This document shows positions 1 through 64,000 of a stretch of DNA of 64,000 bases, piece after piece; the first letter of the stretch is position 1; each line of letters begins with the position of its first letter. Source of the DNA: a virus. Its lineage: Duplodnaviria; Caudoviricetes. The translations under genes were made by a program, and so were the position numbers. Under the pieces are notes generated by a model. The model was not told where the DNA came from and did no database searches. It worked only from the letters and a program-made list of their open reading frames with translations. The stretch lies in IMG/VR virus record IMGVR_UViG_3300032007_000014. The stretch is one strand, 5' to 3'.

Positions 1-472
1 CTCGTTTCTCATTCTTTGCAACATGTTCGTGGAATCTGATGATATTGCTGACAGGTCTTGTCTGTGGGTAATACCAAGCGTATCCATCAAGCACCATGCG
101 TTCATTCACACAATCGTTGTCACTGTACATAACACAGATGATGCGATTGTACTTGTCAGATCCAACTCGTTGAAGTGTGATCGTTTTATTTTCAATCAAC
201 TTGGCGAGATGTTCTTTGCATTTGTGTCCGAACATCTGAGTTGTTTCAGGTGCATCGATTCCATACAGTCTGACTCTGTATGATACTCCTTTGTCTCTCA
301 CATCCAAAGTATCACCATCAACTACTCTTTCAACGATGATCGGATGATGTTGATATTCAAGAGCTGACACTTGTTTATCAGTTCCTGATGTAAGAATGAG
401 TGCGAAGAAGATGAATACAATGAACACGACTGCAAACATTGCGGATGTGCTTCCGGTTCCTTTAAGATTCAT
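1..472 (-). CDS. Thermonuclease (staphylococcal nuclease family) with N-terminal hydrophobic anchor; runs off the window edge and is absent from the ORF track
   Basis: Manual translation from ATG 472 (SD AGGAGG upstream): MNLKGTGSTSAMFAVVFIVFIFFALIL...ERVVDGDTLDV...VRLYGIDAPE...DKYNRI...NERMVLDGYAW, matching the SNase motifs DGDT, RLxGIDAPE and DKYxR. Confidence 0.88.
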   Translation of the reverse strand, partial: MNLKGTGSTSAMFAVVFIVFIFFALILTSGTDKQVSALEYQHHPIIVERVVDGDTLDVRDKGVSYRVRLYGIDAPETTQMFGHKCKEHLAKLIENKTITLQRVGSDKYNRIICVMYSDNDCVNERMVLDGYAWYYPQTRPVSNIIRFHEHVAKNEKR

Positions 473-512
473 ATGACTCAACCTCCTTATTTTGAAATAT
501 AAAAGATTGATT

Positions 513-544
513 AGGGTATCGGGTGAGAGATCACCCGATACCCT
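513..544. terminator. Intergenic hairpin, probable intrinsic terminator
   Basis: Inverted repeat AGGGTATCGGGTGA-gaga-TCACCCGATACCCT directly downstream of the 564-1160 gene. Confidence 0.65.
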
Positions 545-563
545 GTGACTCATATGATGGCAC

Positions 564-1160
564 TTACCAAGGAATGTCTCCTTCGCTCGATGCAGGTGCG
601 GACTGCTGTGGAGCAGGACTTCCACCACCTGCATTTCCGCCGCCGTTACCACCACGGTTGTTCGGATCGAATTTCTCGTCACACCACGGAAGCATGGCGT
701 ACGTACGATCGAGCCACTGTTCGATAACGTCGAGCTGGACTCCGCTCTTGCCGGCTTCGCTCATCGGATCAGCTCCGATCGAAACACCGCTCTTGCCTTT
801 CAGCAGGAAGTCGAACGACATGTTGTTCCTGCAGTTGGTCAGGATCAGATGGTAGCACATTTTGCTGTCCTTCTGAAGAGTGATGACCCAGTCAAGGACG
901 AACTGCTTCGTGTTGGGATCGAAGCGTTCCGCTTTGATTGGAATCTTCGTATCCGGCGCAGATTCACGGACCTTCTTGATCAGTTTTCGAAACATGTTGT
1001 ACGTGAAGTCATCCATGCTCGCAGAGAACGGCGGTTTGCCGCCGCCTTTCGTGAACACGGTGATGTGGATGTTTCCGCGGAATGGTTTGATGGACAGGGT
1101 TTCTCCGGACTGACGATTCTGGATCGACAGTGGACGGAAGTACGGGCGATCTTCGTTCAT
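564..1160 (-). CDS. ChmC-like (Whirly-type) or SSB-like single-stranded nucleic-acid-binding protein
   Basis: 198 aa, beta-rich body plus N/G-rich disordered tail (NNRGGNGGGNAGGG) ending acidic-aromatic EGDIPW; GC-rich codons; lies two genes after SbcD, as recalled for the phiKZ-like core block. Confidence 0.55.
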   Translation of the reverse strand: MNEDRPYFRPLSIQNRQSGETLSIKPFRGNIHITVFTKGGGKPPFSASMDDFTYNMFRKLIKKVRESAPDTKIPIKAERFDPNTKQFVLDWVITLQKDSKMCYHLILTNCRNNMSFDFLLKGKSGVSIGADPMSEAGKSGVQLDVIEQWLDRTYAMLPWCDEKFDPNNRGGNGGGNAGGGSPAPQQSAPASSEGDIPW

Positions 1161-1191
1161 GATGATTGACTCCTATAGTTGGGTTGTTTGT

Positions 1192-2052
1192 TCAAAGTGT
1201 ATAAGGTAGTGTGAAATTGTTTTTTGATAATTTGTCCATCACGTAGTCACGTGTGCGGAGGTTCAATCCACCCAATTCACACATCTCAATGAATGCTTTC
1301 TTTTCCTTTGGTTTGAGCGTTCCTTTGATCAGATCCTTATCACCAAGTAGTATCAATGACAAAGGATAGAACGGAATGTTCCTATTCTTGAAAACAGATT
1401 CAGAGAGTTTATCCCTATCGTTCTCAATTACAGCTCCAGTGAAACTCTTGAAGATTGCACCAGTCAGTTCTCTTCCTCCAAACATAAAGTAATCCAGTGG
1501 ATAATGACTCATCAGTAAAACACGATGCTGTCCACCAGATGATTTATGTCCTTCAGCAAGTTTCTTATAACTTGGTGTGTTTGCTTCAATGTGTTGTAAA
1601 ACAACGTTGATCGTTGGACAATCGTTCTGAAAGTACGATCTTGTTGGGAACTGTTTCTTGAACATAGCAAGTGCATCTTGTATTTTCGCCTTCTCAATGG
1701 AATCCCTACTCTTGAGATACTGTTGTGGTATCATTCTCGAATAGGTCTCCGTGTAGAAAACAATGAACTGAGCGACTTGCTTGTTCATCAGATACAAGTT
1801 TTCACTCAGTTCAGTCATGATTCCTTGCATATCTTCATTGACAACATCAACAAGTTGTTGGAGTTTCTTGTTCTTATCCCATCTGTTTCGGATGAGAGTT
1901 TCGACATTGATGTAGATCAAATACCCTTTCGGATACTTGTTCTTCTTGATGTACTCCAACATCTTGTCAATGACAATTGTCGTACCAAAGGAATATCTGC
2001 CCTCCTCAACACGAGAAGGGCTTTTGAACATGTTCAGTGGGAAAAATCCCAT
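1192..2052 (-). CDS. Conserved phiKZ-like hypothetical protein
   Basis: 286-aa ORF coupled to the SbcD gene; no catalytic motif recognised. Confidence 0.6.
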   Translation of the reverse strand: MGFFPLNMFKSPSRVEEGRYSFGTTIVIDKMLEYIKKNKYPKGYLIYINVETLIRNRWDKNKKLQQLVDVVNEDMQGIMTELSENLYLMNKQVAQFIVFYTETYSRMIPQQYLKSRDSIEKAKIQDALAMFKKQFPTRSYFQNDCPTINVVLQHIEANTPSYKKLAEGHKSSGGQHRVLLMSHYPLDYFMFGGRELTGAIFKSFTGAVIENDRDKLSESVFKNRNIPFYPLSLILLGDKDLIKGTLKPKEKKAFIEMCELGGLNLRTRDYVMDKLSKNNFTLPYTL

Positions 2053-3221
2053 TAGACCTTCTCCTTGTTGAGTAATTTGTCACATGTAGTGAGAACTGAT
2101 GTAACATCCTGGAGGGTGACATTGTTGTGACATTTTTGCGCAATTGGAAGAATCAATTCCCCGAGATTTCCAGGAGTAATAACGGGTAATTCATCCAATT
2201 CTGTATTCACGTTCTCGATGACTTGTTCTTTGGTTGAGATGATGTTCTTGTCAATCACAACATCCTCGTACTTTGTCCTTGCATATTGTGAACATGCTTC
2301 AGTCAATGACGCATCATCCGATATCAATCGGATGTGTAACTGATCCACTAACTTTGGCTTGTTCTCTACAAGTGCGTCATACCAATGTTGAAATCTCACG
2401 AACTCAGTTCCATCTGTACCATCCTTCAATCGAATGGTCTTGAATGGACATGCGTCTTCATTCACAATGAATTCACATGAGAAAACACCATCTCGTTCTC
2501 TGATGAAGCAGTATCCTTTCTTGGCATCTTCTTCACCATGCGCAAAGCAGTCAAATGATCCGATGGATATAACACCAGATGCAGTTGCAACTGCTTTATG
2601 AACATGTCCTGACAAACAGATACCATGTGGAATGATCTTCTCTTTCAGAACATTGGCGTATAGCACGTTCTTAGGAGTAGGTATCCCTTCTGGTAACATG
2701 AAGTCGAGATATCCATGATTGATCAGTATGTCAACGGAAGATAGTTGATTGTCTCGCAACAACTTCTCCATCTCTTCAATTTGATTCTCATATGGTAAGT
2801 TATCGGGAGTGTACATGACCCATTTGTCAACGGACTCGATATGTTCAAGTCCCATGGTTTCATATACCTTGACAACATCCAAATCTTTGTATCGTTTGTT
2901 GAAGAAACGGCATTGATTGCGATCATGTGTGTATGTTCCTCGAATAACTCTGATCAAGAATCCATACTCCAATGCCATCGCAACGAGATCATCAATGATC
3001 GTTACTGCGATGATACTGGATTCTGTATTCATGGTTAGAAGAGTATCGAAGAAATCACCACATACAAACAATACATCAACTTTGTCTTCATCATCAGGTT
3101 TCTTCCGAAGTCTTGGATACAAGTATCTCTTTAACTTCAGATAGAGTTCTCTGGTTGACATACGTGGATTTCCAATATGCACATCTGCGATGGCAATGTA
3201 GTTGTGAGAGATCACTCCCAC
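2052..3221 (-). CDS. sbcD: SbcD/Mre11-like metallophosphoesterase nuclease
   Basis: Motifs IADVHIG, CGDFFD, RGTYTHD, INHGY, SGHVH, IGSF. Confidence 0.85.
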   Translation of the reverse strand: MGVISHNYIAIADVHIGNPRMSTRELYLKLKRYLYPRLRKKPDDEDKVDVLFVCGDFFDTLLTMNTESSIIAVTIIDDLVAMALEYGFLIRVIRGTYTHDRNQCRFFNKRYKDLDVVKVYETMGLEHIESVDKWVMYTPDNLPYENQIEEMEKLLRDNQLSSVDILINHGYLDFMLPEGIPTPKNVLYANVLKEKIIPHGICLSGHVHKAVATASGVISIGSFDCFAHGEEDAKKGYCFIRERDGVFSCEFIVNEDACPFKTIRLKDGTDGTEFVRFQHWYDALVENKPKLVDQLHIRLISDDASLTEACSQYARTKYEDVVIDKNIISTKEQVIENVNTELDELPVITPGNLGELILPIAQKCHNNVTLQDVTSVLTTCDKLLNKEKV

Positions 3222-3832
3222 TCCATATCTTCAGTCATCTGAGCAGGTGATTCTTCAGATGACTCATGTCGTTCGATCTTGTTCACTTGTTCAGCATAAG
3301 CACGTTTCTGTTCATCCGTATATGTTCCAGAATTGGCTTTACGTATGGCTGCTACAATAGCATCCTTAACGATACCAGTTCTGTCATTCATAGGAGTTGC
3401 AGATCTAGTTGTATTCATGAACATGGTCATCAGATCAGAAGCATTGCCTCCAAGTTGACCGATCTCCACAACGGATTTGAATACAGGAGGAAGTTCTGTG
3501 ATAAGTTTGTGCTTCTTCTTATCACCAGGCCAATACACACCTTGTTCACTGTTATCGTACTCTCCATAGGAGATGATCTTCAGTGGATGGTACATACTGA
3601 ACTTCATCTGATATTCCATTGTCAACTTCTGAAGTTGCTCTTCCGTGAGACGTTTGAACATCTCTTTGTTGAACAAGGGAAGGAAATGCTTAGCTTCCAC
3701 TTCTGTAATGACGTTCTTACCAGGAAGGACCTCGTTCAAGAACTGCGAACAACTGTCGAGTAATGTATCGTGAGGTTTTGCTCCCTCACCATCATCGAAC
3801 TCTCTCATACGACGTTCTTGTTCAGGAGTCAT
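3212..3832 (-). CDS. Hypothetical protein
   Basis: 206-aa ORF overlapping its neighbours in a tightly packed operon. Confidence 0.6.
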   Translation of the reverse strand: MTPEQERRMREFDDGEGAKPHDTLLDSCSQFLNEVLPGKNVITEVEAKHFLPLFNKEMFKRLTEEQLQKLTMEYQMKFSMYHPLKIISYGEYDNSEQGVYWPGDKKKHKLITELPPVFKSVVEIGQLGGNASDLMTMFMNTTRSATPMNDRTGIVKDAIVAAIRKANSGTYTDEQKRAYAEQVNKIERHESSEESPAQMTEDMEWE

Positions 3833-4242
3833 GATAACACTTCTCCTTCCGCATGGATGGTGAAGTCACCATCTGCGTTAACTTCGATCATGTGTCTGCG
3901 ACAGATCGGCTGTCCATTGTTGTCAGAGATATCGATCGATATGGAGTATTTGCCAGATCCATCGGTCTCTTCTTCATAGGTGGCGTTGACATTGTACTGC
4001 TCTGGAAAATAATGATCCATAGCAACCTTCAGTCGATTGCTTATCTCACGACACAGATCATCAGGTGATTTTCCATATACAGCTTCCAGTTCTCGGAATG
4101 AGATCATCTCATCTTCAAGTTGACTGCTGGTTGCACCAGGATTGGCGAATGTCCAGCGAATCAGATACAGTGCAACATCTGTGGGAGATTTCAGTATCCC
4201 ATGTGTTGCATTGTGGAATGTAGGAACAACAGCAGATCCCAT
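3829..4242 (-). CDS. Conserved phiKZ-like hypothetical protein
   Basis: 137-aa ORF with coupled stop/start overlaps. Confidence 0.6.
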   Translation of the reverse strand: MGSAVVPTFHNATHGILKSPTDVALYLIRWTFANPGATSSQLEDEMISFRELEAVYGKSPDDLCREISNRLKVAMDHYFPEQYNVNATYEEETDGSGKYSISIDISDNNGQPICRRHMIEVNADGDFTIHAEGEVLS

Positions 4243-4731
4243 TTATTCATCCTTCTCTGTTGTAGTGGTTATGGTGTCATACAATCTCTCGATCTCAACA
4301 AGATGCGGACGTATTTCATTGAAGAGTTCTTTGAGATTGTCCATGTCGAAGTTGCTCGTGCGAACATAGATTGCATCCGACATATTGATCGGTGCAATAG
4401 ATATGTCGCAGATTCTGTATTTGTCATGGACACCCATCTTAACCTTGACACCTTTCACAACATCTTCACGATGGATAGGTTTCTCAACGATAAGATAGGT
4501 TCCATTCTGGAATGTCTGGACGATGTCTCCAGTATCGGGTTCTTTACAAGGATTGTCTCCAAGTAATGCGTTGATCTTCCCGATGTCGAACATCTCGTCA
4601 ACCAGACACACGTTCGTTGCGGCTCCTGCCAGACTGAGCCACCGAAGCATAGCAGGGATATCCTTTTCAGGATATCGCTGTTGTAAATGTTCGAATGTTT
4701 TGTCTCTTGATAATAGTACACGATGTGACAT
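4243..4731 (-). CDS. Hypothetical protein
   Basis: 162-aa ORF in the same operon. Confidence 0.55.
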   Translation of the reverse strand: MSHRVLLSRDKTFEHLQQRYPEKDIPAMLRWLSLAGAATNVCLVDEMFDIGKINALLGDNPCKEPDTGDIVQTFQNGTYLIVEKPIHREDVVKGVKVKMGVHDKYRICDISIAPINMSDAIYVRTSNFDMDNLKELFNEIRPHLVEIERLYDTITTTTEKDE

Positions 4732-4840
4732 AGTTGTCTCTTCAGTTGATTCAGGATTTATGTTGATTTAAGCAAAAAAGAAGAACTGACACAACTAGGT
4801 AGGAACAACGTAACCTTAGTTGTATCAGTCCTTTACAGTC

Positions 4841-5500
4841 TTATTCTTCGACTTTCTTCAATGTGCGAATCTTACCCATACGATTGGGTACATCCGTCAA
4901 ATCAAGATTGTCACCATCCTCCGACAACTGACGTTCCAGTTCCTCAGCGATCCATTCTCTCGACGATCTCAACAGAGACAATTCATCAAAGTTGTAGATC
5001 GGATCACCAGATCTGAATGTCCAGCTGATCGGTGCTTCTCTGTCATAGTTGGGATCCAATGTGCTGAAACTTCCGTTCTCCAGAAGTCTTCCAACAACAT
5101 CTTCCTGTGGGAGATCTTGCGGTTCAACACCCCAACCACGGATCATGCCTTCATCATAGAGTTTCCTCATCTGAGGCATGGTCAAGATAGCTTGATACAT
5201 ACACGGAGGTACCTGTTCAAGATCTTCCAGACTTTCGATCGGAAGGATCTTGTTCGGTCTCAATGTCACATCCAATGTTCTTTCGACGGCATGGAATGCT
5301 TCATTGTCACGTGCTGTGATGGTTTGTGTGAATGCGGCATACCTGTCACCCCATACAGACTGTCCGAACAAGACACCAGATCCGTTCGTGTTCCATACAG
5401 AGTTCAGTTTGTCAAGAACAGCTTGCTGTCCATAATTGCCGCCAAGATATGCACCAAGCGGGATTGCTGTTGGCATATCCAAGACTCTCAATACTTGCAT
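4841..5500 (-). CDS. Conserved phiKZ-like hypothetical protein downstream of the nvRNAP beta' gene
   Basis: 219-aa ORF, SD AGGAGG, preceded by an early-promoter-like motif. Confidence 0.6.
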   Translation of the reverse strand: MQVLRVLDMPTAIPLGAYLGGNYGQQAVLDKLNSVWNTNGSGVLFGQSVWGDRYAAFTQTITARDNEAFHAVERTLDVTLRPNKILPIESLEDLEQVPPCMYQAILTMPQMRKLYDEGMIRGWGVEPQDLPQEDVVGRLLENGSFSTLDPNYDREAPISWTFRSGDPIYNFDELSLLRSSREWIAEELERQLSEDGDNLDLTDVPNRMGKIRTLKKVEE

Positions 5501-5598
5501 TGTGTCGACCTCCTGTGATTGAGTTATTTAAGTCATAATGTAGTTCTTCGACATACAAAATTACAAGGATGGATGGGATTAATTTCCCATCCATCCTC

Positions 5599-5624
5599 GT
5601 GATATATGTCCAATCACTTCATGA
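5599..5624 (-). promoter_or_regulatory. Early-promoter-like motif TCA-N15-TATATCAC
   Basis: One of four copies with identical spacing; core resembles the phiKZ early consensus TATATTAC. Confidence 0.55.
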
Positions 5625-8600
5625 GACTTTCATATTCTTCTCACAAAGATCTTTGTACTTCTTCACATCGATCGTGTCATCCTCGGTGAGATACCGATGC
5701 ATACCAATCGATTGTTCTGAAGTGATTTTCACTGCATTGTCCAATCCATTTCCCTGACCACCAAGGAGTGTGCAGATAGGATGCAGTTTCATGAGTTCTG
5801 GAACTAACGCCTGCTCTTTGATGAAAAGCAGGTAGAGTTGGTCACCCATTGGGTTGTTTGCGATCGCTACTCGCTGTACCGTTTCCAGTACTGGACTATA
5901 TCATCAACTCATCGCTGAGTTGGAGCACTTCAACATCGCTTGATGCTTACGTTCACAATGAACTAGTCTCTGAACCTTCTTTAAGCGGCTACGTGAGTCA
6001 TCTTAAAGCTTGGCTGCTGATTACCATACGCAATGTTCCAGATATTGCGGTTAGGCTCCCAGCAATTCACTTTCTTTTCGACATGGGTCACCCCATGAAG
6101 CGACAGTGTTGCAACTATCGAAATCAGCATTTGGCCTTTATACCTGTTCCTTATAAACAGGAGTAGACTATACTTTCACCAACAATGTGAGGGTACCTTC
6201 ATCACACCATAGGTATTCCGTCTCTAGTCGTTGAACCTTAACAACTTGTTGTCAATCATGACACCGTTTGGCTACCGGTTCCACACTTGCAGTGGACACT
6301 TGTTGTTCTTGGCTGCTGATCACGCCATTGTTAATAGATGTGAGAACCTACTCGATTTGAATAAGCTTTTATTTCATCTCACGATCCATCCCGAGACATT
6401 GTTTCAGTCTCACGACACCACTAGGGTTTCTCGGGCTTTAGGGTTTTCCAGCAATTTACGGAAATTCACACACATCCTTCCGGATATATGGGCCCAAGAC
6501 CTTTCGGTCTAAGCAGAAATGCTGTATGGTGTTAATCCAATCGTGTCATCATTCGGATCTGTCTTCACATGAACTGCGAAGAAGAGCTGAACAGCGCCGT
6601 GGCGCAACGTCGGATTCCTTCCACACTTTTGTTACGTGAATTACGACGAACAATTCACTCAATGTTTCCATTGTCTTGATCATGTTTCCATCTCATTGAG
6701 ATGTCAGGTACTTCCATCACCATATCGTCTTGTGATGTACTCCTCGTTAGAGGATGATCGATGTCGCTGTATCCAGTTACCTGGTCTACTCGCTAGCACG
6801 TTTCCCGTTTCCGACGAACCACTTAGCACCACTTTCGTGGCTTTTATTTCAGCTTATGGCATCTTGTTCATTCTTTCAGTCTTTCGACAACATTCACGCT
6901 TATCATTACTGATTACGTTGTAGTTGAACAAGCTTTGGGGATTTCATGCATTTCACCTGATGCTGCAGCACAATGTCACCATTGTACCGTCCTGGTCGAT
7001 TAAAGATATTCGACTTCTCCTAAGAATTCCTTTGGAATGTGTCTCGCATTCTTTGGATACTTGATGGAATATTCCCTCGCAATTCTGTAATGACATCCGT
7101 CAAGGATATCTTTGATATTGTGAGGTTCACATCCAACAATCTTTGCAATGACAGAATGTTTTATATTCTTTTCAAGCAATTGGCATGCTTTATGAACCAT
7201 TTCATCCGTCATAGCACTATGTTTCAATCCAGTCTTCAAAGCGTGATCCATATTCTCCCAGTTCCACATCCACTCGAGATTAGATGGATGGTTATTCATC
7301 TTATTCCCGTCTATGTGGTTGACTGTATCTTTGTTTTCTGGATTAGGAACAAATGCCATTGCAATTACTCTGTGTGTCTTCGTATACCACACTGTTTTAT
7401 CGTCTCTCGTGATGACAACTTCCGGATAACCATCCGGTGATATATCTTGGTGGAGATTCTGCATCCACCAAGTTGCAAATATGTTACCATCTTCAACTGC
7501 GTAATAATTACTACAGCCAAGAAACGCTAAGTGTTTGTACTGAAGACGCACTTCAGTTCTCCAAGGAGCATTGAAACACCAACCCATTAATTTCTTCTTA
7601 GCAATTTGAACAGGTTTCTTCTCTTCAAACGTGCTAAGATACAAATACGGACCGTCTTTGTACGTAACACCTGTAAGAAGATTCTGTACCACACCATTTG
7701 AGTAAACTCTTATGTGCGGCATGCCGAGATCATCTAGGGTTGTCATTCTCAGTGGTTTGTAGTTGTCATCCATAACTTCCTCCATGACAGGAGTTTACGT
7801 CATAGATAACAACCTGTCTCATTCGTTTAATCAGTTAAGAAGCAACGGAATTCCTTTCCAGGGACTTTCCGCCATTAAGATCTTGATGCACTCATGGATT
7901 GTTTCATCATACGTCACCAGTGCCTTGTTGTAAAGGTACAGTGCCTCATCATTACTCAGCTTTTTGCGTCGTTTCATGAGGTTGATCAGTTCCAGTTTGT
8001 GGTTGGCTACGACCATCCTCCAAGGAAGATGTACTTCGTCAGCCATGTGGTCACCCACAATAGGAACAATGACAGCTCGTGCGCTGAAATGCATACGAGC
8101 AGCCAAGATACACTTACGTATGAATCCTGTCTTTCCGATCAATTTTCCTTTGGTCACGGCATTGACATACTCCAGATAACTCTGATAGGTCATCCACACA
8201 TGTTGTTCAAGATAGTTCTTGTTACTGGTGGGATTGTGGCGATAGTTGTATATCGCATTACCCAACTCAATGCAAGTCTTGAGGATGTGTGTGGATGCAT
8301 CATCGTTGTACGTCATGGTTCCACTCTTGGTCAGAATGTGCAAACTCTGATTCAAGATCGGAATGTGACGCATGAAGATGCAATGTCGATATGTCTTCAC
8401 GAACTCTTCGATGTATTCGTTCTTCTTGGCTTTTGCCCCTCTGTTCAAGGAGAGACAGAACCTGATGATATCATCGAAGTTCTTGTAGAAGTAGTCTGGA
8501 CCTTGTCCTAGTACTCCTGCATAAGGTTCTGGGAGTTCGCTGTCAACATCCAACAGAAGGTCGATGACCTTCTTCTTCCTGGATACGCAACCCATCCATT

Positions 8601-9045
8601 TTCCGAGAACTCGATAAGCTTCCGGATGAAGGAGAGGTGGCATAAACTCAGGAATTTCCAACCAAGCAAGATATCGGATCTCATTGGCAAATGCTGTCCT
8701 TACCTCTGTCTTACATTTCGGACAGATGGTGTGAAGTGCAAAGTTTCCTTTGAGATTACCACAATCGCAACTCGCTATGAAGTTGAGATTGTTGTCACTC
8801 TCTTGGAATAAGATACGCTTCATCAACTCTGTGGAAGAGTCGTTGATTGTACCTGTTTCATCACATCCACATGGGACCACTTGTGCATTGGGATCATTTC
8901 GGAATACCTCATCGAAATCGATGAGTTTCAGCTTGGTGATGGATTTGGTTGTCTTGGGTTGACAGAAGACTTTTCTTTGTTCCGCGAATATGGGATTCCA
9001 ATAATCCGCTTCGCGTTTCGACTTATAGACAAAGTCGTACCACAC
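5619..9045 (-). CDS. rpoC: Non-virion RNA polymerase beta' N-terminal/catalytic subunit, spliced from 4 exons: 9045-7838, 6623-6512, 6134-6117, 5846-5619 (predicted 521 aa)
   Basis: Exon 1 has a Zn ribbon (CDCG..CPKC) and GKTGFIRKCILAARMHFSARAVIVP. Joining the exons gives ...GIPLLL-GRNPTLRHGAVQLF...TPYSISA-PNADFD-GDQLYL..., the RpoC NRxPTL and NADFDGD motifs in one frame. Confidence 0.92.
5847..6116 (-). mobile_element. Group I intron 3 of the RNAP beta' gene (270 nt, no ORF), inserted within DFD/GD
   Basis: 5' exon ends in U, intron ends in G; P AAUUGCUGGGA, Q AAUCAGCAG, R GUUCAGAGACUA, S GAUAUAGUCC; P1 CGAU|AGU/ACUGUCG with U.G at the splice site; P10 CACU/GGUG. Confidence 0.92.
6117..6134 (-). 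CDS. 18-nt micro-exon CCA AAT GCT GAT TTC GAT = PNADFD (RNAP active-site motif)
   Basis: Read directly; preceded by the terminal G of intron 2 and ends in U before intron 3; restores NADFDGD in frame. Confidence 0.9.
6135..6511 (-). mobile_element. Group I intron 2 of the RNAP beta' gene (377 nt, no ORF)
   Basis: Starts UAG after exon U, ends ...UAAAGG; P AAAUUGCUGGAAA, Q GAUCAGCAGCC, R GUUCAACGACUAGA, S AAAGUAUAGUCU; P1 hairpin with GAAA loop. Confidence 0.9.
6512..6623 (-). CDS. 112-nt exon 2 of RNAP beta' (GRNPTLRHGAVQLFFAVHVKTDPNDDTIGLTPYSISA)
   Basis: Manual translation matches the RpoC segment from NRxPTL to just before NADFDGD. Confidence 0.9.
6624..7837 (-). mobile_element. Group I intron 1 of the RNAP beta' gene (1214 nt) carrying an HNH homing endonuclease ORF near its 5' end
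   Basis: Exon ends CU, intron starts UAA and ends GUG; guide CCA-G-GA just after the HNH stop can pair with both exons; putative P3 UCAGGU/ACCUGA and P7 GAUCA/UGAUC. Confidence 0.82.
7000..7785 (-). CDS. Intron-encoded HNH homing endonuclease (I-HmuI/HNH_3-like); start may be the second Met at 7773
   Basis: HRVIAMAFVPNPENKDTVNHIDGNKMNNHPSNLEW motif, C-terminal HTH-like segment, located inside intron 1. Confidence 0.88.
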   Translation of the reverse strand: MEEVMDDNYKPLRMTTLDDLGMPHIRVYSNGVVQNLLTGVTYKDGPYLYLSTFEEKKPVQIAKKKLMGWCFNAPWRTEVRLQYKHLAFLGCSNYYAVEDGNIFATWWMQNLHQDISPDGYPEVVITRDDKTVWYTKTHRVIAMAFVPNPENKDTVNHIDGNKMNNHPSNLEWMWNWENMDHALKTGLKHSAMTDEMVHKACQLLEKNIKHSVIAKIVGCEPHNIKDILDGCHYRIAREYSIKYPKNARHIPKEFLGEVEYL

Positions 9046-9087
9046 GTTGAGCCTCCTGTGAAAAATTAAAGTCTTGTTGAAGAGATC

Positions 9088-9124
9088 GGATCACGGAGGA
9101 GGTATTTCTCCTCCTCCGTGATCC
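9088..9124. terminator. Hairpin between the chimallin and RNAP beta' genes
   Basis: GGATCACGGAGGAGG...CCTCCTCCGTGATCC inverted repeat. Confidence 0.6.
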
Positions 9125-9152
9125 TCGGTTCAGTTATGCACTGGCTCGTTCA

Positions 9153-10742
9153 TCAGTAGATGAACGGATTCGTGGCATCCCAGCCACCGACATTGCCCTG
9201 GCCGACGCCGAAGCCCAGACTGCTGAGAGCATTGTAGTTGTACGCCGAGGCGAGGCCCGTGATGTCGTACACCTGGTTGCCGTTCAGGTAGTCGTAGGTC
9301 AGATGCAGCGTCTTGCCGATCGCCTGAGCGATGGCGGAGAAGACGTTCGGATCGATGACCGCTTTGAACGTCATGTACAGGGATTCGGTTCCCTGCGGAT
9401 AATGACGTTTCACGTTGGCCAGCGTCACGCGCGGATCCATCTGGATCTGCAGGAAACTGGTCAGTTCCGAAGTGCGCGGAATGTCGACCGCGAGACTCAG
9501 GAAGTCGATCGACCGAGAGTCGACAGTCTCCTGGTTGGACTTGGTCACGACGCCGTCGAAGGAGCGGTAGCACTGGATGAACGGACGAACGTTCGGGCCA
9601 CCGATCGGGGTCTTCGTGAACGTGGACATGGCCGCCAGGAATCCGGCGCCGCTGTTGGCGATGAGGTTGTTGATCGCACCGATCTTGGCGCGGCCTTCCT
9701 GAATGTCGATCGCGAGAAGCGGTTTCATCGAGGTCAGGTACTGAGTGAAGAACTCATTACGCTGCGCGATGTCCTTGGCGAACCAGGGCTGGCCGTTCTC
9801 GTCGGTGATCAGGCGGCCGACGTTCGGAGAGTTCTTGGCGAAGCTGGAGAACTGTGCCATCCAGCCCTGCTTTTCGATGAATCCTTCGATCGCCAGACTG
9901 ATGCCGGTCGCGAGGATCGCGGGCGACTTGAAGTCGGACACGATGTCGGTGATCACGGTCATCGGGAGATACTTGACACCACCGAGAACCGGCTGCAGGC
10001 CGTTCATGCTGACATTGGGAGCCAGGATGAAGGTCGTGTATCCGGTGACGGCGAGAATCGGAGTCTTCTCGACTTCGGGACGGCCATAGCCGAGCTGATT
10101 CGGTTTCTGGCGGGTCGTGTAGAGAATCAGACCGATGTCATCGCGAGCGGGGATGTCGTGCGGATTCCGCGCGGAGATGAACTGACGGACGGCGTTGATG
10201 TCGGCGGACGCGACGAAGTCGCCACCGAAAGCATCGACCGTGACATTCGCCAGATTGGGATCGACCTGCGCATTGATTTCGTTGCGGATGTGGGTCGCCA
10301 TCTGGTTGGCGCGGGAATACATGCCGGGACGGACGACGATGCACTGATCGATCGCGATGCTGGCGTTGATCAGTTTCATGCGCTGATCGATGTCCTTGCG
10401 CATGGCGGCGACGGGGAGATCACCGGTGTTCTGATAGGAGGAACTGAAGATGAGCGCGATGCCGATCCGATTGTACGAGATCACGCAGGCCTCATAGTTC
10501 GTTCCATTGATGCGTTCGAAGTGCGCATCGAAGCCGGCTTTGACCAGCAGTTCCTTCACGGTGTCGAGATACTTCTGGCCTTCGGCATCCAGGTTGGACG
10601 GAGTGGCCAGACTGCCCAGCAGATCGAAGATGTTCTTCGCGCTGCTCGGCTGCGCCGCGGTCTCGGTGTTGGTCGGGTTGGGGTTGCTTCCTGCTTCGCT
10701 GGCGTTGCCACGATGCATGGAAATGGTGGATTCGTTTGCCAT
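9153..10742 (-). CDS. chmA: Chimallin (ChmA/PhuN)-like phage nucleus shell protein
   Basis: ~529 aa from ATG 10742 (SD AAGGAGG); immediately upstream of nvRNAP beta' N as for phiKZ gp54/gp55; extended N- and C-terminal arms; GC-rich codons like the capsid gene; early-promoter-like motif upstream. Call rests on synteny and architecture. Confidence 0.75.
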   Translation of the reverse strand: MANESTISMHRGNASEAGSNPNPTNTETAAQPSSAKNIFDLLGSLATPSNLDAEGQKYLDTVKELLVKAGFDAHFERINGTNYEACVISYNRIGIALIFSSSYQNTGDLPVAAMRKDIDQRMKLINASIAIDQCIVVRPGMYSRANQMATHIRNEINAQVDPNLANVTVDAFGGDFVASADINAVRQFISARNPHDIPARDDIGLILYTTRQKPNQLGYGRPEVEKTPILAVTGYTTFILAPNVSMNGLQPVLGGVKYLPMTVITDIVSDFKSPAILATGISLAIEGFIEKQGWMAQFSSFAKNSPNVGRLITDENGQPWFAKDIAQRNEFFTQYLTSMKPLLAIDIQEGRAKIGAINNLIANSGAGFLAAMSTFTKTPIGGPNVRPFIQCYRSFDGVVTKSNQETVDSRSIDFLSLAVDIPRTSELTSFLQIQMDPRVTLANVKRHYPQGTESLYMTFKAVIDPNVFSAIAQAIGKTLHLTYDYLNGNQVYDITGLASAYNYNALSSLGFGVGQGNVGGWDATNPFIY

Positions 10743-10848
10743 GATTTGCCTCCTTAAGGTTGGGTTGTTGGCATTCTTTGTGTACACGACGTCTTTTGAA
10801 GTTAGTTCCTAACGACTGGCTAGGTCGTCAGGTTTTGGCTTCAGTTCC

Positions 10849-10874
10849 ATAATATATATCCGTTCACTTAATGA
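10849..10874 (-). promoter_or_regulatory. Early-promoter-like motif TCA-N15-TATATTAT upstream of chimallin
   Basis: Shared motif and spacing with 5599, 44982 and 49407. Confidence 0.6.
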
Positions 10875-10923
10875 GAATTTTCCTGAGTTCGCATAGAGTG
10901 TATGGACTTTGTAATAAAATACC

Positions 10924-12111
10924 ATGCTTTCTCAGAGAGGAAATCAAACCATGCTTGATCGCATTTTGTCTGTACTTCCTCGTGGAAATCAGAAAAATCC
11001 TGTTGTGTATCAACGGATGATCGATACAATCAATTTCAGACTGGATATCCAGAAGAACAAGTTCTTACTCGGACATCCTGTTCAAACATCTGGAATTGAG
11101 TTGATTCGATTTCTGATGCTCAATATCGATCTTGAAGAGATTCTTTCGTACTCTTCTGATATCGATAGATTCACGAACATCATTGACTTTGTTGAATCTA
11201 CATTCAGAGGTGCGTTCGATCCAGTTTACAAAGGACGTATTGAGAGAGGATTGTTTACTGCTCGTGATGGAGGACAGAATATACCAGAGTTCATCATGAA
11301 CACTGAATATATCAACAAGTTCGATGAGTATCCATTTGACAAACCATATGTCGAATGGAAGAAACTTCGAGCTGTTCGCATAATCCATCACGATTCACTT
11401 GAATTGGTGTCTGATCTCCACAATTGGGCGATCAAATTCACCAAAGACATTCCGTCATATATGCTCTTCAGCATAGACATCAGAACACTTGTATTCAAGT
11501 GGGTGAAGTATGTTGAGTATTGCAGATACATCGATCAAGAACCCGATGATCGTGAGTTCTTGAAAACCAGTGAAATTATCCATTGGCATGATGATCTGTT
11601 CAACATCTGGCTGATTAACATCATCAATCAGTATCTCCAATTGAGATCTGATAATGAAGAGAACAATCAACCAGGATTCACCGCATACATTGATCCATTC
11701 ATCATTCGTGATGAACAGGTTCAATATGCTTTCGATGATCTTGGCAAGTTCATAGATCTTGCTAAAGATGGAGCAGTGCGTGTTCAGGATATTCTTGATA
11801 CACGTTGGATCAACAATCGTACTGTATCTGAAATGATCAAAGAACAACAAGAACAAGTTGCTCTTCCTGAAATCAGACAGTATCGTTGGTTGGACATCAT
11901 CCGTTGGATGCCTTATCTCAGAATGATTCTTCTTCTGAACAAGTTCTATCCGAAGGTTGGTCTTACCAAGATGATTGTTGAACGTGGACGAGACATCATG
12001 AACAGAGATCTGAAATTTCAGAATCTCTCCAACAATCTGTTGACCTCTGAAGCGAAGAAGAGATTAGCTATCTCTCTGCAAGAGATCAATGATCTTGTGA
12101 ATGAGTCGTAA
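10924..12111 (+). CDS. Conserved phiKZ-like hypothetical protein divergent from chimallin
   Basis: 395-aa ORF (start may be the Met at 10951, SD GAGAGG). Confidence 0.6.
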   Translation: MLSQRGNQTMLDRILSVLPRGNQKNPVVYQRMIDTINFRLDIQKNKFLLGHPVQTSGIELIRFLMLNIDLEEILSYSSDIDRFTNIIDFVESTFRGAFDPVYKGRIERGLFTARDGGQNIPEFIMNTEYINKFDEYPFDKPYVEWKKLRAVRIIHHDSLELVSDLHNWAIKFTKDIPSYMLFSIDIRTLVFKWVKYVEYCRYIDQEPDDREFLKTSEIIHWHDDLFNIWLINIINQYLQLRSDNEENNQPGFTAYIDPFIIRDEQVQYAFDDLGKFIDLAKDGAVRVQDILDTRWINNRTVSEMIKEQQEQVALPEIRQYRWLDIIRWMPYLRMILLLNKFYPKVGLTKMIVERGRDIMNRDLKFQNLSNNLLTSEAKKRLAISLQEINDLVNES

Positions 12112-12198
12112 CGTACTCTGTATGGATGTGCACCCATAGAGACTTGCGTCTCCGTGAGTACAATCTATATAATGAGTATCTCTTGTAAAATAATACAA

Positions 12199-12234
12199 CA
12201 AGTAGAGTCGGTCAGCAATGACCGACTCTACTTG
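12199..12234. terminator. Bidirectional terminator-like hairpin between convergent genes
   Basis: CAAGTAGAGTCGGTCA-gcaa-TGACCGACTCTACTTG, 16-bp perfect stem. Confidence 0.7.
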
Positions 12235-12243
12235 CTTATTGTT

Positions 12244-13626
12244 TCAGATGATTTGATTCATGTGGTTCAGCAATACAGTTGCATTGCATCCGAATGATGG
12301 CATCAGTGGATTGTCAAGCTGTTGTATTTCATACGTCACAGCTTCGCATGTACAATTGAGACACGCATATCCGAACTTGTCATCATAATGATACTTCACT
12401 GTTGTTCCTGGAAGGAAGGTGAACGGTCTTGCATTCTTCCAATCAAAACAAAGTGATGTTCCTTGGAATCGGAACAACTCGCTCTGTAAGGAATATGGAT
12501 TCCCGTGATTCCTTCTGAATTGGATATTGATGGTGGATGTTGAAACGGGATCAGATGGTTTCACCACATAGTTGATGACATTGGCAACAACGGAGTAAAG
12601 TTCATCTGCTTTGTTGATCTTCATACCATCAATGAGAGTCTGATCCATCTGTGTATTGTATGCAGTTGGATCGTTCTCAGAACCAAGGTCAGACCAATTC
12701 TTCTCAACCACATCTGTATTGCACAGGATCTCATATTTACCTGCACCAGAACCAGAGTTGGAGAACCACTTGTACCACTTACTGTATTCTGACTGATGTG
12801 AGAACTTGTTAAGTCCTTCAAAGTTCTTCTGACCAACGTAATAGATATCAATGAGATTCAAATCAATTGGTCTTCCGAATCTTGGGAAGATGAATAGAAC
12901 ATCATCTGTGATGTAGTAACAGAATCCATGTGCGTAAACACCATACCCTGGTGCTTTCTGGTAATAGTTCATTACCTCACACATCCCCATGGAAGGTGGA
13001 ACATAGAAGTTCGTGTAGACTGCCGTATTGTCAGGAGGGCTGATCACAGCTTTCTTGATACCAAACACATTGGCTGTATATTCCAATATGTTCTTCATGG
13101 TAGCTGTTGTCGCCATGAAATTCACACGGCGTTTCCTCATCTGAAATACAACATCCGAAACCAACTCAATCTCCACTTTGAAGTAGGTTCTATCAGTATC
13201 CTTTTCAGAGCGTTCGGATGGTTCCAATCTGTCAGCAGGGAATTGCTTGAAGATATCTGGATTGGTCATGAGGATCGCTCTGAACTTCCTTGAGAAATAA
13301 GGTTTCTCAGGGATAAAGGATGCAACTGTTGGATCGAATGCAGTGAACTCAAGAAGGCATTGAAGATCTTTCCTTGAGTTATAAAGAACAATGTAGGTGT
13401 TCTTCGGTACTTCGCATGTCATCGTGATCTTATCAGCATAATTCAAGATGAACTGCTGTTCGATCTTGATATTCTTGATATTCTTACTCATGGTGACATT
13501 GAAGCTTGGCTGAGATGGTGATGAGAACACCGCCCATACATTGATAACTTCGGACGCATTACCAATGTTATCGACAAGTTCACTCACCTTGGTAGCCAAC
13601 TGTGGGCTTAAATGAGTCAACATCAT
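12244..13626 (-). CDS. Putative virion structural protein (baseplate-hub-like)
   Basis: 460 aa, beta-rich, in a cluster of phiKZ-like structural genes; function inferred. Confidence 0.45.
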   Translation of the reverse strand: MMLTHLSPQLATKVSELVDNIGNASEVINVWAVFSSPSQPSFNVTMSKNIKNIKIEQQFILNYADKITMTCEVPKNTYIVLYNSRKDLQCLLEFTAFDPTVASFIPEKPYFSRKFRAILMTNPDIFKQFPADRLEPSERSEKDTDRTYFKVEIELVSDVVFQMRKRRVNFMATTATMKNILEYTANVFGIKKAVISPPDNTAVYTNFYVPPSMGMCEVMNYYQKAPGYGVYAHGFCYYITDDVLFIFPRFGRPIDLNLIDIYYVGQKNFEGLNKFSHQSEYSKWYKWFSNSGSGAGKYEILCNTDVVEKNWSDLGSENDPTAYNTQMDQTLIDGMKINKADELYSVVANVINYVVKPSDPVSTSTINIQFRRNHGNPYSLQSELFRFQGTSLCFDWKNARPFTFLPGTTVKYHYDDKFGYACLNCTCEAVTYEIQQLDNPLMPSFGCNATVLLNHMNQII

Positions 13627-14093
13627 TTCTTAGATCCTCCTCCATCGAGAAGTGATAGGATAATATCTGTGATGGATTTCGGTGCAGGAGGTCTCTTCAT
13701 TTGACGTCTTCTCTTTTCAACTCTGTCCTGCATGATCTTGTAGGTTTCTTTTGCATGTTTCATGAATGACATCTGTTCGACATCTCGTGATTGATTGATG
13801 TATTCTTCATATGTCTCGATGTACATACGAAGAAGTTCTGTAATCTCGAACACATCATCTCGATTGTACAATGAAAACTCTGTTCCGTTGGACATCATGT
13901 CGATGATATAAGAGATAGGAACCATGGAGATACATTTGTTGTTCTCATCCATAGGTCCTGGTGCATACACCGGAGGTGGTGCATCTTCTTTCAAAAAGAG
14001 AGGATGAATGACTGGTTGATATGTCTCGTTTACGATAACTTTGAAGTTACGTTTGTTGATCATATCAGCGATGTCTCTGTAGATGATAGGCAT
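13623..14093 (-). CDS. Hypothetical protein
   Basis: 156-aa ORF coupled to the downstream gene. Confidence 0.55.
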   Translation of the reverse strand: MPIIYRDIADMINKRNFKVIVNETYQPVIHPLFLKEDAPPPVYAPGPMDENNKCISMVPISYIIDMMSNGTEFSLYNRDDVFEITELLRMYIETYEEYINQSRDVEQMSFMKHAKETYKIMQDRVEKRRRQMKRPPAPKSITDIILSLLDGGGSKK

Positions 14094-14172
14094 GATTTTA
14101 TCCTTTGTTTTAAGTCATAAGATAGAAGCAGACAGGTAGAGGAATATTCCTCTACCTGTCTGTGTAAAAGGT

Positions 14173-15651
14173 TTATTCGTAGATTCCTTGTTCTTTCCGA
14201 ATGTACTCAACTGCTTTCATTGCGAGGAACATGTACAGAGGCATCTTGTAGAACTGTTCTATGGGAGGAAGGTTATACACCTCTTCGATGCACTTGTGCA
14301 ATGCTTTCAAGTTGATAGCACGTTCGGTAAGGAATGTCTTCACAAGTTCTTCATGTTCTGTAGAACCTGAGAAGATGAAGGAGAATCCGCCTGCAGATCC
14401 AGCACCATCAGAGAACGCACTTGTGTTGAAGAACAGGCATTCATGATAATGTGGATGGAGGTGAATCAGAAGATCTCCGATCATATCGTTGGATGGATTC
14501 GTTTCTGTGTCAAGGATATCTCCACCATCTCCTTCATTGTCATCACAATCTTCCGATGAACAAATGTCATAGAGAGATGGTGAATCAATGAACTCGGTGT
14601 ACTGCTTGTTAAGCAGAGCATTGAGTCTGGTGTAAGTAGATCCAACTGTAAGTGTCTTGACAGTGATCTCAGTTGGAACTGCTTGAAGTGGAATAGTTTC
14701 CTTGATGAACGCACGCCAGATATTCACATCCATGAATGGAGCATCTTCCATGAACTGGATCGGGAGACCACCCATGTTCCTGTAATCCACAATCTGGTGA
14801 ATAAAATCCACCATGTAAGGATCGTAGATACCATCGGGTCTCATGATCGATCTGTAGATCTTGCGTTCATAGAACTTGCTCATGTAGTATGATGTCATCT
14901 GGTAGTAGCTCTTGTGCAAGAAACGAAGTTCAACTGCTTCATCATGAAGAAGCAATGCACCTGGTTCATTCAGAAAACGTTTCTTGTCGAACCAAGCTTC
15001 ATCTCTCACTCGCTTATCAAGTGCTTCCTGCATTTCATCTGTCATGATGTTAGTCATCCAGAAATGAATGCGGAAATACGTTGATGAACGAATAGCTGTG
15101 CGTTCCGGAATCTCATCGATTGTCATCAGACCAATAACACCAGTATCCACTTCCATAGTGAATCTGTCACCTTGTTCAGGTCTGAATCCAGGATAGCAGA
15201 TTGCTTCACCTGTTAGTCTGCTCTCTTGACCATTCTCTCTGTCGTGTTCATACGAGAGTGCTGAAGTGAGACGAACTTCAAATCCGTGAATTCGAAGATA
15301 CGAGTAATGTACATCGTTCATATCGAACTCAGAGATCTTGTTCTTTCCACCAATATCTGTTTCAGGATTCTGATCCTTGTAGTATGTAACCACAAGAGGA
15401 GATCCTTCAGCAAAACCCTTCATGTACTGAACAATGGAAGCCCTTCTATCAACGTTGATAGCCTGTTGGTTGTTGAAGGTGCTTTTGACATATGTGCGTT
15501 TCGCATACATGTCATCAGGCTGTGGAAGTACTTCAGGGATTTTAGTCAGATTCGGATGTTCTTTGGTATCAACATTCGGTTCCAACTTACTCTCATTGAC
15601 AGGAGATGATTTCAGAGCGGATGGATTGTTCTTTTCACTTGCAAATGCCAT
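14173..15651 (-). CDS. Putative virion structural protein
   Basis: 492 aa; GEAICYPGFRPEQGDRF and IYDPY segments resemble phiKZ-like virion proteins as recalled. Confidence 0.5.
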   Translation of the reverse strand: MAFASEKNNPSALKSSPVNESKLEPNVDTKEHPNLTKIPEVLPQPDDMYAKRTYVKSTFNNQQAINVDRRASIVQYMKGFAEGSPLVVTYYKDQNPETDIGGKNKISEFDMNDVHYSYLRIHGFEVRLTSALSYEHDRENGQESRLTGEAICYPGFRPEQGDRFTMEVDTGVIGLMTIDEIPERTAIRSSTYFRIHFWMTNIMTDEMQEALDKRVRDEAWFDKKRFLNEPGALLLHDEAVELRFLHKSYYQMTSYYMSKFYERKIYRSIMRPDGIYDPYMVDFIHQIVDYRNMGGLPIQFMEDAPFMDVNIWRAFIKETIPLQAVPTEITVKTLTVGSTYTRLNALLNKQYTEFIDSPSLYDICSSEDCDDNEGDGGDILDTETNPSNDMIGDLLIHLHPHYHECLFFNTSAFSDGAGSAGGFSFIFSGSTEHEELVKTFLTERAINLKALHKCIEEVYNLPPIEQFYKMPLYMFLAMKAVEYIRKEQGIYE

Positions 15652-15658
15652 AGCTCAA

Positions 15659-17074
15659 TCATCCTCGTTTTTCAACCAACAGATTGCACATAAGAACTCT
15701 GAATTGAGTGAAATGTGTGATCTTCGGTTCAGTACATTGTGACAACACGAATCTGTAGACACGTTTGACATTCTTGTTCTTGATCTTCAAGACAGAACCA
15801 TCGAATTCGAGAAGAGATGGATCCACTTGCATATCGTCGGCGAATACACCAATGTGATAAGGGAATCCAATCTCCAGACATTTGGCTCCGTATTTTTGAT
15901 AAGAAGCAAGGACTTCTGGAATCAATGCATATCCAGGAATGTCAGTGGAGATGTCGATGTCCGTTGTCCTGTTCTCATCATCCACATTGTCAAGAGTGAT
16001 GATACCAACGAAGAAAGGATGGTATTTCCTCTTGAACAAGATAGATGTTTGTTGAACAGTCCAATCATCCCACCATGGATAGTGGACACACAGAGGTTTC
16101 TTGGTGGAAGCTTCTTGTTTCTTGTACCACGTATCCACGGCTATGTTTTGCCATCTGATATTCCCTTCGTTGTGAATCCTATATTCAGGATCCACAGGAA
16201 CATAATCAAATGGAATCAGATAATTGTTGACAGTTTCAGGGTATTCAAGAAGAACTCTATCCACCTTGGCAAACTGACAAGTCACATTGAAATTGACAAT
16301 GAACTTTCCAGTCTGTCCGGCATCAGGTGCTTCTTGACTGCATTCGATCTGGAAGATAGCATTCTTTTGATTGTGCTGAATCACACACTCTCTGTCATTC
16401 ATCTCGACTCTTCGATTGGTCGTCAAATTGATCTGACCTTTCGAATTCTTGTACAACCACTTGAAGTATTCGGTTTTATCGATTCCTTCCATCTGGCTGA
16501 TGACATAGAGAGTGTTGAGGATCTGGACAGGGACTGGATAATCATACACCAGATCGAAGTATTGGACCATTTCACCATTGGTAAAAGTTTGGAACAATCT
16601 TGACAATGTTTCAGTTGCTGTTGTGTTCGATGTAAAGATCATCTGAACTTCCATCGTGAAGTTAGCAGCAACCACATGTTCTTCCAACAATGTCCTCACA
16701 TCTGCATTGGAGAACACGGGATAAACTGTATCTTTTGTCCAGTCCAACCAAGGTTTCTTTGTCTTGGTTTGGTGACCACCTGTGATCAAGGTATTTCCAT
16801 TCCCAAGATCAATGGTCGTTCCATTTCCTTCCCATTTATTCTGGGACATGTTGTAACTTGGAGTGAGCGTTGCAATACATCGATCACGATTGATTTTCGC
16901 ATTGCTATCATCATCCACAGACTTGGATGTGGCACGTGTATCGGATTGCATATCAACGTTGACAAAGGTATGATCCCTTCCCAACTTCTTGATAATCAAT
17001 CCAAGTAGCTGTTGTGCACATGCTTCGTAGATATGATTTTGTTGCTCACGCACGTTCGTTATAAGCTTGAGCAT
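15659..17074 (-). CDS. Putative virion structural protein
   Basis: 471-aa ORF in the same operon. Confidence 0.45.
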   Translation of the reverse strand: MLKLITNVREQQNHIYEACAQQLLGLIIKKLGRDHTFVNVDMQSDTRATSKSVDDDSNAKINRDRCIATLTPSYNMSQNKWEGNGTTIDLGNGNTLITGGHQTKTKKPWLDWTKDTVYPVFSNADVRTLLEEHVVAANFTMEVQMIFTSNTTATETLSRLFQTFTNGEMVQYFDLVYDYPVPVQILNTLYVISQMEGIDKTEYFKWLYKNSKGQINLTTNRRVEMNDRECVIQHNQKNAIFQIECSQEAPDAGQTGKFIVNFNVTCQFAKVDRVLLEYPETVNNYLIPFDYVPVDPEYRIHNEGNIRWQNIAVDTWYKKQEASTKKPLCVHYPWWDDWTVQQTSILFKRKYHPFFVGIITLDNVDDENRTTDIDISTDIPGYALIPEVLASYQKYGAKCLEIGFPYHIGVFADDMQVDPSLLEFDGSVLKIKNKNVKRVYRFVLSQCTEPKITHFTQFRVLMCNLLVEKRG

Positions 17075-17215
17075 CGTGGTTTTCCTTTAGGTTTACGTTA
17101 CATACGATGGTCGGATCACCTAATTCATATCTGTATTTTGATATGATCAAGTCTATAATTATGCGTAATTGTTTTAGTCTAAGGCTTGTCCACACTAACA
17201 CTGGAGGTGACTTAA

Positions 17216-18616
17216 ATGCCTATGTTTGATCTAACGGCAAGTATGGAGGATGTCAGACTTGCCACAAAAACTGTGAACTTCAATACGGACACATTATTCG
17301 ACTACCAAGTTGGTTCGGTCGAGAGAGGAGTAGATGGTAAGTTCTACCTGAGTGGTGGATATGGACCATCTCTCATCGGAGGTATTGCAAAACCAGGATA
17401 CTACAAATCCACTCTCATGGGTTCGTTCGCCGCAAGAATCTCGGCACTCTATCAGGTCCAGGAATTCATTCTCGACAGTGAGGATGCAATCTCTCGTGAC
17501 AGAGATCGTCTCGTTAGATTTGCTGGAGAACACAGTGGTCTCATTGATGCTGACAAACAGATCATCTGTCTGGATGGTACATCAGAATACGACGTCGATC
17601 ATCTCTTGAAGTTTGTTCAAGAGATCTGCGAGAACAAGAAGAAACATGCGAAAGATCTGATGATCACAACTCCTTTCCACGATGCAGCGTGCAGTGGAAA
17701 AGAACTTCGTATGCTTGCACCAACGGTGTTGTTCGTTGACTCTCTCACAGAACTGCATTGCTTGGATGAAATGAAGATCGTTGATGAAGGTCTTGATTCC
17801 AGCAAAGCCACAACCATCGCCATGCGCGATGCACTGAAGAAGACTTATCTTCTCAGATGGCTCAAGAAACTTGCTGTTGAATACAACATCATTGTTGTGC
17901 TTACGGCACACTTTGGAAAGAAGATCGACATCGATGGTGGATATGGTCCTACTCCAAAAACCATGCAGTTCATGCAGGCTGACATGGCAATCAAAGGTGT
18001 TGGAAGCAAATTCACCTTCCTGACGTCACCGCAGGTCAACATCGATTCTTGCAAAGTTTTGCAGGATGATTCAAAGCAATGCTGGTATAAGTTCGGTGAC
18101 ACCGGACCTATGGATGTCAATGAGTTGATCGTCAAGATCCAGCGTTGCAAGAATAACAATGCTGGAACCATGCAACCTTACATCGTCAGTCAATCCAATG
18201 GATATTTGGAAGATGCAACGAATTTTCATTATACCAAGACAATTGGCAAGATGTTTGGTCTTTCTGGAAATATGACAACTTGTTCGCACACTCTTGTTCC
18301 TGACAAAACCATGACAAGGAACAGCATGCGTAAAGTCATCGGAGAAGATTACAGGATTCACAGAGCATTCCAGTTGACGGCACAACTTCTGTACTTGCAG
18401 AGGAATTGGAATATCAATGAACTGTTCCCACACAATGTGGAACCAGAGAGATTCTGTGATTTCATTCTCAGCAGCAAAGATCCTTACACCAAGGATATGA
18501 TTCTTGAATCAAGGAGTTACTGGCTTCCGAAGGAAATCAAGTCAGAAAGACCTTACATGTCCTTGATGGATATTCTTGAGTTGATCAAGAACAACAGCAA
18601 ACCTCTCGTGAAGTAA
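17216..18616 (+). CDS. uvsX: UvsX/RecA-like recombinase
   Basis: Walker A-like AKPGYYKST, Walker B LFVDSL, size typical of phiKZ-like RecA. Confidence 0.8.
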   Translation: MPMFDLTASMEDVRLATKTVNFNTDTLFDYQVGSVERGVDGKFYLSGGYGPSLIGGIAKPGYYKSTLMGSFAARISALYQVQEFILDSEDAISRDRDRLVRFAGEHSGLIDADKQIICLDGTSEYDVDHLLKFVQEICENKKKHAKDLMITTPFHDAACSGKELRMLAPTVLFVDSLTELHCLDEMKIVDEGLDSSKATTIAMRDALKKTYLLRWLKKLAVEYNIIVVLTAHFGKKIDIDGGYGPTPKTMQFMQADMAIKGVGSKFTFLTSPQVNIDSCKVLQDDSKQCWYKFGDTGPMDVNELIVKIQRCKNNNAGTMQPYIVSQSNGYLEDATNFHYTKTIGKMFGLSGNMTTCSHTLVPDKTMTRNSMRKVIGEDYRIHRAFQLTAQLLYLQRNWNINELFPHNVEPERFCDFILSSKDPYTKDMILESRSYWLPKEIKSERPYMSLMDILELIKNNSKPLVK

Positions 18617-18628
18617 CAGGAATGGAAC

Positions 18629-18847
18629 ATGAATCAAGAGAAACGAAGACAACGGGCGAAAGAGAAAGCCCGATTGAACAGAATTCAACGGAACAAACCA
18701 AAACAGAATCCATCACGACCTGCTGGTTTGTTCACAAAACAAAAAGTTGTGAGAAGAGCAATGAAAACATTCAGCATCGCTGCATTGTTGATGATATTGC
18801 TCGGATCCATCGCAGTAATCTGCACCTTGCTTCGACTTGCATTTTGA
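18629..18847 (+). CDS. Small basic protein with C-terminal transmembrane segment
   Basis: 72 aa, basic N-terminus plus IAALLMILLGSIAVICTLL. Confidence 0.45.
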   Translation: MNQEKRRQRAKEKARLNRIQRNKPKQNPSRPAGLFTKQKVVRRAMKTFSIAALLMILLGSIAVICTLLRLAF

Positions 18848-19036
18848 TAATCCTTGTTACAATATTCTTAACAGGATGTTGTAGTGTTGGATTGCATATT
18901 GACAAGTATGGAGCAAGAATTGGAAAAGAAAAGATAGAGAGTTATGAAGATGAAAATGGTTCCGTGTATTTGTACATGAAATTCACTGGAATTGGATTCT
19001 TCTGGTATCCTATCTTTGGAAGATGATCTACAAAAG

Positions 19037-19072
19037 CTAACACACTCCAGGAGTAATCCTGGAGTGTGTTAG
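19037..19072. terminator. Bidirectional terminator-like hairpin
   Basis: CTAACACACTCCAGGA-gtaa-TCCTGGAGTGTGTTAG between convergent genes. Confidence 0.7.
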
Positions 19073-19077
19073 TAAGT

Positions 19078-19839
19078 TTATTCTTTGTCTTTCACTTTGT
19101 CAGCAACTGCAGACACAGTATCAACCACAGTTCCTGCAACACCACCTTGTGCTTTGTACTTGGTGTATACTTTGATCACGACAAGTACAAGAACAACAAG
19201 AGCAAGCAATGCAAGAACAACGTATTTCACGATGACCTTGATGTTACTCATGGATGATGTTACTGTGGTACCAGCAGTGTCAACTGTTTTCACAACAGCT
19301 TCTTTGGTTGCTTCTGCAACAGGTGGAACGATCTTCGGAGCAACTTCAGCAGTCTTGTCAACAATCTTGTCGATGCCTGTTGAAGATGGTTCCACTTCAG
19401 GAGGTTGTGATCCTGATCCTGTGGCAGCACCAATTGTCTTGGTTGCTGTTGGTTGTGGTTCAGGTGCAGTGCGAACAAGGTAATTCTTTGCAAGAGCAAT
19501 TTTGACTTCAGCAGGAACTTTGTCAGATGTCATGACACTCTCGACATAACCTTCATTCAACTGAGGTCCTGATTTAAGAGTGTTAACTCTCCCAGTTCCT
19601 CCAGTTGTTGCGACCAAACCACCACCTGTTGAACTTTGTGTTGTGAAACTACAATTGCCTCTGATAGAAGCAGTTGTTATTTCAGATTGTCCGATACGGA
19701 CACCAACAGGTGTTCCATACACTGGCACGGTGGCATCCAGACCAATGGCTTTCAGTTCTGTGAACACATTGTGTCCACAACCACCGCACATCAGCATGAT
19801 GGGAGTAAAACAAAGAAGCATTTTGAACAAATTCTTCAT
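19078..19839 (-). CDS. Lipoprotein with C-terminal transmembrane helix; candidate unimolecular spanin
   Basis: Signal peptide ending LMCGG-C and C-terminal YVVLALLALVVLVLVVI followed by lysines; SD GGAGG. Confidence 0.5.
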   Translation of the reverse strand: MKNLFKMLLCFTPIMLMCGGCGHNVFTELKAIGLDATVPVYGTPVGVRIGQSEITTASIRGNCSFTTQSSTGGGLVATTGGTGRVNTLKSGPQLNEGYVESVMTSDKVPAEVKIALAKNYLVRTAPEPQPTATKTIGAATGSGSQPPEVEPSSTGIDKIVDKTAEVAPKIVPPVAEATKEAVVKTVDTAGTTVTSSMSNIKVIVKYVVLALLALVVLVLVVIKVYTKYKAQGGVAGTVVDTVSAVADKVKDKE

Positions 19840-19947
19840 TTGACACCTCCCTTTATGAGTTCCATTTTAGCAATATTCTCCAAGGAATTTCCACGGATAT
19901 TTGTTCTACGAACCTGCTAAAATGTTAGGTGTGATCGGATGGATTGC

Positions 19948-21135
19948 TTATCCAGCCGTTGTAAGAAGATACTGACCAAAGGTGGTCGGAGGATTGGTGA
20001 CATCCTTCATCCCTTTAAGGTTAGCACCTTCTTTGATCTTCGCTTGTTTCAACATGGTGTAAACCATGCGAGACATGATCTGCGATCCTGTGTTGATGAA
20101 CTGACAACCCTGTGAGAACTTCCTGAACCCATTGGAGATCTCAGTGAACATGCGTCTGTTCTGAGGATTGAAATCATTCTGCTTGATGTTGTCGAAGAAC
20201 TTCGACATTTTCTTGGAATTGTTCGAGAGAGCATTGGAATAGCTGTTGACACTTCCGAGCACATCAGCAGAGTTGTCGATACAAGCATCGAGAACTTTCG
20301 GATTGAAACCAAGTTCTTTGGTTGTCTTGTCAACTTTTCCAATCACATTGAAGTCAAACTTCAGATTGGAGATGCCGGTTTCATCAACATCGACGGTGAC
20401 GAGACCTTTCGGATTTGTGATGCCTTCGAATGCTTTTCCAAGAGCCACGACTGTGTTGATCGCCATGTCAAGTTTCTTCTGTGAATCTTCATCACCCTTG
20501 ATGGTGTTCACGAGATCTTTCGGATTGATCATGGACACATATCCACAGAACTTGAACAAGAACGGTTCGCACATCTTGTCAAACTTGACAATGACAGCAC
20601 CAAGTGCACCGAAATCTTTGAGTTCAAGTCCATCGTGAAGAACAATGGTTTCGAAATGTTTTTCATCGATGATCGATGCATCGTAGCTGACTTGTGCCTT
20701 CTTGAAAAGGTTCAGCATTCTCCGATTGGATGAGAACAGACCGAGAATCCAATCGAGAAGTTTCTTGAAGAACTCTTTGATTGTGTCAAGGAATCCTTCT
20801 GTTGCTGCTTCGATGGATGCATCGAGTTTATTCAGAACTGCGTCTTGGAGTTCAGCAGTACCGTACTTCTCAGGAGAAATATCGATACCGAATGACTCCA
20901 TAGAGGAAGTGAATGCATTGCTGAGTCCATTCAGTGATGCAACAACTGCTGCAGTCACACCGTACTCACCAATGGCTTCCTTTGCAATCAAACAGTCATT
21001 GATCACTTGAATCTGTTCATCCAAACGGTTCTGAAGTTCATTCAGTTCTTGTCCGTTCATGCTGAGAGATTCAAGTGAACTGATGATGTTCTGTTCTTCG
21101 AGGGACCCCCCCATCATCTCATTCTTGAATTTCAT
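19948..21135 (-). CDS. Internal head (inner-body/ejection) protein, phiKZ-like paralog family
   Basis: Acidic propeptide with SLE/SME/SIE/ATE protease sites followed by amphipathic GFLDTIKEFFKKLLDWI helix. Confidence 0.7.
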   Translation of the reverse strand: MKFKNEMMGGSLEEQNIISSLESLSMNGQELNELQNRLDEQIQVINDCLIAKEAIGEYGVTAAVVASLNGLSNAFTSSMESFGIDISPEKYGTAELQDAVLNKLDASIEAATEGFLDTIKEFFKKLLDWILGLFSSNRRMLNLFKKAQVSYDASIIDEKHFETIVLHDGLELKDFGALGAVIVKFDKMCEPFLFKFCGYVSMINPKDLVNTIKGDEDSQKKLDMAINTVVALGKAFEGITNPKGLVTVDVDETGISNLKFDFNVIGKVDKTTKELGFNPKVLDACIDNSADVLGSVNSYSNALSNNSKKMSKFFDNIKQNDFNPQNRRMFTEISNGFRKFSQGCQFINTGSQIMSRMVYTMLKQAKIKEGANLKGMKDVTNPPTTFGQYLLTTAG

Positions 21136-21214
21136 TTTGTGACAATTGCTTGTGTTTAATGGGATTAAAAAGTGAGATAGGACGAATTCCTATCTCACTT
21201 GTATAGTGTGTGAT

Positions 21215-23674
21215 TTAGTACTTCATACGAAGCTGAATGTTCCACTCAGCACATTCCGCTTGTGTTGCAACAGGGACAGATTTGCTTCCATATTCAGAAG
21301 CAGCAATGTCTCCTGTCATTCCAACAAGCAATGCAGCATTATCTGCAGAGATCACGACAGAGACTGTATCACCATTGTCATCATAGGTGAACTCTCTCCT
21401 GTAATACTTGTAAATGTTGCTGCTTGTGAGAGTAACATTCGCCTCCGCGTCAGCATCTGCGACTTTCACATACCACGTCAGTGGCAGATACAGACGAATG
21501 ACCTTGTATCCGTTGGATGTTGTTACACCAACTTGGACGTGACTCAAGAAACTTGATTCCGTATCGGATTTGTTGGAAACAATTGGATTGATGACAACAT
21601 CACCAATTCCATATCCATACGTGCTCTGAGCTGTGTTGCAGATCAAGAGTGCATCAATGGAAACGTTACCGATTGCCAGATTGTCGACAACATACTCGGG
21701 AAGTTGGAAGTCGATGTAGTTCGGACCACTTGTCTTACTGAAGCAGCATTTGCATGCAACTTCGCTCGTCAAGTAGGTGCGGTTGGCAAGAATCGGTGCG
21801 AAAATATCTTCTTTACCGATCTCTTTCCAGTCGCCCCAAACAACAGACTGATTTGTTCCATTGAACTCGTAGTACGTATCGCTTGGAATGGCTTCGCCTA
21901 TCAGTGCTGAGACATCGGCTTCTTCATAAGTTCCAGGAGTTGATCCTTCCGTGTAGTAGACAACACCTTCTTCGAAGGTTTCTGCAGAAGTCAGGACGTA
22001 TTCATCGGTGAACACGTTATTACCGATTCGTTGCAACACCGCACCAGAATCATCATCGATGTAAGTCTGATAATATCTGTACGGTATGTTCACGATGGCT
22101 TCTGCATCGATCTCAGAAGAAGTCTTGAGTTTCACGGATTGAACTGTGAGCTGTCCTTTACCGCACGGTGTCTTCCCATACATGCCGAGATAGCCCGCAG
22201 CATTGCCTGCACTGAGACGAACACTTTGTTCGTCATCATTGTTATCAGTGTAGACAAATGTCATCCCAAAATACTCGTTCGGAACAGCAGGCTTGAGATA
22301 GATGTGTCTGGAAGGAACATGTGCGGGCACGTGATTCAGATAGTAGATACCTTGTTCGGTCTCTGTGTCCAAATCCCTGATCTCGTAGATCGTCTCTTCA
22401 GACATCGGATCTTCCGGATCATAATTCGGATTCGATGTTCCAACTTTGTCACGGATCGCCATTTCTGGATAGATACCGACGTATTCCAGTACGGAATCTC
22501 CCAGATAGGGATGTGAGTGGATCATCGAGTACACGTCATCATGATCGTGATCGAGTGGTGAGTACAGTTCATCGTGCGTGTGAACAGCAGGTGCTGCACC
22601 CACATCCTGGTAGGTATGAGTGTGCACAACGGCTGCGAAGATAGAACGAAGAGGATTGACTGCAGAAGGTCCTGTGATGGACTCTGCATCCTCGTAATAC
22701 GTTCCAACGATCGCAGTACCAGCTGTGACAGTTGCTTCAGAGAATGTGTCTGTTGTATCGTCATACGTGTAGTACGTCTTACCTTCGACGAACTCAGCAT
22801 CCGATGTGATAGTTTTCACTGTCACATAGGAGTAACCGAAACACGAATAGACGGTGTCGTACAAACTCCTGAAGTAACTGTATGCAACAACGTGCTCGGA
22901 GTCTGCTGTTGCAGGAATGTTGGATGCAGTCACAACATGATCTCTATGGACAAACAATCCAGGGTGAGCCGATGCACTCGCATCATGGATCAACAATGAA
23001 TCATTTGTCAGAATGTCATCATGAGAGTGAACTTTGTCAGCATATCTCCCATCGTGGTTGTGACCAGCGTATTCCTGATAGAACGCGAGAATTCCTGCAG
23101 TTGTTGTGATCATGTTTGCGGCATTTGCAATCTCACCCTTGTAATCACTCGTGAGAGCATTCAAAGAGATGTACAGATCATTGTGATTGTGATTCAGATA
23201 TGCCGCATAAAATCCAGCAATCTGAGTCGCTGAAACGATTTTGTCAGTTCCAGTTGTCACAAGATCATCCACAATTGCAGATGCTTGCAAGTACTCAGTA
23301 TGTGAGTGAACAAGAGGTGCGTACAGTGTGTTGTGATTGTGTCCCAGATATGCCTGATACACATCATACACTGCTTTCTTAGATGCGACTTTATCCGAAT
23401 CTGTTGACACGTCGTAAGAAGTGTACGAATTCGTTACATCAGAAAGCTGGACGTAGTAATTCGCATGTGCGTTAGGATCCGCCATGTGAATAACAATGTC
23501 ACTTGAAGATGAGCCACCTCCACCACCAGTGATCAATTCACTTTTCAGGACATACTGCGGATGTGGATTGAGGGTGATGTTGTTCGCATCCGTTTCAACC
23601 ATATGGTCTTTCAATTCATAAGAAGTTGTAAGACCGGCTGGTTTCCTCTTACGAGAAAAAGAAAGAGTTGCCAT
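21215..23674 (-). CDS. Tail-fibre-like protein with many HxH motifs
   Basis: 819 aa; PHPQY, repeated HNH/HSH/HTH/HDH, ASKKAVYD repeat, WGDWKE knob-like end. Confidence 0.65.
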   Translation of the reverse strand: MATLSFSRKRKPAGLTTSYELKDHMVETDANNITLNPHPQYVLKSELITGGGGGSSSSDIVIHMADPNAHANYYVQLSDVTNSYTSYDVSTDSDKVASKKAVYDVYQAYLGHNHNTLYAPLVHSHTEYLQASAIVDDLVTTGTDKIVSATQIAGFYAAYLNHNHNDLYISLNALTSDYKGEIANAANMITTTAGILAFYQEYAGHNHDGRYADKVHSHDDILTNDSLLIHDASASAHPGLFVHRDHVVTASNIPATADSEHVVAYSYFRSLYDTVYSCFGYSYVTVKTITSDAEFVEGKTYYTYDDTTDTFSEATVTAGTAIVGTYYEDAESITGPSAVNPLRSIFAAVVHTHTYQDVGAAPAVHTHDELYSPLDHDHDDVYSMIHSHPYLGDSVLEYVGIYPEMAIRDKVGTSNPNYDPEDPMSEETIYEIRDLDTETEQGIYYLNHVPAHVPSRHIYLKPAVPNEYFGMTFVYTDNNDDEQSVRLSAGNAAGYLGMYGKTPCGKGQLTVQSVKLKTSSEIDAEAIVNIPYRYYQTYIDDDSGAVLQRIGNNVFTDEYVLTSAETFEEGVVYYTEGSTPGTYEEADVSALIGEAIPSDTYYEFNGTNQSVVWGDWKEIGKEDIFAPILANRTYLTSEVACKCCFSKTSGPNYIDFQLPEYVVDNLAIGNVSIDALLICNTAQSTYGYGIGDVVINPIVSNKSDTESSFLSHVQVGVTTSNGYKVIRLYLPLTWYVKVADADAEANVTLTSSNIYKYYRREFTYDDNGDTVSVVISADNAALLVGMTGDIAASEYGSKSVPVATQAECAEWNIQLRMKY

Positions 23675-23696
23675 GTTCTAACTCCTTAATGAATGA

Positions 23697-26270
23697 TTAA
23701 CCAACGCAGATCATGTACCATGAAGAACCATCGGATTCTAGTGGTATGTAAGTCACGTTGCTGTTTGTAAGGGTTGCAGCGTAACTGTACGAACCCCACA
23801 CGATGTTTACAGTTCCTGCACCGTGAACTTCGACATTCACTCGACATCCATCCATGACGGATGTTGGTGCCGGAAGTGTAACGGTGATAGTTCCAGATGC
23901 GTTCGTGCACTTGATGGTCGGTTCACAGTATTTGAGATATCCTTGTATGGTAGCCGCAGTGACATTTGAAGCTGTCTGGAACGTACGTTTTGTTTTCGCA
24001 AAACGAGTCCACGCGTACCATGTGGTTGATCCGTATCTTGTACGATACCACATGTTGTTGTAGCTATCCTTGCTGATCAGGATCTGCACGAGAACTGTGT
24101 CATTCTGTCCGCCTGCTGCAGTTGCTGATCCAGAAATTGTTGATTCTGTTATAACAATGACAGTAGACCGCTGAGCAACACCACCACCATCCTGAATCGG
24201 ACCATGGGTGCATGATTGTACATCATAGATACCAGTGGTGGTGAGCGTGTCCAAATCAACGGCATTGTTTCCATTGTTTCTTGCAGCACCGTACAAAAGA
24301 CCTTTTGCCTGCAATGCAGATGCCAACTTATTCAATGCATTGATTGATGGAGCACGATTGATTATTCCAGTCATGCCGACATAATTGGAGCCATTTGAAG
24401 CAGTGAGTTGTATAGCGTGTTCTCCATTTGTGTCGGTATAGTAGAAGACTTCTCCATAATAACTGGAAATATTCGAACTCGTGAGAGTCACGTAGCTGTG
24501 GTAACTCTGAATGAGTTCTCGTTTGAGCATATACTGCTTATGGACATCATTGCTTCCATATGCATTTTGCGAAATATGTCCATTTGCATAGACGTACAGA
24601 TCGTAAACTGCTTTTGCAGAAGCAATCTTGCCATTTGCATTGGAACCAGAAGCAGGTAATGTTGTGGTTGCAGCATCGTATGAAGTGCTGTATGTGTTAA
24701 CCACCTGACTCCATGGGATATACTGACGATGCGCTGCATCGTGAGTGTTAGCAGTCCATGTTTTTGAAGTGGAACTTCCGGTGTGATCAGTCAGTCTTGT
24801 ATTGACTGCATTAAAGTTCGGCAATGTGTAGCTGTTGTACAGATCGTACACTGCTTTCGCTGATGCAACTTCACCGTAATACGTGGTGCGAATATTCGCA
24901 TCACTCGGTGTAGACGGTTCACTCTTCGCAACGTCGTACGTGTTGACAACTTTGCTCCACTGCACGTACTGCGGGTGTGCGAAGTCACTTCTGTTTGCAG
25001 TCCATGTCTGTTTCGTTGCACTTCCAGTGTGATCCGATACGAGATCAATGATGAAGTTGTCACGTTGATCAACGTATATTTCCAGATCAACAACTGCTTT
25101 GGTAGAAGCAGGCGTGTCCTTCATTTCCTTCAGGTGAACAGAAGTACTCCACCTGCCACCTTGACTGTCAAGTGCTGATTTGTCGTGCCAACTGGCGTTC
25201 AGTTCATCATCCCTGAGATACATTGCGTGTTCATCAGGAGTGAATGTTACTGTAACACTCGATGCTACTGGTCCAGCAAAGGTGACGACATCACCAGCAT
25301 TGACTGCACGGATCTTCGCGCCATTGTTGACAGAATTGACACGTAGTGCACCACTAAGATAATTCCCATTCGCATCCTTGGCGTAGATGTATCCAGCTTG
25401 AGGAACAACATAGGAACCATTTGATCTGATGACACTTGCAACATTGGTCTGATCAGCAAGTCTGTGCTCTGCGAGTTGCAGTTGCAATGCACTGATCACT
25501 CCATCGTAATTCTGGAGCGTATCCATCTTCCATTCATAGATGGGATTTGCTGTGGTTGATCCTTCAGCATCCACGATCTCGAACAGATAGATCATTCCAC
25601 CAATGTAGTTGCCATTGATGTCAATGTCAGGTGCTGTCTGTTGTTCATAGGTGTCTGCACCAGATTTGAACAAGACTTTACCATGACCTCCCCATTGTTC
25701 CAGTCCGATCTTCGTTCCAAGACTGTATTGACTTGGATTCGGCAACTCCAGTTGGTAGTCACCGAATGACTCATACATGGTGTTGGGAAGAGCATATTTG
25801 TAATTGGCATCTGAGTTGGATGATACGATATTGCGATCGATGATCTTTCTGATCATGTTACCACCAAGGGTGTTCCAAGGTGACCATGTGATCGTACCAC
25901 CAGCTGTTGCTGAATATCCAACACGAGTGTAAGGTGTTGGATCGTTGACATTGTCTGGGTACACGATCTGTCTGATACGAGGTATTGCAGAAGATTCCTG
26001 ATTGACCGCATGGTATACAGACATGACGTGGATGTAACCAGTTGGATCCGATATCGGAGGTCCATTCACGATCGTGCTATCAACACGACGAAAACATGCT
26101 TCTGTGATGCTGTTGAGATCTGTGTTACTCGCAAGTGGTTCACCTTTGAACAGGTTACCCATGGCATACATGGTGACGCCAGTCTTTTGCTTCGTAAGAT
26201 TATCAGCATTCATCACATGCACATCATCACTCATGTTGGTCACGAGAGGTGATTTCATGGATTGATTCAT
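23697..26270 (-). CDS. Tail fibre protein
   Basis: 857 aa; AHPQY/AHRQY and ASAKAVYDLY repeats; two knob-like modules (DLNSIT...WSPW; DLDTLTTTGIY...WYRTR...WYAW). Confidence 0.7.
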   Translation of the reverse strand: MNQSMKSPLVTNMSDDVHVMNADNLTKQKTGVTMYAMGNLFKGEPLASNTDLNSITEACFRRVDSTIVNGPPISDPTGYIHVMSVYHAVNQESSAIPRIRQIVYPDNVNDPTPYTRVGYSATAGGTITWSPWNTLGGNMIRKIIDRNIVSSNSDANYKYALPNTMYESFGDYQLELPNPSQYSLGTKIGLEQWGGHGKVLFKSGADTYEQQTAPDIDINGNYIGGMIYLFEIVDAEGSTTANPIYEWKMDTLQNYDGVISALQLQLAEHRLADQTNVASVIRSNGSYVVPQAGYIYAKDANGNYLSGALRVNSVNNGAKIRAVNAGDVVTFAGPVASSVTVTFTPDEHAMYLRDDELNASWHDKSALDSQGGRWSTSVHLKEMKDTPASTKAVVDLEIYVDQRDNFIIDLVSDHTGSATKQTWTANRSDFAHPQYVQWSKVVNTYDVAKSEPSTPSDANIRTTYYGEVASAKAVYDLYNSYTLPNFNAVNTRLTDHTGSSTSKTWTANTHDAAHRQYIPWSQVVNTYSTSYDAATTTLPASGSNANGKIASAKAVYDLYVYANGHISQNAYGSNDVHKQYMLKRELIQSYHSYVTLTSSNISSYYGEVFYYTDTNGEHAIQLTASNGSNYVGMTGIINRAPSINALNKLASALQAKGLLYGAARNNGNNAVDLDTLTTTGIYDVQSCTHGPIQDGGGVAQRSTVIVITESTISGSATAAGGQNDTVLVQILISKDSYNNMWYRTRYGSTTWYAWTRFAKTKRTFQTASNVTAATIQGYLKYCEPTIKCTNASGTITVTLPAPTSVMDGCRVNVEVHGAGTVNIVWGSYSYAATLTNSNVTYIPLESDGSSWYMICVG

Positions 26271-26402
26271 TACTGGTTCTCCTTACATTATAAGGGTATT
26301 ATAGTGGTTTAAACTAGTCATAGATATGGTCGGAAGTGCCTTGTTGAAGGGAGAACAGAGTACCAAAGAGGTACTCTGTTCTCATGAGAATTTGGAACTT
26401 TA

Positions 26403-26430
26403 TCAACATAACTATTCATAGTTATGTTGA
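26403..26430. promoter_or_regulatory. Palindrome copy 1 TCAACATAACTAT-tc-ATAGTTATGTTGA
   Basis: Perfect 13-bp arms, 37 nt upstream of ATG 26468. Confidence 0.6.
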
Positions 26431-26467
26431 AAATTCACAACCAAGAATAACAAGGAGATATCACAAC

Positions 26468-27124
26468 ATGGCATTCCCAACTAAAGTAATTCCATTCTCG
26501 GAAGCATGTGTCACCTGGTTAAATCAGACATATGCACCAAAAATACATGAACATGATCAGTATATGCTGAGAACTGAGAACGCTGGAGGACACGAACCAG
26601 ATTGGGATCATACACTTGTGTTAGAAGGTCCAACTACTTGGAATGCTTATCACAAGACAAATAAAGTATATAAAATCAATGCACCTGGATTCATATTTGT
26701 GACCTTCACAACAAGTCAATTGGATAATGATGACTATCTTGTTTTACTTGCAAGCAAGGAAGATTATCTATATGCTGATGGTACTTATACAGCATGTCAA
26801 AATCATGCTGTAGAATATATGTCCACCACTAGTAATGGTTACGGTCACTCAGCTCAATTTGTACATATCACACCAGGTACATCAACTTACATGAGAATCG
26901 CAGTTGATTCTCCTCCAAATGGAAGACACACTCTATTGTTCATTCCAGATAAAGGATTGACAACACTGCAGTTGAGTGGATGTATTACTTCTATAGATAC
27001 ATCCACATATGACGGAAATAGGGTATTCAGTCGTTTTGATTATAATCCTAGATCAACGTTAAATCAAATCAAAACAAATCTTTTATCGATATTTGCGGGT
27101 GATTGGAGAACAAATTTTGCATGA
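26468..27124 (+). CDS. Putative tail-associated protein, paralog A
   Basis: Start MAFPTKV with SD AAGGAG; HEHDQY motif; similar to the 28710 gene. Confidence 0.55.
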   Translation: MAFPTKVIPFSEACVTWLNQTYAPKIHEHDQYMLRTENAGGHEPDWDHTLVLEGPTTWNAYHKTNKVYKINAPGFIFVTFTTSQLDNDDYLVLLASKEDYLYADGTYTACQNHAVEYMSTTSNGYGHSAQFVHITPGTSTYMRIAVDSPPNGRHTLLFIPDKGLTTLQLSGCITSIDTSTYDGNRVFSRFDYNPRSTLNQIKTNLLSIFAGDWRTNFA

Positions 27125-27179
27125 CTTGTGATAACAACCTCATGGGAGTCGTGCGCTCCCATGAGGTAAAATTCACCAA

Positions 27180-27206
27180 TCAACATTGCTATGATAGCAA
27201 TGTTGA
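27180..27206. promoter_or_regulatory. Palindrome copy 2 TCAACATTGCTAT-g-ATAGCAATGTTGA
   Basis: Perfect 13-bp arms, 23 nt upstream of ATG 27230. Confidence 0.6.
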
Positions 27207-27229
27207 ACATAATTGAAAGGGTTGTTATC

Positions 27230-27655
27230 ATGGCAACGTCAGTATCTATGTTGGAAACAAAGTTGAGTCGAGCAACTACAAGATGGATCCTGAACAAATT
27301 TACTTACAATGGAAGCAATGATAATGGATGTTTCAGAATATGTCTTGATGGCTATACTGAACAATGGGGAACTGGAACATCTAACAATGTCACATTCCCT
27401 AAACCATTTCGAGATAATGAACATGTGCATGTTGATGTAACCAGTATATCAAATGACAATTTGATATTTTCAGTACATCATGTTACGAGTACTGGATTCC
27501 AAGTTGATGCAATTAAGATACTTAATTCAATTCCAGTCTCTCTTGCCAATGTTGAAAGTTTTGCATTCATGTGGAAAGCAATTGGATATACGTCAATAGA
27601 CAATCCTGATGGAAATGTATTAGAATCACAAGAAGATACGAGAGGTCCACAATAG
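27230..27655 (+). CDS. Stand-alone tail-fibre C-terminal (gp53/H-lectin-like) domain protein
   Basis: EQWG...VTFPKPF...TSTGF...WKAIGY pattern typical of fibre tip domains. Confidence 0.6.
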   Translation: MATSVSMLETKLSRATTRWILNKFTYNGSNDNGCFRICLDGYTEQWGTGTSNNVTFPKPFRDNEHVHVDVTSISNDNLIFSVHHVTSTGFQVDAIKILNSIPVSLANVESFAFMWKAIGYTSIDNPDGNVLESQEDTRGPQ

Positions 27656-27671
27656 GACCTCTCGTATCTTC
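27632..27671. terminator. Bidirectional hairpin between convergent genes
   Basis: GAAGATACGAGAGGTCC...GGACCTCTCGTATCTTC, 17-bp stem. Confidence 0.65.
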
Positions 27672-27684
27672 AATCTATCTCTAA

Positions 27685-28710
27685 TCAATATGCTACATTT
27701 GCAGATGCAGTTGGTTGAACAAAAGTTGTCGTCAAGTTGTATGACGCACTTATACGAGCTGAGTTCACTATCCAAGCTATACCATCAGGAGGATCAGCTT
27801 GACCAGTTCCTCTTGGGTCACTCCAATAATAAACAGAGTGATCGCTGTACAAACATATTCTCCAAATTCCATCATACTTGCACATAATGTAATTGGTTCC
27901 ATTGTAGAACCACATTCGGTTGTCTCCAGTTGCTACTGGATCCATCATGTGCAATCGATAACCATTTGACCAATTTCCTGATGTCAAGTATGTTATCTTT
28001 GGTCGAAGTATGTTAGTTTCTTTCAACGTCGTGCCATTGAAATTGTCAGTCCAATCACCTCCAAATATACTACTTCCAAGAGATAAGAGTGATCCAAGTC
28101 CACTGCTGTTGTGAGATGAAATCTGATTCTCACCTCTAGCAACTCTGGTGAAATACGAAGCTTTCGGAATACTTGTTGACAATCCTTTCATCGGGACGAA
28201 CATTAGTTTCATATATGTTGATGGAGTTGACGCATCACATACTCTGAGATATGTTGATGTTCCTGGTAGGATAGGGAATGCGCAATTTGTATACCATTCT
28301 CCATCTACAGTACCATACAGTTTACATCTCTTGTTTGCATAGTGAGGTCTCGTGTAACTTCCAAAATTACTAGCTTGTTGTTGATGACGTACCAAGTATC
28401 CTGGGTGACTTGCAACCAGATACCACCAGTCTATCTCGTCAGCGTATCCATCATAGGTACTTTCAGTCTATAGATATCCAGGAACATTTATCTTGTAAAT
28501 AGTTCCTGGATTGGCCGCCCAGCTTCCATCAGTTGTTTCCATGAACACCATCCTCGTGAAATCAGGCATGCTTGCTGATGGATCAAACAGACCAGTGATG
28601 TCACTCGCTTTCAAGTATTCCGAATGACTGTGATTCTTCAATGCATATGTCTGGTTTAGCCAGTTCTTGCATGCTTGTGAAAGAGGAATAACTTTTGTTG
28701 GAAAAGACAT
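27685..28710 (-). pseudogene. Tail-associated paralog C interrupted by one in-frame TAG at 28468-28470 (pseudogene or readthrough)
   Basis: ORFs 28468-28710 and 27685-28395 share a frame (...PGYL*TESTYDGYADEIDWWYLVASHPGYLVRHQ...); both halves resemble paralog A (YKINxPG; PGTSTYxR; SIFxGDWxxNF). Confidence 0.7.
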
Positions 28711-28747
28711 GATGTGTCAACTCCTGTTTTCATAGTTTTCTGTAAAT

Positions 28748-28775
28748 TCAACATTACTATGAATAGTAATGTTGA
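28748..28775. promoter_or_regulatory. Palindrome copy 3 TCAACATTACTAT-ga-ATAGTAATGTTGA
   Basis: Perfect 13-bp arms, 37 nt upstream of ATG 28710 on the minus strand. Confidence 0.6.
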
Positions 28776-28843
28776 CACATCTGTAAAATAAAATCAAGGA
28801 TCTACCTTGCCTAATAAGCAAGGTAGATCCTGTAGAATATGTT

Positions 28844-29233
28844 ATGTACAGGCCAAATTCAAGGCATGTACAAGAGTACATCAGATCATCCAACAATTCA
28901 ATTTCAATATCAAGGAGTAATCAAATGGAACGACTCAACTGTTTGTTTCCAGGTGTGGACTTTGTCCAGTACATCGAACCTGATCTTTCAGAAACCACTG
29001 TTGATGGTGGTACCACGATCATTTACGATCGTTTCACAGAAGGTCTTGGTCTCAATCCAGAAACAGGTGCAATGGATGTGGAAGTACCTGTGTACATCCG
29101 CAAGACAACCATCATTGTTGAAGGAAACGTCACAACCATTCGGAAACAAAAGACGTACGCAAAATGGAGTGAGCGTGAAACAGCCACATACGTGGGTGTG
29201 AACAACGAACTGAAAAAATATTCTGTTCGTTAA
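28844..29233 (+). CDS. Hypothetical protein
   Basis: 129-aa ORF (true start may be an internal Met after SD AAGGAG). Confidence 0.5.
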   Translation: MYRPNSRHVQEYIRSSNNSISISRSNQMERLNCLFPGVDFVQYIEPDLSETTVDGGTTIIYDRFTEGLGLNPETGAMDVEVPVYIRKTTIIVEGNVTTIRKQKTYAKWSERETATYVGVNNELKKYSVR

Positions 29234-29282
29234 CTCCATTCCACGGTTCTGGTGTACACTGAGCCGTTTCTACATAAATCAT

Positions 29283-29320
29283 GTTGAAGGGGAGAGCGGA
29301 TATCCGCTCTCCCCTTCAAC
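29283..29320. terminator. Bidirectional hairpin
   Basis: GTTGAAGGGGAGAGCGGATATCCGCTCTCCCCTTCAAC, a perfect palindrome between convergent genes. Confidence 0.7.
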
Positions 29321-29332
29321 GCTTATTGATTG

Positions 29333-29920
29333 TCATCTGGACAGCCAGTCGAACAAAGAGGTGATGAGTTCCTGCACTGAACCAACACGCAGAACAAGTG
29401 CCAACGCCATACCAACAACTGTAACGATGACTCCAAGTTTCCAATGATACTTAGATTGTACATCGTCGTGCTCTTTAAGGGCATTCAGTTCTTTCGCCAC
29501 ATTCTTCTTCAATGTATTGACTTCACCAGATACTTGATTGACCTGATCTTTCAATTGCTTTTCAGATGTATCAATCTCTTTCTTAATGGTGTCAACATGA
29601 TTGAGTGCAGAAAGATATTCGTGATTGTGGTTGAGAGCGAATGATTCGCATTCAGCAATACGATCATTGAGTATTGATATATTGTCGACGATTGCCCTGA
29701 GATGTGCGATGTTGGTGACCAACACATCGGAGATACGTTCAACTCTGGATTCAACTGCAGCTTGATGATCTTTCAAAGCTACCTTTAAATCAGAGAGTTC
29801 AGTGGAGTACTTTTTGTACTCCTCTGATACCGCATCTAACAGTTGTTTATAACTGTTGAGTTCGTTTCTGAGTCCTTCTATTGCCGCTGTCCACTTTTCA
29901 TCATTGATAGATGAATCCAT
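29333..29920 (-). CDS. Coiled-coil protein with C-terminal transmembrane segment (possible lysis/membrane protein)
   Basis: Heptad-rich 160 aa then LGVIVTVVGMALALVL. Confidence 0.5.
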   Translation of the reverse strand: MDSSINDEKWTAAIEGLRNELNSYKQLLDAVSEEYKKYSTELSDLKVALKDHQAAVESRVERISDVLVTNIAHLRAIVDNISILNDRIAECESFALNHNHEYLSALNHVDTIKKEIDTSEKQLKDQVNQVSGEVNTLKKNVAKELNALKEHDDVQSKYHWKLGVIVTVVGMALALVLRVGSVQELITSLFDWLSR

Positions 29921-29970
29921 GATAGGATATCTCCATTGATTAAAAGTTGCTATCAGCGATCAATCGCACA

Positions 29971-30852
29971 TCATTTCACTTTGTCATAAAGCTTGTTGAT
30001 GTTCAGAACAGTATTGTGCTCAAGTGCAAGTTGTCTTGTAGCAGCCATGCTCTGTGCTTCAAAGACCAGAGCAGTTCCTTTCGCCAGCTCACCAAGAGCC
30101 ATGACATCAGCTTTAGCCATGACTGCGTCGTTGGCCTCGATGATGTTGCAGATGCTCTTGAGAACATTCTCGATACGAGTGACAGAAGCTTCCAGTCCTG
30201 CAATTCCTTGGAGATGGGATTCCATGTCCAGCAGAGCAGATTGAGTCATGCGGAACTCTTCCATGGTCTGGTAGGCTTTCACAAAATCAACATTTGTGAC
30301 AGCACCATCTTTGAAATCGTTCTGACATTTTTCAATCACAGGCTGTGCTGCTTTGATGGTTCTTCCAACCACTGCATTGGCTGATGCAACGAGCTGTCCA
30401 GCTTTGCCATCCTCGCGAGAGAGTGACTTGAACACATTGGTGAATGCAACTTCTGCGGTATTCGCAAGATTGGTTGCATTGAGCTTGTTGTAAGCATCCA
30501 GAATGTCCTGACATCCGACCACATAAACAACGTTCATGTTAGCAGGAACAAACATTTGTTGCTTCATGACTTTGTCAAAAGTGAATCCATTGACAGTCCT
30601 CACTTTCAGAACATTGGAGTTCACAAACTCCCTGAGTTCACTCCTTTTCAGAGCTTTCGGGAATTTGGTGAGGTTAGTTCTGAATGTGTTGAGGATGCCG
30701 ATGAATGAATCCGCGACTGACACGAATGCTCTTCCGAGCACATTACCGTTAAGAGCTTCTTGCGAAGCTTCATCCACATTTGCCACAAAAGCAAGGACTT
30801 CGTCAATGCTGGCGAGATACTCCTGCTTTGTTTTTCCTTCCGTGAATTTCAT
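29971..30852 (-). CDS. Putative virion head protein
   Basis: 293 aa, helical, SQE-AL candidate protease site near the N-terminus. Confidence 0.55.
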   Translation of the reverse strand: MKFTEGKTKQEYLASIDEVLAFVANVDEASQEALNGNVLGRAFVSVADSFIGILNTFRTNLTKFPKALKRSELREFVNSNVLKVRTVNGFTFDKVMKQQMFVPANMNVVYVVGCQDILDAYNKLNATNLANTAEVAFTNVFKSLSREDGKAGQLVASANAVVGRTIKAAQPVIEKCQNDFKDGAVTNVDFVKAYQTMEEFRMTQSALLDMESHLQGIAGLEASVTRIENVLKSICNIIEANDAVMAKADVMALGELAKGTALVFEAQSMAATRQLALEHNTVLNINKLYDKVK

Positions 30853-31005
30853 GATTCTTCACCGTTTCGTTATAAAAGTTAAAATAGAAATTCGATTCTA
30901 TCCATGACACAGACTAGTGTATAAAATGGTAAAAGAGGGTTGTGTCCAGGCTTTCACCTGGACACAACCTTCACATTACGAGGCAACGATCTGTCTTACG
31001 ACAGA

Positions 31006-32088
31006 TTATTTCTTCTCACCTTCTCCTTCGCCTTCGGCAGGCTTCGCGGGAGCTTTGGCGGCCTTGACGCAGACATAGGCACTGTAAGCCAGCTTGGTCA
31101 AGCAGGTGTTGCCGAATTTGACCATCTTGTCAGCCTGTGCAGCAACCGCCTTCTTGTTCTTGGCGACAGTCTGCTTCTTCTCATCATCGCCAGCGGCTTT
31201 CGCGGACTTGATGGCTTCAGCATATGCCTTGTCGATGGCGTGGGCCAGTTTCTTCAGGTTCTGATCTGCCAGAGCGCCGAGAGCGATCTTGCAAAGAGCC
31301 TGAGCTTTGCCGGCGTCGTAGCCGAGTTCTGCGAAAGTCTTTTCCTCTTCTTTGAAGGGGAACTCGCCGACTTCCACACCGGCGTCGGTGCGCTTGATGC
31401 CGAGAGCTTCGAGGGTCTTGAACTGACTGTCGATGGACTTGAAGAGAGCTTCACCGACATTACCCAGCTCACCTTTTTCGGCAGCGCCGATGGCCGCGGG
31501 CATGGTGGACTGAACGTTGGCCAGAATTGCAGAGATGGCTTTGAATGCATCGCCGCACTGTTTGGCTTGCGCATAGGTCAGAGCTGTGACCTTCTGGTCT
31601 TTCAGTTCTGCGCCATTCAGCGCGCCCTGATTGGCCTCGATGTACTGTTTGTATTTTTCGTTCTTGTCGAGGATGCGTTTGAACCAATCGACGATCGCCT
31701 TCCAGAGTTTCTCAACACCGGCGATGAACGCATTCCATGCATCACGAGCAAGACCTTCGAGACCGGCGACATACTGACCCTTGAGGGAATCCAGTTCGGA
31801 GACGGACTTGCTCTCGAGGGAAGCAATGCTCAGGGCTTCGAAACCCAGGGCGGTGGACAGATCGCCATTGTGGTCGAAGATTGCCATGTTCGCAGGAACA
31901 CAACCGAACTTCTTGATTGATTCGCAAGCAGATGCGATGTTGTCCATCACAGTCTCTGCTTCCGCAGTGCACGCTTCCGCGGCATACAGGTTCTCAACCG
32001 CCACGTTGTACGCGAGCAGCGCGTCAACGAGATTGGCGTCACCGGCGACATCAGAGATAACCTGCTTCGTTTGTGACTTGAATTTCAT
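31006..32088 (-). CDS. Abundant internal head protein, phiKZ-like paralog family
   Basis: Start MKFKSQ (SD GGAG); AVE/ACE/GFE/SLE/GLE sites then AWNAFIAGVEKLWKAIVDWFKRI helix; GC-rich codons; the ORF-track extension to 32550 is unlikely. Confidence 0.72.
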   Translation of the reverse strand: MKFKSQTKQVISDVAGDANLVDALLAYNVAVENLYAAEACTAEAETVMDNIASACESIKKFGCVPANMAIFDHNGDLSTALGFEALSIASLESKSVSELDSLKGQYVAGLEGLARDAWNAFIAGVEKLWKAIVDWFKRILDKNEKYKQYIEANQGALNGAELKDQKVTALTYAQAKQCGDAFKAISAILANVQSTMPAAIGAAEKGELGNVGEALFKSIDSQFKTLEALGIKRTDAGVEVGEFPFKEEEKTFAELGYDAGKAQALCKIALGALADQNLKKLAHAIDKAYAEAIKSAKAAGDDEKKQTVAKNKKAVAAQADKMVKFGNTCLTKLAYSAYVCVKAAKAPAKPAEGEGEGEKK

Positions 32089-32377
32089 CTGATTGTTCTC
32101 CATTGAAATTGTTTTCACTGTACAGCTTCCAAATTCTTCCGAGAACACACATCTTGACACACGATGTAGATATCTGTTGATCCACTGAAGATCGTATTGA
32201 ATTTGGCTATAATATAGGTGTTTGGTACATTCTCGTATAGTCCATGATGCGAGAATTTGGTTGCATTCATTATCGACTGTCCTTCGATTTTGATTCGTCC
32301 ATGTATGAAACTCCTGTTGTTTTTGGGTTGCCCTGTAGGAGGATCGTAATGATCCTCCTACAGGGGTATTATGTGCT

Positions 32378-32728
32378 TTATTTCTTCTTCTTGGGTTTGT
32401 TGTCATTCCAGTAATCAATTGGGAATACACATTGTACCATGGTTGAAAAGAATCCATCAACCAGAATGAATATCCCAATAAAGAACAGGAATTGATGACT
32501 GTTTGGTTCACCGATTTGGTATTCCAAACGACAGAAGATGTATCCCACAAGCAACAACCTTATCAAGTTAGTTGTGTGGTAACTGATCTTGTGTCCATTT
32601 GGATATTGCTTGATGATCGAGAACCATCTCAGAAAAGTTTCGGGAAAAAACATCGTAGTATCCAGAGAATCAGATACAGTGCTACAACTCCAATTGGAAG
32701 GAGACATCCGATAAACAGACATCCACAT
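32378..32728 (-). CDS. Small membrane protein (true start probably internal)
   Basis: Two hydrophobic segments and a basic tail. Confidence 0.35.
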   Translation of the reverse strand: MWMSVYRMSPSNWSCSTVSDSLDTTMFFPETFLRWFSIIKQYPNGHKISYHTTNLIRLLLVGYIFCRLEYQIGEPNSHQFLFFIGIFILVDGFFSTMVQCVFPIDYWNDNKPKKKK

Positions 32729-32868
32729 CCATTGATGGAACTGATAACCTCTTTCTCCAATTCACATAGTTTCTGTTTGGATAGATTGCGCTGATGTTCT
32801 TTCTCGAGTTTCTTCAACTGATACTCTCTCAGCGCATCCATCTCTTCTTGTAGTGGATCTCTTCGCAT
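32629..32868 (-). CDS. Small membrane protein
   Basis: 79 aa with GCGCLFIGCLLPIGVVALYLILWIL segment. Confidence 0.45.
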   Translation of the reverse strand: MRRDPLQEEMDALREYQLKKLEKEHQRNLSKQKLCELEKEVISSINGCGCLFIGCLLPIGVVALYLILWILRCFFPKLF

Positions 32869-32894
32869 AAGTAAATTCCTTATGTGAGAACGAC

Positions 32895-34448
32895 TCAGAA
32901 CAAATTGTCATTGACTCTGCAAGGAGCTTGCTTTGCATCATCATCTTCTGGTCTATCATCAGCATAAATGTCAGACACAGACATATCCTCTCCATTGATG
33001 TCATCGAGGATACCCAACTTACCGAATCGATAAGCTGTGTACTTCCACTCTGATGGAGTATCATTCACATAACGATGCTTGTTCCATGCCCAAGTCAAAT
33101 ATGGAATTCCTCTGTGATTGTTCTCAATTTCTTGGAAGAACATACAATCGAATTCCCTTTTTAATCCTTTACAGTCCGCAAGATGTGCTTCACCATATCG
33201 TTTCACAATATTGGTTTGTCCACTTGCAGCAAGTCTTCCTGCTTCAGTATCCATCTGCAATCCAGTTGCGAAGAACATGTCGTGATGATTCACATAGTTG
33301 TGGAATCTCTCACCCATCAACTGAATTTGTTTTGCATCATTCATGGCTTTATCTTCAGGACACCTTTTACAAAGAGTGATGTAGTCAAGAACAGTTGCAA
33401 CAACTTTCCCTCCAAGTTTCTCCTGTTTCTCGACTTCTTCAACGAACTCTTTGTATCCAAAAGCTTCACCCATTCGACGCAACACAATCAATTTAAATCC
33501 TCTTTTACTGTAAGTCCTCGAGACGTATTCAACGATCTCTTCATCTTTCAGTCCTTCAGGATCTTTCTTGAATGCATTCACATATGCAGATTGGAACCAT
33601 TGCATCAGGTTCTCATAGATCTCATTCTCCAATGAGATGAACAAGACAATTGGAGTCAGTCCTCCAGTATCCGGTGGATCATTCAAAGTACAGATCCATC
33701 TTGCAATATCCATCAGGATACCAGATTTATAATGATGTGATCTTGCACATATTGCCAAGAACTCACCATATGCTGCTTCTTGTCTTGGACCAAACAATCT
33801 GTTGAATCCTTGCAAACCAAACTTGATTCCACGTTCTGAACGTTTCTTCTTCTGTGCAGTTACTGCTTTCAGAATGGTCTGTGGATTCGTCAGATCAATC
33901 TCATTGATCGGTGCTTGAATTGCATCATCCATATCTGCTTCTTGCATATTGGATTGCAATTCCTTTGCAGATTCCAGAAGTTCATTCAAGATCAAGTCTT
34001 GTCTTTCCACATCTGGTGTTGATGCTGCTTGTTGACTGATACCCAACATACGACGAAGTTTACGGTTACTCTTGGTCCAGATCAATTGATTCCGGATCTT
34101 CTTTACAAGAGATCGTATCCTTGCATCAGATACTGGTTCTGTGTTCGTCAACAATTGCTGAAGATCCTGTACTCTACCAGGATCACTTTTCATGATGGGA
34201 TCATCTGCCAACCGTAGCATCAATCCCGCAATCTCTCCTTTATTGGAGAGTTCCAACTCACCACTCGACACATCCTTCAATATCTTGACATACAAGTTGT
34301 TGACAGGATTGATCAGTGTCTTGTCTTCGGTTGCTGCTTCTTCATACATCTTGATCACAGCATCGACAAACTTCTTCGATGTTGGTCCTGGTGCATAAGA
34401 TGCAAGACACAGAGTGTTGAGATAAATATCAGCTGACTTTATGTTCAC
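32895..34448 (-). CDS. dnaB: DnaB-like replicative helicase
   Basis: ARSHHYKSG Walker A variant, LFISLENE, VLDY, NKHR; divergent from the capsid operon as in phiKZ gp118-120. Confidence 0.82.
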   Translation of the reverse strand: MNIKSADIYLNTLCLASYAPGPTSKKFVDAVIKMYEEAATEDKTLINPVNNLYVKILKDVSSGELELSNKGEIAGLMLRLADDPIMKSDPGRVQDLQQLLTNTEPVSDARIRSLVKKIRNQLIWTKSNRKLRRMLGISQQAASTPDVERQDLILNELLESAKELQSNMQEADMDDAIQAPINEIDLTNPQTILKAVTAQKKKRSERGIKFGLQGFNRLFGPRQEAAYGEFLAICARSHHYKSGILMDIARWICTLNDPPDTGGLTPIVLFISLENEIYENLMQWFQSAYVNAFKKDPEGLKDEEIVEYVSRTYSKRGFKLIVLRRMGEAFGYKEFVEEVEKQEKLGGKVVATVLDYITLCKRCPEDKAMNDAKQIQLMGERFHNYVNHHDMFFATGLQMDTEAGRLAASGQTNIVKRYGEAHLADCKGLKREFDCMFFQEIENNHRGIPYLTWAWNKHRYVNDTPSEWKYTAYRFGKLGILDDINGEDMSVSDIYADDRPEDDDAKQAPCRVNDNLF

Positions 34449-34568
34449 TGTTGTTTACCTTGATTTGTCACTGTTCCGTTGATTTAAACTAGGCTTTTCG
34501 CCGAACCTATTATATGTAAAATCAATGTAAATAATAACACAGTCGAATGTGTTGACTAAACAAGGAGT

Positions 34569-36242
34569 ATGACCATGCGTCCATTCATCAGATATATCGG
34601 TACTCATCATTGTGATGATGCTGAATATATGTGGTACAATGATCCTTGTCGTGCATTCCATGAATTGAACCACGATGCTCAAGCATACTTTTTGCTTGGT
34701 CAGTCCATCGTGCTTCATTATTTTGACAAACTGTTTCGTTGGACTTCGCAACCATTGGTTGCTGAATATGCAGGTTATGTGAAAGGTCTGGTTTCAGAAC
34801 TGTCAGCATCTGCAATCAACAATACAGATGTCATGGAGACTGTCAACATTTGTAAAGAACTGTTCAGTTGTGTGTATGAAGGAGACAACGGTGTCTTCAT
34901 TCATCGTCCTCTTGACAAAGCACACATTACACATGTTCTGTTTGACAGTGCATTTGACAAAGATATTCCACAACCTTGCTCACCCAACTTTGCAGTTCCA
35001 TTCATATCCATGATCAATGCAACAGCAAAGTGCTACAGTGGTATTTATATTGAGGATCGCGTTTACGCGGCTTCTCCTGATTTTCCGATCCTCAGTATCA
35101 GAGATGGTGTGCTCAATTGTGAGAAGAGGGATAAATATTCTATAGGGAAATCCTTTGTTTTGGACGAACAAGTGATGACTTCTCCCAATTTGAAGGCTTA
35201 TCCCCTTTTGCAAATGTATGCAATGACGGAAGTGGAAGACAAAGACATTGAGACGATCTTTGCATGTATCGGCTCCATGTGCATGCATGGAGATTTATTG
35301 CTTATGCAGACGAGTATGCAGAGACTATCATATGTACTCTTCTGTTCGGTTTTCGAACGGAGTGTCTTCTGCAACATCGATCGGCTCTCAGCCGGTGATG
35401 GAAGATGTATTCATCCATCACAGATGTATGAAGCGCTGTTTGAGTTTATCAGCATTCTTCACAAACGTTGTGGAGTTGGCGCACCTGACAAAAAGTTGCT
35501 CAACTCTATCATCGAAAGAGGATGCTGTTTCGGGAATGATTCGGACAGAAAACGTCCGACTCTTGTCGAATATCTCAAACAAGAAGATCCGGCAACTGTA
35601 TCAACCGAGATGTACAAAGCGTTCAAGAACAGTTCGCTTGCGTGCATCGAAGAATACGATATCTTTTCTCAGAACTTCGTGTCGTCGCAGGAAGCTCAGG
35701 AAGACGATCTTGATGATCCCTCTGACAGTGCTCCACCTGAGGACGAAGGCGATGATGAGAACGAGGAAGCGGAGCCAGATGCTACGCCAGATGATGATCC
35801 AATGCCTGAAGAAGATTCTGATGCCGACACACCGTCAGATGACGCTGCTCAGGATGACACCTTGGATGATCCAGATGGTGACACTGCACCTGACGAAACC
35901 GAAGGTGACGATGATTCGGAGGATGAAGGTTCCGACACACAGCCATCATCAGATCCACCATTGAACACTTCCGACCCACGTGGAATCGTTATCAAAATTG
36001 TCTCGCCCGATGATGAAACACCTGACTCCATCATTTTCAAAGAGGAGATGGGGAATTATCTGAAAGCCTTGCTGAAGAATCCTCCAGCTACTATGTCACC
36101 GCAACATGTACAGTTGTTGACTAAGCTGTGGAAAAACTGGCTGTACGCGCTAGACGTCCAAACGATAACGAAGATTGTGGCATTTGCCACGAAGTTACCG
36201 GTAACCATGAAACGTTTAACAAATGGAGATTCTCCACAATGA
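34569..36242 (+). CDS. Head-associated protein with long acidic tract (position of phiKZ gp119)
   Basis: 557 aa, ~85-aa D/E-rich segment after SQE, ATGA overlap with the capsid gene. Confidence 0.55.
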   Translation: MTMRPFIRYIGTHHCDDAEYMWYNDPCRAFHELNHDAQAYFLLGQSIVLHYFDKLFRWTSQPLVAEYAGYVKGLVSELSASAINNTDVMETVNICKELFSCVYEGDNGVFIHRPLDKAHITHVLFDSAFDKDIPQPCSPNFAVPFISMINATAKCYSGIYIEDRVYAASPDFPILSIRDGVLNCEKRDKYSIGKSFVLDEQVMTSPNLKAYPLLQMYAMTEVEDKDIETIFACIGSMCMHGDLLLMQTSMQRLSYVLFCSVFERSVFCNIDRLSAGDGRCIHPSQMYEALFEFISILHKRCGVGAPDKKLLNSIIERGCCFGNDSDRKRPTLVEYLKQEDPATVSTEMYKAFKNSSLACIEEYDIFSQNFVSSQEAQEDDLDDPSDSAPPEDEGDDENEEAEPDATPDDDPMPEEDSDADTPSDDAAQDDTLDDPDGDTAPDETEGDDDSEDEGSDTQPSSDPPLNTSDPRGIVIKIVSPDDETPDSIIFKEEMGNYLKALLKNPPATMSPQHVQLLTKLWKNWLYALDVQTITKIVAFATKLPVTMKRLTNGDSPQ

Positions 36243-38416
36243 GTAAAGAAACTCTCAAGTCATTCCTCGGAGCGATTGACAGCTCTGTGATGAATGAACA
36301 GACTGGCAGACTCCCTGACGACTTCGACGGCGCTGTCGCTTTCGTTGGTTCCAAAGTCCAGGCTTTCCTGGAATCGAACCATCTGGTGACTCCCAAGAAG
36401 ATGAACAACACCACGATCTTCGCCGCCAACGAGTCATATCAGGCTGACGCCATCGAAAACACTCTCGGTGCGAACGCAATCGTCGATCTGGTGAAGGACT
36501 GCCATATCGCCGGCGCCAATCTCGGCGTGGCCGCCAAGAAAGTCGGACAGCTTCTGTACGCTGCTCTTGGCCAAGACAATGCCTCCGTTTTCTCCGCCTA
36601 CAGCAAAGGCCAGGATCAGGTCGACGGCACCATCGCCCTCGAGACCCTGTATCCCTCCGCCCTCATGCCGACCATCAATGATGTCGGTATGGAAGCGTTC
36701 GGCATCCAGATGGACCGCGTGCAGCCCGACCTGAAGGTCATCCTGACCGTCGCTCTGCTGCAGTTCCACACCTCCCTGACTCCCCGCGTCGTCCCCGTGC
36801 AGGCCATCGGCCAGGGCAATGTGACGATCGTCCGTGAGAATCTCACGATCCACGACCTGTCCGAGCCCAAAGCCAAACCGATCCGCATGATCAACCTGTA
36901 CAAAGACCCGACCCCCGTCAGCACCGTTCTGAAACGCATCGTCCCGCTCGTGGCGAATGACGACGCTCAGGATCCGAAACTCGTCGCCGACGGCATCTAC
37001 AAGTTCGAGAAAGTCATCAACATGTTCGATCTCGCTCTGGATGCCAGCAAGCCCGGCTATGAGAAGTACAACCACACGGACTTCGTTGAAGACAACATCT
37101 TCATCGACGGTCTGTATATCAACCTGACCAAGGCCGGCACGCCCGCACAGGGCACCGAAGGCGAAGATGGCTACGTCGCGGCTACCGCAGCAGTGACCGA
37201 GCAGTTCTTCGTCAAGGTTCCGCAGAGCAAGGGCCGTCTGACTCAGATGACGAACACCCAGAAGTCGACCGATCGTTACGTCAACATCGACCGCTTCCCC
37301 GTCATCCTGACCAAAGACAGCACCATCATTCCGGCTTCCGCCAACGCCTCCGATGCGTCCGAAATTCTGGCTGGTCTCACCGTCAACCAGGGCATCCTGA
37401 TCAACTTCAACGTCAGCGCCCACGTGGATCGTGAGTACTCCATCCTCGACGCCAAGGGTTTCGCCACCGTCGCGGCCTACAACAAACTGACCGCTCCCAC
37501 CGACGATGAGAAGGCTTTCGCCAAATCTCTGACCGTCAAGATGGTTGGCTTCACCCTCGATGCTCGTTACAACGAGGACAACAAGCGCAAGTCCAACGTC
37601 CGCGGCAATCTGCAGCGCCGTTCGATTAGCTACGAGCTGCCTGGCGGCCGTAACTTCATCATGGACAACGCCATCGGTCAGGAAGGCATGGTCAATGCGG
37701 CCGCACGTCTGGCTCAGCTCGAGCACATCGGCCGTGACGCCAAGAACCTGGACATCATCACTGGCGTGATGAACTCCGTCCACGACGAATTCGAGATGCT
37801 CGGCAGTGGTGAGTTCGCTCGCGACGTCCTCGGCGCGCAGTATGCGGCTGGCGATATCGTGAACCCCTACACCTACATCGATACCATCGATTTCAGTCAG
37901 GTCGTGACCGTCCGTTCTGGCGATGCCTCCGGCGACATCAAGCAGTTCGTGAAAACCAAGCTGACGAAGATCACTTCCAGCATCCTCGCGAACTCCTTCT
38001 TCGCCCAGCAGCTGGCTGACAACGCGAAAGTCGTCTTCCGCGCCATCACCAGCAACACGATCCTCGGCAACACCATCATGGCAAAGCACTACCATGACGC
38101 TCTGAACTGCGATGTCGCAGCCAACGGCGGCGTGGAACATGCCATCGTCCTGGACAACGGCGTCGTGATCGAATTCGTGACCACGACCTTCGAGTCCATG
38201 TCGGATCGTATGATCCTGATCCCGTTCCTGGCCAACAGCCCGAGCTCCGTTCTGAACTTCGGTACGGACTACGACCAGGGTACCATGATCGGATCCTACA
38301 CGAACACCCAGGATGGCGCTGCACATCAGCGTCTCTTCTCCGTCACCCGTGAGCTGCTGATCCCGACCAACGTGATCGGCGCGGTCCTCGACATTGTCGG
38401 TCTGGACTCTCTCTGA
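36239..38416 (+). CDS. Major capsid protein (phiKZ gp120-like), ~725 aa
   Basis: Size, GME-AF propeptide site, strong GC-rich codon bias, synteny with the helicase. Confidence 0.8.
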   Translation: MSKETLKSFLGAIDSSVMNEQTGRLPDDFDGAVAFVGSKVQAFLESNHLVTPKKMNNTTIFAANESYQADAIENTLGANAIVDLVKDCHIAGANLGVAAKKVGQLLYAALGQDNASVFSAYSKGQDQVDGTIALETLYPSALMPTINDVGMEAFGIQMDRVQPDLKVILTVALLQFHTSLTPRVVPVQAIGQGNVTIVRENLTIHDLSEPKAKPIRMINLYKDPTPVSTVLKRIVPLVANDDAQDPKLVADGIYKFEKVINMFDLALDASKPGYEKYNHTDFVEDNIFIDGLYINLTKAGTPAQGTEGEDGYVAATAAVTEQFFVKVPQSKGRLTQMTNTQKSTDRYVNIDRFPVILTKDSTIIPASANASDASEILAGLTVNQGILINFNVSAHVDREYSILDAKGFATVAAYNKLTAPTDDEKAFAKSLTVKMVGFTLDARYNEDNKRKSNVRGNLQRRSISYELPGGRNFIMDNAIGQEGMVNAAARLAQLEHIGRDAKNLDIITGVMNSVHDEFEMLGSGEFARDVLGAQYAAGDIVNPYTYIDTIDFSQVVTVRSGDASGDIKQFVKTKLTKITSSILANSFFAQQLADNAKVVFRAITSNTILGNTIMAKHYHDALNCDVAANGGVEHAIVLDNGVVIEFVTTTFESMSDRMILIPFLANSPSSVLNFGTDYDQGTMIGSYTNTQDGAAHQRLFSVTRELLIPTNVIGAVLDIVGLDSL

Positions 38417-38564
38417 GTGATCTGAGAGCGGTGCAAATCCGCAAAACGTGATGCAACTCCACGTACACGGGTTCTGCCCGTGTACGTGGTTTATTTTTCA
38501 ATATCTTATAGATCTGGGAGATCACCATACTTTTCCAACATTCCTTACATAGGAGGAACACACC

Positions 38565-38948
38565 ATGAGTGAAGAAGCAACAAAAGACAAAAAAGGTTAT
38601 TGGGTGAAAATCGTCCGCGCGGTTCTGGCTGCGTTGGCTGCTGCCGCCATCGGTTATGGCGCTGCAAAGTTTGGACTGCTCGAGACAGAGGCTGACAAAC
38701 AGCATGTCGAAAACATCAAGACCGCGGTCACCAAATCCATCCAGGGCGAAGAGCTGACTGAGAAGGAAGCCACGGATGCCACCACCGGCGCCATCGTCGT
38801 GACTGGCAAAGTCGTGCAGAAGACTCAGGAAGCCAAGAAAGCGGAATCCGCGAAGGATGCCAAAGCTGCTGATGCAAAGAAAGCGGCTGAACCGGCGAAA
38901 GATGCAAAAGCGGATGCCAAAGCCGCTCCTGCTGAAGCAAAAAAATAA
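38565..38948 (+). CDS. Signal-anchored Ala/Lys-rich small protein
   Basis: SD AGGAGG; N-terminal TM and AKDAKA repeats. Confidence 0.55.
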   Translation: MSEEATKDKKGYWVKIVRAVLAALAAAAIGYGAAKFGLLETEADKQHVENIKTAVTKSIQGEELTEKEATDATTGAIVVTGKVVQKTQEAKKAESAKDAKAADAKKAAEPAKDAKADAKAAPAEAKK

Positions 38949-38960
38949 TACATACTGCAA

Positions 38961-38995
38961 CATCTGAACCCCAGGATTTCCCTGGGGTTCAGATG
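38961..38995. terminator. Bidirectional hairpin
   Basis: CATCTGAACCCCAGG...CCTGGGGTTCAGATG between convergent genes. Confidence 0.65.
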
Positions 38996-39019
38996 CTTAT
39001 TTGAGTTCATATTACAGAT

Positions 39020-39871
39020 TCACTTTTCACCGACAAGAGATCCGTGACGAGAACCCGCACTTCCTTTCGACACAGTCGGAACGAAAGTATATCCCTGATT
39101 GATGATCTGATTCATCGCGGAACGCAATCCGGTACAGTTCTTTCCGATCCGAACTGAAATCCAGTGGTATTTACCAAGACTGTTGTTCATTTTCGGATCA
39201 CGGAGTCCCACGACGTACAACGTGTAGACCGCACCGTCGAACTGTTTGTAGAACATGAGATTGCAAAGCAGATTCCAGATGTCGATGATCTTCATGTCGA
39301 TCTGTTCCCATTCCATCAAATGAATGAGTCCCAAGTCAACGCACAGATAGTACATTGCAGACGGGTAAACATTCGTGTTGTTGGATACTCTGCTCGCATA
39401 ACGGCGATTCGCCATCGTGCGGATGAACTTGCGAGCTCCCTTGATGATGACATCGAGATCTGTTTTGATGCTCTTCGTCATGCCTTTGTACTCAAGGCCG
39501 AGAATGAAGAACATCAGCAGGATCACGTAGTCGCAATGAGCCATCTTTCCGGTGAGGAACTCACTGATGGGATCAGAAAGGATGCAGTACTTCTTGCAGT
39601 ATTTCTGCATGCTTTCATCAACGACACGTGCGATGTCAGCAACGACTTCGCGATCCGCGACACTCACTCCTGCGTGCTTCTTGTCCGGAATCAAGACCTT
39701 GTAGATCTTGTCTGTCAGATCTGGCGGGAGAGGGAACTGAATTTGAGCTTTCTGGATCGGAGGAACGGTGGTGTTGGTAGTGGTTGATGCACCGGTGCTG
39801 CGACTGGATCTCTTCCTGGCTTTCGTCTGACTGGATCCCGATTTTGTTGCTTTTGCCTTGCTGGTTGCCAT
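39020..39871 (-). CDS. Hypothetical protein with basic S/T/K/R-rich N-terminus
   Basis: 283 aa, SD AGGAGG. Confidence 0.55.
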   Translation of the reverse strand: MATSKAKATKSGSSQTKARKRSSRSTGASTTTNTTVPPIQKAQIQFPLPPDLTDKIYKVLIPDKKHAGVSVADREVVADIARVVDESMQKYCKKYCILSDPISEFLTGKMAHCDYVILLMFFILGLEYKGMTKSIKTDLDVIIKGARKFIRTMANRRYASRVSNNTNVYPSAMYYLCVDLGLIHLMEWEQIDMKIIDIWNLLCNLMFYKQFDGAVYTLYVVGLRDPKMNNSLGKYHWISVRIGKNCTGLRSAMNQIINQGYTFVPTVSKGSAGSRHGSLVGEK

Positions 39872-40010
39872 TGGGCACCTCCTGTTGGGTTTAAATTTGC
39901 CTTATAACCTAATGATGGTATAAGGACTGGTTCAATGTATGTTTGCTGAAAATATTTAAACACATGGTGTGCAGGCACGATAACCTGCACACCATGTATG
40001 AAGAGGGAAT

Positions 40011-40277
40011 TTACTCAAGCAAGTCATCTTCACAAAGTCTGACAATTTGCATGAGAATGGCGATTGTCAAGAACAACGGCCACAATATTCCAAACAGTAA
40101 GCATGCGATGATGACAGATGCACCATGCACCAACTGATCGCTAAGGGTATAGGATACCTTCTTCTCCCGTTCAGTCCGTATCATATTTTTAATGGAGAGA
40201 AGTATCACCAATACCGCTACAATGGAGTATGCGATAAGCATAACATTCCTTTCTGTTACGAGGTTCGTATCCATCAA
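40011..40277 (-). CDS. Small two-TM membrane protein
   Basis: Two hydrophobic helices in 88 aa. Confidence 0.4.
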   Translation of the reverse strand: MMDTNLVTERNVMLIAYSIVAVLVILLSIKNMIRTEREKKVSYTLSDQLVHGASVIIACLLFGILWPLFLTIAILMQIVRLCEDDLLE

Positions 40278-40338
40278 TAAGATAAATTAAGAACTCTTCA
40301 TCCCTTGCAATAGGGATGAAGAGCTCCTTGTCATCTCA

Positions 40339-40629
40339 TCAAGCAAGTGCTGCTTCGATTGCAGCTTTTGCTTTGTTGATACTTTCCGCGACAGTGTATT
40401 TCTCCTGCACTTCAGCATAGAGAAGACGTTTGCTTCCATCAGCAAAAGTCTGCACGCACGTTGTGCGATTGTTGTTGCGGAAGATTTTCACTGTCTTGGA
40501 ATTCTTCTTGAACACGACTTCGTCTGTTCCTTCTTTGATGAACTCAACATCACTGAAGTACTTTTTCACAGCTTCAGCGATGGTCAGTTCTGTCGACTGA
40601 GAAGATTTCTTCTTTCCCATGATTATCAC
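40339..40629 (-). CDS. Small basic hypothetical protein
   Basis: ~93-96 aa, SD AGGAGG. Confidence 0.5.
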   Translation of the reverse strand: MIIMGKKKSSQSTELTIAEAVKKYFSDVEFIKEGTDEVVFKKNSKTVKIFRNNNRTTCVQTFADGSKRLLYAEVQEKYTVAESINKAKAAIEAALA

Positions 40630-40658
40630 TCCTATCTATGAAGGTTGGATGATATTGC

Positions 40659-42747
40659 CTATAAGATAGCCGATGATGGATTCAGCTTTTCCTTGACAAG
40701 TCTATCCATTTCCTCATAGGTTGGGAGATTGAAATACTCACTTCCACACAAAGAAGCATTTTCTCTTGTATAGAGTGAGTGAAGGAAGAATTTCTCAACA
40801 TCGAACGTATCGAATTTACGTTCAGGTACAAGTCCTTCGTGAACACTTGCCATTTCTTCTGGATAGAAGAAACTCGGCATCACTTGATTGACATCAATTG
40901 GACCTACTCTCTCAGAATTGTCGATTTGAATCACGTAGAACTCTTTGGTTTCTCGTGCACAGTTTAAAGTTCTGAGAAGATTAGGATACATTGCATTTGG
41001 ATCATATTACCATCCTGTTGTCAGGATGTCTGCTCTTTCGGAATTAACCTACTCCCTGTCGGGATGATCTCTGAACGTCCATCTCTTGCAAGATGTTTCG
41101 CTGCTGATTGTTCATTGTCACAGTCCTTAGCACCACATAGTGGCTTTTATTGCAGCATAGACCGATCTATCTGTTCTTTCTGTCTTTCGACGGCATTCAC
41201 AGTTATCATTACTGATTCTGTTGTAGCCAAATAGATCATAGAACTTTCCAGCAATTAAGCAGATTCTTCGACTCATGATTACTCATGAGAAGTCCCCAAT
41301 GTGTCGAGGAGACGTCGATGTCGCACACGAACTTGTGCACATTACTGACAGCATCACTTTCCTTCAGGATCGGAACACCAGTGTTCATCGTGTTTGATGG
41401 ATCTAATACAGCACCACCTTTGTTGTTGATATAAATATCCCAAGGTGATTCCATGGATTCTCCAATAGATGCTGGTATCTTATCCTGTGGATCGAGATAC
41501 TCGTAGAATGTGTTCTTCAATTGGATGGTTTGTTTTGCAAAGTCCTCAAGATTACTGACACCAATCAACTGGATCATGTTGTAGATGTCTCTGTTCTTGA
41601 GATTCATGACATGCAGAATTGCAACGTCAACGATGTTGTACACAGTGTATGCAACTTGTTCACGAGTCTGCATTTCATAATGGCCTTTGTTGGAACCGAA
41701 TTCGAGTTTACCTGCACCAATCTCCTTCGTTCCAATATCATCCAATTTGTAAGAAGGTTCTCTTCCTTTCGCTTTGCGAAGTCTTCCATACAATGCCATC
41801 GCATCGATGTACCTTGTATAGTCAGTACAATGGAACCAATCCCACCGATCTGTGATATGGTCTCCTGGTTTACCATTGTCTTTCACATACTTGGTAACAC
41901 GATACTTCTGTGGTATGTCTTTGCTACAGAAGACATCGGTTGGTTGTTCTCCTCTGAACACAATGCGTTCCAGAAGGTAAGGAATATCGTAACCCATGTT
42001 CCAGATGACGCAGAAGTCTGGTCTATGATCGTGGATCCTATCGAAGATCCATTTGATCAAACTGATCTCCTCATCGAATATCATGTAAGTAGGGTCGATC
42101 CTATTCTTCTGATACAGCGCAGCGGCATTGGATTTCAGAGAAGCAATGAACTTCTCTTCAACCTTATGCCACATCTTATCCACTGCACCGATTGTGTTGT
42201 TTTGGAAGAACTCTTTCAAGATACCGACATATGTCTTGCCAGATCCATCGATGTAGGTGATCAGGATGATCTGGTTATTACCAGTAACATCCGTTTCAAT
42301 ATCGAGTGATCCGACGTTGTAATACGTCGGCATTCTTCCACCATTTTGTTTCTTGAATGCATGTTTGATACGAACACCGATATCAATATCCGCACCATAG
42401 ACATAAGGATTCGATAGGATTTTCCGTAGGTTCACGAATCCTTGTTGTCTCCATGACATCCTTGATGTACCGAATGGATCATCAATTGCTCTCTGGAGAG
42501 TTTGTGCAATCCTGTTATATCTCGTCTTATAACAGATACAATCCTTCTTGTTTGCGTATTCACGCTTCGCATGATAGATGCGTTTTGAAGGTTCTGTCAC
42601 ATAGACTTGTACTTCAGGATTATCGAAAATGACCATCTCTTGCTCATTGGTTTCACAGTCTTTGATGAATCCAACATAAGCATCATTATCATTATCGATT
42701 CTGACATACTCTCCATGAATCAAACATCGTCTGTCTTTTGGAATCAT
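40659..42747 (-). CDS. polB: Family B DNA polymerase, exonuclease/N-terminal half of the split phiKZ-type polymerase; 2 exons 42747-41307 and 40993-40659 (predicted 591 aa)
   Basis: Exo motifs LDIET, WNMGYDIPY, SYKLD, YNIVD; KGGAV; the spliced junction gives DIDVSSMYPN (motif A, DxxSxYP). Confidence 0.88.
40994..41306 (-). mobile_element. Group I intron (313 nt, no ORF) in DNA polymerase motif A
   Basis: P1 UCCU|CGA/UUGGGGA with U.G; P10 ACAUUG/CAAUGU; P AAUUGCUGGAAA, Q AAUCAGCAGCG, R GUUCAGAGAUCA, S AAUAUGAUCC; terminal G. Confidence 0.92.
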
Positions 42748-42864
42748 GTGCCATCCTCTTGGTTGTTGTTCATTATACATAACTATCGTCAGCTCGAATA
42801 ATTTATAATAAGAAGATAAGTGGTGTGGAGACGAACCCCACACCACTTATCTGCGTGTCATAGA

Positions 42865-43449
42865 TTATTCTTTACGAAGGACTTTCACAGCTTGTACGAA
42901 AGCATCCTTGTCCATTTCGAAGAAAGGATTGCCTTCCACATAACCGTAACCTCCGTTCCATCCCTTGATCAGGACGCATGGTTTGAAGTTGTCTTTGTCA
43001 AGGATCTTGACGAATCCAACAACCTTGCTCTTGATCAGTTTTCCGGCGATGTTCCGTTGATCGTAAAGACCATCCTCGTGAAGAGGTGGCATCTCAACAT
43101 GTGCTTGAACAATGCCAACATCTCCACTCGCAAAAGCTTCGATGAATTGTTCATTGTTCTTTCCTTGCGTCATCGAGTAGGTGATGCGAAGGAATTCACC
43201 TGTTGCAGATAAAGGACGTCCGCCTTCAGGAAACCCTTTCAGACGACTCAACGAAATGTACCGATAACCGGAGAATCTCTTTGCAATACCAATCAGGTAC
43301 TGAAGAATCTCTTCAGATGCACCATCCTGATGTTCCTCAAGATCGGCTCCAGCCATGTCTTTGCACTGTTCCTTCTCTTCAGAAGAAAGCTTCTGAAACT
43401 CTTCTTTAGGAGAGAGTTCTTGATCTTCCATGTAGTATCTCCTAAACAT
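42865..43449 (-). CDS. Hypothetical protein
   Basis: ~188-194 aa, acidic N-terminus. Confidence 0.55.
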   Translation of the reverse strand: MFRRYYMEDQELSPKEEFQKLSSEEKEQCKDMAGADLEEHQDGASEEILQYLIGIAKRFSGYRYISLSRLKGFPEGGRPLSATGEFLRITYSMTQGKNNEQFIEAFASGDVGIVQAHVEMPPLHEDGLYDQRNIAGKLIKSKVVGFVKILDKDNFKPCVLIKGWNGGYGYVEGNPFFEMDKDAFVQAVKVLRKE

Positions 43450-43461
43450 TGTTGTATGGGT

Positions 43462-44073
43462 TCACAAAAGTTTGGCTATTGCGTTAGCCTCAGATATGAT
43501 GCTTGGTAAATACATCGTCATGAATGAGTAGCTCAAACCAATGCTGTCTGCACAGTGTTCCGTAAGACCTTGCATCAGTTTCTCATTCTTGAAATGGATT
43601 TTCGGATTGGTGACAACAGCTTGCTGAATATTCACTTTTCCGCTATCCCCACGACCTGATACACCAAGTTTCGCGGATTTTGCGGGGATCACAATGATTG
43701 CTTTCCCAGCAACATCACGTGCTACCATTCTGGCAGTACAATGCCACATACTCAGAGCACCATAAGCCATCGGTCGTTTCGGATTAATGAAGGCGTCCTC
43801 CATAACGATGTAATCAGGCTTAAGTTCAGTGAGTAACTGGGCGATTGTCTCTCGAAGCACTGCAAGAGAAATAGTTCTCTTACCATACTTCTCCGATTCT
43901 TCTCGGTACGTTGCTTTATCAGCAGTGCCCGAAGGGGAGAACTCTCCAAGTTTGACAACATTGAGTGCGCCATTCTCAAGGTCAATCTCAGAAAGATTCC
44001 ACCCTGTGTGACTCAGACCTGGATCGAAACCCAGAACCCGAATCTTTGACGTTTTGCTCATTTTCATCTCCAT
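43462..44073 (-). CDS. ruvC: RuvC Holliday junction resolvase
   Basis: LGFDPGLSHTG, VMEDAF, HCADSIG motifs. Confidence 0.88.
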   Translation of the reverse strand: MEMKMSKTSKIRVLGFDPGLSHTGWNLSEIDLENGALNVVKLGEFSPSGTADKATYREESEKYGKRTISLAVLRETIAQLLTELKPDYIVMEDAFINPKRPMAYGALSMWHCTARMVARDVAGKAIIVIPAKSAKLGVSGRGDSGKVNIQQAVVTNPKIHFKNEKLMQGLTEHCADSIGLSYSFMTMYLPSIISEANAIAKLL

Positions 44074-44409
44074 GTATTTTACATGAAGTAGAAAATGTCA
44101 CCAGGGTTTACTCTATAATAATAGTTAAACGTGTAAAAAAAGACACAGGTACCCGAAGGCACCTGTGTCTATCTTTCCACTTCGACTTTGAAGATGACAC
44201 GCAAGGTCTGTAGCCTCAAGCTGCAAAAGCGGGAACAGTGGTGATCTGCCAGACTTTGGAGGATTCTGTTGCCTCACAGAATGTCGTTCCAAATGATAGC
44301 GATGTCGCGTTCACGCATTTTAGCTCCGCTTTACGATCAAGTGGATTTTACTCCATTGAAAGACAAGCAGGTTAAAATACTAATGTCTTTGTGGTTAGAT
44401 TCGTGGTTG

Positions 44410-44886
44410 TTATTTCTTCTTGGCTTTCTTGAAAGCCTCTTCGTGCGCCTTGGCGATCTCGTCGCAGAGTCCGCCTTCCATGCGCATCGGGCGGGAGAAG
44501 TTGGCATTCAGCGTCATCGTGAGAACGCCGAAACGCTCGGTCTCATACCGCTCGTTGGTGCCGGGCTTGACGCCGGAGAACGACTGATGCGGTTTGATGC
44601 CGACTTCCATGGAGAGATTCGTGGAACCGCCGAGTTTGATGCTGGCGGGAACCTGGTGATTCTCGAGAGAGCGGGCGCTGACGAATTTGGCCGCCGCTTC
44701 CGCGATGGCGTCCTGGCACTCGGTGATGACTTTCTTGACTTCCTTGGTCACGCCGCGTTCCGCCTGGATCGCTTCGTAATCCTTCGCGGTCATGCTGTAG
44801 ATCAGCTTTTCGAGTTTTCCGTCTTTCGATTCCTTGCGGGTCTCGGTCACTTCACGGCCGAGCAGTTCGAACTTCTTTTCACTCAT
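44410..44886 (-). CDS. Highly expressed small basic protein, possibly HU/IHF-like DNA-binding
   Basis: GC-rich codons, own early-promoter-like motif and terminator; SGVKPGTNERY loosely resembles the HU arm. Confidence 0.45.
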   Translation of the reverse strand: MSEKKFELLGREVTETRKESKDGKLEKLIYSMTAKDYEAIQAERGVTKEVKKVITECQDAIAEAAAKFVSARSLENHQVPASIKLGGSTNLSMEVGIKPHQSFSGVKPGTNERYETERFGVLTMTLNANFSRPMRMEGGLCDEIAKAHEEAFKKAKKK

Positions 44887-44981
44887 TTTGGAGCTCCTTC
44901 TCGTTAGAGTGTTTTGAATTGAGTGTGATACGATCCACTAGGATCAGCTACGGGGCATATGACATAGCTTATCACACCCTA

Positions 44982-45007
44982 GTAATATATGCTTGTTCAA
45001 CTATTGA
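44982..45007 (-). promoter_or_regulatory. Early-promoter-like motif TCA-N15-TATATTAC
   Basis: Exact TATATTAC core ~100 nt upstream of ATG 44886. Confidence 0.65.
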
Positions 45008-45026
45008 ACATTTCACAAGTGACACA

Positions 45027-46928
45027 TCACTTCACATCCATAACTTTTCGGATGATCCGTTGTTGTGCAATGATGACGAATCTATCGTACGTGATTATGT
45101 CCACTCCGTACTTCATTGCTTTATCTACCTTGGAAGAACGATGCATCGTGTTAGGAACCACGAGATAATCGAGTCCTTTGCTTACAGCATCTACTGGTTT
45201 CCAGTCTATAGATCTTGCAATGTTCATCAGTTCTTGTCTGGGTTTCTCCATCTCACCTGTGAAACACACAGTTGGTTTCTGATCATCCACTTTTTCTGAA
45301 GGATATTCAATGCCTTCGAACATCTTGATATAATCAGAAACAGCATACCTGTTTTTCTTCATGAACTCAGCAACGTTCTTTGCACGACTTGGTCCAACCT
45401 TCGGAACGCTCAGAAGAGTTTGTTCAATGTCGTCCGATTCAACAATTTCCATGATGTTCGGATAATACGACATGATGACTTCAGCGATGTTCTCTCCGAT
45501 ATCTGGTATCGACAAAGATGCTAGGATCTTGTATGCTGGAACCTTGGAATCCAAAAGCTGTTCAGTTGTTGTGTTGATCACTTTACTGATTGCTTCACCG
45601 AATCCAAGTTCTCGCAAATCCTTGCGCAGACCGAATCTCATCCAAGATCCGATGTCTGTTACTTTGCATTCGTTCACTGCTTTCGCAATACACGCTTCTC
45701 CAATACCCAGAACTCCGAGTATCTTCAACGCATATTCGATCTTAACGATTGCCTTTCCAGGACAATCATCGTTCCGACAGAACAAGTGCGGTCCAACCAT
45801 TTCCAGTTTATCTGATCCACAGACTGGACACCTTCCTGGTATAACCACTTTGTTCTTCTCATCATGCTGAACTGTCGATATCCATGGGATCACATCACCA
45901 CTTCTCTCCACAACAACATGATCACCGATTGCAATCTGATTGTCAACGATGTTCTTGAAGTTATGTAGAGTCGCTCTGTTGATTGTGATACCACCAATAT
46001 CAACTGGTTCCACGATTGCTGTCGGAACAATTGCCTCCTTTCCAACAGTCCATTCAATATCAACGATCTTGGATGGTTTTCTGACATTGGCGAACTTGAA
46101 TGCAATCTGTCCTCTTGGATGATGTGCTGTACTCCCAAGAGATTCAGAATATTCTTGATCCACCAACTTGACCACCAACCCATCTTTCGGTGTGGCATAC
46201 CCATCGAACTTCTTGACAATTGCATCCCATTTCTTTTCGATATTGGTCGCATTTACCAAGACTTGATGAGATCCATATTCGATGAATGTTAGTGTGGTTT
46301 TCGGAGGAAGGAGTTTGAGATCTTTCACTCCTACGATGCCAGCAACCGCATTTCGTTGATTCTTGTATGGACGCATGTTTGCTTCCACAGCAGAAGCATT
46401 CAGTTGCTTGAAGTCGTCATCCAGTATGACCAGTTCTCCGATCCTTCTTTTGTTGTGTTCTTTCAACAACTTGTCAATAGGACCGAAATAACCTGTTCTC
46501 GACTGTGCTTGGATAATCGGTGCTTTGTCTGTGATGTTCTCACCAATTTCACCATCACCTCTCGTTGATAGAATCCCATGATTGATATCACAGGTAATTC
46601 CATCATACTTGATCTGTACGACGAATGCTTCTTTTGGTGTTCTGGCAACCTTCTTGATCCAGTCCATCAGTTCATCCAATGAATACACTTTGTCGAGTGA
46701 CAATAAAGGTGTATCATGTTTCACTTTGGATGGAACGATGGATTGGTTCTGTGCACTCAGTTTCGCACCAGCACCTATCATATCAAGAAGTTTGTTGGAT
46801 GGATCGAGTTGTTTCAACTCTCTTACGAGTTTGTCATACTCGACATCCTCCATGATGGGATCCGATTCTACCCAATATGCTTGATTAGCTTTGGATATCA
46901 GATCCTCTAATTCCTTGATTCTTGTCAT
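45027..46928 (-). CDS. ligA: NAD-dependent DNA ligase
   Basis: KYDG, STRGDGEIGE, DGLVVK, ATLHN, RSGDVIP, Zn finger CPVC..C..C, C-terminal BRCT; start MTRIKE with SD AGGAG. Confidence 0.95.
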   Translation of the reverse strand: MTRIKELEDLISKANQAYWVESDPIMEDVEYDKLVRELKQLDPSNKLLDMIGAGAKLSAQNQSIVPSKVKHDTPLLSLDKVYSLDELMDWIKKVARTPKEAFVVQIKYDGITCDINHGILSTRGDGEIGENITDKAPIIQAQSRTGYFGPIDKLLKEHNKRRIGELVILDDDFKQLNASAVEANMRPYKNQRNAVAGIVGVKDLKLLPPKTTLTFIEYGSHQVLVNATNIEKKWDAIVKKFDGYATPKDGLVVKLVDQEYSESLGSTAHHPRGQIAFKFANVRKPSKIVDIEWTVGKEAIVPTAIVEPVDIGGITINRATLHNFKNIVDNQIAIGDHVVVERSGDVIPWISTVQHDEKNKVVIPGRCPVCGSDKLEMVGPHLFCRNDDCPGKAIVKIEYALKILGVLGIGEACIAKAVNECKVTDIGSWMRFGLRKDLRELGFGEAISKVINTTTEQLLDSKVPAYKILASLSIPDIGENIAEVIMSYYPNIMEIVESDDIEQTLLSVPKVGPSRAKNVAEFMKKNRYAVSDYIKMFEGIEYPSEKVDDQKPTVCFTGEMEKPRQELMNIARSIDWKPVDAVSKGLDYLVVPNTMHRSSKVDKAMKYGVDIITYDRFVIIAQQRIIRKVMDVK

Positions 46929-47022
46929 GCGTATCTCCTTTTCAAAGGATTTTCCAGCATTGTAATAAAATAATAAGGAAACACCTTGGTGGAGTATATC
47001 CACCAAGGTGCACCTCATCATT

Positions 47023-47202
47023 TCATTCGTGTTTCAGCACATCTTTGTCAGACGGCTTACGTTTCTTCTTGTTCTCAAAAGGAGTTCCGATCACGTCACC
47101 AGGGTTCGGACCATATATCGGAATCTCCTCCTTCGTTTGGTGGTGGCGATTGAATAACCGAGTCATCAATCGTTTCAATTGTGTAAACGGGCATTTCATC
47201 AT
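47023..47202 (-). CDS. Small basic hypothetical protein
   Basis: ~59 aa after SD GAGG, directly following the MYG1-like gene. Confidence 0.35.
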   Translation of the reverse strand: MMKCPFTQLKRLMTRLFNRHHQTKEEIPIYGPNPGDVIGTPFENKKKRKPSDKDVLKHE

Positions 47203-47206
47203 CACC

Positions 47207-48100
47207 TCACATGCTGCACACGATCTTTGCAACTTTGATACAGGATTCTCTGGATCCGAATCCAGCAAGGAATCCGGTAGGATGGACGAATATTGCATCA
47301 TCAATGCCTGTTGCAAGTTTGCACTGATCGAGACGAGTTCCTCTCCATCGCTCAGGAAGTGCGTAGCGAAGTTCTTTGCTTCCGTATTCTTTCGGAACCA
47401 TCTGGATCCTCCATTTCTTGGAAGCATCACGATAGATGCAGCACCTGACATCAGGATCTGCAATCGCTACATCAGTCCATGGTACATAGTCTTCCATAAC
47501 CATGACCTTGCCATCGAAGATGCGATTGCAGTTCCTCGCGATATCCCTCGCTTGAAGCATGGAGTTTGCTCTGATCAATTCTCTTGCGAAAATGGGCATG
47601 ACAAAATCCACTGTCTCCGCGAATGCAGCATCCATTGCTTGTGGAGATTGATCCTCATTCCACATGGGAACAAAGGATGCAACACATGCTAGTTTGTTGG
47701 ACGTGAGACGATAGCCATTGGTGATGGGTGCTCCGTTATCCTGTTGTTCCACCGTGTAGAACAGACCTTTGCGAAGCTCCTCCTTCAGTGCCCAATCGTC
47801 ATACATGTCGTTCAGCAGCTTTCCACAAGCCGCCATCATGACACCATTCGGATAGTACACTGGTGCACCATGGTGATCGTATGTACCACCACCGACATCG
47901 AACACGATGTTGCATTTCTTGAGGAGATCCTCATTCCTGGTTCTGATCCACTGCCAATGATACTGTGGCAATTCCGTTCTCAGAATCACCGCACACAAGA
48001 TGTCATCAGCATGGAACCCATCAGGGTGGGTACCTCCATACAAGATGCCTTTCTGAGCATCTCCAGCTCTCATGAGCTCTTTTTCAAGTTGCGTTTCCAT
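47207..48100 (-). CDS. MYG1/UPF0160-family (DHH-type) exonuclease
   Basis: THPDGFHADD, DVGGGTYDHH, FVHPTGF motifs; start METQLE with SD AAGGAG. Confidence 0.85.
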   Translation of the reverse strand: METQLEKELMRAGDAQKGILYGGTHPDGFHADDILCAVILRTELPQYHWQWIRTRNEDLLKKCNIVFDVGGGTYDHHGAPVYYPNGVMMAACGKLLNDMYDDWALKEELRKGLFYTVEQQDNGAPITNGYRLTSNKLACVASFVPMWNEDQSPQAMDAAFAETVDFVMPIFARELIRANSMLQARDIARNCNRIFDGKVMVMEDYVPWTDVAIADPDVRCCIYRDASKKWRIQMVPKEYGSKELRYALPERWRGTRLDQCKLATGIDDAIFVHPTGFLAGFGSRESCIKVAKIVCSM

Positions 48101-48133
48101 TCTTTTCTCCTTATTTAAACTTGTTTTGTTATA

Positions 48134-48207
48134 TGGCAATCCCGCCAGGATTCGAACCTGGACTAATTGGACCAAAACCAATTGTGCTACCGTTACACAA
48201 CGGGATT
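48134..48207 (-). tRNA. tRNA-Gln(UUG)
   Basis: Cloverleaf: AAUCCCG/CGGGAUU acceptor, AUUGG-UUUUGGU-CCAAU anticodon arm, UUCGAAU T-loop, encoded CCA. Confidence 0.93.
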
Positions 48208-48555
48208 GTATTTTCAAAAAATAAAAGTGTCGGTGGGCACGGCAACCCACCGACTGTGATCCTATAATAACCATGAGAGGACTGGCCAAGACATTTGGCG
48301 ATCACGGCAAGGCGGGTCGGGAGTCCGCCTTTAACCGAGCAATCCCGGATCACTTTAGATCTCAAAGGATTCGCGACTCCAATGAGATCCTTCCATTGGC
48401 AACCGATATCCAATGGCTTTTTGTAGTTGAAAATGTTGGCAGAAACAAATCAGAGAACCTACTCGTATTGGACAACAACCGTACCGTTATCTGCTCCGTC
48501 CATTTCTCGTGGCAGGGACGACTTCTTTGATTCACGCTTCAATTCCCAACTATAT

Positions 48556-49295
48556 TGGTAACCCGTCCGGAGTCGAACCGGACCACTGCTTGTACTAAGC
48601 CACCACTGTAGCACACCTAGCAGTAGGACTCAACTCGCTGGATTTCGAGAGGTACCTACCGGTAAGTATGCTCTGCTCACATAATGATCCAGATTCCATA
48701 TATGTGCGCTTTGAACAATGATGAACCTGCACTAGACACCTATGCATCGATGTCACAGTTGCAAGCCCGCAGGGTAATAATCAAGAAAGTGGGCGAAGTT
48801 ACAATCAACATATCCTTGCCCAAGGGACATGAGGTTCTCATTAAGCACCAGAAAACGGCTCCAGAGATGAGACACCATGTGTATTTACCGTGGATACGCC
48901 GGCGTTGGGTTATTTGCACCGTTAAACCCTCGTTTAATTCGTCTTTGACCAGCTCTGTTGTCAATTGCCAGCCTTTGGTGACGACCCCATCTAAATGCTT
49001 CTGTGTGGAGACCTGACTGTATATCCCAGTACGGACCGAGTGTAATGTCCAACGAAGATGGGATATCGAACATCATGTCTCATTTTTCATGTGCACACAA
49101 CGACCGCTTTGCTTGCATCGAACTACTGGAAACCAGTCTATTAGCATTGCGACCGATGACAGCCCTGTTGGTAACTGTCCACACTTCTCCACCCCCGTTC
49201 GAAAAGAGATGGATTAACACGCCGGATTGCCTAACGTATCCCGCTCTCCAACGTATAAAATGATGGTCTAGCCAGCAAGATTCTGACTAATTGAA
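48556..49295 (-). ncRNA. Candidate large structured ncRNA with a tRNA-like 3' end (5' boundary uncertain)
   Basis: No credible ORF; lies between two tRNAs; ends GUCCGG-UUCGACU-CCGGAC-GGGUUACCA. Confidence 0.5.
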
Positions 49296-49307
49296 TGATG
49301 TCATGAG

Positions 49308-49378
49308 TCAGGGATATGTGAATCGAACACATCTCACCGCCTCCCAAAGGCGGGGACCAACCACTAGCCCAATCCCTG
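49308..49378 (-). tRNA. tRNA-Pro(UGG), CCA not encoded
   Basis: CAGGGAU/AUCCCUG acceptor, CCGCC-UUUGGGA-GGCGG anticodon arm, UUCGAUU T-loop. Confidence 0.92.
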
Positions 49379-49406
49379 ACTCATAACACCTGAATTCTTC
49401 ACCTAT

Positions 49407-49432
49407 GTAATATATGTGTGTTGTACATTTGA
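49407..49432 (-). promoter_or_regulatory. Early-promoter-like motif TCA-N15-TATATTAC driving the tRNA/ncRNA unit
   Basis: Exact TATATTAC ~28 nt upstream of tRNA-Pro. Confidence 0.65.
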
Positions 49433-49491
49433 AGTTTTACAATCGTTTATCTTCATATGATAAAAGCAACATGTAAAGGAATACATCAACG

Positions 49492-52110
49492 ATGCGAATG
49501 TTGTCGATAGAACAAAAGGGTTACATGCCGTATACCCACACAGGAACACATTTCTTACACATCGATTTCATGGATCGTGTAACAGCTATCATGTCAAGCA
49601 ATGGATTTGGTAAATCCAGTCTTCTCAGAGAGATCTCTCCATATCCCCCAGTGAGAACAGATTACCAGAAACAAGGATATGTAAAGAAGGTGTTCAAACA
49701 TGATGCACATGTGTACGAACTTGTCAGTGATTTCAAGAACATTTCTTGTCCTCACTCTTTCAAAGAAGATGGAGTTGAACTGAACATCTCCGGTACATCA
49801 GAAACCCAGAGAGATCTGATCGAAGAGAAGTTCGGTATCACTCAGATGATCGAAGATATCATGTCCATGAAGTACCGTATTTGTGATATGAGACCGTCTG
49901 AACGAAAGACTCTATTCTCTGCTATGTATCCATCTGATCTCACCTTTGTCTTGGAGTATCACAAACAGGTGTGTTCTCAGATCAGGACACTCAATAATCA
50001 AATCAAACTCCTTCGTTCTAGAGATACTTCGTTACGTGGAAAACTGATGTCGAAGGAGCAAATTGAGGATCTCAACAAAACACGAGATGATTACAATTAC
50101 ATTGTTAATCTGGCTGACAAACTCAACCTTCTCCTCTCATCCGAGAACGAGAGATTGCAAGCCATGCCGGAGTATCATGCGATGGATTCGCTTTCTGATG
50201 AGGAGATGGAGATCTTTCGCAAATGCAACAACGGGGAAATCCTTGAGGTATTGAACTGGTTGCAAGAGAGGTACAACCTCCTTATCATGAGACATCCTGA
50301 ATTGCATCTGAACAGTGATCTCAATTACAGAGGTCAGATGCTTAATGTGATGACGAATGATCTCAATGACAAAGCAAGAAGAATCAGTGAGGAGAATCAA
50401 CAGAACATTGAGAAGATTAAAACTCTTCGAGATGAATTGGATTACTTTCTCAACTGCAAGAACTCCAACAAGGAAGATGAGAAAGAAGCACTCGAGAAAT
50501 CGATTGTTTATTTCAAAGAACAGATCAGGAGACTTGGTGATGTAGATGAAACAGACTACATTATTCCTGAGGATAGATTGGAACGAGTGTCTTCATTAGT
50601 CATTCCAGAGATAACAACTCTGTGCACTGAACTTCATCAGTATGCAGGAAAGCTGAAGACAGCTCAAGAAATCCAATCTATGCGAAAGGATGTCGAAGCA
50701 ACTTCAACTTTGCTCTCATCAGCAAGAGATGCTGAGTTGAAAGTACAAGCAAGAATTGATCAATTGGATGGAAGATTATTCCAATTGAAATCAAAAGGAT
50801 ATCCTGCTGATTGCATGAGAGGGTGTGGTATTCGTGAGTCATTAGCAAAGATGATTCAAGATACTGAAGAACAGTCGAAGTATTATAAGTCTGAATTGAA
50901 GAAAGTTCAGACTCAGATCATTGACTGTCAGAACTCCATAAATGCAACGAAAAATGCATTGCAAGCGCCTTCCCTTGCATTGCCAATAATTGAGCGACTC
51001 TGGGGTATTTTATCAAGGGAAAACCTTGGTGATTTTGTTCTTAAAGGAGGAACTTTCATTTCCTTCTTAAATGACTATTGCACGGAATTGCCCAATATCA
51101 TCACGAAGTTGTATGTGAAAAGCAATTCATTCTGGACAAAGAAAAGTTATCTGAGAGATCTATCATTAGCTGAAGGGAAACTGGAGACACTCCAGAATGC
51201 TGAGAAAGCAATGATGTCAATTGAAGTGATCAATCATGCGATTGCTGAAAGAGAACATCAGTTGTCAGATCTTCACAGAAAGCTTGTTCTGTTCTCACAA
51301 CAGATGGAGAATATTGCTTCTAAGAAGGAAGCAATTGCTAACATGCAAGGATGTGTGACAGACATGATGATCACGATTGATACTGTGATGAGTGCAATCA
51401 ATTACAACAAGTTGAGAACACGAGTTGCGTTCAATGAGAAGATTATCAGTGAACACACTGCTGTTAAGAATGAGTTGAACAGAAGACTTCGTGAGATTGA
51501 GACATCGATCTCTGAACAGAAGAATCTACACGCAATCGTGGAACAAGAGATCGAACCAACTCTCAAAGTTCTTGAATCTGATCTGATAAAATGGGAATCT
51601 GTTGAGTTCGGATTGTCTCCGACTAAAGGTCTTCCATTCATTTATCTTGTCAGGTTCATTAACAGGTTGATCAGTCACGTCAATCGTTACATCAAAGAAG
51701 TTTGGTGTTACGATATGGAACTTGTGTATCTGAAAGAAAGTGATAACCTTGATTTTGGAATACAAGTTCTCATCAACAAGAGCAGCATCGTCAAAGATAT
51801 CAGCATCTGTTCTGATGGACAGAAAGCTATCATCAATCTGGCGATGACACTGGCCATATCCAAAGAACGAGGATTTGGGACAAAGTTCCCTCTCAAATTG
51901 GATGAAGTGGATGCTCCACTGACCGATGAACATAGAACCAATCTTGTGGCTATGCTGTCAAGATTGGTGGAAGTTGGAGAGATCGCACAGTTGTTCTTAG
52001 TGAATCACTTCGTCATCCATTCAGGTATGTCACACTGTGAAACTGTGTGTCTGTCTACAGATGGCATTGTGGTTCCTAATGTATTCAACGAACACGTTCA
52101 AATTGCATAA
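49492..52110 (+). CDS. sbcC: SbcC/Rad50-like SMC ATPase
   Basis: Walker A NGFGKSS, long coiled coil with central CMRGC, signature CSDGQ, Walker B LDEVD, NH switch. Confidence 0.88.
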   Translation: MRMLSIEQKGYMPYTHTGTHFLHIDFMDRVTAIMSSNGFGKSSLLREISPYPPVRTDYQKQGYVKKVFKHDAHVYELVSDFKNISCPHSFKEDGVELNISGTSETQRDLIEEKFGITQMIEDIMSMKYRICDMRPSERKTLFSAMYPSDLTFVLEYHKQVCSQIRTLNNQIKLLRSRDTSLRGKLMSKEQIEDLNKTRDDYNYIVNLADKLNLLLSSENERLQAMPEYHAMDSLSDEEMEIFRKCNNGEILEVLNWLQERYNLLIMRHPELHLNSDLNYRGQMLNVMTNDLNDKARRISEENQQNIEKIKTLRDELDYFLNCKNSNKEDEKEALEKSIVYFKEQIRRLGDVDETDYIIPEDRLERVSSLVIPEITTLCTELHQYAGKLKTAQEIQSMRKDVEATSTLLSSARDAELKVQARIDQLDGRLFQLKSKGYPADCMRGCGIRESLAKMIQDTEEQSKYYKSELKKVQTQIIDCQNSINATKNALQAPSLALPIIERLWGILSRENLGDFVLKGGTFISFLNDYCTELPNIITKLYVKSNSFWTKKSYLRDLSLAEGKLETLQNAEKAMMSIEVINHAIAEREHQLSDLHRKLVLFSQQMENIASKKEAIANMQGCVTDMMITIDTVMSAINYNKLRTRVAFNEKIISEHTAVKNELNRRLREIETSISEQKNLHAIVEQEIEPTLKVLESDLIKWESVEFGLSPTKGLPFIYLVRFINRLISHVNRYIKEVWCYDMELVYLKESDNLDFGIQVLINKSSIVKDISICSDGQKAIINLAMTLAISKERGFGTKFPLKLDEVDAPLTDEHRTNLVAMLSRLVEVGEIAQLFLVNHFVIHSGMSHCETVCLSTDGIVVPNVFNEHVQIA

Positions 52111-52111
52111 C

Positions 52112-52147
52112 GTTAAGAGGACTGTCATTACTGACAGTCCTCTTAAC
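52112..52147. terminator. Bidirectional hairpin
   Basis: GTTAAGAGGACTGTCA-ttac-TGACAGTCCTCTTAAC. Confidence 0.7.
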
Positions 52148-52158
52148 TAACTTTTCTT

Positions 52159-53061
52159 TTATTCATATCGATTGTAAACAATCTTGTCCTTTTCAACAGA
52201 GAATGCGAATGCAACACATTCACCCTTGTAGTGAATTGTCACAATGTTATCTTCGAACACAAAAGACATACTCTCTTCATCTTCTTTGTCATTGACATAA
52301 CGATAGACGGAGAATATGTCTTTTTCAGAACGATTGGGAAGAAGTACGGTGTATCTTATATTTGTTTTGAATGTCCCACCACAAGTCACCTCGACTGTAT
52401 GATTGGTACATCCTCTCATGCAAACGACATGTTCCATATTTTCATTATGGAAAACCGCAGCCGCATTGAAGCGATCTGCAAACAAAGAAAGATCACCACA
52501 TGTGAAATCTTTGATGCCATCCAGAAAACTGTATTTTGTGACCTCATGAAGTAGCAAAGAGATAACGATTTGCTTCTTCATGAAGTTGGAAACTCCTTTC
52601 CAATTCTCATGATCATAAGAAACTTCCATTCCGAATGATTCGAACAAGAAAGATTTTCCATTGGGTTTGTGAGTGACAGTGTCGACAGACACAAAACATC
52701 TTCCAGATGCTGACAGTTGACTGCACAGCATACGACCAGCACCACACGCCGAATATACAAACTGCATACCTGGAATAAGGTCACATGTTGCAGTCAGTTG
52801 CCCGTTTTCTTCAACGAGGACGAAAGCATATTCTTTTCCATCACAGTGAACGACAGCTTTATCATTTCCATCCTCTTCTTCGATATGGTCAATCTGAATG
52901 ACCTTATCATTGTCAGTGAAAATGAAAGTACGAATGTTGTCACTGAAAATTTCTTTCTGTTCTGAAAGCATGGAACTTATCTGACGAGAGTACCCACCGA
53001 GTCCGTATCCTACAGAACAACCGAGTGAGATGCTCGCAAATAACGAGAGATTATTGAACAT
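52159..53061 (-). CDS. Hypothetical beta-rich protein
   Basis: ~300 aa from the Met at 53061. Confidence 0.5.
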   Translation of the reverse strand: MFNNLSLFASISLGCSVGYGLGGYSRQISSMLSEQKEIFSDNIRTFIFTDNDKVIQIDHIEEEDGNDKAVVHCDGKEYAFVLVEENGQLTATCDLIPGMQFVYSACGAGRMLCSQLSASGRCFVSVDTVTHKPNGKSFLFESFGMEVSYDHENWKGVSNFMKKQIVISLLLHEVTKYSFLDGIKDFTCGDLSLFADRFNAAAVFHNENMEHVVCMRGCTNHTVEVTCGGTFKTNIRYTVLLPNRSEKDIFSVYRYVNDKEDEESMSFVFEDNIVTIHYKGECVAFAFSVEKDKIVYNRYE

Positions 53062-53189
53062 TGTTCGTTCCTTGAGTTTAAATTTTTTAAGTAAGGGCCT
53101 ATAGAAAAGAACGACCAATTTTTGATCATTTACCGGCTTTTCACAAGCATATTATGTTAAACTAACTAATTTTGACAGGAGATAAAATC

Positions 53190-54011
53190 ATGGCTCAAGC
53201 GATAAATGTCGTCTACAATACAGTGCTTGCAGAGATCCCTCCACAGATCTTGCAGATGGCAATGTATGTAGCCAATAAGCACTTTCGAGTCTGCAACAAT
53301 GTGCAAGAATTCATCATGCAAAAGATCATCCGAGAACGTGTTCTTGATGATCTGAATCTGACTGGGGGAAAGTTCAAGAAATTCGTTCTCAAGTCAGAGT
53401 ATCATGAGAAGACAACTCTTGATATGCAAGGCTGGGCTGGTGATGATGGTGGATATGATCTATACCGCATTCCTCCGGAAGTGCGCGACAATCTTCCGAT
53501 GATTCATTGTCTCAGCGTTCAGTTCCCATATGCTTCATCCAGTGTGAATGGAGAAGGTTCACTTGCTGTGAATAACGCGGGTTATGATTTGATATCTCAA
53601 TCAGATCAGATCCTCAACTCATACACTCTTGCAAGACCTCTCAATCATCCAGTTGGACAGGTTCTCTCTGGAGATCTTTTGAAACTCTGGCCTTCTCAGT
53701 ACGGATTCACTGGATTCGTTGTTACTGTGAGACTTGCACTTGATGAGACATTCGAACAGGTCCAACCATCCGCAACCGAAGCACTTGCTGAGCTGGTTAC
53801 GCTTGCAACCAAAGCATGGATTTACAACAATCTCATCATTGACATCGATCGTGCTGCAATGGAATGCGGTGCTGACATTGGAAAGATCAAAGAAGAGATT
53901 GAGAACTACAGAGATGCGAATAACATGTACAAGGAAGCCAAACCGAAATGGTTCGCTGCGCAGCAGTTGGATTCCGACATGAGACAGCGTCTCTATCAGT
54001 ATTCACTTTGA
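53190..54011 (+). CDS. Putative virion structural protein
   Basis: ~273 aa from ATG 53190 (SD AGGAG); resembles conserved phiKZ-like virion proteins as recalled. Confidence 0.5.
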   Translation: MAQAINVVYNTVLAEIPPQILQMAMYVANKHFRVCNNVQEFIMQKIIRERVLDDLNLTGGKFKKFVLKSEYHEKTTLDMQGWAGDDGGYDLYRIPPEVRDNLPMIHCLSVQFPYASSSVNGEGSLAVNNAGYDLISQSDQILNSYTLARPLNHPVGQVLSGDLLKLWPSQYGFTGFVVTVRLALDETFEQVQPSATEALAELVTLATKAWIYNNLIIDIDRAAMECGADIGKIKEEIENYRDANNMYKEAKPKWFAAQQLDSDMRQRLYQYSL

Positions 54012-54022
54012 CGAACAAATAC

Positions 54023-54059
54023 CTCACACAGGAGAGTCGCAATGACTCTCCTGTGTGAG
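54023..54059. terminator. Bidirectional hairpin
   Basis: CTCACACAGGAGAGTC-gcaat-GACTCTCCTGTGTGAG. Confidence 0.7.
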
Positions 54060-54110
54060 CAAATTACTCGTACTGATATCTGGACAGAATAAACACAATC
54101 TAACCTTCGA

Positions 54111-55364
54111 TCAATCGTAATCGAAAGTGAGCATAATGATGTACACGATAAAAGCGATCTTCAGTGAAGCTTTTGTGCTATCTCGACTTGAGATCTTCGT
54201 CAGTTCGACGAGATGTTCGACACTGTCTTTGATTCTCAAGATATTCGGATCGTTGATTCGTGATGATCTGTATGTGTTCCTGACCTTCTCAAGGATGGCG
54301 AGTCTTGATTTGAGATTCACCTTCTCCATGATACACAGTCTATAAGATCGTTGTATGATCTCTGTGATCAGGATGCGATATCCGATCAGATACCGACCAG
54401 TCTTATCGATCTCATCCTGTTTCTGTTTCTGATATTGTACAACAGCTTGGTTGCTGAAGAACATGAGAAGAGTTCTCATCATATCAGGTCTGATATTCGG
54501 GATGAGTTTGACAACAATCTTGACTATGTCATTTCGGATGAACTGATTGGCGTTGAGTGACTTGTTGCAGATAACAGAGATCACGTTGTCGAGAGACCCA
54601 GTCAGTTCTTTGACGATCTTCTCACCATCAACATCATCCGTTGTCATGGTTGTAGATGCGATCTTCTTCCCTTCTTCCAATGTCTTATAGTATTCAAGAA
54701 CCACAAGTTTGATCTTGGTACGAAGACGAGTCTGTACATCTGACAACACATAGACAATCTTCTGGTCTGGTGTGAAGTTAACAATCGTGTGGTAATGGAT
54801 GTTGTTGTCCTTAGAGCAAAGTTCTCTTGCTCTCGCTTCCATGATCAACTTCCAAGTATTGGTCTCCTTGTTGACGATGTCATACTTTGCAGAAAGACCA
54901 TCCAGAGTTGCCTGCATGACATCAGGATTTGGTTTGTATGGAAGCATATGGTTCACGATGGATGAGAAGAACTTGTACTGAAGCATCTTCCACAGAGCAA
55001 AGCATCCATCATACTTGAGATTGTTAGGAAGATTGCTCTTAGTGATACAATGCGCCATGTAAACAGTGAACACATTGTACACATCAGAAGACACCTTGAA
55101 GTCTTTGTTCAATCCAGACTGGGAGATCATGTCTGCAAATTCAGACCGATCAATTTCGAACGCATCAAACACAGCTCTTTGATCTTTGTCAAAAAAATGA
55201 ATCTTATTCACACCAAGCATGGGTGAATTCAAAGCTTCAACATGATCATCACGCACTTCATAGAGAGTGCAGATTCTCACGAGCTGATCTATCATGCGTC
55301 GAGTTATGGTTATGTTGAAACGCTCCATACAGAGCTGTTTCAGAGATAACTTGACGTTTGGCAT
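54111..55364 (-). CDS. Conserved phiKZ-like (probably virion) protein
   Basis: ~417 aa from ATG 55364 (SD AAGGAG); helical; QYKFFSSIV and DVQTRLR segments. Confidence 0.55.
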   Translation of the reverse strand: MPNVKLSLKQLCMERFNITITRRMIDQLVRICTLYEVRDDHVEALNSPMLGVNKIHFFDKDQRAVFDAFEIDRSEFADMISQSGLNKDFKVSSDVYNVFTVYMAHCITKSNLPNNLKYDGCFALWKMLQYKFFSSIVNHMLPYKPNPDVMQATLDGLSAKYDIVNKETNTWKLIMEARARELCSKDNNIHYHTIVNFTPDQKIVYVLSDVQTRLRTKIKLVVLEYYKTLEEGKKIASTTMTTDDVDGEKIVKELTGSLDNVISVICNKSLNANQFIRNDIVKIVVKLIPNIRPDMMRTLLMFFSNQAVVQYQKQKQDEIDKTGRYLIGYRILITEIIQRSYRLCIMEKVNLKSRLAILEKVRNTYRSSRINDPNILRIKDSVEHLVELTKISSRDSTKASLKIAFIVYIIMLTFDYD

Positions 55365-55755
55365 AAGGATTCTCCTTGTATACAAATTGCATAAAATGGT
55401 TTTTAAACAAAAAATAAACGCTGGTGGATCAGCGTTCACTTGAAGAGGGTTCATAACAAAATACAGAGATAGGATATTCCTATGAAAGGAATGCTGCTCT
55501 GTATCTTGCAAATCTATCAGTGAGAGATCTCAGCTCGGTTTGTGAGGCTTCGCCGAGATATTTCTCAACTGAACAAATTTTGTTCAATTGTTTCTTACGA
55601 AACTCTTGAACTAAGTTGTTCAACTTGCTCATACACACACCTCCTTTCTGGCACCACAGCTGATCCACCAGTTGTGGTGCTGCTTTTAAAAAATAAAAGA
55701 GAAGAAGAGCAGGGACTCTGGGCGGCGCCGCCCAGAGTCCCACCTCATGACGATG

Positions 55756-55971
55756 TTACGCCTCTGCGGTTTCCGTCGCGGCGTCGGCCGCGGTGTGGGC
55801 ATGCTTCCAGAGCATGCCGAGACCGGCGCCGATGACGGCGATGCCGACGATGATGCCGCACCACTTCGCGGTGGTCTTCCAGCTGAAGCTCTGCTCGGCC
55901 TGCGGCTGCTGCTGTTCGGCGTTGTTGTTCTCGGGGTTCACGTTGGCGTTGGTGGTTTCGTTGGTATCCAT
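55756..55971 (-). CDS. Small single-TM protein with GC-rich codons
   Basis: 71 aa, SD AGGAGG, WCGIIVGIAVIGAGLGMLW, followed by a hairpin plus T-rich tract. Confidence 0.6.
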   Translation of the reverse strand: MDTNETTNANVNPENNNAEQQQPQAEQSFSWKTTAKWCGIIVGIAVIGAGLGMLWKHAHTAADAATETAEA

Positions 55972-56120
55972 GGTTAATCCTCCTATGGTTGGTTGTTGAA
56001 ACACCGTGAAGAACGGTACACCGTATATCGTTCTTCACCCAAATAATTTATATTTGAACAAAGTTGAAATACACTAAATACACCATGTGGCCTTCATAGC
56101 CACATGGTGTACTTCTCTAT

Positions 56121-58226
56121 TCACAGTGCTTTGTATAGATCAACAACAGAATAGTTTCTGTTTCTCTTCGCTTCAGTGATCGCACCTTTATCAACTTGTT
56201 CCAAAGGTTTGATCGTATCATCAATGATATCTTCATCACCGATGATATCCATCAACTTATTCAGTTCTCTCTGATGTGCTTGCTTGACAATGATGTTCAC
56301 ATCTCTGTCAATCAATTTACGAAGTTCAACAATTCTTGCTTTCGCAAGTTTCTTCTGTCGTTTCTCTTCAGCTTCGATCTCATTTCCATTGGCTTCGATA
56401 TTGCACATGAATTCATCAGGACCAATTCCATAGAGTTGGTGGTTCCTTCCAAACAGAATGAAATAACAAGCCAACAGATAAGAGATGAACAAGTCATCAT
56501 GTCCTTGTTCAGAGTGATCCACTCGTCCATTCTTCATGGTAAGACCACAGATCTCATCAATGAGACTGTTGTCATACAGTCTGGTTACATTCAGTTTCAG
56601 TGCTGTCATCATGACTGTTCCATACAGGAATTCACGTGACGTTGCTGACTTGGATGTATTGAATCCAAATTCTTTACGAACAGTTCCAGATCCATAATCA
56701 AGATTCTTCACATTCGTATCCTGAGTATAGTTCTGGAAATAACTGTTGTAGATCCTCTGTAATGGATTGAATGTTTCTCTCCTTGTCTCGGCAAAGATGA
56801 AGTCCAACAACATAGCACCGTTCTTGTTACGTTCAGGAATGAAGATACTTCTTGGAAAATCCTTCATGAACTTCAAGATACATCTTGCAACAAATGCAAG
56901 GTTGGTTGTATTGCATTTGAACGTTGCAACCGTGTGCATGTCATAGGGATCCAACATACAGAATGATGTAAAGTCTCGTCCAACATTGTCGGATGTATCA
57001 CATGCCATGACGTAAGGACGGTCTTTATACAACGAATCCAATGTCAGAATCTTCGGATTGTCATACCAACGAATAGCGAGAGATTCGTAGTATGTAACAG
57101 TGAGTGGATCCTTTCTCGAACACTGAAGTTGATCGAGCAAATCCTTCGGGAATATCGATCCTTCGGAACCATGCAACCATTGGTTCATGTAGTCTTTAGC
57201 AACTGTCTTTGGATCTTTATTTGCTGTGTTCTTCTCGAACCATTCATCACTCTTACCAAGCTGTTTGTGGTTGAACTCAATGTAAACCATGTTGTTCTTG
57301 GAGTTCAATCTGATCATAGACATAAGGTCTTCACGATCCTTGCAATCGTAGAAATGTTCCGTGAATCGGATGGCTTTACAAACCATACGATATGCTTCTC
57401 TTCCACGAGGATCATCGATATCACCAGCAGTTGATGTGATGATGGTTGCTGAAGGAAGACCTGCTTTCAACGCCTGTTCACCTGCTGCGGACATGGCTGC
57501 AGATGCCGCAGGGAATGACTTATCTATGTTGTCATAGTACACAATCTCATCCCAGTGTTGTACAGCATGAGATTGACCACGAGCTTGATCACCTGCAGCA
57601 ATCTTATCAGATTGTGCAACGAAGGTTATAAGTGAGTTCTGTAGTTCTGCAAATGTCACACCTTCCTTATTGTTGGTATCAGCTAGTGTCTGATGGACCA
57701 ACCAGGGAGGAAGTGCATCACGTATTTTCTTAAGACGATCCACGTTCTCAGACTGGAGTTTCAACCCTTTGCAGAACATACCCCAGTTACAGTTATAAGC
57801 ACCAATATACAGATACCAGACAGTAAGCACCATTGTACCGATCGTCTTACCAATCTGTCGTGGCATACACTGGAATCCGTCAATACTGTTGAAGAACACC
57901 CAAGCTTGCGCTAAGTTAGATCTGTTCAAAATGTAAGGAGATCCACCAGAACCTTGTTCAGTGATCCTTACAACTTCTCGTATGAAATACCAAGGATTGA
58001 TCTTGCACTCGTATGCAATACGTTGCTTCAACTCAATGGAGTTATCCTTTAAGTTGTGTGGATCATATCCTTGCAACTCTGGTTGTGTCAATGCCAAGAA
58101 GAAGAATCTGTTATTGATACACATCTTGTTCAAGATCATGCTCATGCGTATGAATGACATGTTCGTTGTGCGTGTATCAACAATAGATCCAGGATACTTA
58201 GCAAAGTCTTCACTAAAAAGAATCAT
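56121..58226 (-). CDS. terL: Terminase large subunit
   Basis: PRQIGKT Walker A, HWDE Walker B, ITSTAG, CDTSDNVGRD, PERN, HDDL nuclease motifs. Confidence 0.92.
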   Translation of the reverse strand: MILFSEDFAKYPGSIVDTRTTNMSFIRMSMILNKMCINNRFFFLALTQPELQGYDPHNLKDNSIELKQRIAYECKINPWYFIREVVRITEQGSGGSPYILNRSNLAQAWVFFNSIDGFQCMPRQIGKTIGTMVLTVWYLYIGAYNCNWGMFCKGLKLQSENVDRLKKIRDALPPWLVHQTLADTNNKEGVTFAELQNSLITFVAQSDKIAAGDQARGQSHAVQHWDEIVYYDNIDKSFPAASAAMSAAGEQALKAGLPSATIITSTAGDIDDPRGREAYRMVCKAIRFTEHFYDCKDREDLMSMIRLNSKNNMVYIEFNHKQLGKSDEWFEKNTANKDPKTVAKDYMNQWLHGSEGSIFPKDLLDQLQCSRKDPLTVTYYESLAIRWYDNPKILTLDSLYKDRPYVMACDTSDNVGRDFTSFCMLDPYDMHTVATFKCNTTNLAFVARCILKFMKDFPRSIFIPERNKNGAMLLDFIFAETRRETFNPLQRIYNSYFQNYTQDTNVKNLDYGSGTVRKEFGFNTSKSATSREFLYGTVMMTALKLNVTRLYDNSLIDEICGLTMKNGRVDHSEQGHDDLFISYLLACYFILFGRNHQLYGIGPDEFMCNIEANGNEIEAEEKRQKKLAKARIVELRKLIDRDVNIIVKQAHQRELNKLMDIIGDEDIIDDTIKPLEQVDKGAITEAKRNRNYSVVDLYKAL

Positions 58227-58352
58227 GGTTCTATTTCCTTTAAGCTATGCATCTGTCTCATTCATACAATATATTGAATCAATAAAAGGTGAACAAACCA
58301 CTGTGGAGGATTGCTCCTCCACAGTGGTCTGCTCGTATAAGTCATATGCTCA

Positions 58353-59156
58353 TCACGCGGCGTTGATCGCCGCTACACGTTTGCGTAACGTTTCACCGTA
58401 CAAGGAGAGGAGTCCTCTTGACACATAAAGATCCTCGAGTTCCTTCTCGGTGAACAACCCACGCTTTGCGATGAAGCTTTTGAACTCTTCCCATGAGGCT
58501 CTCACCTCGAGTACTTTGGCTTCGACATCAGCGGCATCTCCAACAGCTGCTCCACTTGTTTGTTTCAAGCAGATCCAACCACATGGAGATATCCAACATT
58601 CATCGCCTGACAACCAAAGTGCAATTCTACTCATGCTACACAGTGTACCGGCACGCGTGATCACTTTCGCTTTGCAACGATCGATTGCTGACAAGAATGC
58701 ACGGATGCCGTAGGTATTATCCGTACGACCCGTTTCTGCATCGATGGTGATCTCAACAACATCGTTCTCAGTTGCGCTGTCGATAAGACCAACCAAACAA
58801 CCAGTGTACTTGTAGAAATCGTCAGTCAAGATGATTCGAAGATAAGCACATCCATTTGCATCGATTGTACGCGCGACACAAGGAGGCGGCATCTTCTGAT
58901 ATTGTTCCGGAACTCCCGGGACTCCATCACGAACCTCTTGATCATTCACTTCACCAATAAGCGACTCAACAGAGGCGCCTATATCATGTCCATCGGCATC
59001 TTGTTTTTCAAGATCCGATACCTTTGTAAGCATAGCGGAGTCTTCTCCGAACAAACATTCTTCGTAGACTTCGGTGTCCATGGCTTCAGAGACCTGGTGC
59101 GTTGGCACCGCTTCAGTCTTCTTCTGCGGAGCACCACTTTTGTTTATGAAGCGCAT
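58353..59156 (-). CDS. ClpP/crotonase-fold protein, apparently catalytically degenerate
   Basis: Aligns by eye with the neighbouring ClpP-like domain (VEITID...RCKAKVITRAGTLCSMS...SPCGWICLKQ) but has Lys where the catalytic His is expected. Confidence 0.6.
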   Translation of the reverse strand: MRFINKSGAPQKKTEAVPTHQVSEAMDTEVYEECLFGEDSAMLTKVSDLEKQDADGHDIGASVESLIGEVNDQEVRDGVPGVPEQYQKMPPPCVARTIDANGCAYLRIILTDDFYKYTGCLVGLIDSATENDVVEITIDAETGRTDNTYGIRAFLSAIDRCKAKVITRAGTLCSMSRIALWLSGDECWISPCGWICLKQTSGAAVGDAADVEAKVLEVRASWEEFKSFIAKRGLFTEKELEDLYVSRGLLSLYGETLRKRVAAINAA

Positions 59157-59171
59157 TGGAGCCTCCCATGC

Positions 59172-60338
59172 TTATTTCTTTGCAAAATATGCGTCAGCAG
59201 CCCAGGTGTCGTCGACTTCACCGTCTCCATCACCAGAACCCTTGCCGTCGCCTTCGCCTTTTCCAGATCCGGCATCGTCTCCGTCACCGGAGCCTTCTTC
59301 TTTTTCACCGGAACCTTTTTCTCCTTCTCCGGCGTCATCGCCTTCTCCGGAACCTTCGGCTTTCTTGGCTTTGTCAGCGGGAGCGGCAGGCTCTTTTCCA
59401 CCTTCGCCCTCACCTTCACCAGAGCCTTCCCCTTCACCGGATCCAGCACCGTCGCCGTCTCCTTCACCAGGGGTCTGGTTCTTCTTGGCTTTCTTGGACT
59501 TGCACTCATCGCAATCGCAGTCGTCGCCGTGCTCGCCCTTGCCTTCGTCAGGAGTCTGATTCTTCTTCTTGCCGGTGGCTTCGCCGTCACCTTCTCCGGA
59601 GCCTTTTCCATCTCCTTCGCCGGATCCGCCTTCACCACTGCCTTTGCCATCACCGCTTCCGCTGCCTTCACCAGAGCCGGATCCCTTGCCACTGCCAGAT
59701 CCTTCACCTTCGCCAGCGCCACCTTCCTCGGAAAGGATGTGGAGTGCTTCGGTGGAACTCATAGCAGCGAAGAGGCGTCTGCGCATCTGTTCACCGGTGA
59801 TGTAGGTATCCTGTTTGCAAGAAGTGATCTTGGTGTACTCCTCGTTGGTGAGAATACCTGCAGCAACCATGTCTTTCAACAAGCTTTCCATAAACTTCAC
59901 CAATTCTGTTGCTTCTTCTTTGATCTCAGACGAGCGTCCAAATGCTCCATGCGATGTACCATGGAACATGAACTTCGCCCAGGGACCGACTTCACGATTT
60001 TTACCATAGAACCACACTATGGTACCTGCAGATGCAACGAGGCCACTGGCAACAGTGGTCACGTTGGCTTTACATCTCATCATGTAATCGACGAGAAGTT
60101 GTGTTGCGTACACATTGCCACCGGGTGTGTCGATGACAATTCTGATCTCATCGCCAGACTTCGCACGGCCGAGTATATCGAAGACTTCAAGAAACTGTGA
60201 AGTCGCTTCGATGACTCCACACAACTGGATCGTGACCTCTTCGTGGCCATTCGAATCAATTGGTTTCTTGCAGATGATCGGTGGAACTCCGCCGTACGGA
60301 GGTGGCATTTTGATCGGTGAGGTTGCATTGATTTGCAT
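59172..60338 (-). CDS. ClpP-like serine protease with a long G/E/S-rich low-complexity C-terminal tail
   Basis: IDTPGGNV, GLVASAG (Ser), FMFHG (His), DTYIT (Asp). Confidence 0.8.
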   Translation of the reverse strand: MQINATSPIKMPPPYGGVPPIICKKPIDSNGHEEVTIQLCGVIEATSQFLEVFDILGRAKSGDEIRIVIDTPGGNVYATQLLVDYMMRCKANVTTVASGLVASAGTIVWFYGKNREVGPWAKFMFHGTSHGAFGRSSEIKEEATELVKFMESLLKDMVAAGILTNEEYTKITSCKQDTYITGEQMRRRLFAAMSSTEALHILSEEGGAGEGEGSGSGKGSGSGEGSGSGDGKGSGEGGSGEGDGKGSGEGDGEATGKKKNQTPDEGKGEHGDDCDCDECKSKKAKKNQTPGEGDGDGAGSGEGEGSGEGEGEGGKEPAAPADKAKKAEGSGEGDDAGEGEKGSGEKEEGSGDGDDAGSGKGEGDGKGSGDGDGEVDDTWAADAYFAKK

Positions 60339-60352
60339 GGTTAACCTCCCGA

Positions 60353-61156
60353 TTATTTGTGATCAAACAGTGCACCGAAGATCGAAACGTTGCCTTTTTC
60401 GGAGACAAGCTGATTGCCAGGTGCCCGTGTCATAATAATGTTTTTGACGCGAACGGAATCACATCCGAATGCATCAAGAACCTGCTGGTCCTGTATGATC
60501 GATTCGTGACCAACTGACTGAAGGGCTTCCATAGCAGATGCATAGTCTTGCTTGCCGACAGTAATGTCGATGGACTCATTGGATGCATCTTGATCACGGA
60601 AACGCTTACTGGCTTTCAGGAAGCCAGGACCATCGACAGCATCGAATGTCACAAGTGCGAGCATTTCTTTGCGTGTGTTGGGACCAGACTGTCCGATCAC
60701 ACGAGCTGCCGATCTCAGAGAGAACGACGTATTGCGACGTCCATCCTCAAAGGATTCTTTCAAATACTGACCATACGGTCCGTATGGCACGATGTCGCCA
60801 TACACCATGATCGTGTTGTCAGTTTCCACACCATACACTTTCGTGAAGTAGTGTGAGACTCTGGTACGATCAATGTAGAGCAATCTCGGGAGATCATCTT
60901 TGGTTTTGATGAGAGGATGACCCCACTCACCTTCCATGTCTCCAGACTGCACATTCGCCGCGAAGCGTCCCTGAAGATTGGTGATGCATGCAAGGACTGA
61001 TTCTCTGGTGTAATCAACTTTGTTGCGAGATGCAACTCCGATGACCGTCAGAGGGATTCCTTTATACACACCATTCTTGTCAGGCTTGACTGCTTGCAAC
61101 TGGCGACCTTCCATCTCCAGTTCGGTAGAGATGGAAAAACAGACTTGTTTTTCCAT
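60353..61156 (-). CDS. Prohead protease (phiKZ gp175-like)
   Basis: GEWGHP, FSLRS, TFDAVDGPG motifs and C-terminal SNE/AME/GHE self-cleavage-type sites. Confidence 0.85.
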   Translation of the reverse strand: MEKQVCFSISTELEMEGRQLQAVKPDKNGVYKGIPLTVIGVASRNKVDYTRESVLACITNLQGRFAANVQSGDMEGEWGHPLIKTKDDLPRLLYIDRTRVSHYFTKVYGVETDNTIMVYGDIVPYGPYGQYLKESFEDGRRNTSFSLRSAARVIGQSGPNTRKEMLALVTFDAVDGPGFLKASKRFRDQDASNESIDITVGKQDYASAMEALQSVGHESIIQDQQVLDAFGCDSVRVKNIIMTRAPGNQLVSEKGNVSIFGALFDHK

Positions 61157-61173
61157 TGCTTCTCCTTGAATGG

Positions 61174-61860
61174 TTATTTTCTCAGAATGTCTTCAATCTG
61201 ACTCGGTGACTCATTCTCATTGACAAGTGCAGCATTGACACCTTCATTGAAATAAGCACCGACGATACGAGAAGTTGTAGATGTTGCAGCATGTGCAACA
61301 TCATTCAACGGAATGCGTGTGAAATCACCAGTCATCTTATCATTACGATAAGCTTTGGTGAAATCATTCGGACATCTGGTGAGGTGTGCGAAGATGGCTT
61401 CGTATGTTGCATGATCAACAGGGAAACCAATGCCAGATGTGGCAATCAGTCTGTCGAAAATGAAAGCCTGATCTTCATACTTGATTGCTTTCAAGGTGTT
61501 GGCGAATTTCACGAATTCAATCCAAACAATGAATGCAATGTTTGAATCAAGAACAACTTTCGTTGTCTTCATGAAAGTATCACCTTTGTGGAAGATCAGT
61601 TTCACACGAGGTCTGTCACCAGAATTGTCATTGACCACTTCAGAAGGAAACATCTCAATGTGAGAAACAAGGAACATTCCTGACTGTATTCCATCCACAA
61701 CCATATCGAAAACACCGAGAGTCTTGACAGACTCTCCAACGGTCAAGCAACCGTACTGTTCCAATTTTTTGAGGATGGAGACTTCGCAAGTTTCACCTTC
61801 GAAGATAACAGGACTGTCTTTGTCCTTCTGAGAGAATTTCTTCAAAACTTCAACATTCAT
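61174..61860 (-). CDS. Conserved phiKZ-like protein upstream of the prohead protease
   Basis: 228 aa ending SQIEDILRK; synteny. Confidence 0.55.
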   Translation of the reverse strand: MNVEVLKKFSQKDKDSPVIFEGETCEVSILKKLEQYGCLTVGESVKTLGVFDMVVDGIQSGMFLVSHIEMFPSEVVNDNSGDRPRVKLIFHKGDTFMKTTKVVLDSNIAFIVWIEFVKFANTLKAIKYEDQAFIFDRLIATSGIGFPVDHATYEAIFAHLTRCPNDFTKAYRNDKMTGDFTRIPLNDVAHAATSTTSRIVGAYFNEGVNAALVNENESPSQIEDILRK

Positions 61861-61879
61861 TATTCCGATTCTCCCTCAC

Positions 61880-63223
61880 TTAAAACATGAAATCCAACAG
61901 GATCACACCATGTTCGACAGATTGGTTGAATACATCCAGATTTCTTCTGGAGGAATATGTGATACTGTTACACATATAATTGTGTCCGCTCTCCAGGGGC
62001 TTTGCCCAGTTCTGGCGATTGACATTGATCACAGAGTAACGATCTTTCACAAATTCTTTGAATGAAGAAGCGATGTATTTCTGCGGATCGAATTCATCAA
62101 AGTTCTGAATGAAATGTCCTCCACCATACTGGATCCTTGTATAATCAAGGATAGTCTTGGACGACAAATCATAAGCAAGTCCGCCTACATATCCAGGGAA
62201 CTTGAAAGAGTTGTCACTGATTCTCATGATAGGTTCATGATAACCAATGGTGATCTTTGCGTTAATGAGAATCAAGAAACTGTTCTCACATTTCATCAAA
62301 TCAAATTCACCATCATCTTTGATGATTGTGGTATTTGGTTCAAAGTCATAGAGACATTGTTTCTTGTCCGCTCTCATGTATGGAGTGAACCTACTCTTCT
62401 CGAATGAGATGGTTCTACTGGAAAGACGTCTGAATTCATGAGGAAGAAACAATCTTCCATCTAACACCAAGAGAACGGATTTACCTGACATGGTGTATCC
62501 AGATGGTAAATTGAACTTACTGATAGTTCCAGAACATTCTTTCAGTTTCACACATTCGATAGATCCTGCAGGTGTGAAATCAATCAAGATATGACCTGCA
62601 TTTCTATCTGTCAGATTGCGACAAAGACGCGCACCTTCTTCTCCATAAAGAACACTGTTCACAACATGTGGATAACAGAAGTATCCGTTACACACGGGAA
62701 TTGTGTTATTGAAGTTGATGTAGTTTCCTTTCTTACAGGAGAACGTAGCATCTGGTGTTGAACGTCTGAAATGATACCTGTCATTGTAATTTGGTTTGGT
62801 TACAGAACCGTGTCCAATTGTGATGAAAGTATCAACGCTCGCTGCAACAATGTTTAGTTGATGATCTCCGATCAATGACAGACCGTGTTTGATGAATGAG
62901 AGATCTTTGACTCTATCATTAATGATCATGTAGGAAGGAACTGGTATGTTGTTGTTCACATAATTGGAAAGATCGTAACCATTGGATTCAAGATTATCCA
63001 ATATGTCAACAAGAGCTTCCCAATCGGAACACACATTGATTCCTTGCACAGCATTGAACATCTTGCAGTAATCGACAGCACATGTGAAATCATCACCTTT
63101 CAGATACAGATAAACTGGACCTGTTGTGATGAAAGATGTGTTCACTTCATTCACGGTCAACGCATCACAGCTGTACAGTTTTGCACAACCGTCTCGAATA
63201 TGGATCATACCCAATATCTTCAT
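61880..63223 (-). CDS. Putative virion structural protein
   Basis: 447 aa; NTIPVCNGYF and LLVLDGRL segments. Confidence 0.45.
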   Translation of the reverse strand: MKILGMIHIRDGCAKLYSCDALTVNEVNTSFITTGPVYLYLKGDDFTCAVDYCKMFNAVQGINVCSDWEALVDILDNLESNGYDLSNYVNNNIPVPSYMIINDRVKDLSFIKHGLSLIGDHQLNIVAASVDTFITIGHGSVTKPNYNDRYHFRRSTPDATFSCKKGNYINFNNTIPVCNGYFCYPHVVNSVLYGEEGARLCRNLTDRNAGHILIDFTPAGSIECVKLKECSGTISKFNLPSGYTMSGKSVLLVLDGRLFLPHEFRRLSSRTISFEKSRFTPYMRADKKQCLYDFEPNTTIIKDDGEFDLMKCENSFLILINAKITIGYHEPIMRISDNSFKFPGYVGGLAYDLSSKTILDYTRIQYGGGHFIQNFDEFDPQKYIASSFKEFVKDRYSVINVNRQNWAKPLESGHNYMCNSITYSSRRNLDVFNQSVEHGVILLDFMF

Positions 63224-63322
63224 GTGTTCACCTTGATTTTTGCCTTAAAAATAATGCATAAGATGGTCGATAGGCTGGATTTCTCCAGCCTATCGCCCAC
63301 TGTTGAAAGGAAAAGAATGAGG

Positions 63323-64000
63323 TTACTGTTGATTGTTCTTCGCTTCAGCAGCTTTGTTGGCATTCACATAGCGAACGATCTTCTGCTGCGTTCTGAAAAG
63401 ATGTGCTTCAACAGTTTTGTAGCAACGGTCTGCATCTCTGAGAATCTTGAAGATGTCGGAGTAGACAGCCCAAAGATCAGAGGTACCATAGTTCCCCTTC
63501 TTGGCTTCAGCATCTCCGAGTCTCTTGTTCGCTGCTGCAAATTTGTCGAGCTCCTTGTAGAAGTTCATGACATTGCGAGCAACGTCCTGGGCGAGATCGG
63601 AGATGTTTCCGACAGTGTAGCCGAGTTCCTTGTAGGTCTTTCCGGCAACACGTTTCGTGATCAGGTTGGCGAAGAAAGTCTGTGCCTCTTCATTGCCAAG
63701 AACCGATGCATCGAATTTCTCTTTGATGTCGGCAATTGTTTCTTGATCCATGTCATTCAGGTTCTCAGTCGGAACCTTGCTGTACTTCTGGATCACACCC
63801 ATGTACTTGTTCGCCATGGCGATAGCATTCTTCAGACTGTCAACTGCAAGTTTCGCAGTCTTGTAGTCGAAGGTTGCATAAGAAACAACCGTGTTCTCAA
63901 GTTCAGCTTTCTGAACACTGGTGAGTTCATCCGCCTGTTCTTTCAAGACCTTGATGCATTCTTTGCGTTCGAACTCGAACGAAAGGAACAGCTGAACTCT
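63323..64000 (-). CDS. C-terminal part of a probable internal head protein (starts beyond the window)
   Basis: Frame open to the window edge; KTYKELGY matches KTFAELGY (31006 gene) and KTTKELGF (19948 gene). Confidence 0.55.
   Translation of the reverse strand, partial: RVQLFLSFEFERKECIKVLKEQADELTSVQKAELENTVVSYATFDYKTAKLAVDSLKNAIAMANKYMGVIQKYSKVPTENLNDMDQETIADIKEKFDASVLGNEEAQTFFANLITKRVAGKTYKELGYTVGNISDLAQDVARNVMNFYKELDKFAAANKRLGDAEAKKGNYGTSDLWAVYSDIFKILRDADRCYKTVEAHLFRTQQKIVRYVNANKAAEAKNNQQ

Follow-up and report, generated by a model that had tools for sequence, protein, structure and literature searches.

The interrupted polymerase locus

The window, meaning the whole stretch of 64,000 nucleotides that was analysed, comes from an uncultured nucleus-forming giant phage of the cattle gut or rumen and is the source of an interrupted RNA polymerase gene. 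Four pieces of the minus strand (9045-7838, 6623-6512, 6134-6117 and 5846-5619) join in frame to give a protein of 521 amino acids. A preliminary description of this DNA had proposed the same four segments, and its coordinates hold with a single correction, a 1-nt ambiguity where exon 1 meets intron 1. The features of the locus, in the order of transcription, are listed below with the evidence for each.

7838..9045, minus strand: exon 1 of the nvRNAP beta-prime N-terminal subunit gene (ORF list, phrog_2987, tblastn, X3 RNA contig record 20)
6624..7837, minus strand: intron 1, 1214 nt, probably group I, holding an HNH gene and ending ...AAAAGUG (RNA joint, homologue, P1)
7000..7785, minus strand: ORF of 261 aa for a predicted intron-encoded HNH endonuclease (PF13392 HNH_3, phrog_59)
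7775..7780, minus strand: candidate internal guide sequence of intron 1, GGAAGU, proposed from a pairing scan
6512..6623, minus strand: exon 2, 112 nt, reading (L)GRNPTLRHGAVQLFFAVHVKTDPNDDTIGLTPYSISA (translation, gapless alignment, X3 RNA contig record 20)
6135..6511, minus strand: intron 2, 377 nt, ORF-less and very probably group I, after SISA (RF00028, 45.9 bits)
6117..6134, minus strand: micro-exon, 18 nt, CCAAATGCTGATTTCGAT, coding for PNADFD (sequence, translation, RNA contigs)
5847..6116, minus strand: intron 3, 270 nt, ORF-less group I, after NADFD (RF00028, 67.1 bits)
6101..6107, minus strand: predicted internal guide sequence of intron 3, ACUGUCG (covariance-model alignment, pairing scan)
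5619..5846, minus strand: exon 4, GDQLYLLFIKE..., with the stop codon TGA at 5621-5619 (ORF list, alignment, RNA contigs)
5553..5596, minus strand: 12-bp GC-rich hairpin followed by a U-rich run, the probable transcription terminator of the gene (sequence)

Exon 1 begins with GTG at 9045, preceded by AGGAGG at 9057-9052 (7 nt upstream), and its 3' end reads ...CCG TTG CTT CT. It matches phrog_2987, 'RNA polymerase beta subunit', with an E value of 8.7e-61, and tblastn aligns it to RTH11, PhiPA3, Goslar and others at 25-29% identity across 80-90% of its length. The joined 521-aa product aligns without gaps across all three junctions to intron-free homologues of phiKZ gp55 and PhiPA3 gp54, in agreement with the check that the preliminary description had proposed; at the C-terminal end, the gapless alignment with Xanthomonas phage RTH11 and PhiPA3 gp54 runs through PLLLGRNPTL...SISAPNADFDGDQL. 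Judged by these alignments, the gene specifies the N-terminal half of a beta-prime-like catalytic subunit, that of the non-virion RNA polymerase (nvRNAP) of a phiKZ-like (chimallin-type) rumen jumbo phage. The 544-aa gene upstream (9153-10787) has no Pfam or PHROG match of its own; its syntenic gene in relatives L007 and L008 carries PF25677 Chimallin_Phikzvirus, and in both phiKZ and PhiPA3 the nuclear-shell (chimallin) gene is followed by the nvRNAP subunit gene. Matches to miRNA families returned by the Rfam search are spurious and due to the terminator hairpin.

The NADFDGD metal-binding loop is present in the spliced reading only. Translation and alignment bear out that the micro-exon codes for two of the three catalytic aspartates and exon 4 for the third. 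It had been noted that no ORF contains NADFDGD, and the motif is in fact nowhere contiguous in the DNA of the 238-kb genome, whose sole other DFDGD, in the form GADFDGD, lies in a polymerase of another family (phrog_2986), probably the virion RNAP. An intact second copy of the catalytic nvRNAP subunit was looked for in the 238-kb genome and none was found. By our estimate, an in-frame PNADFD would turn up by chance in the 665 nt that separate exons 2 and 4 with a probability of about 3e-6.

The three introns

Each of the three introns ends in a G (6624, 6135 and 5847) and each upstream exon ends in a U, so the junction rule described earlier stands at every site. Introns 2 and 3 had also been described as group I on the basis of their core elements, and by their matches to the Rfam model RF00028, which has a curated cut-off of 50 bits, intron 3 is a group I intron and intron 2 very probably one. 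Intron 3 scores 67.1 bits, above the cut-off, over the full model (1-253). Its P1 would be formed by CGAU/AGU and the guide ACUGUCG, with a U.G pair at the splice site. This guide has another possible 6-bp partner, GUCGAA, at intron nt 35-40. The same site is filled in L003, with 91% identity over the first 59 nt, and in L005, where the intron scores 79.2 bits. Intron 2 gives a full-length model match with an E value of 1e-9, its score of 45.9 bits lying 4 bits under the cut-off, and homologous introns occupy its site in L006 and L012. In the model alignment its P1 pairs GCU/U... with ...GGGC, a weaker pairing than those of introns 1 and 3. A P10 pairing of the first bases of the micro-exon (CCAA) with intron 2 was considered; it is not conserved and was dropped since any of the four bases may stand third in the proline codon. 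A group II intron, an intein and a pseudogene were ruled out on grounds of size, absent domain features, conservation of the reading frame and the joints found in RNA.

RF00028 gives no match to intron 1 at E<=10, either in a 3.9-kb search or in a 421-nt search. The same model also misses sequences of Listeria and Staphylococcus phages that align with intron 1, intervening sequences in which core-like words are present. At the same site, L012 has an intron that is a 70%-identical homologue, and a two-sequence consensus fold, in which the core is conserved, contains 17 compensatory pairs. Nucleotides 45-160 of intron 1 are 73% identical to a part of an L012 intron that scores 47.5 bits. The candidate P1 joins the end of exon 1, GCUUCU, to GGAAGU with 6 of 6 positions paired and a U.G at the splice site. 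Since RF00028 fails to recognise the intron, its class rests on indirect homology and on the P1 and terminal-G features, by which intron 1 is probably a group I intron outside RF00028 membership. In RNA, the joint 6622 to 7837 leaves out 1214 nt with a 1-nt ambiguity (a T), and the U/G rule together with the P1 pairing fixes the boundaries at 7838/7837 and 6624/6623.

The HNH ORF within intron 1 matches PF13392 HNH_3 (E 2e-7) and the HNH endonuclease family phrog_59 (E 3.4e-29). A second ATG lies at 7773, after GGAGGA, and the GGAAGU of the candidate guide overlaps the ribosome-binding region of the gene. The site of intron 1 is empty in L003 and is occupied in L012 by the homologous intron with an ORF of 69% nucleotide identity. 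From its domain and from this distribution, we infer that the protein is a homing endonuclease.

Joined contigs in environmental RNA

Environmental RNA carries the exactly joined message, and the metatranscriptome contigs join at the bases that had been predicted. A contig of 1064 nt from the rumen metatranscriptome X3 runs from 8519 to 7837, from 6622 to 6512, through 18 letters and from 5846 to 5595. It has no mismatch to the exons of the window over 1046 aligned nt, the 18-letter stretch being known by its length, and the same run also contains pieces of introns 1, 2 and 3 at 99-100% identity. Three other RNA studies (X15, X23 and X24) contain strain variants that read SISA-PNADFD-GDQ with the micro-exon CCGAATGCTGACTTCGAT joined directly to 5846, and these contigs also join LLLGRNPTL across intron 1. 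In all four runs the joint stops exactly at 5846, the edge of exon 4. This evidence consists of assembled contigs from mixed-community RNA libraries, in which carry-over of DNA is possible, rather than raw reads of a pure infection. A direct joint between exons 2 and 4 is absent from the contigs; since rare forms drop out of contigs, this has no bearing on skipping. The X15, X23 and X24 contigs give no cover of intron 3. Some DNA runs, which hold 0.3-0.44 of the words of both the whole gene and the intron block, were given no weight.

In three of the RNA runs, the core of intron 2 also occurs as a contig of 403 nt whose ends overlap by 30 nt, as expected of a 373-nt circle. Its depth is 60, 242 and 23 in the three runs against an exon depth of 9, 14 and 4 (4-17 times). 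At the circle junction, 27 letters are unlike the ends of intron 2 in the window, and a further copy of intron 2 that might account for the circle is absent from the genome of the window. Exact-pattern scans for DNA of the RNA strain variant (variant intron 2 end with micro-exon, variant intron 2 start, and micro-exon with intron 3 start) came back empty, so that the circle junction is assigned by analogy only.

Relatives and the origin of the micro-exon

A single-protein search of viral contigs returned no relatives, and an alignment-based search returned 15. Among the relatives there are at least 12 insertion sites inside about 50 codons, and about three quarters of the sequenced relatives in the rumen phage clade are interrupted within these same 50 codons. 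Any combination of sites is observed, with no intron at all or with one, two or four of them. L003 (88% aa identity) is the closest relative; it is without intron 1 and has the same micro-exon and intron 3. The intron-free relatives P0009 and L010 read SITAPNADFDGD uninterrupted. The micro-exon is CCCAATGCTGACTTCGAT in L003 and CCTAAT... in L011, and all differences, those of the RNA variants included, are synonymous, falling on third positions only (CCA, CCC, CCG, CCT; GAT/GAC). Its last codon is constantly GAT, which matches what the U.G rule requires. Other likely micro-exons of the relatives are 9-21 nt long and include lengths of 10, 13 and 16 nt, which are not multiples of three. Given the number of insertion sites in so short a stretch and these other likely micro-exons, the micro-exon results incidentally from the crowding of introns.

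Alternative explanations

The joined contigs could in principle come from co-occurring strains that are intron-free or poorer in introns, as mRNA or as carried-over DNA, in which case the splicing of the window's own copy would not be what the RNA records. The RNA runs do hold several strain variants with differing sets of introns: a contig of X15 has an intervening sequence at the TLRHG site that is absent from the window, and the joined contigs of X15, X23 and X24 depart from the window at several positions. Intron-free alleles also occur in the wider family, and one with identical exons would be a possible source of the joined contig. Such a twin would be surprising, however, since the nearest sequenced relative differs at 21% of exon nucleotides, and the X3 contig matches the window's exons perfectly in a run that also holds the three introns near-identically. 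The circular intron 2 contig cannot derive from DNA and, without splicing, the genome would be left without a catalytic nvRNAP subunit. We consider an origin in other strains improbable. A decaying pseudogene, or pieces that act as separate polypeptides without RNA splicing, has almost nothing left to recommend it and is already contradicted. Its appeal is that gene callers give truncated ORFs only, both here and in about 48 of 62 relatives, just as the preliminary description had foreseen that automated annotation would call the gene broken. Against it, joined RNA exists, the exons are all in frame and conserved, with variation in the micro-exon synonymous only, and a piece of 404 aa without NADFDGD would be unable to catalyse transcription, in a genome that has no other copy.

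The micro-exon had further been suggested as a regulatory device whose skipping would give a dead subunit that times the switch from early to late transcription. A skipped product would indeed stay in frame since the exon is 18 nt long and both flanking introns are in phase 0. The suggestion is unsupported, however, and we regard it as very unlikely. Introns 2 and 3 share short core words only (best match 16 nt), while the three introns of Twort, where exon skipping is on record, are mutually similar. The varied site combinations of the relatives and their micro-exons of lengths other than multiples of three speak for accident rather than design, and with filled and vacant sites mixed in every way, selfish introns that invaded independently account for the pattern better than a device built for regulation.

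A three-intron gene that is spliced across its micro-exon to an active nvRNAP subunit is, as a whole, the best explanation, and one in which we place high confidence. Three mobile introns would have settled at three neighbouring sites in the most conserved stretch of the gene, and the micro-exon would arise where adjacent homing sites, one following SISA and the other following NADFD, are both filled. The gene would be transcribed as a precursor of about 3.4 kb in which each intron folds independently, its guide sequence pairing with the last bases of the upstream exon with a U.G at the cleavage site, and leaves by the two-step group I reaction that ends at its terminal G. What keeps the micro-exon in place between its flanking introns would be the part played by its last 4-6 bases in P1 of intron 3. 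Translation of the 1566-nt ligated message would then give the 521-aa subunit with its NADFDGD magnesium loop intact. Of the three ordered splicing events proposed earlier, the need for all three introns to go before an active subunit can be made stands, while an order among them is without support. Splicing may well proceed without helper proteins. The HNH endonuclease of intron 1 presumably spreads that intron or harms intron-free competitors.

Two wider consequences can be considered. That the intron trio throttles the output of the catalytic subunit after transcription and that the 50-codon stretch is an arms-race zone is, as a joint proposal, rather unlikely. The abundant circular intron 2, if full-length, may mark a side pathway that leaves the exons unligated and, with an 18-nt exon between two ribozymes, conditions could then influence how much complete message is produced, or bring about occasional skipping. 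In an arms-race zone, every filled site may shield the phage from the intron endonucleases of its rivals.

Selfish elements of this kind are known, and the locus is a real and very crowded example. An essential phage enzyme stays functional with its metal-binding site on an 18-base exon between two ribozymes, and the case adds evidence at the RNA level from natural samples, of which there is little for the polymerase introns of chimalliviruses. Since about three quarters of the relatives have interruptions, at a dozen or more sites, within this stretch of 50 codons, a core polymerase subunit is annotated automatically as truncated or missing. The rumen phage clade thus offers a test bed for the packing limits of group I introns, for endonuclease-mediated competition and for gene calling in jumbo phages.

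Comparison with known systems

The closest precedent is phiKZ gp55/gp56/gp56.1, which the preliminary description had cited correctly as an interrupted version of this gene. It is the same gene, in phiKZ a neighbour of the nuclear-shell gene, and it carries a group I intron with an HNH ORF (gp56); this intron lies inside the same catalytic motif, at APN/ADFDGD (RF00028, 75.6 bits). phiKZ has a single intron and lacks a micro-exon, while the rumen phage has three introns at other sites (LL/G, SISA/ and NADFD/) along with its 18-nt exon. A long-read transcriptome of phiKZ gave no evidence of splicing under the conditions of that study (PMC10914365), whereas joined RNA contigs exist for the rumen phage. 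In PhiPA3, a group I intron with an HNH endonuclease interrupts gp210, a virion RNAP beta-subunit gene, at conserved catalytic aspartates (Birkholz et al. 2024, PMC11620839). That endonuclease was shown experimentally to act against intron-free competitors (PMC11620839). The PhiPA3 case concerns the other polymerase, another subunit and a single intron, and a comparable function for the rumen phage endonuclease is what we infer.

Several introns in one gene are known from elsewhere. According to the account in PMC3073962, a protein gene of Staphylococcus phage Twort has three self-splicing group I introns and shows exon skipping (Landthaler and Shub 1999), and so is the precedent for group I ribozymes that join exons in alternative ways. 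By the same account the Twort introns are alike among themselves, and those of the rumen phage are not. In mitochondria, mini-exons of fewer than about four codons between group I or group II introns 'occur regularly' and are overlooked by gene finders (MFannot, PMC10352661); these belong to organelle genomes rather than to a bacteriophage and do not concern the metal-binding loop of an enzyme. Bodo saltans virus has clusters of group I introns in polr2a and polr2b; part of these introns carry HNH or GIY-YIG genes, and others are ORF-less (Deeg et al. 2018, PMC5871332). Their splicing was confirmed by RT-PCR, and a role in interference competition has been proposed (PMC5871332). As in the rumen phage, several group I introns crowd viral RNA polymerase genes; Bodo saltans virus, however, is a eukaryotic giant virus whose 'offspring' introns are near-copies of their parent, whereas the introns of the rumen phage are unrelated beyond the core.

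A polymerase gene in four exons

The window comes from a 238-kb IMG/VR virus record, estimated to be about 90% complete. On its minus strand, four segments join in frame; the resulting reading frame is 1566 nt long and has 521 codons.

Exons and introns of the polymerase gene in the window (RF00028, the Rfam group I intron model, has a cut-off of 50 bits)
9045-7838, minus: exon 1; GTG start seven bases 3' of AGGAGG
7837-6624, minus: intron 1, 1214 nt; contains a 261-aa HNH endonuclease gene
6623-6512, minus: exon 2; in-frame join
6511-6135, minus: intron 2, 377 nt; full-length RF00028 match, 45.9 bits, E 1e-9
6134-6117, minus: micro-exon, 18 nt, CCAAATGCTGATTTCGAT, encoding PNADFD
6116-5847, minus: intron 3, 270 nt; RF00028 67.1 bits
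5846-5619, minus: exon 4; in-frame join

Exon 1 matches phrog_2987 ('RNA polymerase beta subunit', E 8.7e-61) and by tblastn is 25-29% identical to jumbo-phage polymerase subunits of the phiKZ gp55 / PhiPA3 gp54 class. When aligned with Xanthomonas phage RTH11 and PhiPA3 gp54, the joined protein (...SPWKGIPLLLGRNPTLRHGAVQLFF...SISAPNADFDGDQLYLL...) crosses all three junctions with zero gaps. A contiguous NADFDGD is absent from the DNA of the 238-kb genome, and the sole other DFDGD, in the form GADFDGD, belongs to a protein of a different family (phrog_2986), probably the virion polymerase. Because the joined alignment is gapless, no intact NADFDGD exists elsewhere in the genome and the other DFDGD lies in another family, the preliminary description was correct in seeing a four-segment gene with a split motif: the locus is a genuine polymerase gene of four exons, one of them a micro-exon in the active site. 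Its junctions fall where they had been placed, except that one base (a T) is ambiguous at the first of them.

Joined exons in rumen metatranscriptomes

Public rumen metatranscriptomes contain this stretch of the gene. Four studies, with one RNA run each (X3, X15, X23 and X24), supplied contigs for comparison with the window, and all four runs have contigs joined at the predicted bases. A 1064-nt contig of X3, with 0 mismatches to the window, comprises 8519..7837, 6622..6512, 18 unaligned letters and 5846..5595, which corresponds to exons 1 and 2 followed by a piece the size of the micro-exon (matched by length only) and then exon 4; the same run holds pieces of introns 1, 2 and 3 at 99-100% identity. 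Contigs of X15, X23 and X24 link 5846 to exon 2 via (reverse complement) ...TCT GCT CCG AAT GCT GAC TTC GAT, the SISA-PNADFD of a strain variant with synonymous differences only, and intron 1 is crossed in X15 and X24 via a variant LLLGRNPTL. These are assembled contigs of mixed communities, in which several strains carry different intron sets, and RNA libraries can contain DNA. It is very likely that the four-exon gene is spliced in nature.

The preliminary description had also proposed three ordered splicing events, and skipping of the micro-exon as an early-to-late switch. There is no sign of an obligatory order, each intron having its own guide sequence. Nothing points to skipping or to a switch; no exon 2-exon 4 joint is listed among the contigs of the four runs, which as contigs cannot reveal rare forms, and a regulatory reading of the micro-exon is speculative.

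A 403-nt RNA contig (X3, X15 and X23, with a variant junction in X24) contains the intron 2 core (6494..6149) and 27 other letters, and its 30-nt end overlap implies a 373-nt circle. Its depth is 60, 242 and 23 in the three runs against approximately 9, 14 and 4 for the exons, or 4-17 times exon depth. Its junction segment of 27 nt does not match the intron 2 ends of the window; it resembles a variant 3' tail (...GGUAUGCAAG where the window has ...GGUAUAAAGG) fused to a variant 5' hairpin. Exact-pattern scans for DNA of this variant found none. The contig is probably a full-length intron 2 circle of a strain variant.

Classification of the introns

The junction rule noted earlier, by which the upstream exon ends in U and the intron in G, is true of all three introns. 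The group I model scores intron 3 above its cut-off and intron 2 slightly below it, and leaves intron 1 unmatched, even with the search limited to its 3' 421 nt. In the model alignment of intron 3, CGAU/AGU (the slash marking the junction) is paired with ACUGUCG, and the U.G wobble coincides exactly with the predicted 5' splice site.

For intron 1, whose 261-aa ORF matches PF13392 and phrog_59 (HNH endonuclease, E 3.4e-29), the exon 1 end GCUUCU pairs 6/6 with GGAAGU, which begins 58 nt inside the intron, and a U.G pair falls at the junction. The same-site intron of the relative L012 is 70% identical to the non-coding part of intron 1 and forms with it a two-sequence consensus fold having 17 compensatory pairs. 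Part of intron 1 is also homologous to an L012 intron to which RF00028 gives 47.5 bits. Intron 1 can also be aligned with Staphylococcus and Listeria phage intervening sequences bearing group-I-like core words. Given the P1-like pairing, the terminal G, the L012 homology and these phage alignments, intron 1 is, judging from sequence, probably a group I intron not filed as a member.

At 7770-7785, the candidate guide GGAAGU overlaps GGAGGA and the HNH gene start codons, so P1 in the precursor could mask the endonuclease ribosome-binding site.

Relatives and the origin of the micro-exon

Exon 1, used as a protein query, retrieved 62 close relatives (39-88% identity). About 14 are full length, with an uninterrupted ...SI(S/T)APNADFDGD..., and the others all end within the same ~50 codons, most commonly after GRNP (~22) or TLRHG (~10) and further after LL(G), SISA, AP, APN(F), NAD or NADFD. 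Exons mapped at 22 fetched loci define at least 12 insertion sites.

Introns and micro-exons at loci of relatives
L003: closest relative (88% aa, 79% nt in exons), without intron 1; intron after SISA with a 262-aa ORF, then CCCAATGCTGACTTCGAT, then an intron with a start like that of window intron 3 (91%, 59 nt)
L004: two introns, after GRNP and after NADFDG
L005: intron after NADFD only, 79.2 bits
L008: single HNH-bearing intron, inserted after TLRHG
L009: TTTGATGGAG (10 nt), intron on each side
L011: 21-nt piece, PNADFDG
L012, L006: CCAAATGCT (PNA, 9 nt) immediately 3' of a homologue of window intron 2
L012: additional GRNP piece, 12-13 nt
L014, L017: 15-16-nt piece, DYDGD
L020-L022: 12-nt piece, DFDG, between introns of 74.7 and 82.2 bits

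Since micro-exons recur among relatives, the sites number at least 12 and some lengths are not multiples of three, the micro-exon is what remains between two homing sites that were occupied independently. In the window-type micro-exon, strains show all four third bases in the Pro codon and differ in the first Asp codon. The last codon is GAT in every strain, which is what one would expect of an exon that is translated and also takes part in the intron 3 U.G pair.

The empty intron 1 site of L003 (~6200-6230) differs from window 7838-7852 plus 6609-6623 at 12/30 nt, all synonymous; codons 401-410 hold 11 differences and 0 amino-acid changes, where 10 codons have about 6 on average. Endonuclease escape or a co-conversion tract could be behind this.

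In relatives, some of the intervening sequences that split the polymerase gene carry tRNA genes (Pro-TGG, Thr-TGT, Leu-TAG) between a micro-exon and the next exon and gave no RF00028 score; the window's own three introns contain no tRNA genes. In a second class, no member of which was matched by RF00028, the upstream exon ends GGA/GGG instead of U, GCUCCC occurs close to the 5' end and ...GUGAACA(N)nG forms the 3' end. At L011, the inferred junction yields LLG-QNP where GRNP is conserved, and either the junction or the class assignment may therefore be wrong.

tRNA genes and intervening sequences of the second class in relatives
tRNA genes: L011 6927-6999; L012 8848-8921; L014 6845-6919, 6923-7007; L017 7600-7674
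Second class: L004 5350-5989; L011 4831-5223, 6612-7148; L006 6246-6644; L008 6282-7437

Other loci in the same genome

Outside the window, genome G000:C1:172260-174444 (L038 2260-4445) holds three more group I candidates (33.8, 31.6 and 23.4 bits), ~1 kb apart. They separate three ORFs, which match consecutive stretches of an NrdD-like anaerobic ribonucleotide reductase (phrog_487); the phage seems to have a second gene with three introns here. Within the window, a candidate at 40989-41320 (minus; 31.8 bits, E 2.6e-7) adjoins ORF 41236-42846 (536 aa; DNA polymerase match, phrog_3011) at its 3' end, so that the DNA polymerase gene is probably also split. An additional group I candidate lies at genome 7823-8072. 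Upstream of the RNA polymerase gene, a 544-aa gene (9153-10787, minus) occupies the position of chimallin and itself matches nothing in Pfam or PHROG; a syntenic 532-aa gene in L007/L008 matches PF25677 (Chimallin_Phikzvirus). A tRNA gene lies at 48137-48207 (minus; RF00005, 61 bits).

Comparison with known systems

The precedent of a single intron in this gene stands: phiKZ gp55 is cut between APN and ADFDGD by a group I intron (RF00028 75.6 bits) with the gp56 HNH gene. In PhiPA3, an HNH intron lies at the catalytic aspartates of another polymerase gene, and its role in competition has been demonstrated (PMC11620839). A long-read study of phiKZ did not see predicted introns spliced under its conditions (PMC10914365), which gives RNA support in this polymerase gene family some value. 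Clusters of group I introns occur in polymerase genes of Bodo saltans virus (PMC5871332), and mini-exons between organellar introns are routine (PMC10352661). For a Twort gene with mutually similar introns, exon skipping is reported (PMC3073962); window introns 2 and 3 differ from these in having only short core words in common. Our literature search found no paper on micro-exons between group I introns in phage. The window gene is a new, unusually dense arrangement of a known element type.

Follow-up and report, generated by a model that had tools for sequence, protein, structure and literature searches.

Three perfect palindromes, each placed ahead of a fibre-accessory gene, were found in the window, a stretch of 64,000 nucleotides from the genome (238 kb, 90%-complete) of an uncultured phiKZ-like giant rumen phage. 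They belong to a family of 12 copies, which on balance are probably promoter elements read by a putative non-virion multisubunit RNA polymerase that this phage encodes, as judged from their sequence and position. The G of a central TATG would be the likely transcription start and the centre of the palindrome would set the direction, since TATG is present there on one strand only. The units follow the order hairpin, palindrome, leader of 23–37 nt with a ribosome site, and gene, so that each fibre-accessory gene would constitute an insulated expression cassette with its own promoter.

The palindromes are located at positions 26403–26430 (TCAACATAACTAT-TC-ATAGTTATGTTGA, palindrome 1), 27180–27206 (TCAACATTGCTAT-G-ATAGCAATGTTGA, palindrome 2) and 28748–28775 (TCAACATTACTAT-GA-ATAGTAATGTTGA, palindrome 3), as an earlier, sequence-only reading of the window had reported. 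They are 27–28 bases long with perfect mirror symmetry; exactly these three matched the pattern in the window, none was obtained in 100 dinucleotide-preserving shuffles used as chance control, and a looser arm-only pattern recovered the same three sites. The copies vary at arm positions 8–9 and at the mirror positions, with compensatory differences that leave all three perfect, and the distances to the ATG codons at 26468, 27230 and 28710 (minus strand) are 37, 23 and 37 nt, both in agreement with that reading. As that reading stated, the motif does not recur in the window; in the rest of the genome, two further exact copies and seven looser relatives were found.

The part common to the 12 perfect palindromes of the genome is just RCTAT-N1-2-ATAGY; CTAT-N1-2-ATAG occurs 13 times in the 238 kb, 12 of them inside palindromes of the family. 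Outside this core all the pairs (124/124) are Watson–Crick and none is G–T, the palindrome symmetry being kept at the DNA level. Each half reads AACA-W-T-R-CTAT, with one central position common to both halves. The half-site was never found alone and exists solely as a perfect dyad, for which reason the symmetry itself may be the recognised feature, in keeping with a dimeric protein. Without exception, G/C or GA/TC is found at the centre, in the 12 genome copies and in the relatives fetched, and consequently exactly one strand reads CTATG(A), with one central TATG in each of the 12 palindromes and in all those relatives. On the TATG strand the consensus is AACA-N6-TG, with A, A, C and A at −11 to −8 in 11, 9, 10 and 8 of the 12 copies and T-G in all of them; both elements are exact in the three window sites. 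The five TCAACAT palindromes read CAT-N3-TATG. A gene start follows each of the 12 sites and a hairpin directly precedes most of them; five of the sites stand before paralogous MAFPTK genes. Several members of the family may share descent with duplicated gene starts, and the consensus would therefore represent fewer than 12 independent sites.

The promoter reading draws on two characterized systems. The late promoter of phiKZ, a kind of phage that transcribes without the host polymerase, is TATG with the start at G, and all four bases are needed (PMC4666361); its P119L promoter contains ATTGCTATG (PMC12809450), a 9-mer that is also present in palindrome 2. The late motif of phage AR9 is AACA-6N-T-A/G (PMC5312081). 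The rumen phage genome encodes a phiKZ_IP protein above the Pfam cut-off and two RNA polymerase beta-like (Rpb2_6) genes, one of them above the cut-off and with the early-promoter motif before it; the beta-prime domain PF00623 was not detected in the genome. This early-promoter motif, TATATTAC, is present in 28 copies. In addition, CAT-N2-TATG was found 21 times in the non-coding 10% of the genome versus 8 times in coding DNA, 25–48 nt upstream of start codons and with a sharp spike against other spacings, and it is well supported as a separate promoter class of the phage.

Palindrome 1 has its central TATG on the minus strand, where transcription might start at 26417 in the direction of the fibre gene P0001; on the plus strand, the GTTATG arm and the TC centre form a second CAT-N3-TATG, with a candidate start at 26426 towards P0003. 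The centre of this palindrome is TC in 12 of 12 related contigs. Palindromes 2 and 3 both carry their central TATG on the plus strand. The candidate start of palindrome 2 is at 27193, 37 nt ahead of the ATG of P0004; that of palindrome 3, at 28761, leads away from P0005 to a gene for 102 aa (ATG 28925). Genome-wide, the central TATG is directed towards the downstream gene at three of the six sites flanked by same-direction genes, and other TATG or TATAG motifs are present between several palindromes and their genes.

Several observations count against promoter function: of the window sites, site 2 alone has its TATG directed towards the neighbouring accessory gene; the genome-wide proportion is three of six; the half-site never stands alone; and AACA-N4-TATG is not a general promoter of the phage. 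As a general late promoter, the AR9-type motif was ruled out, its non-coding copies being confined to the five TCAACAT palindromes. A host sigma-70 promoter was likewise rejected as a general explanation: TGCTATGAT at site 2 resembles an extended −10 element, which the other sites do not have, only site 2 reaches a 9/12 match, and such matches are not enriched versus shuffles.

The terminator-like hairpins that had been claimed beside the palindromes (26351–26383, about 27137–27167 and 28797–28831) all fold strongly as DNA, with z-scores from −8.5 to −10.4, and a T-rich tail was found only at 28797–28831 among these three, on the minus strand only, which is the sense direction of P0005. Hairpin 1 (26351–26383) has 14-bp arms and a 5-nt loop, and both of its strands lack a T-run. 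Located between P0001 and P0003, which are divergent, it probably insulates one from the other. Hairpin 2 (27137–27167) follows the stop codon of P0003 and, in strains without the middle gene, is the sole hairpin between the two convergent outer genes. A further hairpin at 27632–27671, with 17-bp arms, closes the P0004 cassette and has a T-rich tail on the minus strand, after the stop codon of P0005. The hairpin at 28797–28831 (minus strand) is terminator-like and, in the reading direction of P0005, comes before palindrome 3.

P0003 (26468–27124, plus strand) encodes a MAFPTK-family fibre-accessory protein of 218 aa, with a conserved N-terminus of about 33 residues that carries an HxH..Y motif and a body that is variable between strains. 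Its model (pLDDT 63.5) gave weak matches to C1q/TNF-like jelly-rolls (E about 2e-3, TM 0.28/0.42), and an Atlas look-up returned viral clusters only, all below 0.9. P0005 (27685–28710, minus strand; 341 codons) is a paralog of P0003 in the same family with an extra C-terminal domain; as had been proposed, these convergent outer genes are inverted paralogs (BLASTP E 1e-26, 34% identity across the whole of P0003). In the window strain P0005 is broken by an in-frame TAG at 28468–28470 (TGG to TAG, W81 to stop), and it is intact in all the related strains fetched. Stop-codon recoding was ruled out, because the relatives have TGG at this codon. The product of the middle gene, P0004 (27230–27655, plus strand; 141 aa), is possibly the stand-alone fibre-tip domain that had been suggested, on weak matches to Pfam Gp53-like_C (22.2 bits versus a cut-off of 24.9) and PDB 4mtm (E 0.23); its model (pLDDT 47) was too poor for a structure search. 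No match was obtained for P0005 among the sequences of solved structures, for any of the five proteins in PHROGs, or for the region among GenBank phages by blastn, and protein-seeded scans of IMG/VR with P0004, P0003 and P0001 returned no relatives. The exact palindrome pattern was also absent from IMG/VR; two 15-mer cores gave more than 100 matches each, nearly all due to chance, and among the matches listed four had arms of at least 10 bp, none of them a clear relative.

Comparison of strains delimited the mobile units. The P0004 cassette (27180–27679, plus strand), which comprises palindrome, 5′ leader, gene and hairpin, is a 500-bp insertion whose first base is base 1 of palindrome 2 and which ends past its own hairpin; it is present in the window and in contigs L007 and L011, and missing from L012, L013, L015–L017 and L021. 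The palindrome moves with its gene as one unit. In the outer paralogs the gene bodies are swapped between strains, and the other exchange breakpoints, at 26566 and 28643, coincide with the end of a shared leader and N-terminal module; most breakpoints are located 67–98 nt inside the genes, where the shared N-terminal codons end. A hairpin and a palindrome precede each gene in the relative L010, as well as the three window genes. Sites 1 and 3 are conserved in relatives, being identical at 28 of 28 positions in phages in which the neighbouring DNA is only 65–72% identical. The centre of site 3 changes from GA to TC in strain L012, the one case in nine contigs, which represent at least five distinct strains. 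Cassettes and gene bodies would be exchanged between strains by ordinary homologous recombination, for which the conserved palindrome, leader, N-terminal codons and hairpins would serve as substrates, and strand switching inside the palindrome, as the DNA is replicated or repaired, would best account both for the perfect arms and for the occasional turning of the centre.

Of the alternatives in the sequence-only reading, the regulon agrees best with the data: insulated fibre-accessory genes would share a common regulatory site (hairpin before, gene start after, site and gene as one unit, and the 28/28 conservation); as to the nature of this site, the sequence would favour a promoter over the shared operator or 5′ RNA hairpin suggested there. 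Of these two, operators are the stronger competitor, if still an unlikely one: the palindromes would be operators or structure-specific sites for a phage-encoded dimeric regulator of some of the late genes, whose transcription would begin at another point close by and not at the centre. A half-site restricted to perfect dyads, the conservation of the full 28 bp within diverged surroundings, the seemingly arbitrary orientation of the centre relative to the gene, and the TATG or TATAG motifs between several palindromes and their genes are all consistent with this possibility. However, the gap between the halves is of 1 nt or 2 nt at apparently matching sites of two species (genome 22892 versus L008/L009), which a rigid dimer would tolerate poorly, a regulator would need no constant G/C or GA/TC centre, and no candidate regulator was found.

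A tentative extension of the promoter reading, to which we give comparably low weight, is that the palindromes are direction switches that need no recombinase. Because the two arms are identical, turning the one or two central bases, via strand switching or cruciform processing, would place the sole TATG on the other strand and redirect the phage polymerase between neighbouring genes, for example at site 3 from the 102-aa gene to the P0005-type fibre accessory gene, as the centre of L012 would predict. Cruciform extrusion might possibly also display TATG unpaired in the loop, for a polymerase that reads the motif on a separated strand.

It is improbable that the palindromes act as transcribed RNA hairpins of 13 bp, in 5′ leaders or intergenic positions, for processing, stability or translation control. 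The short distance of 23–37 nt to the start codon at each site and the covariation of the arms would fit such a role, as would read-through from upstream, which is possible at hairpins 1 and 2 because they have no T-run. Against it, G–U is found in none of the 124 variable pairs and the symmetry therefore points to DNA, the loop is not oriented alike in all copies and is turned round in one strain, and no credible family was matched in Rfam. The P0004 cassette begins at its palindrome and thus brings no promoter upstream of it, and sites 1 and 3 receive no transcript from flanking genes, as both lie between divergent genes.

Functionless, self-maintaining hairpin repeats, spread together with duplicated gene starts, are a very unlikely explanation. 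The five copies before MAFPTK genes could be copies by descent, and strand switching alone can preserve the arms and flip the centres, but such repeats would not be expected to retain 28/28 identity in phages with about 30% divergence in the adjoining DNA, a constrained centre and a position strictly upstream of a gene start, nor would one be carried by the unrelated gene P0004.

The least probable alternative, in which a site-specific recombinase would act at the palindromes to invert or exchange fibre-gene cassettes, would agree with the palindrome that forms one cassette boundary, with the different order and orientation of cassettes in a distant relative and with three independent assemblies of one strain that terminate at site 3, but serine or tyrosine recombinases, and with them classical recombination sites, are made unlikely by the absence of PF00239 (Resolvase) and PF00589 (Phage_integrase) from the 90%-complete genome, with positive controls; the three-gene segment is inverted in none of L007 and L011–L021, only the 2-nt centre of site 3 being turned, in L012; most breakpoints are inside genes, as homologous recombination predicts; and a core of 1–2 nt leaves too little room for the staggered cuts made by known recombinase families. 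The invertible system considered in the sequence-only reading is accordingly not borne out, and its idea of cassette exchange survives in a weaker form, in that gene bodies and whole cassettes are exchanged beside the sites and one centre is inverted in one strain.

Under the favoured reading, as promoters, the palindromes would extend the knowledge of jumbo-phage non-virion polymerases, for which promoter determinants beyond TATG are an open question (PMC4666361, PMC12809450), and would represent a natural promoter class in which phiKZ and AR9 motifs are combined in a long and strongly conserved upstream half. They would also make it possible to test directly whether the symmetry of the DNA, or extrusion of a hairpin, assists such a polymerase in opening it. 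A giant phage would thereby pack receptor-binding accessories as small promoter–gene–terminator units in which the N-terminal adaptor is constant and the bodies can be swapped, a design that bears on the evolution of host range in rumen phages and on modular building with phage parts. If frequent, the flipped centre, so far seen once at one site, would be a new and very small genetic switch, by which a phage population could mix virions with different fibre accessories.

With the late promoters of phiKZ (PMC4666361, PMC12809450), the sites share a phiKZ-like phage that probably has its own multisubunit polymerases, the TATG core, the G as presumed start, the P119L 9-mer in site 2 and, in the window, a position before genes of putative virion type. 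Those promoters are not described as palindromes, a word never used in the polymerase papers found, whereas here the promoter half is mirrored and direction would consequently depend on the one or two central bases. The late promoters of AR9 (PMC5312081) have AACA at −11 to −8 and T/G at −1/+1 in the same register; AR9, in contrast, has uracil DNA and reads the template strand (PMC5312081), and in the rumen phage non-coding AACA-N4-TATG is limited to palindromes and is not a general late motif.

In the PeSL elements of T4-type phages (PMC2839356, PMC4122927), variable genes are likewise set apart by small conserved composites of a stem-loop and a promoter, at which closely related strains differ by insertions, deletions and replacements, as in the P0004 indel (27180–27679). 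PeSLs differ in using host sigma-70 early promoters and in flanking mostly orphan early genes (PMC2839356, PMC4122927), whereas here the promoter part would be a perfect palindrome of jumbo-phage type, the cargo consists of fibre-accessory genes, and many breakpoints fall outside the regulatory element, in shared N-terminal codons.

The invertible systems Mu G/Gin and P1 C/Cin and the shufflons resemble the present arrangement in having alternative C-terminal fibre domains after a constant N-terminus and in the inverted paralogs. Unlike them, the rumen phage has no invertase, no 26-bp sites of gix/cix type and no inverted segment among strains, and its paralogs each come with a separate start and a separate promoter-like site. 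The virion-polymerase promoters of phage N4 are also similar, in that a phage polymerase uses a promoter whose inverted repeat can extrude to form a hairpin. The N4 enzyme is single-subunit and its promoter hairpins have a stem of 5–7 bp upstream of the start, whereas the palindromes described here have arms of 13–17 bp and are centred on the presumed start.

The pattern TCAACAT-W-R-CTAT-N1-2-ATAG-Y-W-ATGTTGA was located by pattern search in exactly three copies in the 64-kb window, at 26403-26430, 27180-27206 and 28748-28775 (sites 1, 2 and 3), and no match was obtained in any of 100 shuffles of the window sequence. The window corresponds to positions 82220-146219 of an IMG/VR virus record 238,219 bp long. 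Differences between copies are confined to arm positions 8-9 and their mirror positions and, since the changes are paired across the two arms, all three copies are perfect palindromes, as the sequence-only reading had described. Its account of the surrounding layout was also confirmed: the palindromes lie 37, 23 and 37 nt ahead of the start codons of P0003 (26468-27124, plus strand, 218 aa), P0004 (27230-27655, plus strand, 141 aa) and P0005 (28710-27685, minus strand, 341 codons), respectively, and each is preceded, in the sense direction of its gene, by a strong hairpin (hairpin 1, 26351-26383; hairpin 2, about 27137-27167; hairpin 4, 28797-28831). The fourth hairpin found, hairpin 3 in map order (27632-27671), is situated 3' of P0004. 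P0003 and P0005 are indeed inverted paralogs, along the entire length of P0003 (E 1e-26).

The assignment of P0003-P0005 as tail accessories is indirect. The cassette neighbours two fibre-like proteins, each longer than 800 aa, P0002 and P0001 (21215-26270), rich in H-x-H...Y repeats (e.g. HNHD..YSKLGH), which appear similar to the metal-binding HxH repeats in fibre tips of the T4 type. These repeats are also present at 5255-6979 of L010, a related phage, and their copy number is very different among relatives; the MAFPTK N-terminus of the P0003/P0005 family has one, and a relative has about eight. The predicted model of P0003 weakly resembles C1q/TNF-type jelly rolls. P0004, previously considered a fibre-tip domain, does match such a domain, but below the Pfam cut-off.

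Seventeen related contigs were collected by metagenome scan and exact-protein look-ups, 13 of them covering the locus; at about 85-98% identity, L007 and L011-L021 represent strains, and L010 comes from a phage with about 65-72% identity. Contig L006 showed only an imperfect look-alike palindrome and no similarity to this genome. The P0004 gene is present in the window, L007 and L011, and absent from L012, L013, L015-L017 and L021, where hairpin 2 runs directly into the P0005 gene end; the middle gene is an insertion. The extra DNA (27180-27679) extends from the first base of palindrome 2 to just past hairpin 3, and therefore constitutes a complete palindrome-leader-gene-hairpin unit, in which gene and palindrome travel together. 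Both outer genes are mosaic: identity to the window breaks at 26566 (98 nt into P0003) and 28643 (67 nt into P0005). Relative to the window copy, P0003 alleles show 83-86%, 40% or 34% identity, P0005 alleles are of a 341-aa and a 354-aa type with a mutual identity of only about 36%, and both sets are freely combined among strains. Palindrome, leader and about 25-33 N-terminal codons form a module about 75% identical between P0003 and P0005. L010 has three same-direction hairpin-palindrome-gene units downstream of its fibre gene, one with a P0005-like gene in the orientation opposite to that of the window. Site 3 in both L010 and L005, and site 1 in L010, are identical at 28 of 28 positions amid DNA of 65-72% identity, which argues for selection on the palindrome sequence itself.

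Codon 81 of P0005 (28468-28470, minus strand) is TAG in the window. A recoded stop was rejected and the change is a plain nonsense mutation, because every relative reads TGG (W81, Trp); P0005 is a fresh pseudogene of a fibre-accessory paralog in this strain.

The sequence-only reading had not seen the motif elsewhere in the window, and this holds; in the whole genome it extends beyond the cassette. The exact pattern has five copies, two of them outside the window (genome 22892 and 45452), and a scan for perfect palindromes yielded seven further members, which have in common only the inner core RCTAT-N1-2-ATAGY and whose outer arms, 13-17 bp long, are different in sequence. CTAT-N1-2-ATAG occurs 13 times in the genome, 12 of them inside such a palindrome, and all 12 palindromes are upstream of a gene start. 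Centres of 1 nt are always G/C and those of 2 nt always GA/TC. The palindrome at genome 38488-38522 lies, by eye, within a longer imperfect inverted repeat (genome 38440-38570; about 40 nt on either side, containing runs of A8/T9) that is situated between a pair of divergent genes.

With somewhat better than even confidence, and from sequence comparison, the palindromes are read as promoters of the phiKZ/AR9 late type, used by the phage's own polymerase. Internal head proteins of phiKZ are matched, above the Pfam cut-off, by the product of a nearby gene (31006-32550, minus strand), and two RNA polymerase beta-like genes were detected in the genome. In phages of the phiKZ type, late genes are transcribed by a non-virion polymerase of the phage itself, whose phiKZ promoter is TATG, with the start at G and all four bases required (PMC4666361). 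As the centre is constrained to G/C or GA/TC, each palindrome contains exactly one central TATG. The consensus on that strand, A(-11) A(-10) C(-9) A(-8) W T R C T A T G(+1) A, with the upstream A, A, C and A in 11, 9, 10 and 8 of 12 copies, shows the same motif in the same register as the AR9 late promoter, AACA-(6N)-T-A/G (PMC5312081), which is matched exactly at all three window sites. The 9-mer ATTGCTATG is common to site 2 and P119L, a strong phiKZ late promoter (PMC12809450). Elsewhere, (C)CAT-N2-TATG has 21 copies in non-coding DNA (10% of the genome) versus 8 in coding DNA, 25-48 nt ahead of start codons and often after a T-rich terminator (e.g. genome 137609 and 145476, at window 55390 and 63257, and genome 170004, minus strand); no comparable non-coding enrichment was found genome-wide for spacings N0, N1, N4 and N5. 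It is probably the main TATG-type promoter of the phage, and the TCAACAT palindromes carry CAT-N3-TATG, one base longer. The promoter reading is thus favoured by the single central TATG, the AR9 and P119L matches, the TATG promoters elsewhere, the upstream position and the movement with the gene.

Other promoter-like motifs were also recorded. TATAG, frequently in the form of the 6-bp palindrome CTATAG, is over-represented ahead of genes (54 non-coding and 103 coding copies genome-wide; 15 of 34 upstream copies 30-49 nt ahead of the start codon; e.g. genome 24081, 49501, 179497, 213964 and 218294) and may be a second promoter class, perhaps of middle genes. TTCA-N17-TATATTAC, with 28 genome copies, most of them some tens of nt ahead of a gene start and all but one on the minus strand (on that strand, e.g., genome 45381; window 44982 and 49407), resembles a phiKZ-like early promoter, of the kind used by a virion polymerase; one copy is just left of the hairpin adjoining the palindrome at genome 45452. 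The unrelated viral contig IMGVR_UViG_3300020057_000035 (111,848 bp; listed as L049, L058 and L092) has seven copies of a repeat, six of which contain the complete GCTATCATAGCAT core; read on the opposite strand, the repeat is a TTGACA-type hexamer, 17 nt and TG-C-TATGAT, a sigma-70-type extended -10 promoter containing the same GCTATGATAGC core by chance.

Direction is the main difficulty of the promoter reading. A start at the central G would direct transcription from site 2 towards P0004 with a 37-nt leader, and from site 1 leftward in the direction of the large fibre gene P0001, with the start at 26417. The central TATG of palindrome 3 points away from the broken P0005, and would drive transcription rightward from 28761, towards a 102-aa gene; ahead of P0005 itself there is just a weaker ACTATGA, 21 nt from the ATG. 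The GTTATG arm variant of site 1 combines with the TC centre into another complete CAT-N3-TATG, this one on the plus strand, with a candidate start at 26426, 42 nt ahead of P0003, so this site may be truly two-directional; the same double arrangement is present at genome 45452 and in L010. A mini-palindrome at 26310-26335 (CCATA-TC-TATGG), 49 nt ahead of the P0001 start codon, carries CAT-N3-TATG on both strands and a TC/GA centre as in the large palindromes. At the six sites genome-wide that are flanked by genes of one orientation, the central TATG is directed at the downstream gene in three and away from it in three, whereas an ordinary promoter would always face its gene. Possibly the sites switch, the reading protein is indifferent to the centre, or transcription starts elsewhere.

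The plus-strand centre of site 3 is GA in eight contigs (the window and L015-L021) and TC in L012. The surrounding 150 nt are otherwise almost the same, and between L012 and the window the sole differences there are the two bases of the centre and two in the loop of hairpin 4. L021 has GA; its P0005 allele is of the 354-aa class, as in L012 (95% identity). The centre is TC in 12 of 12 contigs covering site 1 and G in three of three at site 2. Centre inversion occurs but is rare in these contigs, and a working switch is unlikely. Three independent assemblies of one strain stop at or inside palindrome 3 (L018, end 3938; L019, end 3829; L020, end 2049), perhaps because of a mixture of states or of an assembly difficulty at the palindrome; L016 and L017 read through it.

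Reading of the palindromes by a dimeric regulator is kept alive, because no half-site occurs without its mirror image and symmetry therefore matters; a rigid dimer, however, fits poorly with a centre of 1 or 2 nt, the length of which differs between apparently matching sites of two species. RNA hairpins are less likely: over 12 distinct palindromes, including three further distinct sequences from relatives, all 124 non-core base pairs are Watson-Crick and none G-T (G-U in RNA), with several pair types at each position; moreover, the centre flips, an Rfam search gave no match and the P0004 cassette has nothing upstream of its own palindrome. Classical site-specific recombination, suggested earlier as an invertible or cassette-exchange system, is unlikely, as the absence of a recombinase from the window extends to the 238-kb, 90%-complete genome for Resolvase and Phage_integrase domains, the segment is inverted in none of the strains compared, and most breakpoints fall inside the common coding module, which is what homologous recombination would predict. 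Strand switching in the palindrome during replication or repair would copy one arm from the other and could invert the centre; we infer that this is the simplest joint explanation of the perfect arms and the flip.

Full-text searches gave no account of palindromic promoters used by polymerases of jumbo phages, and the word "palindromic" is absent from the polymerase papers listed by one of these searches. The closest known kin of the sites themselves are the phiKZ and AR9 late promoters, and those of their genome-shaping role are the T4-type PeSL cassettes (PMC4122927).
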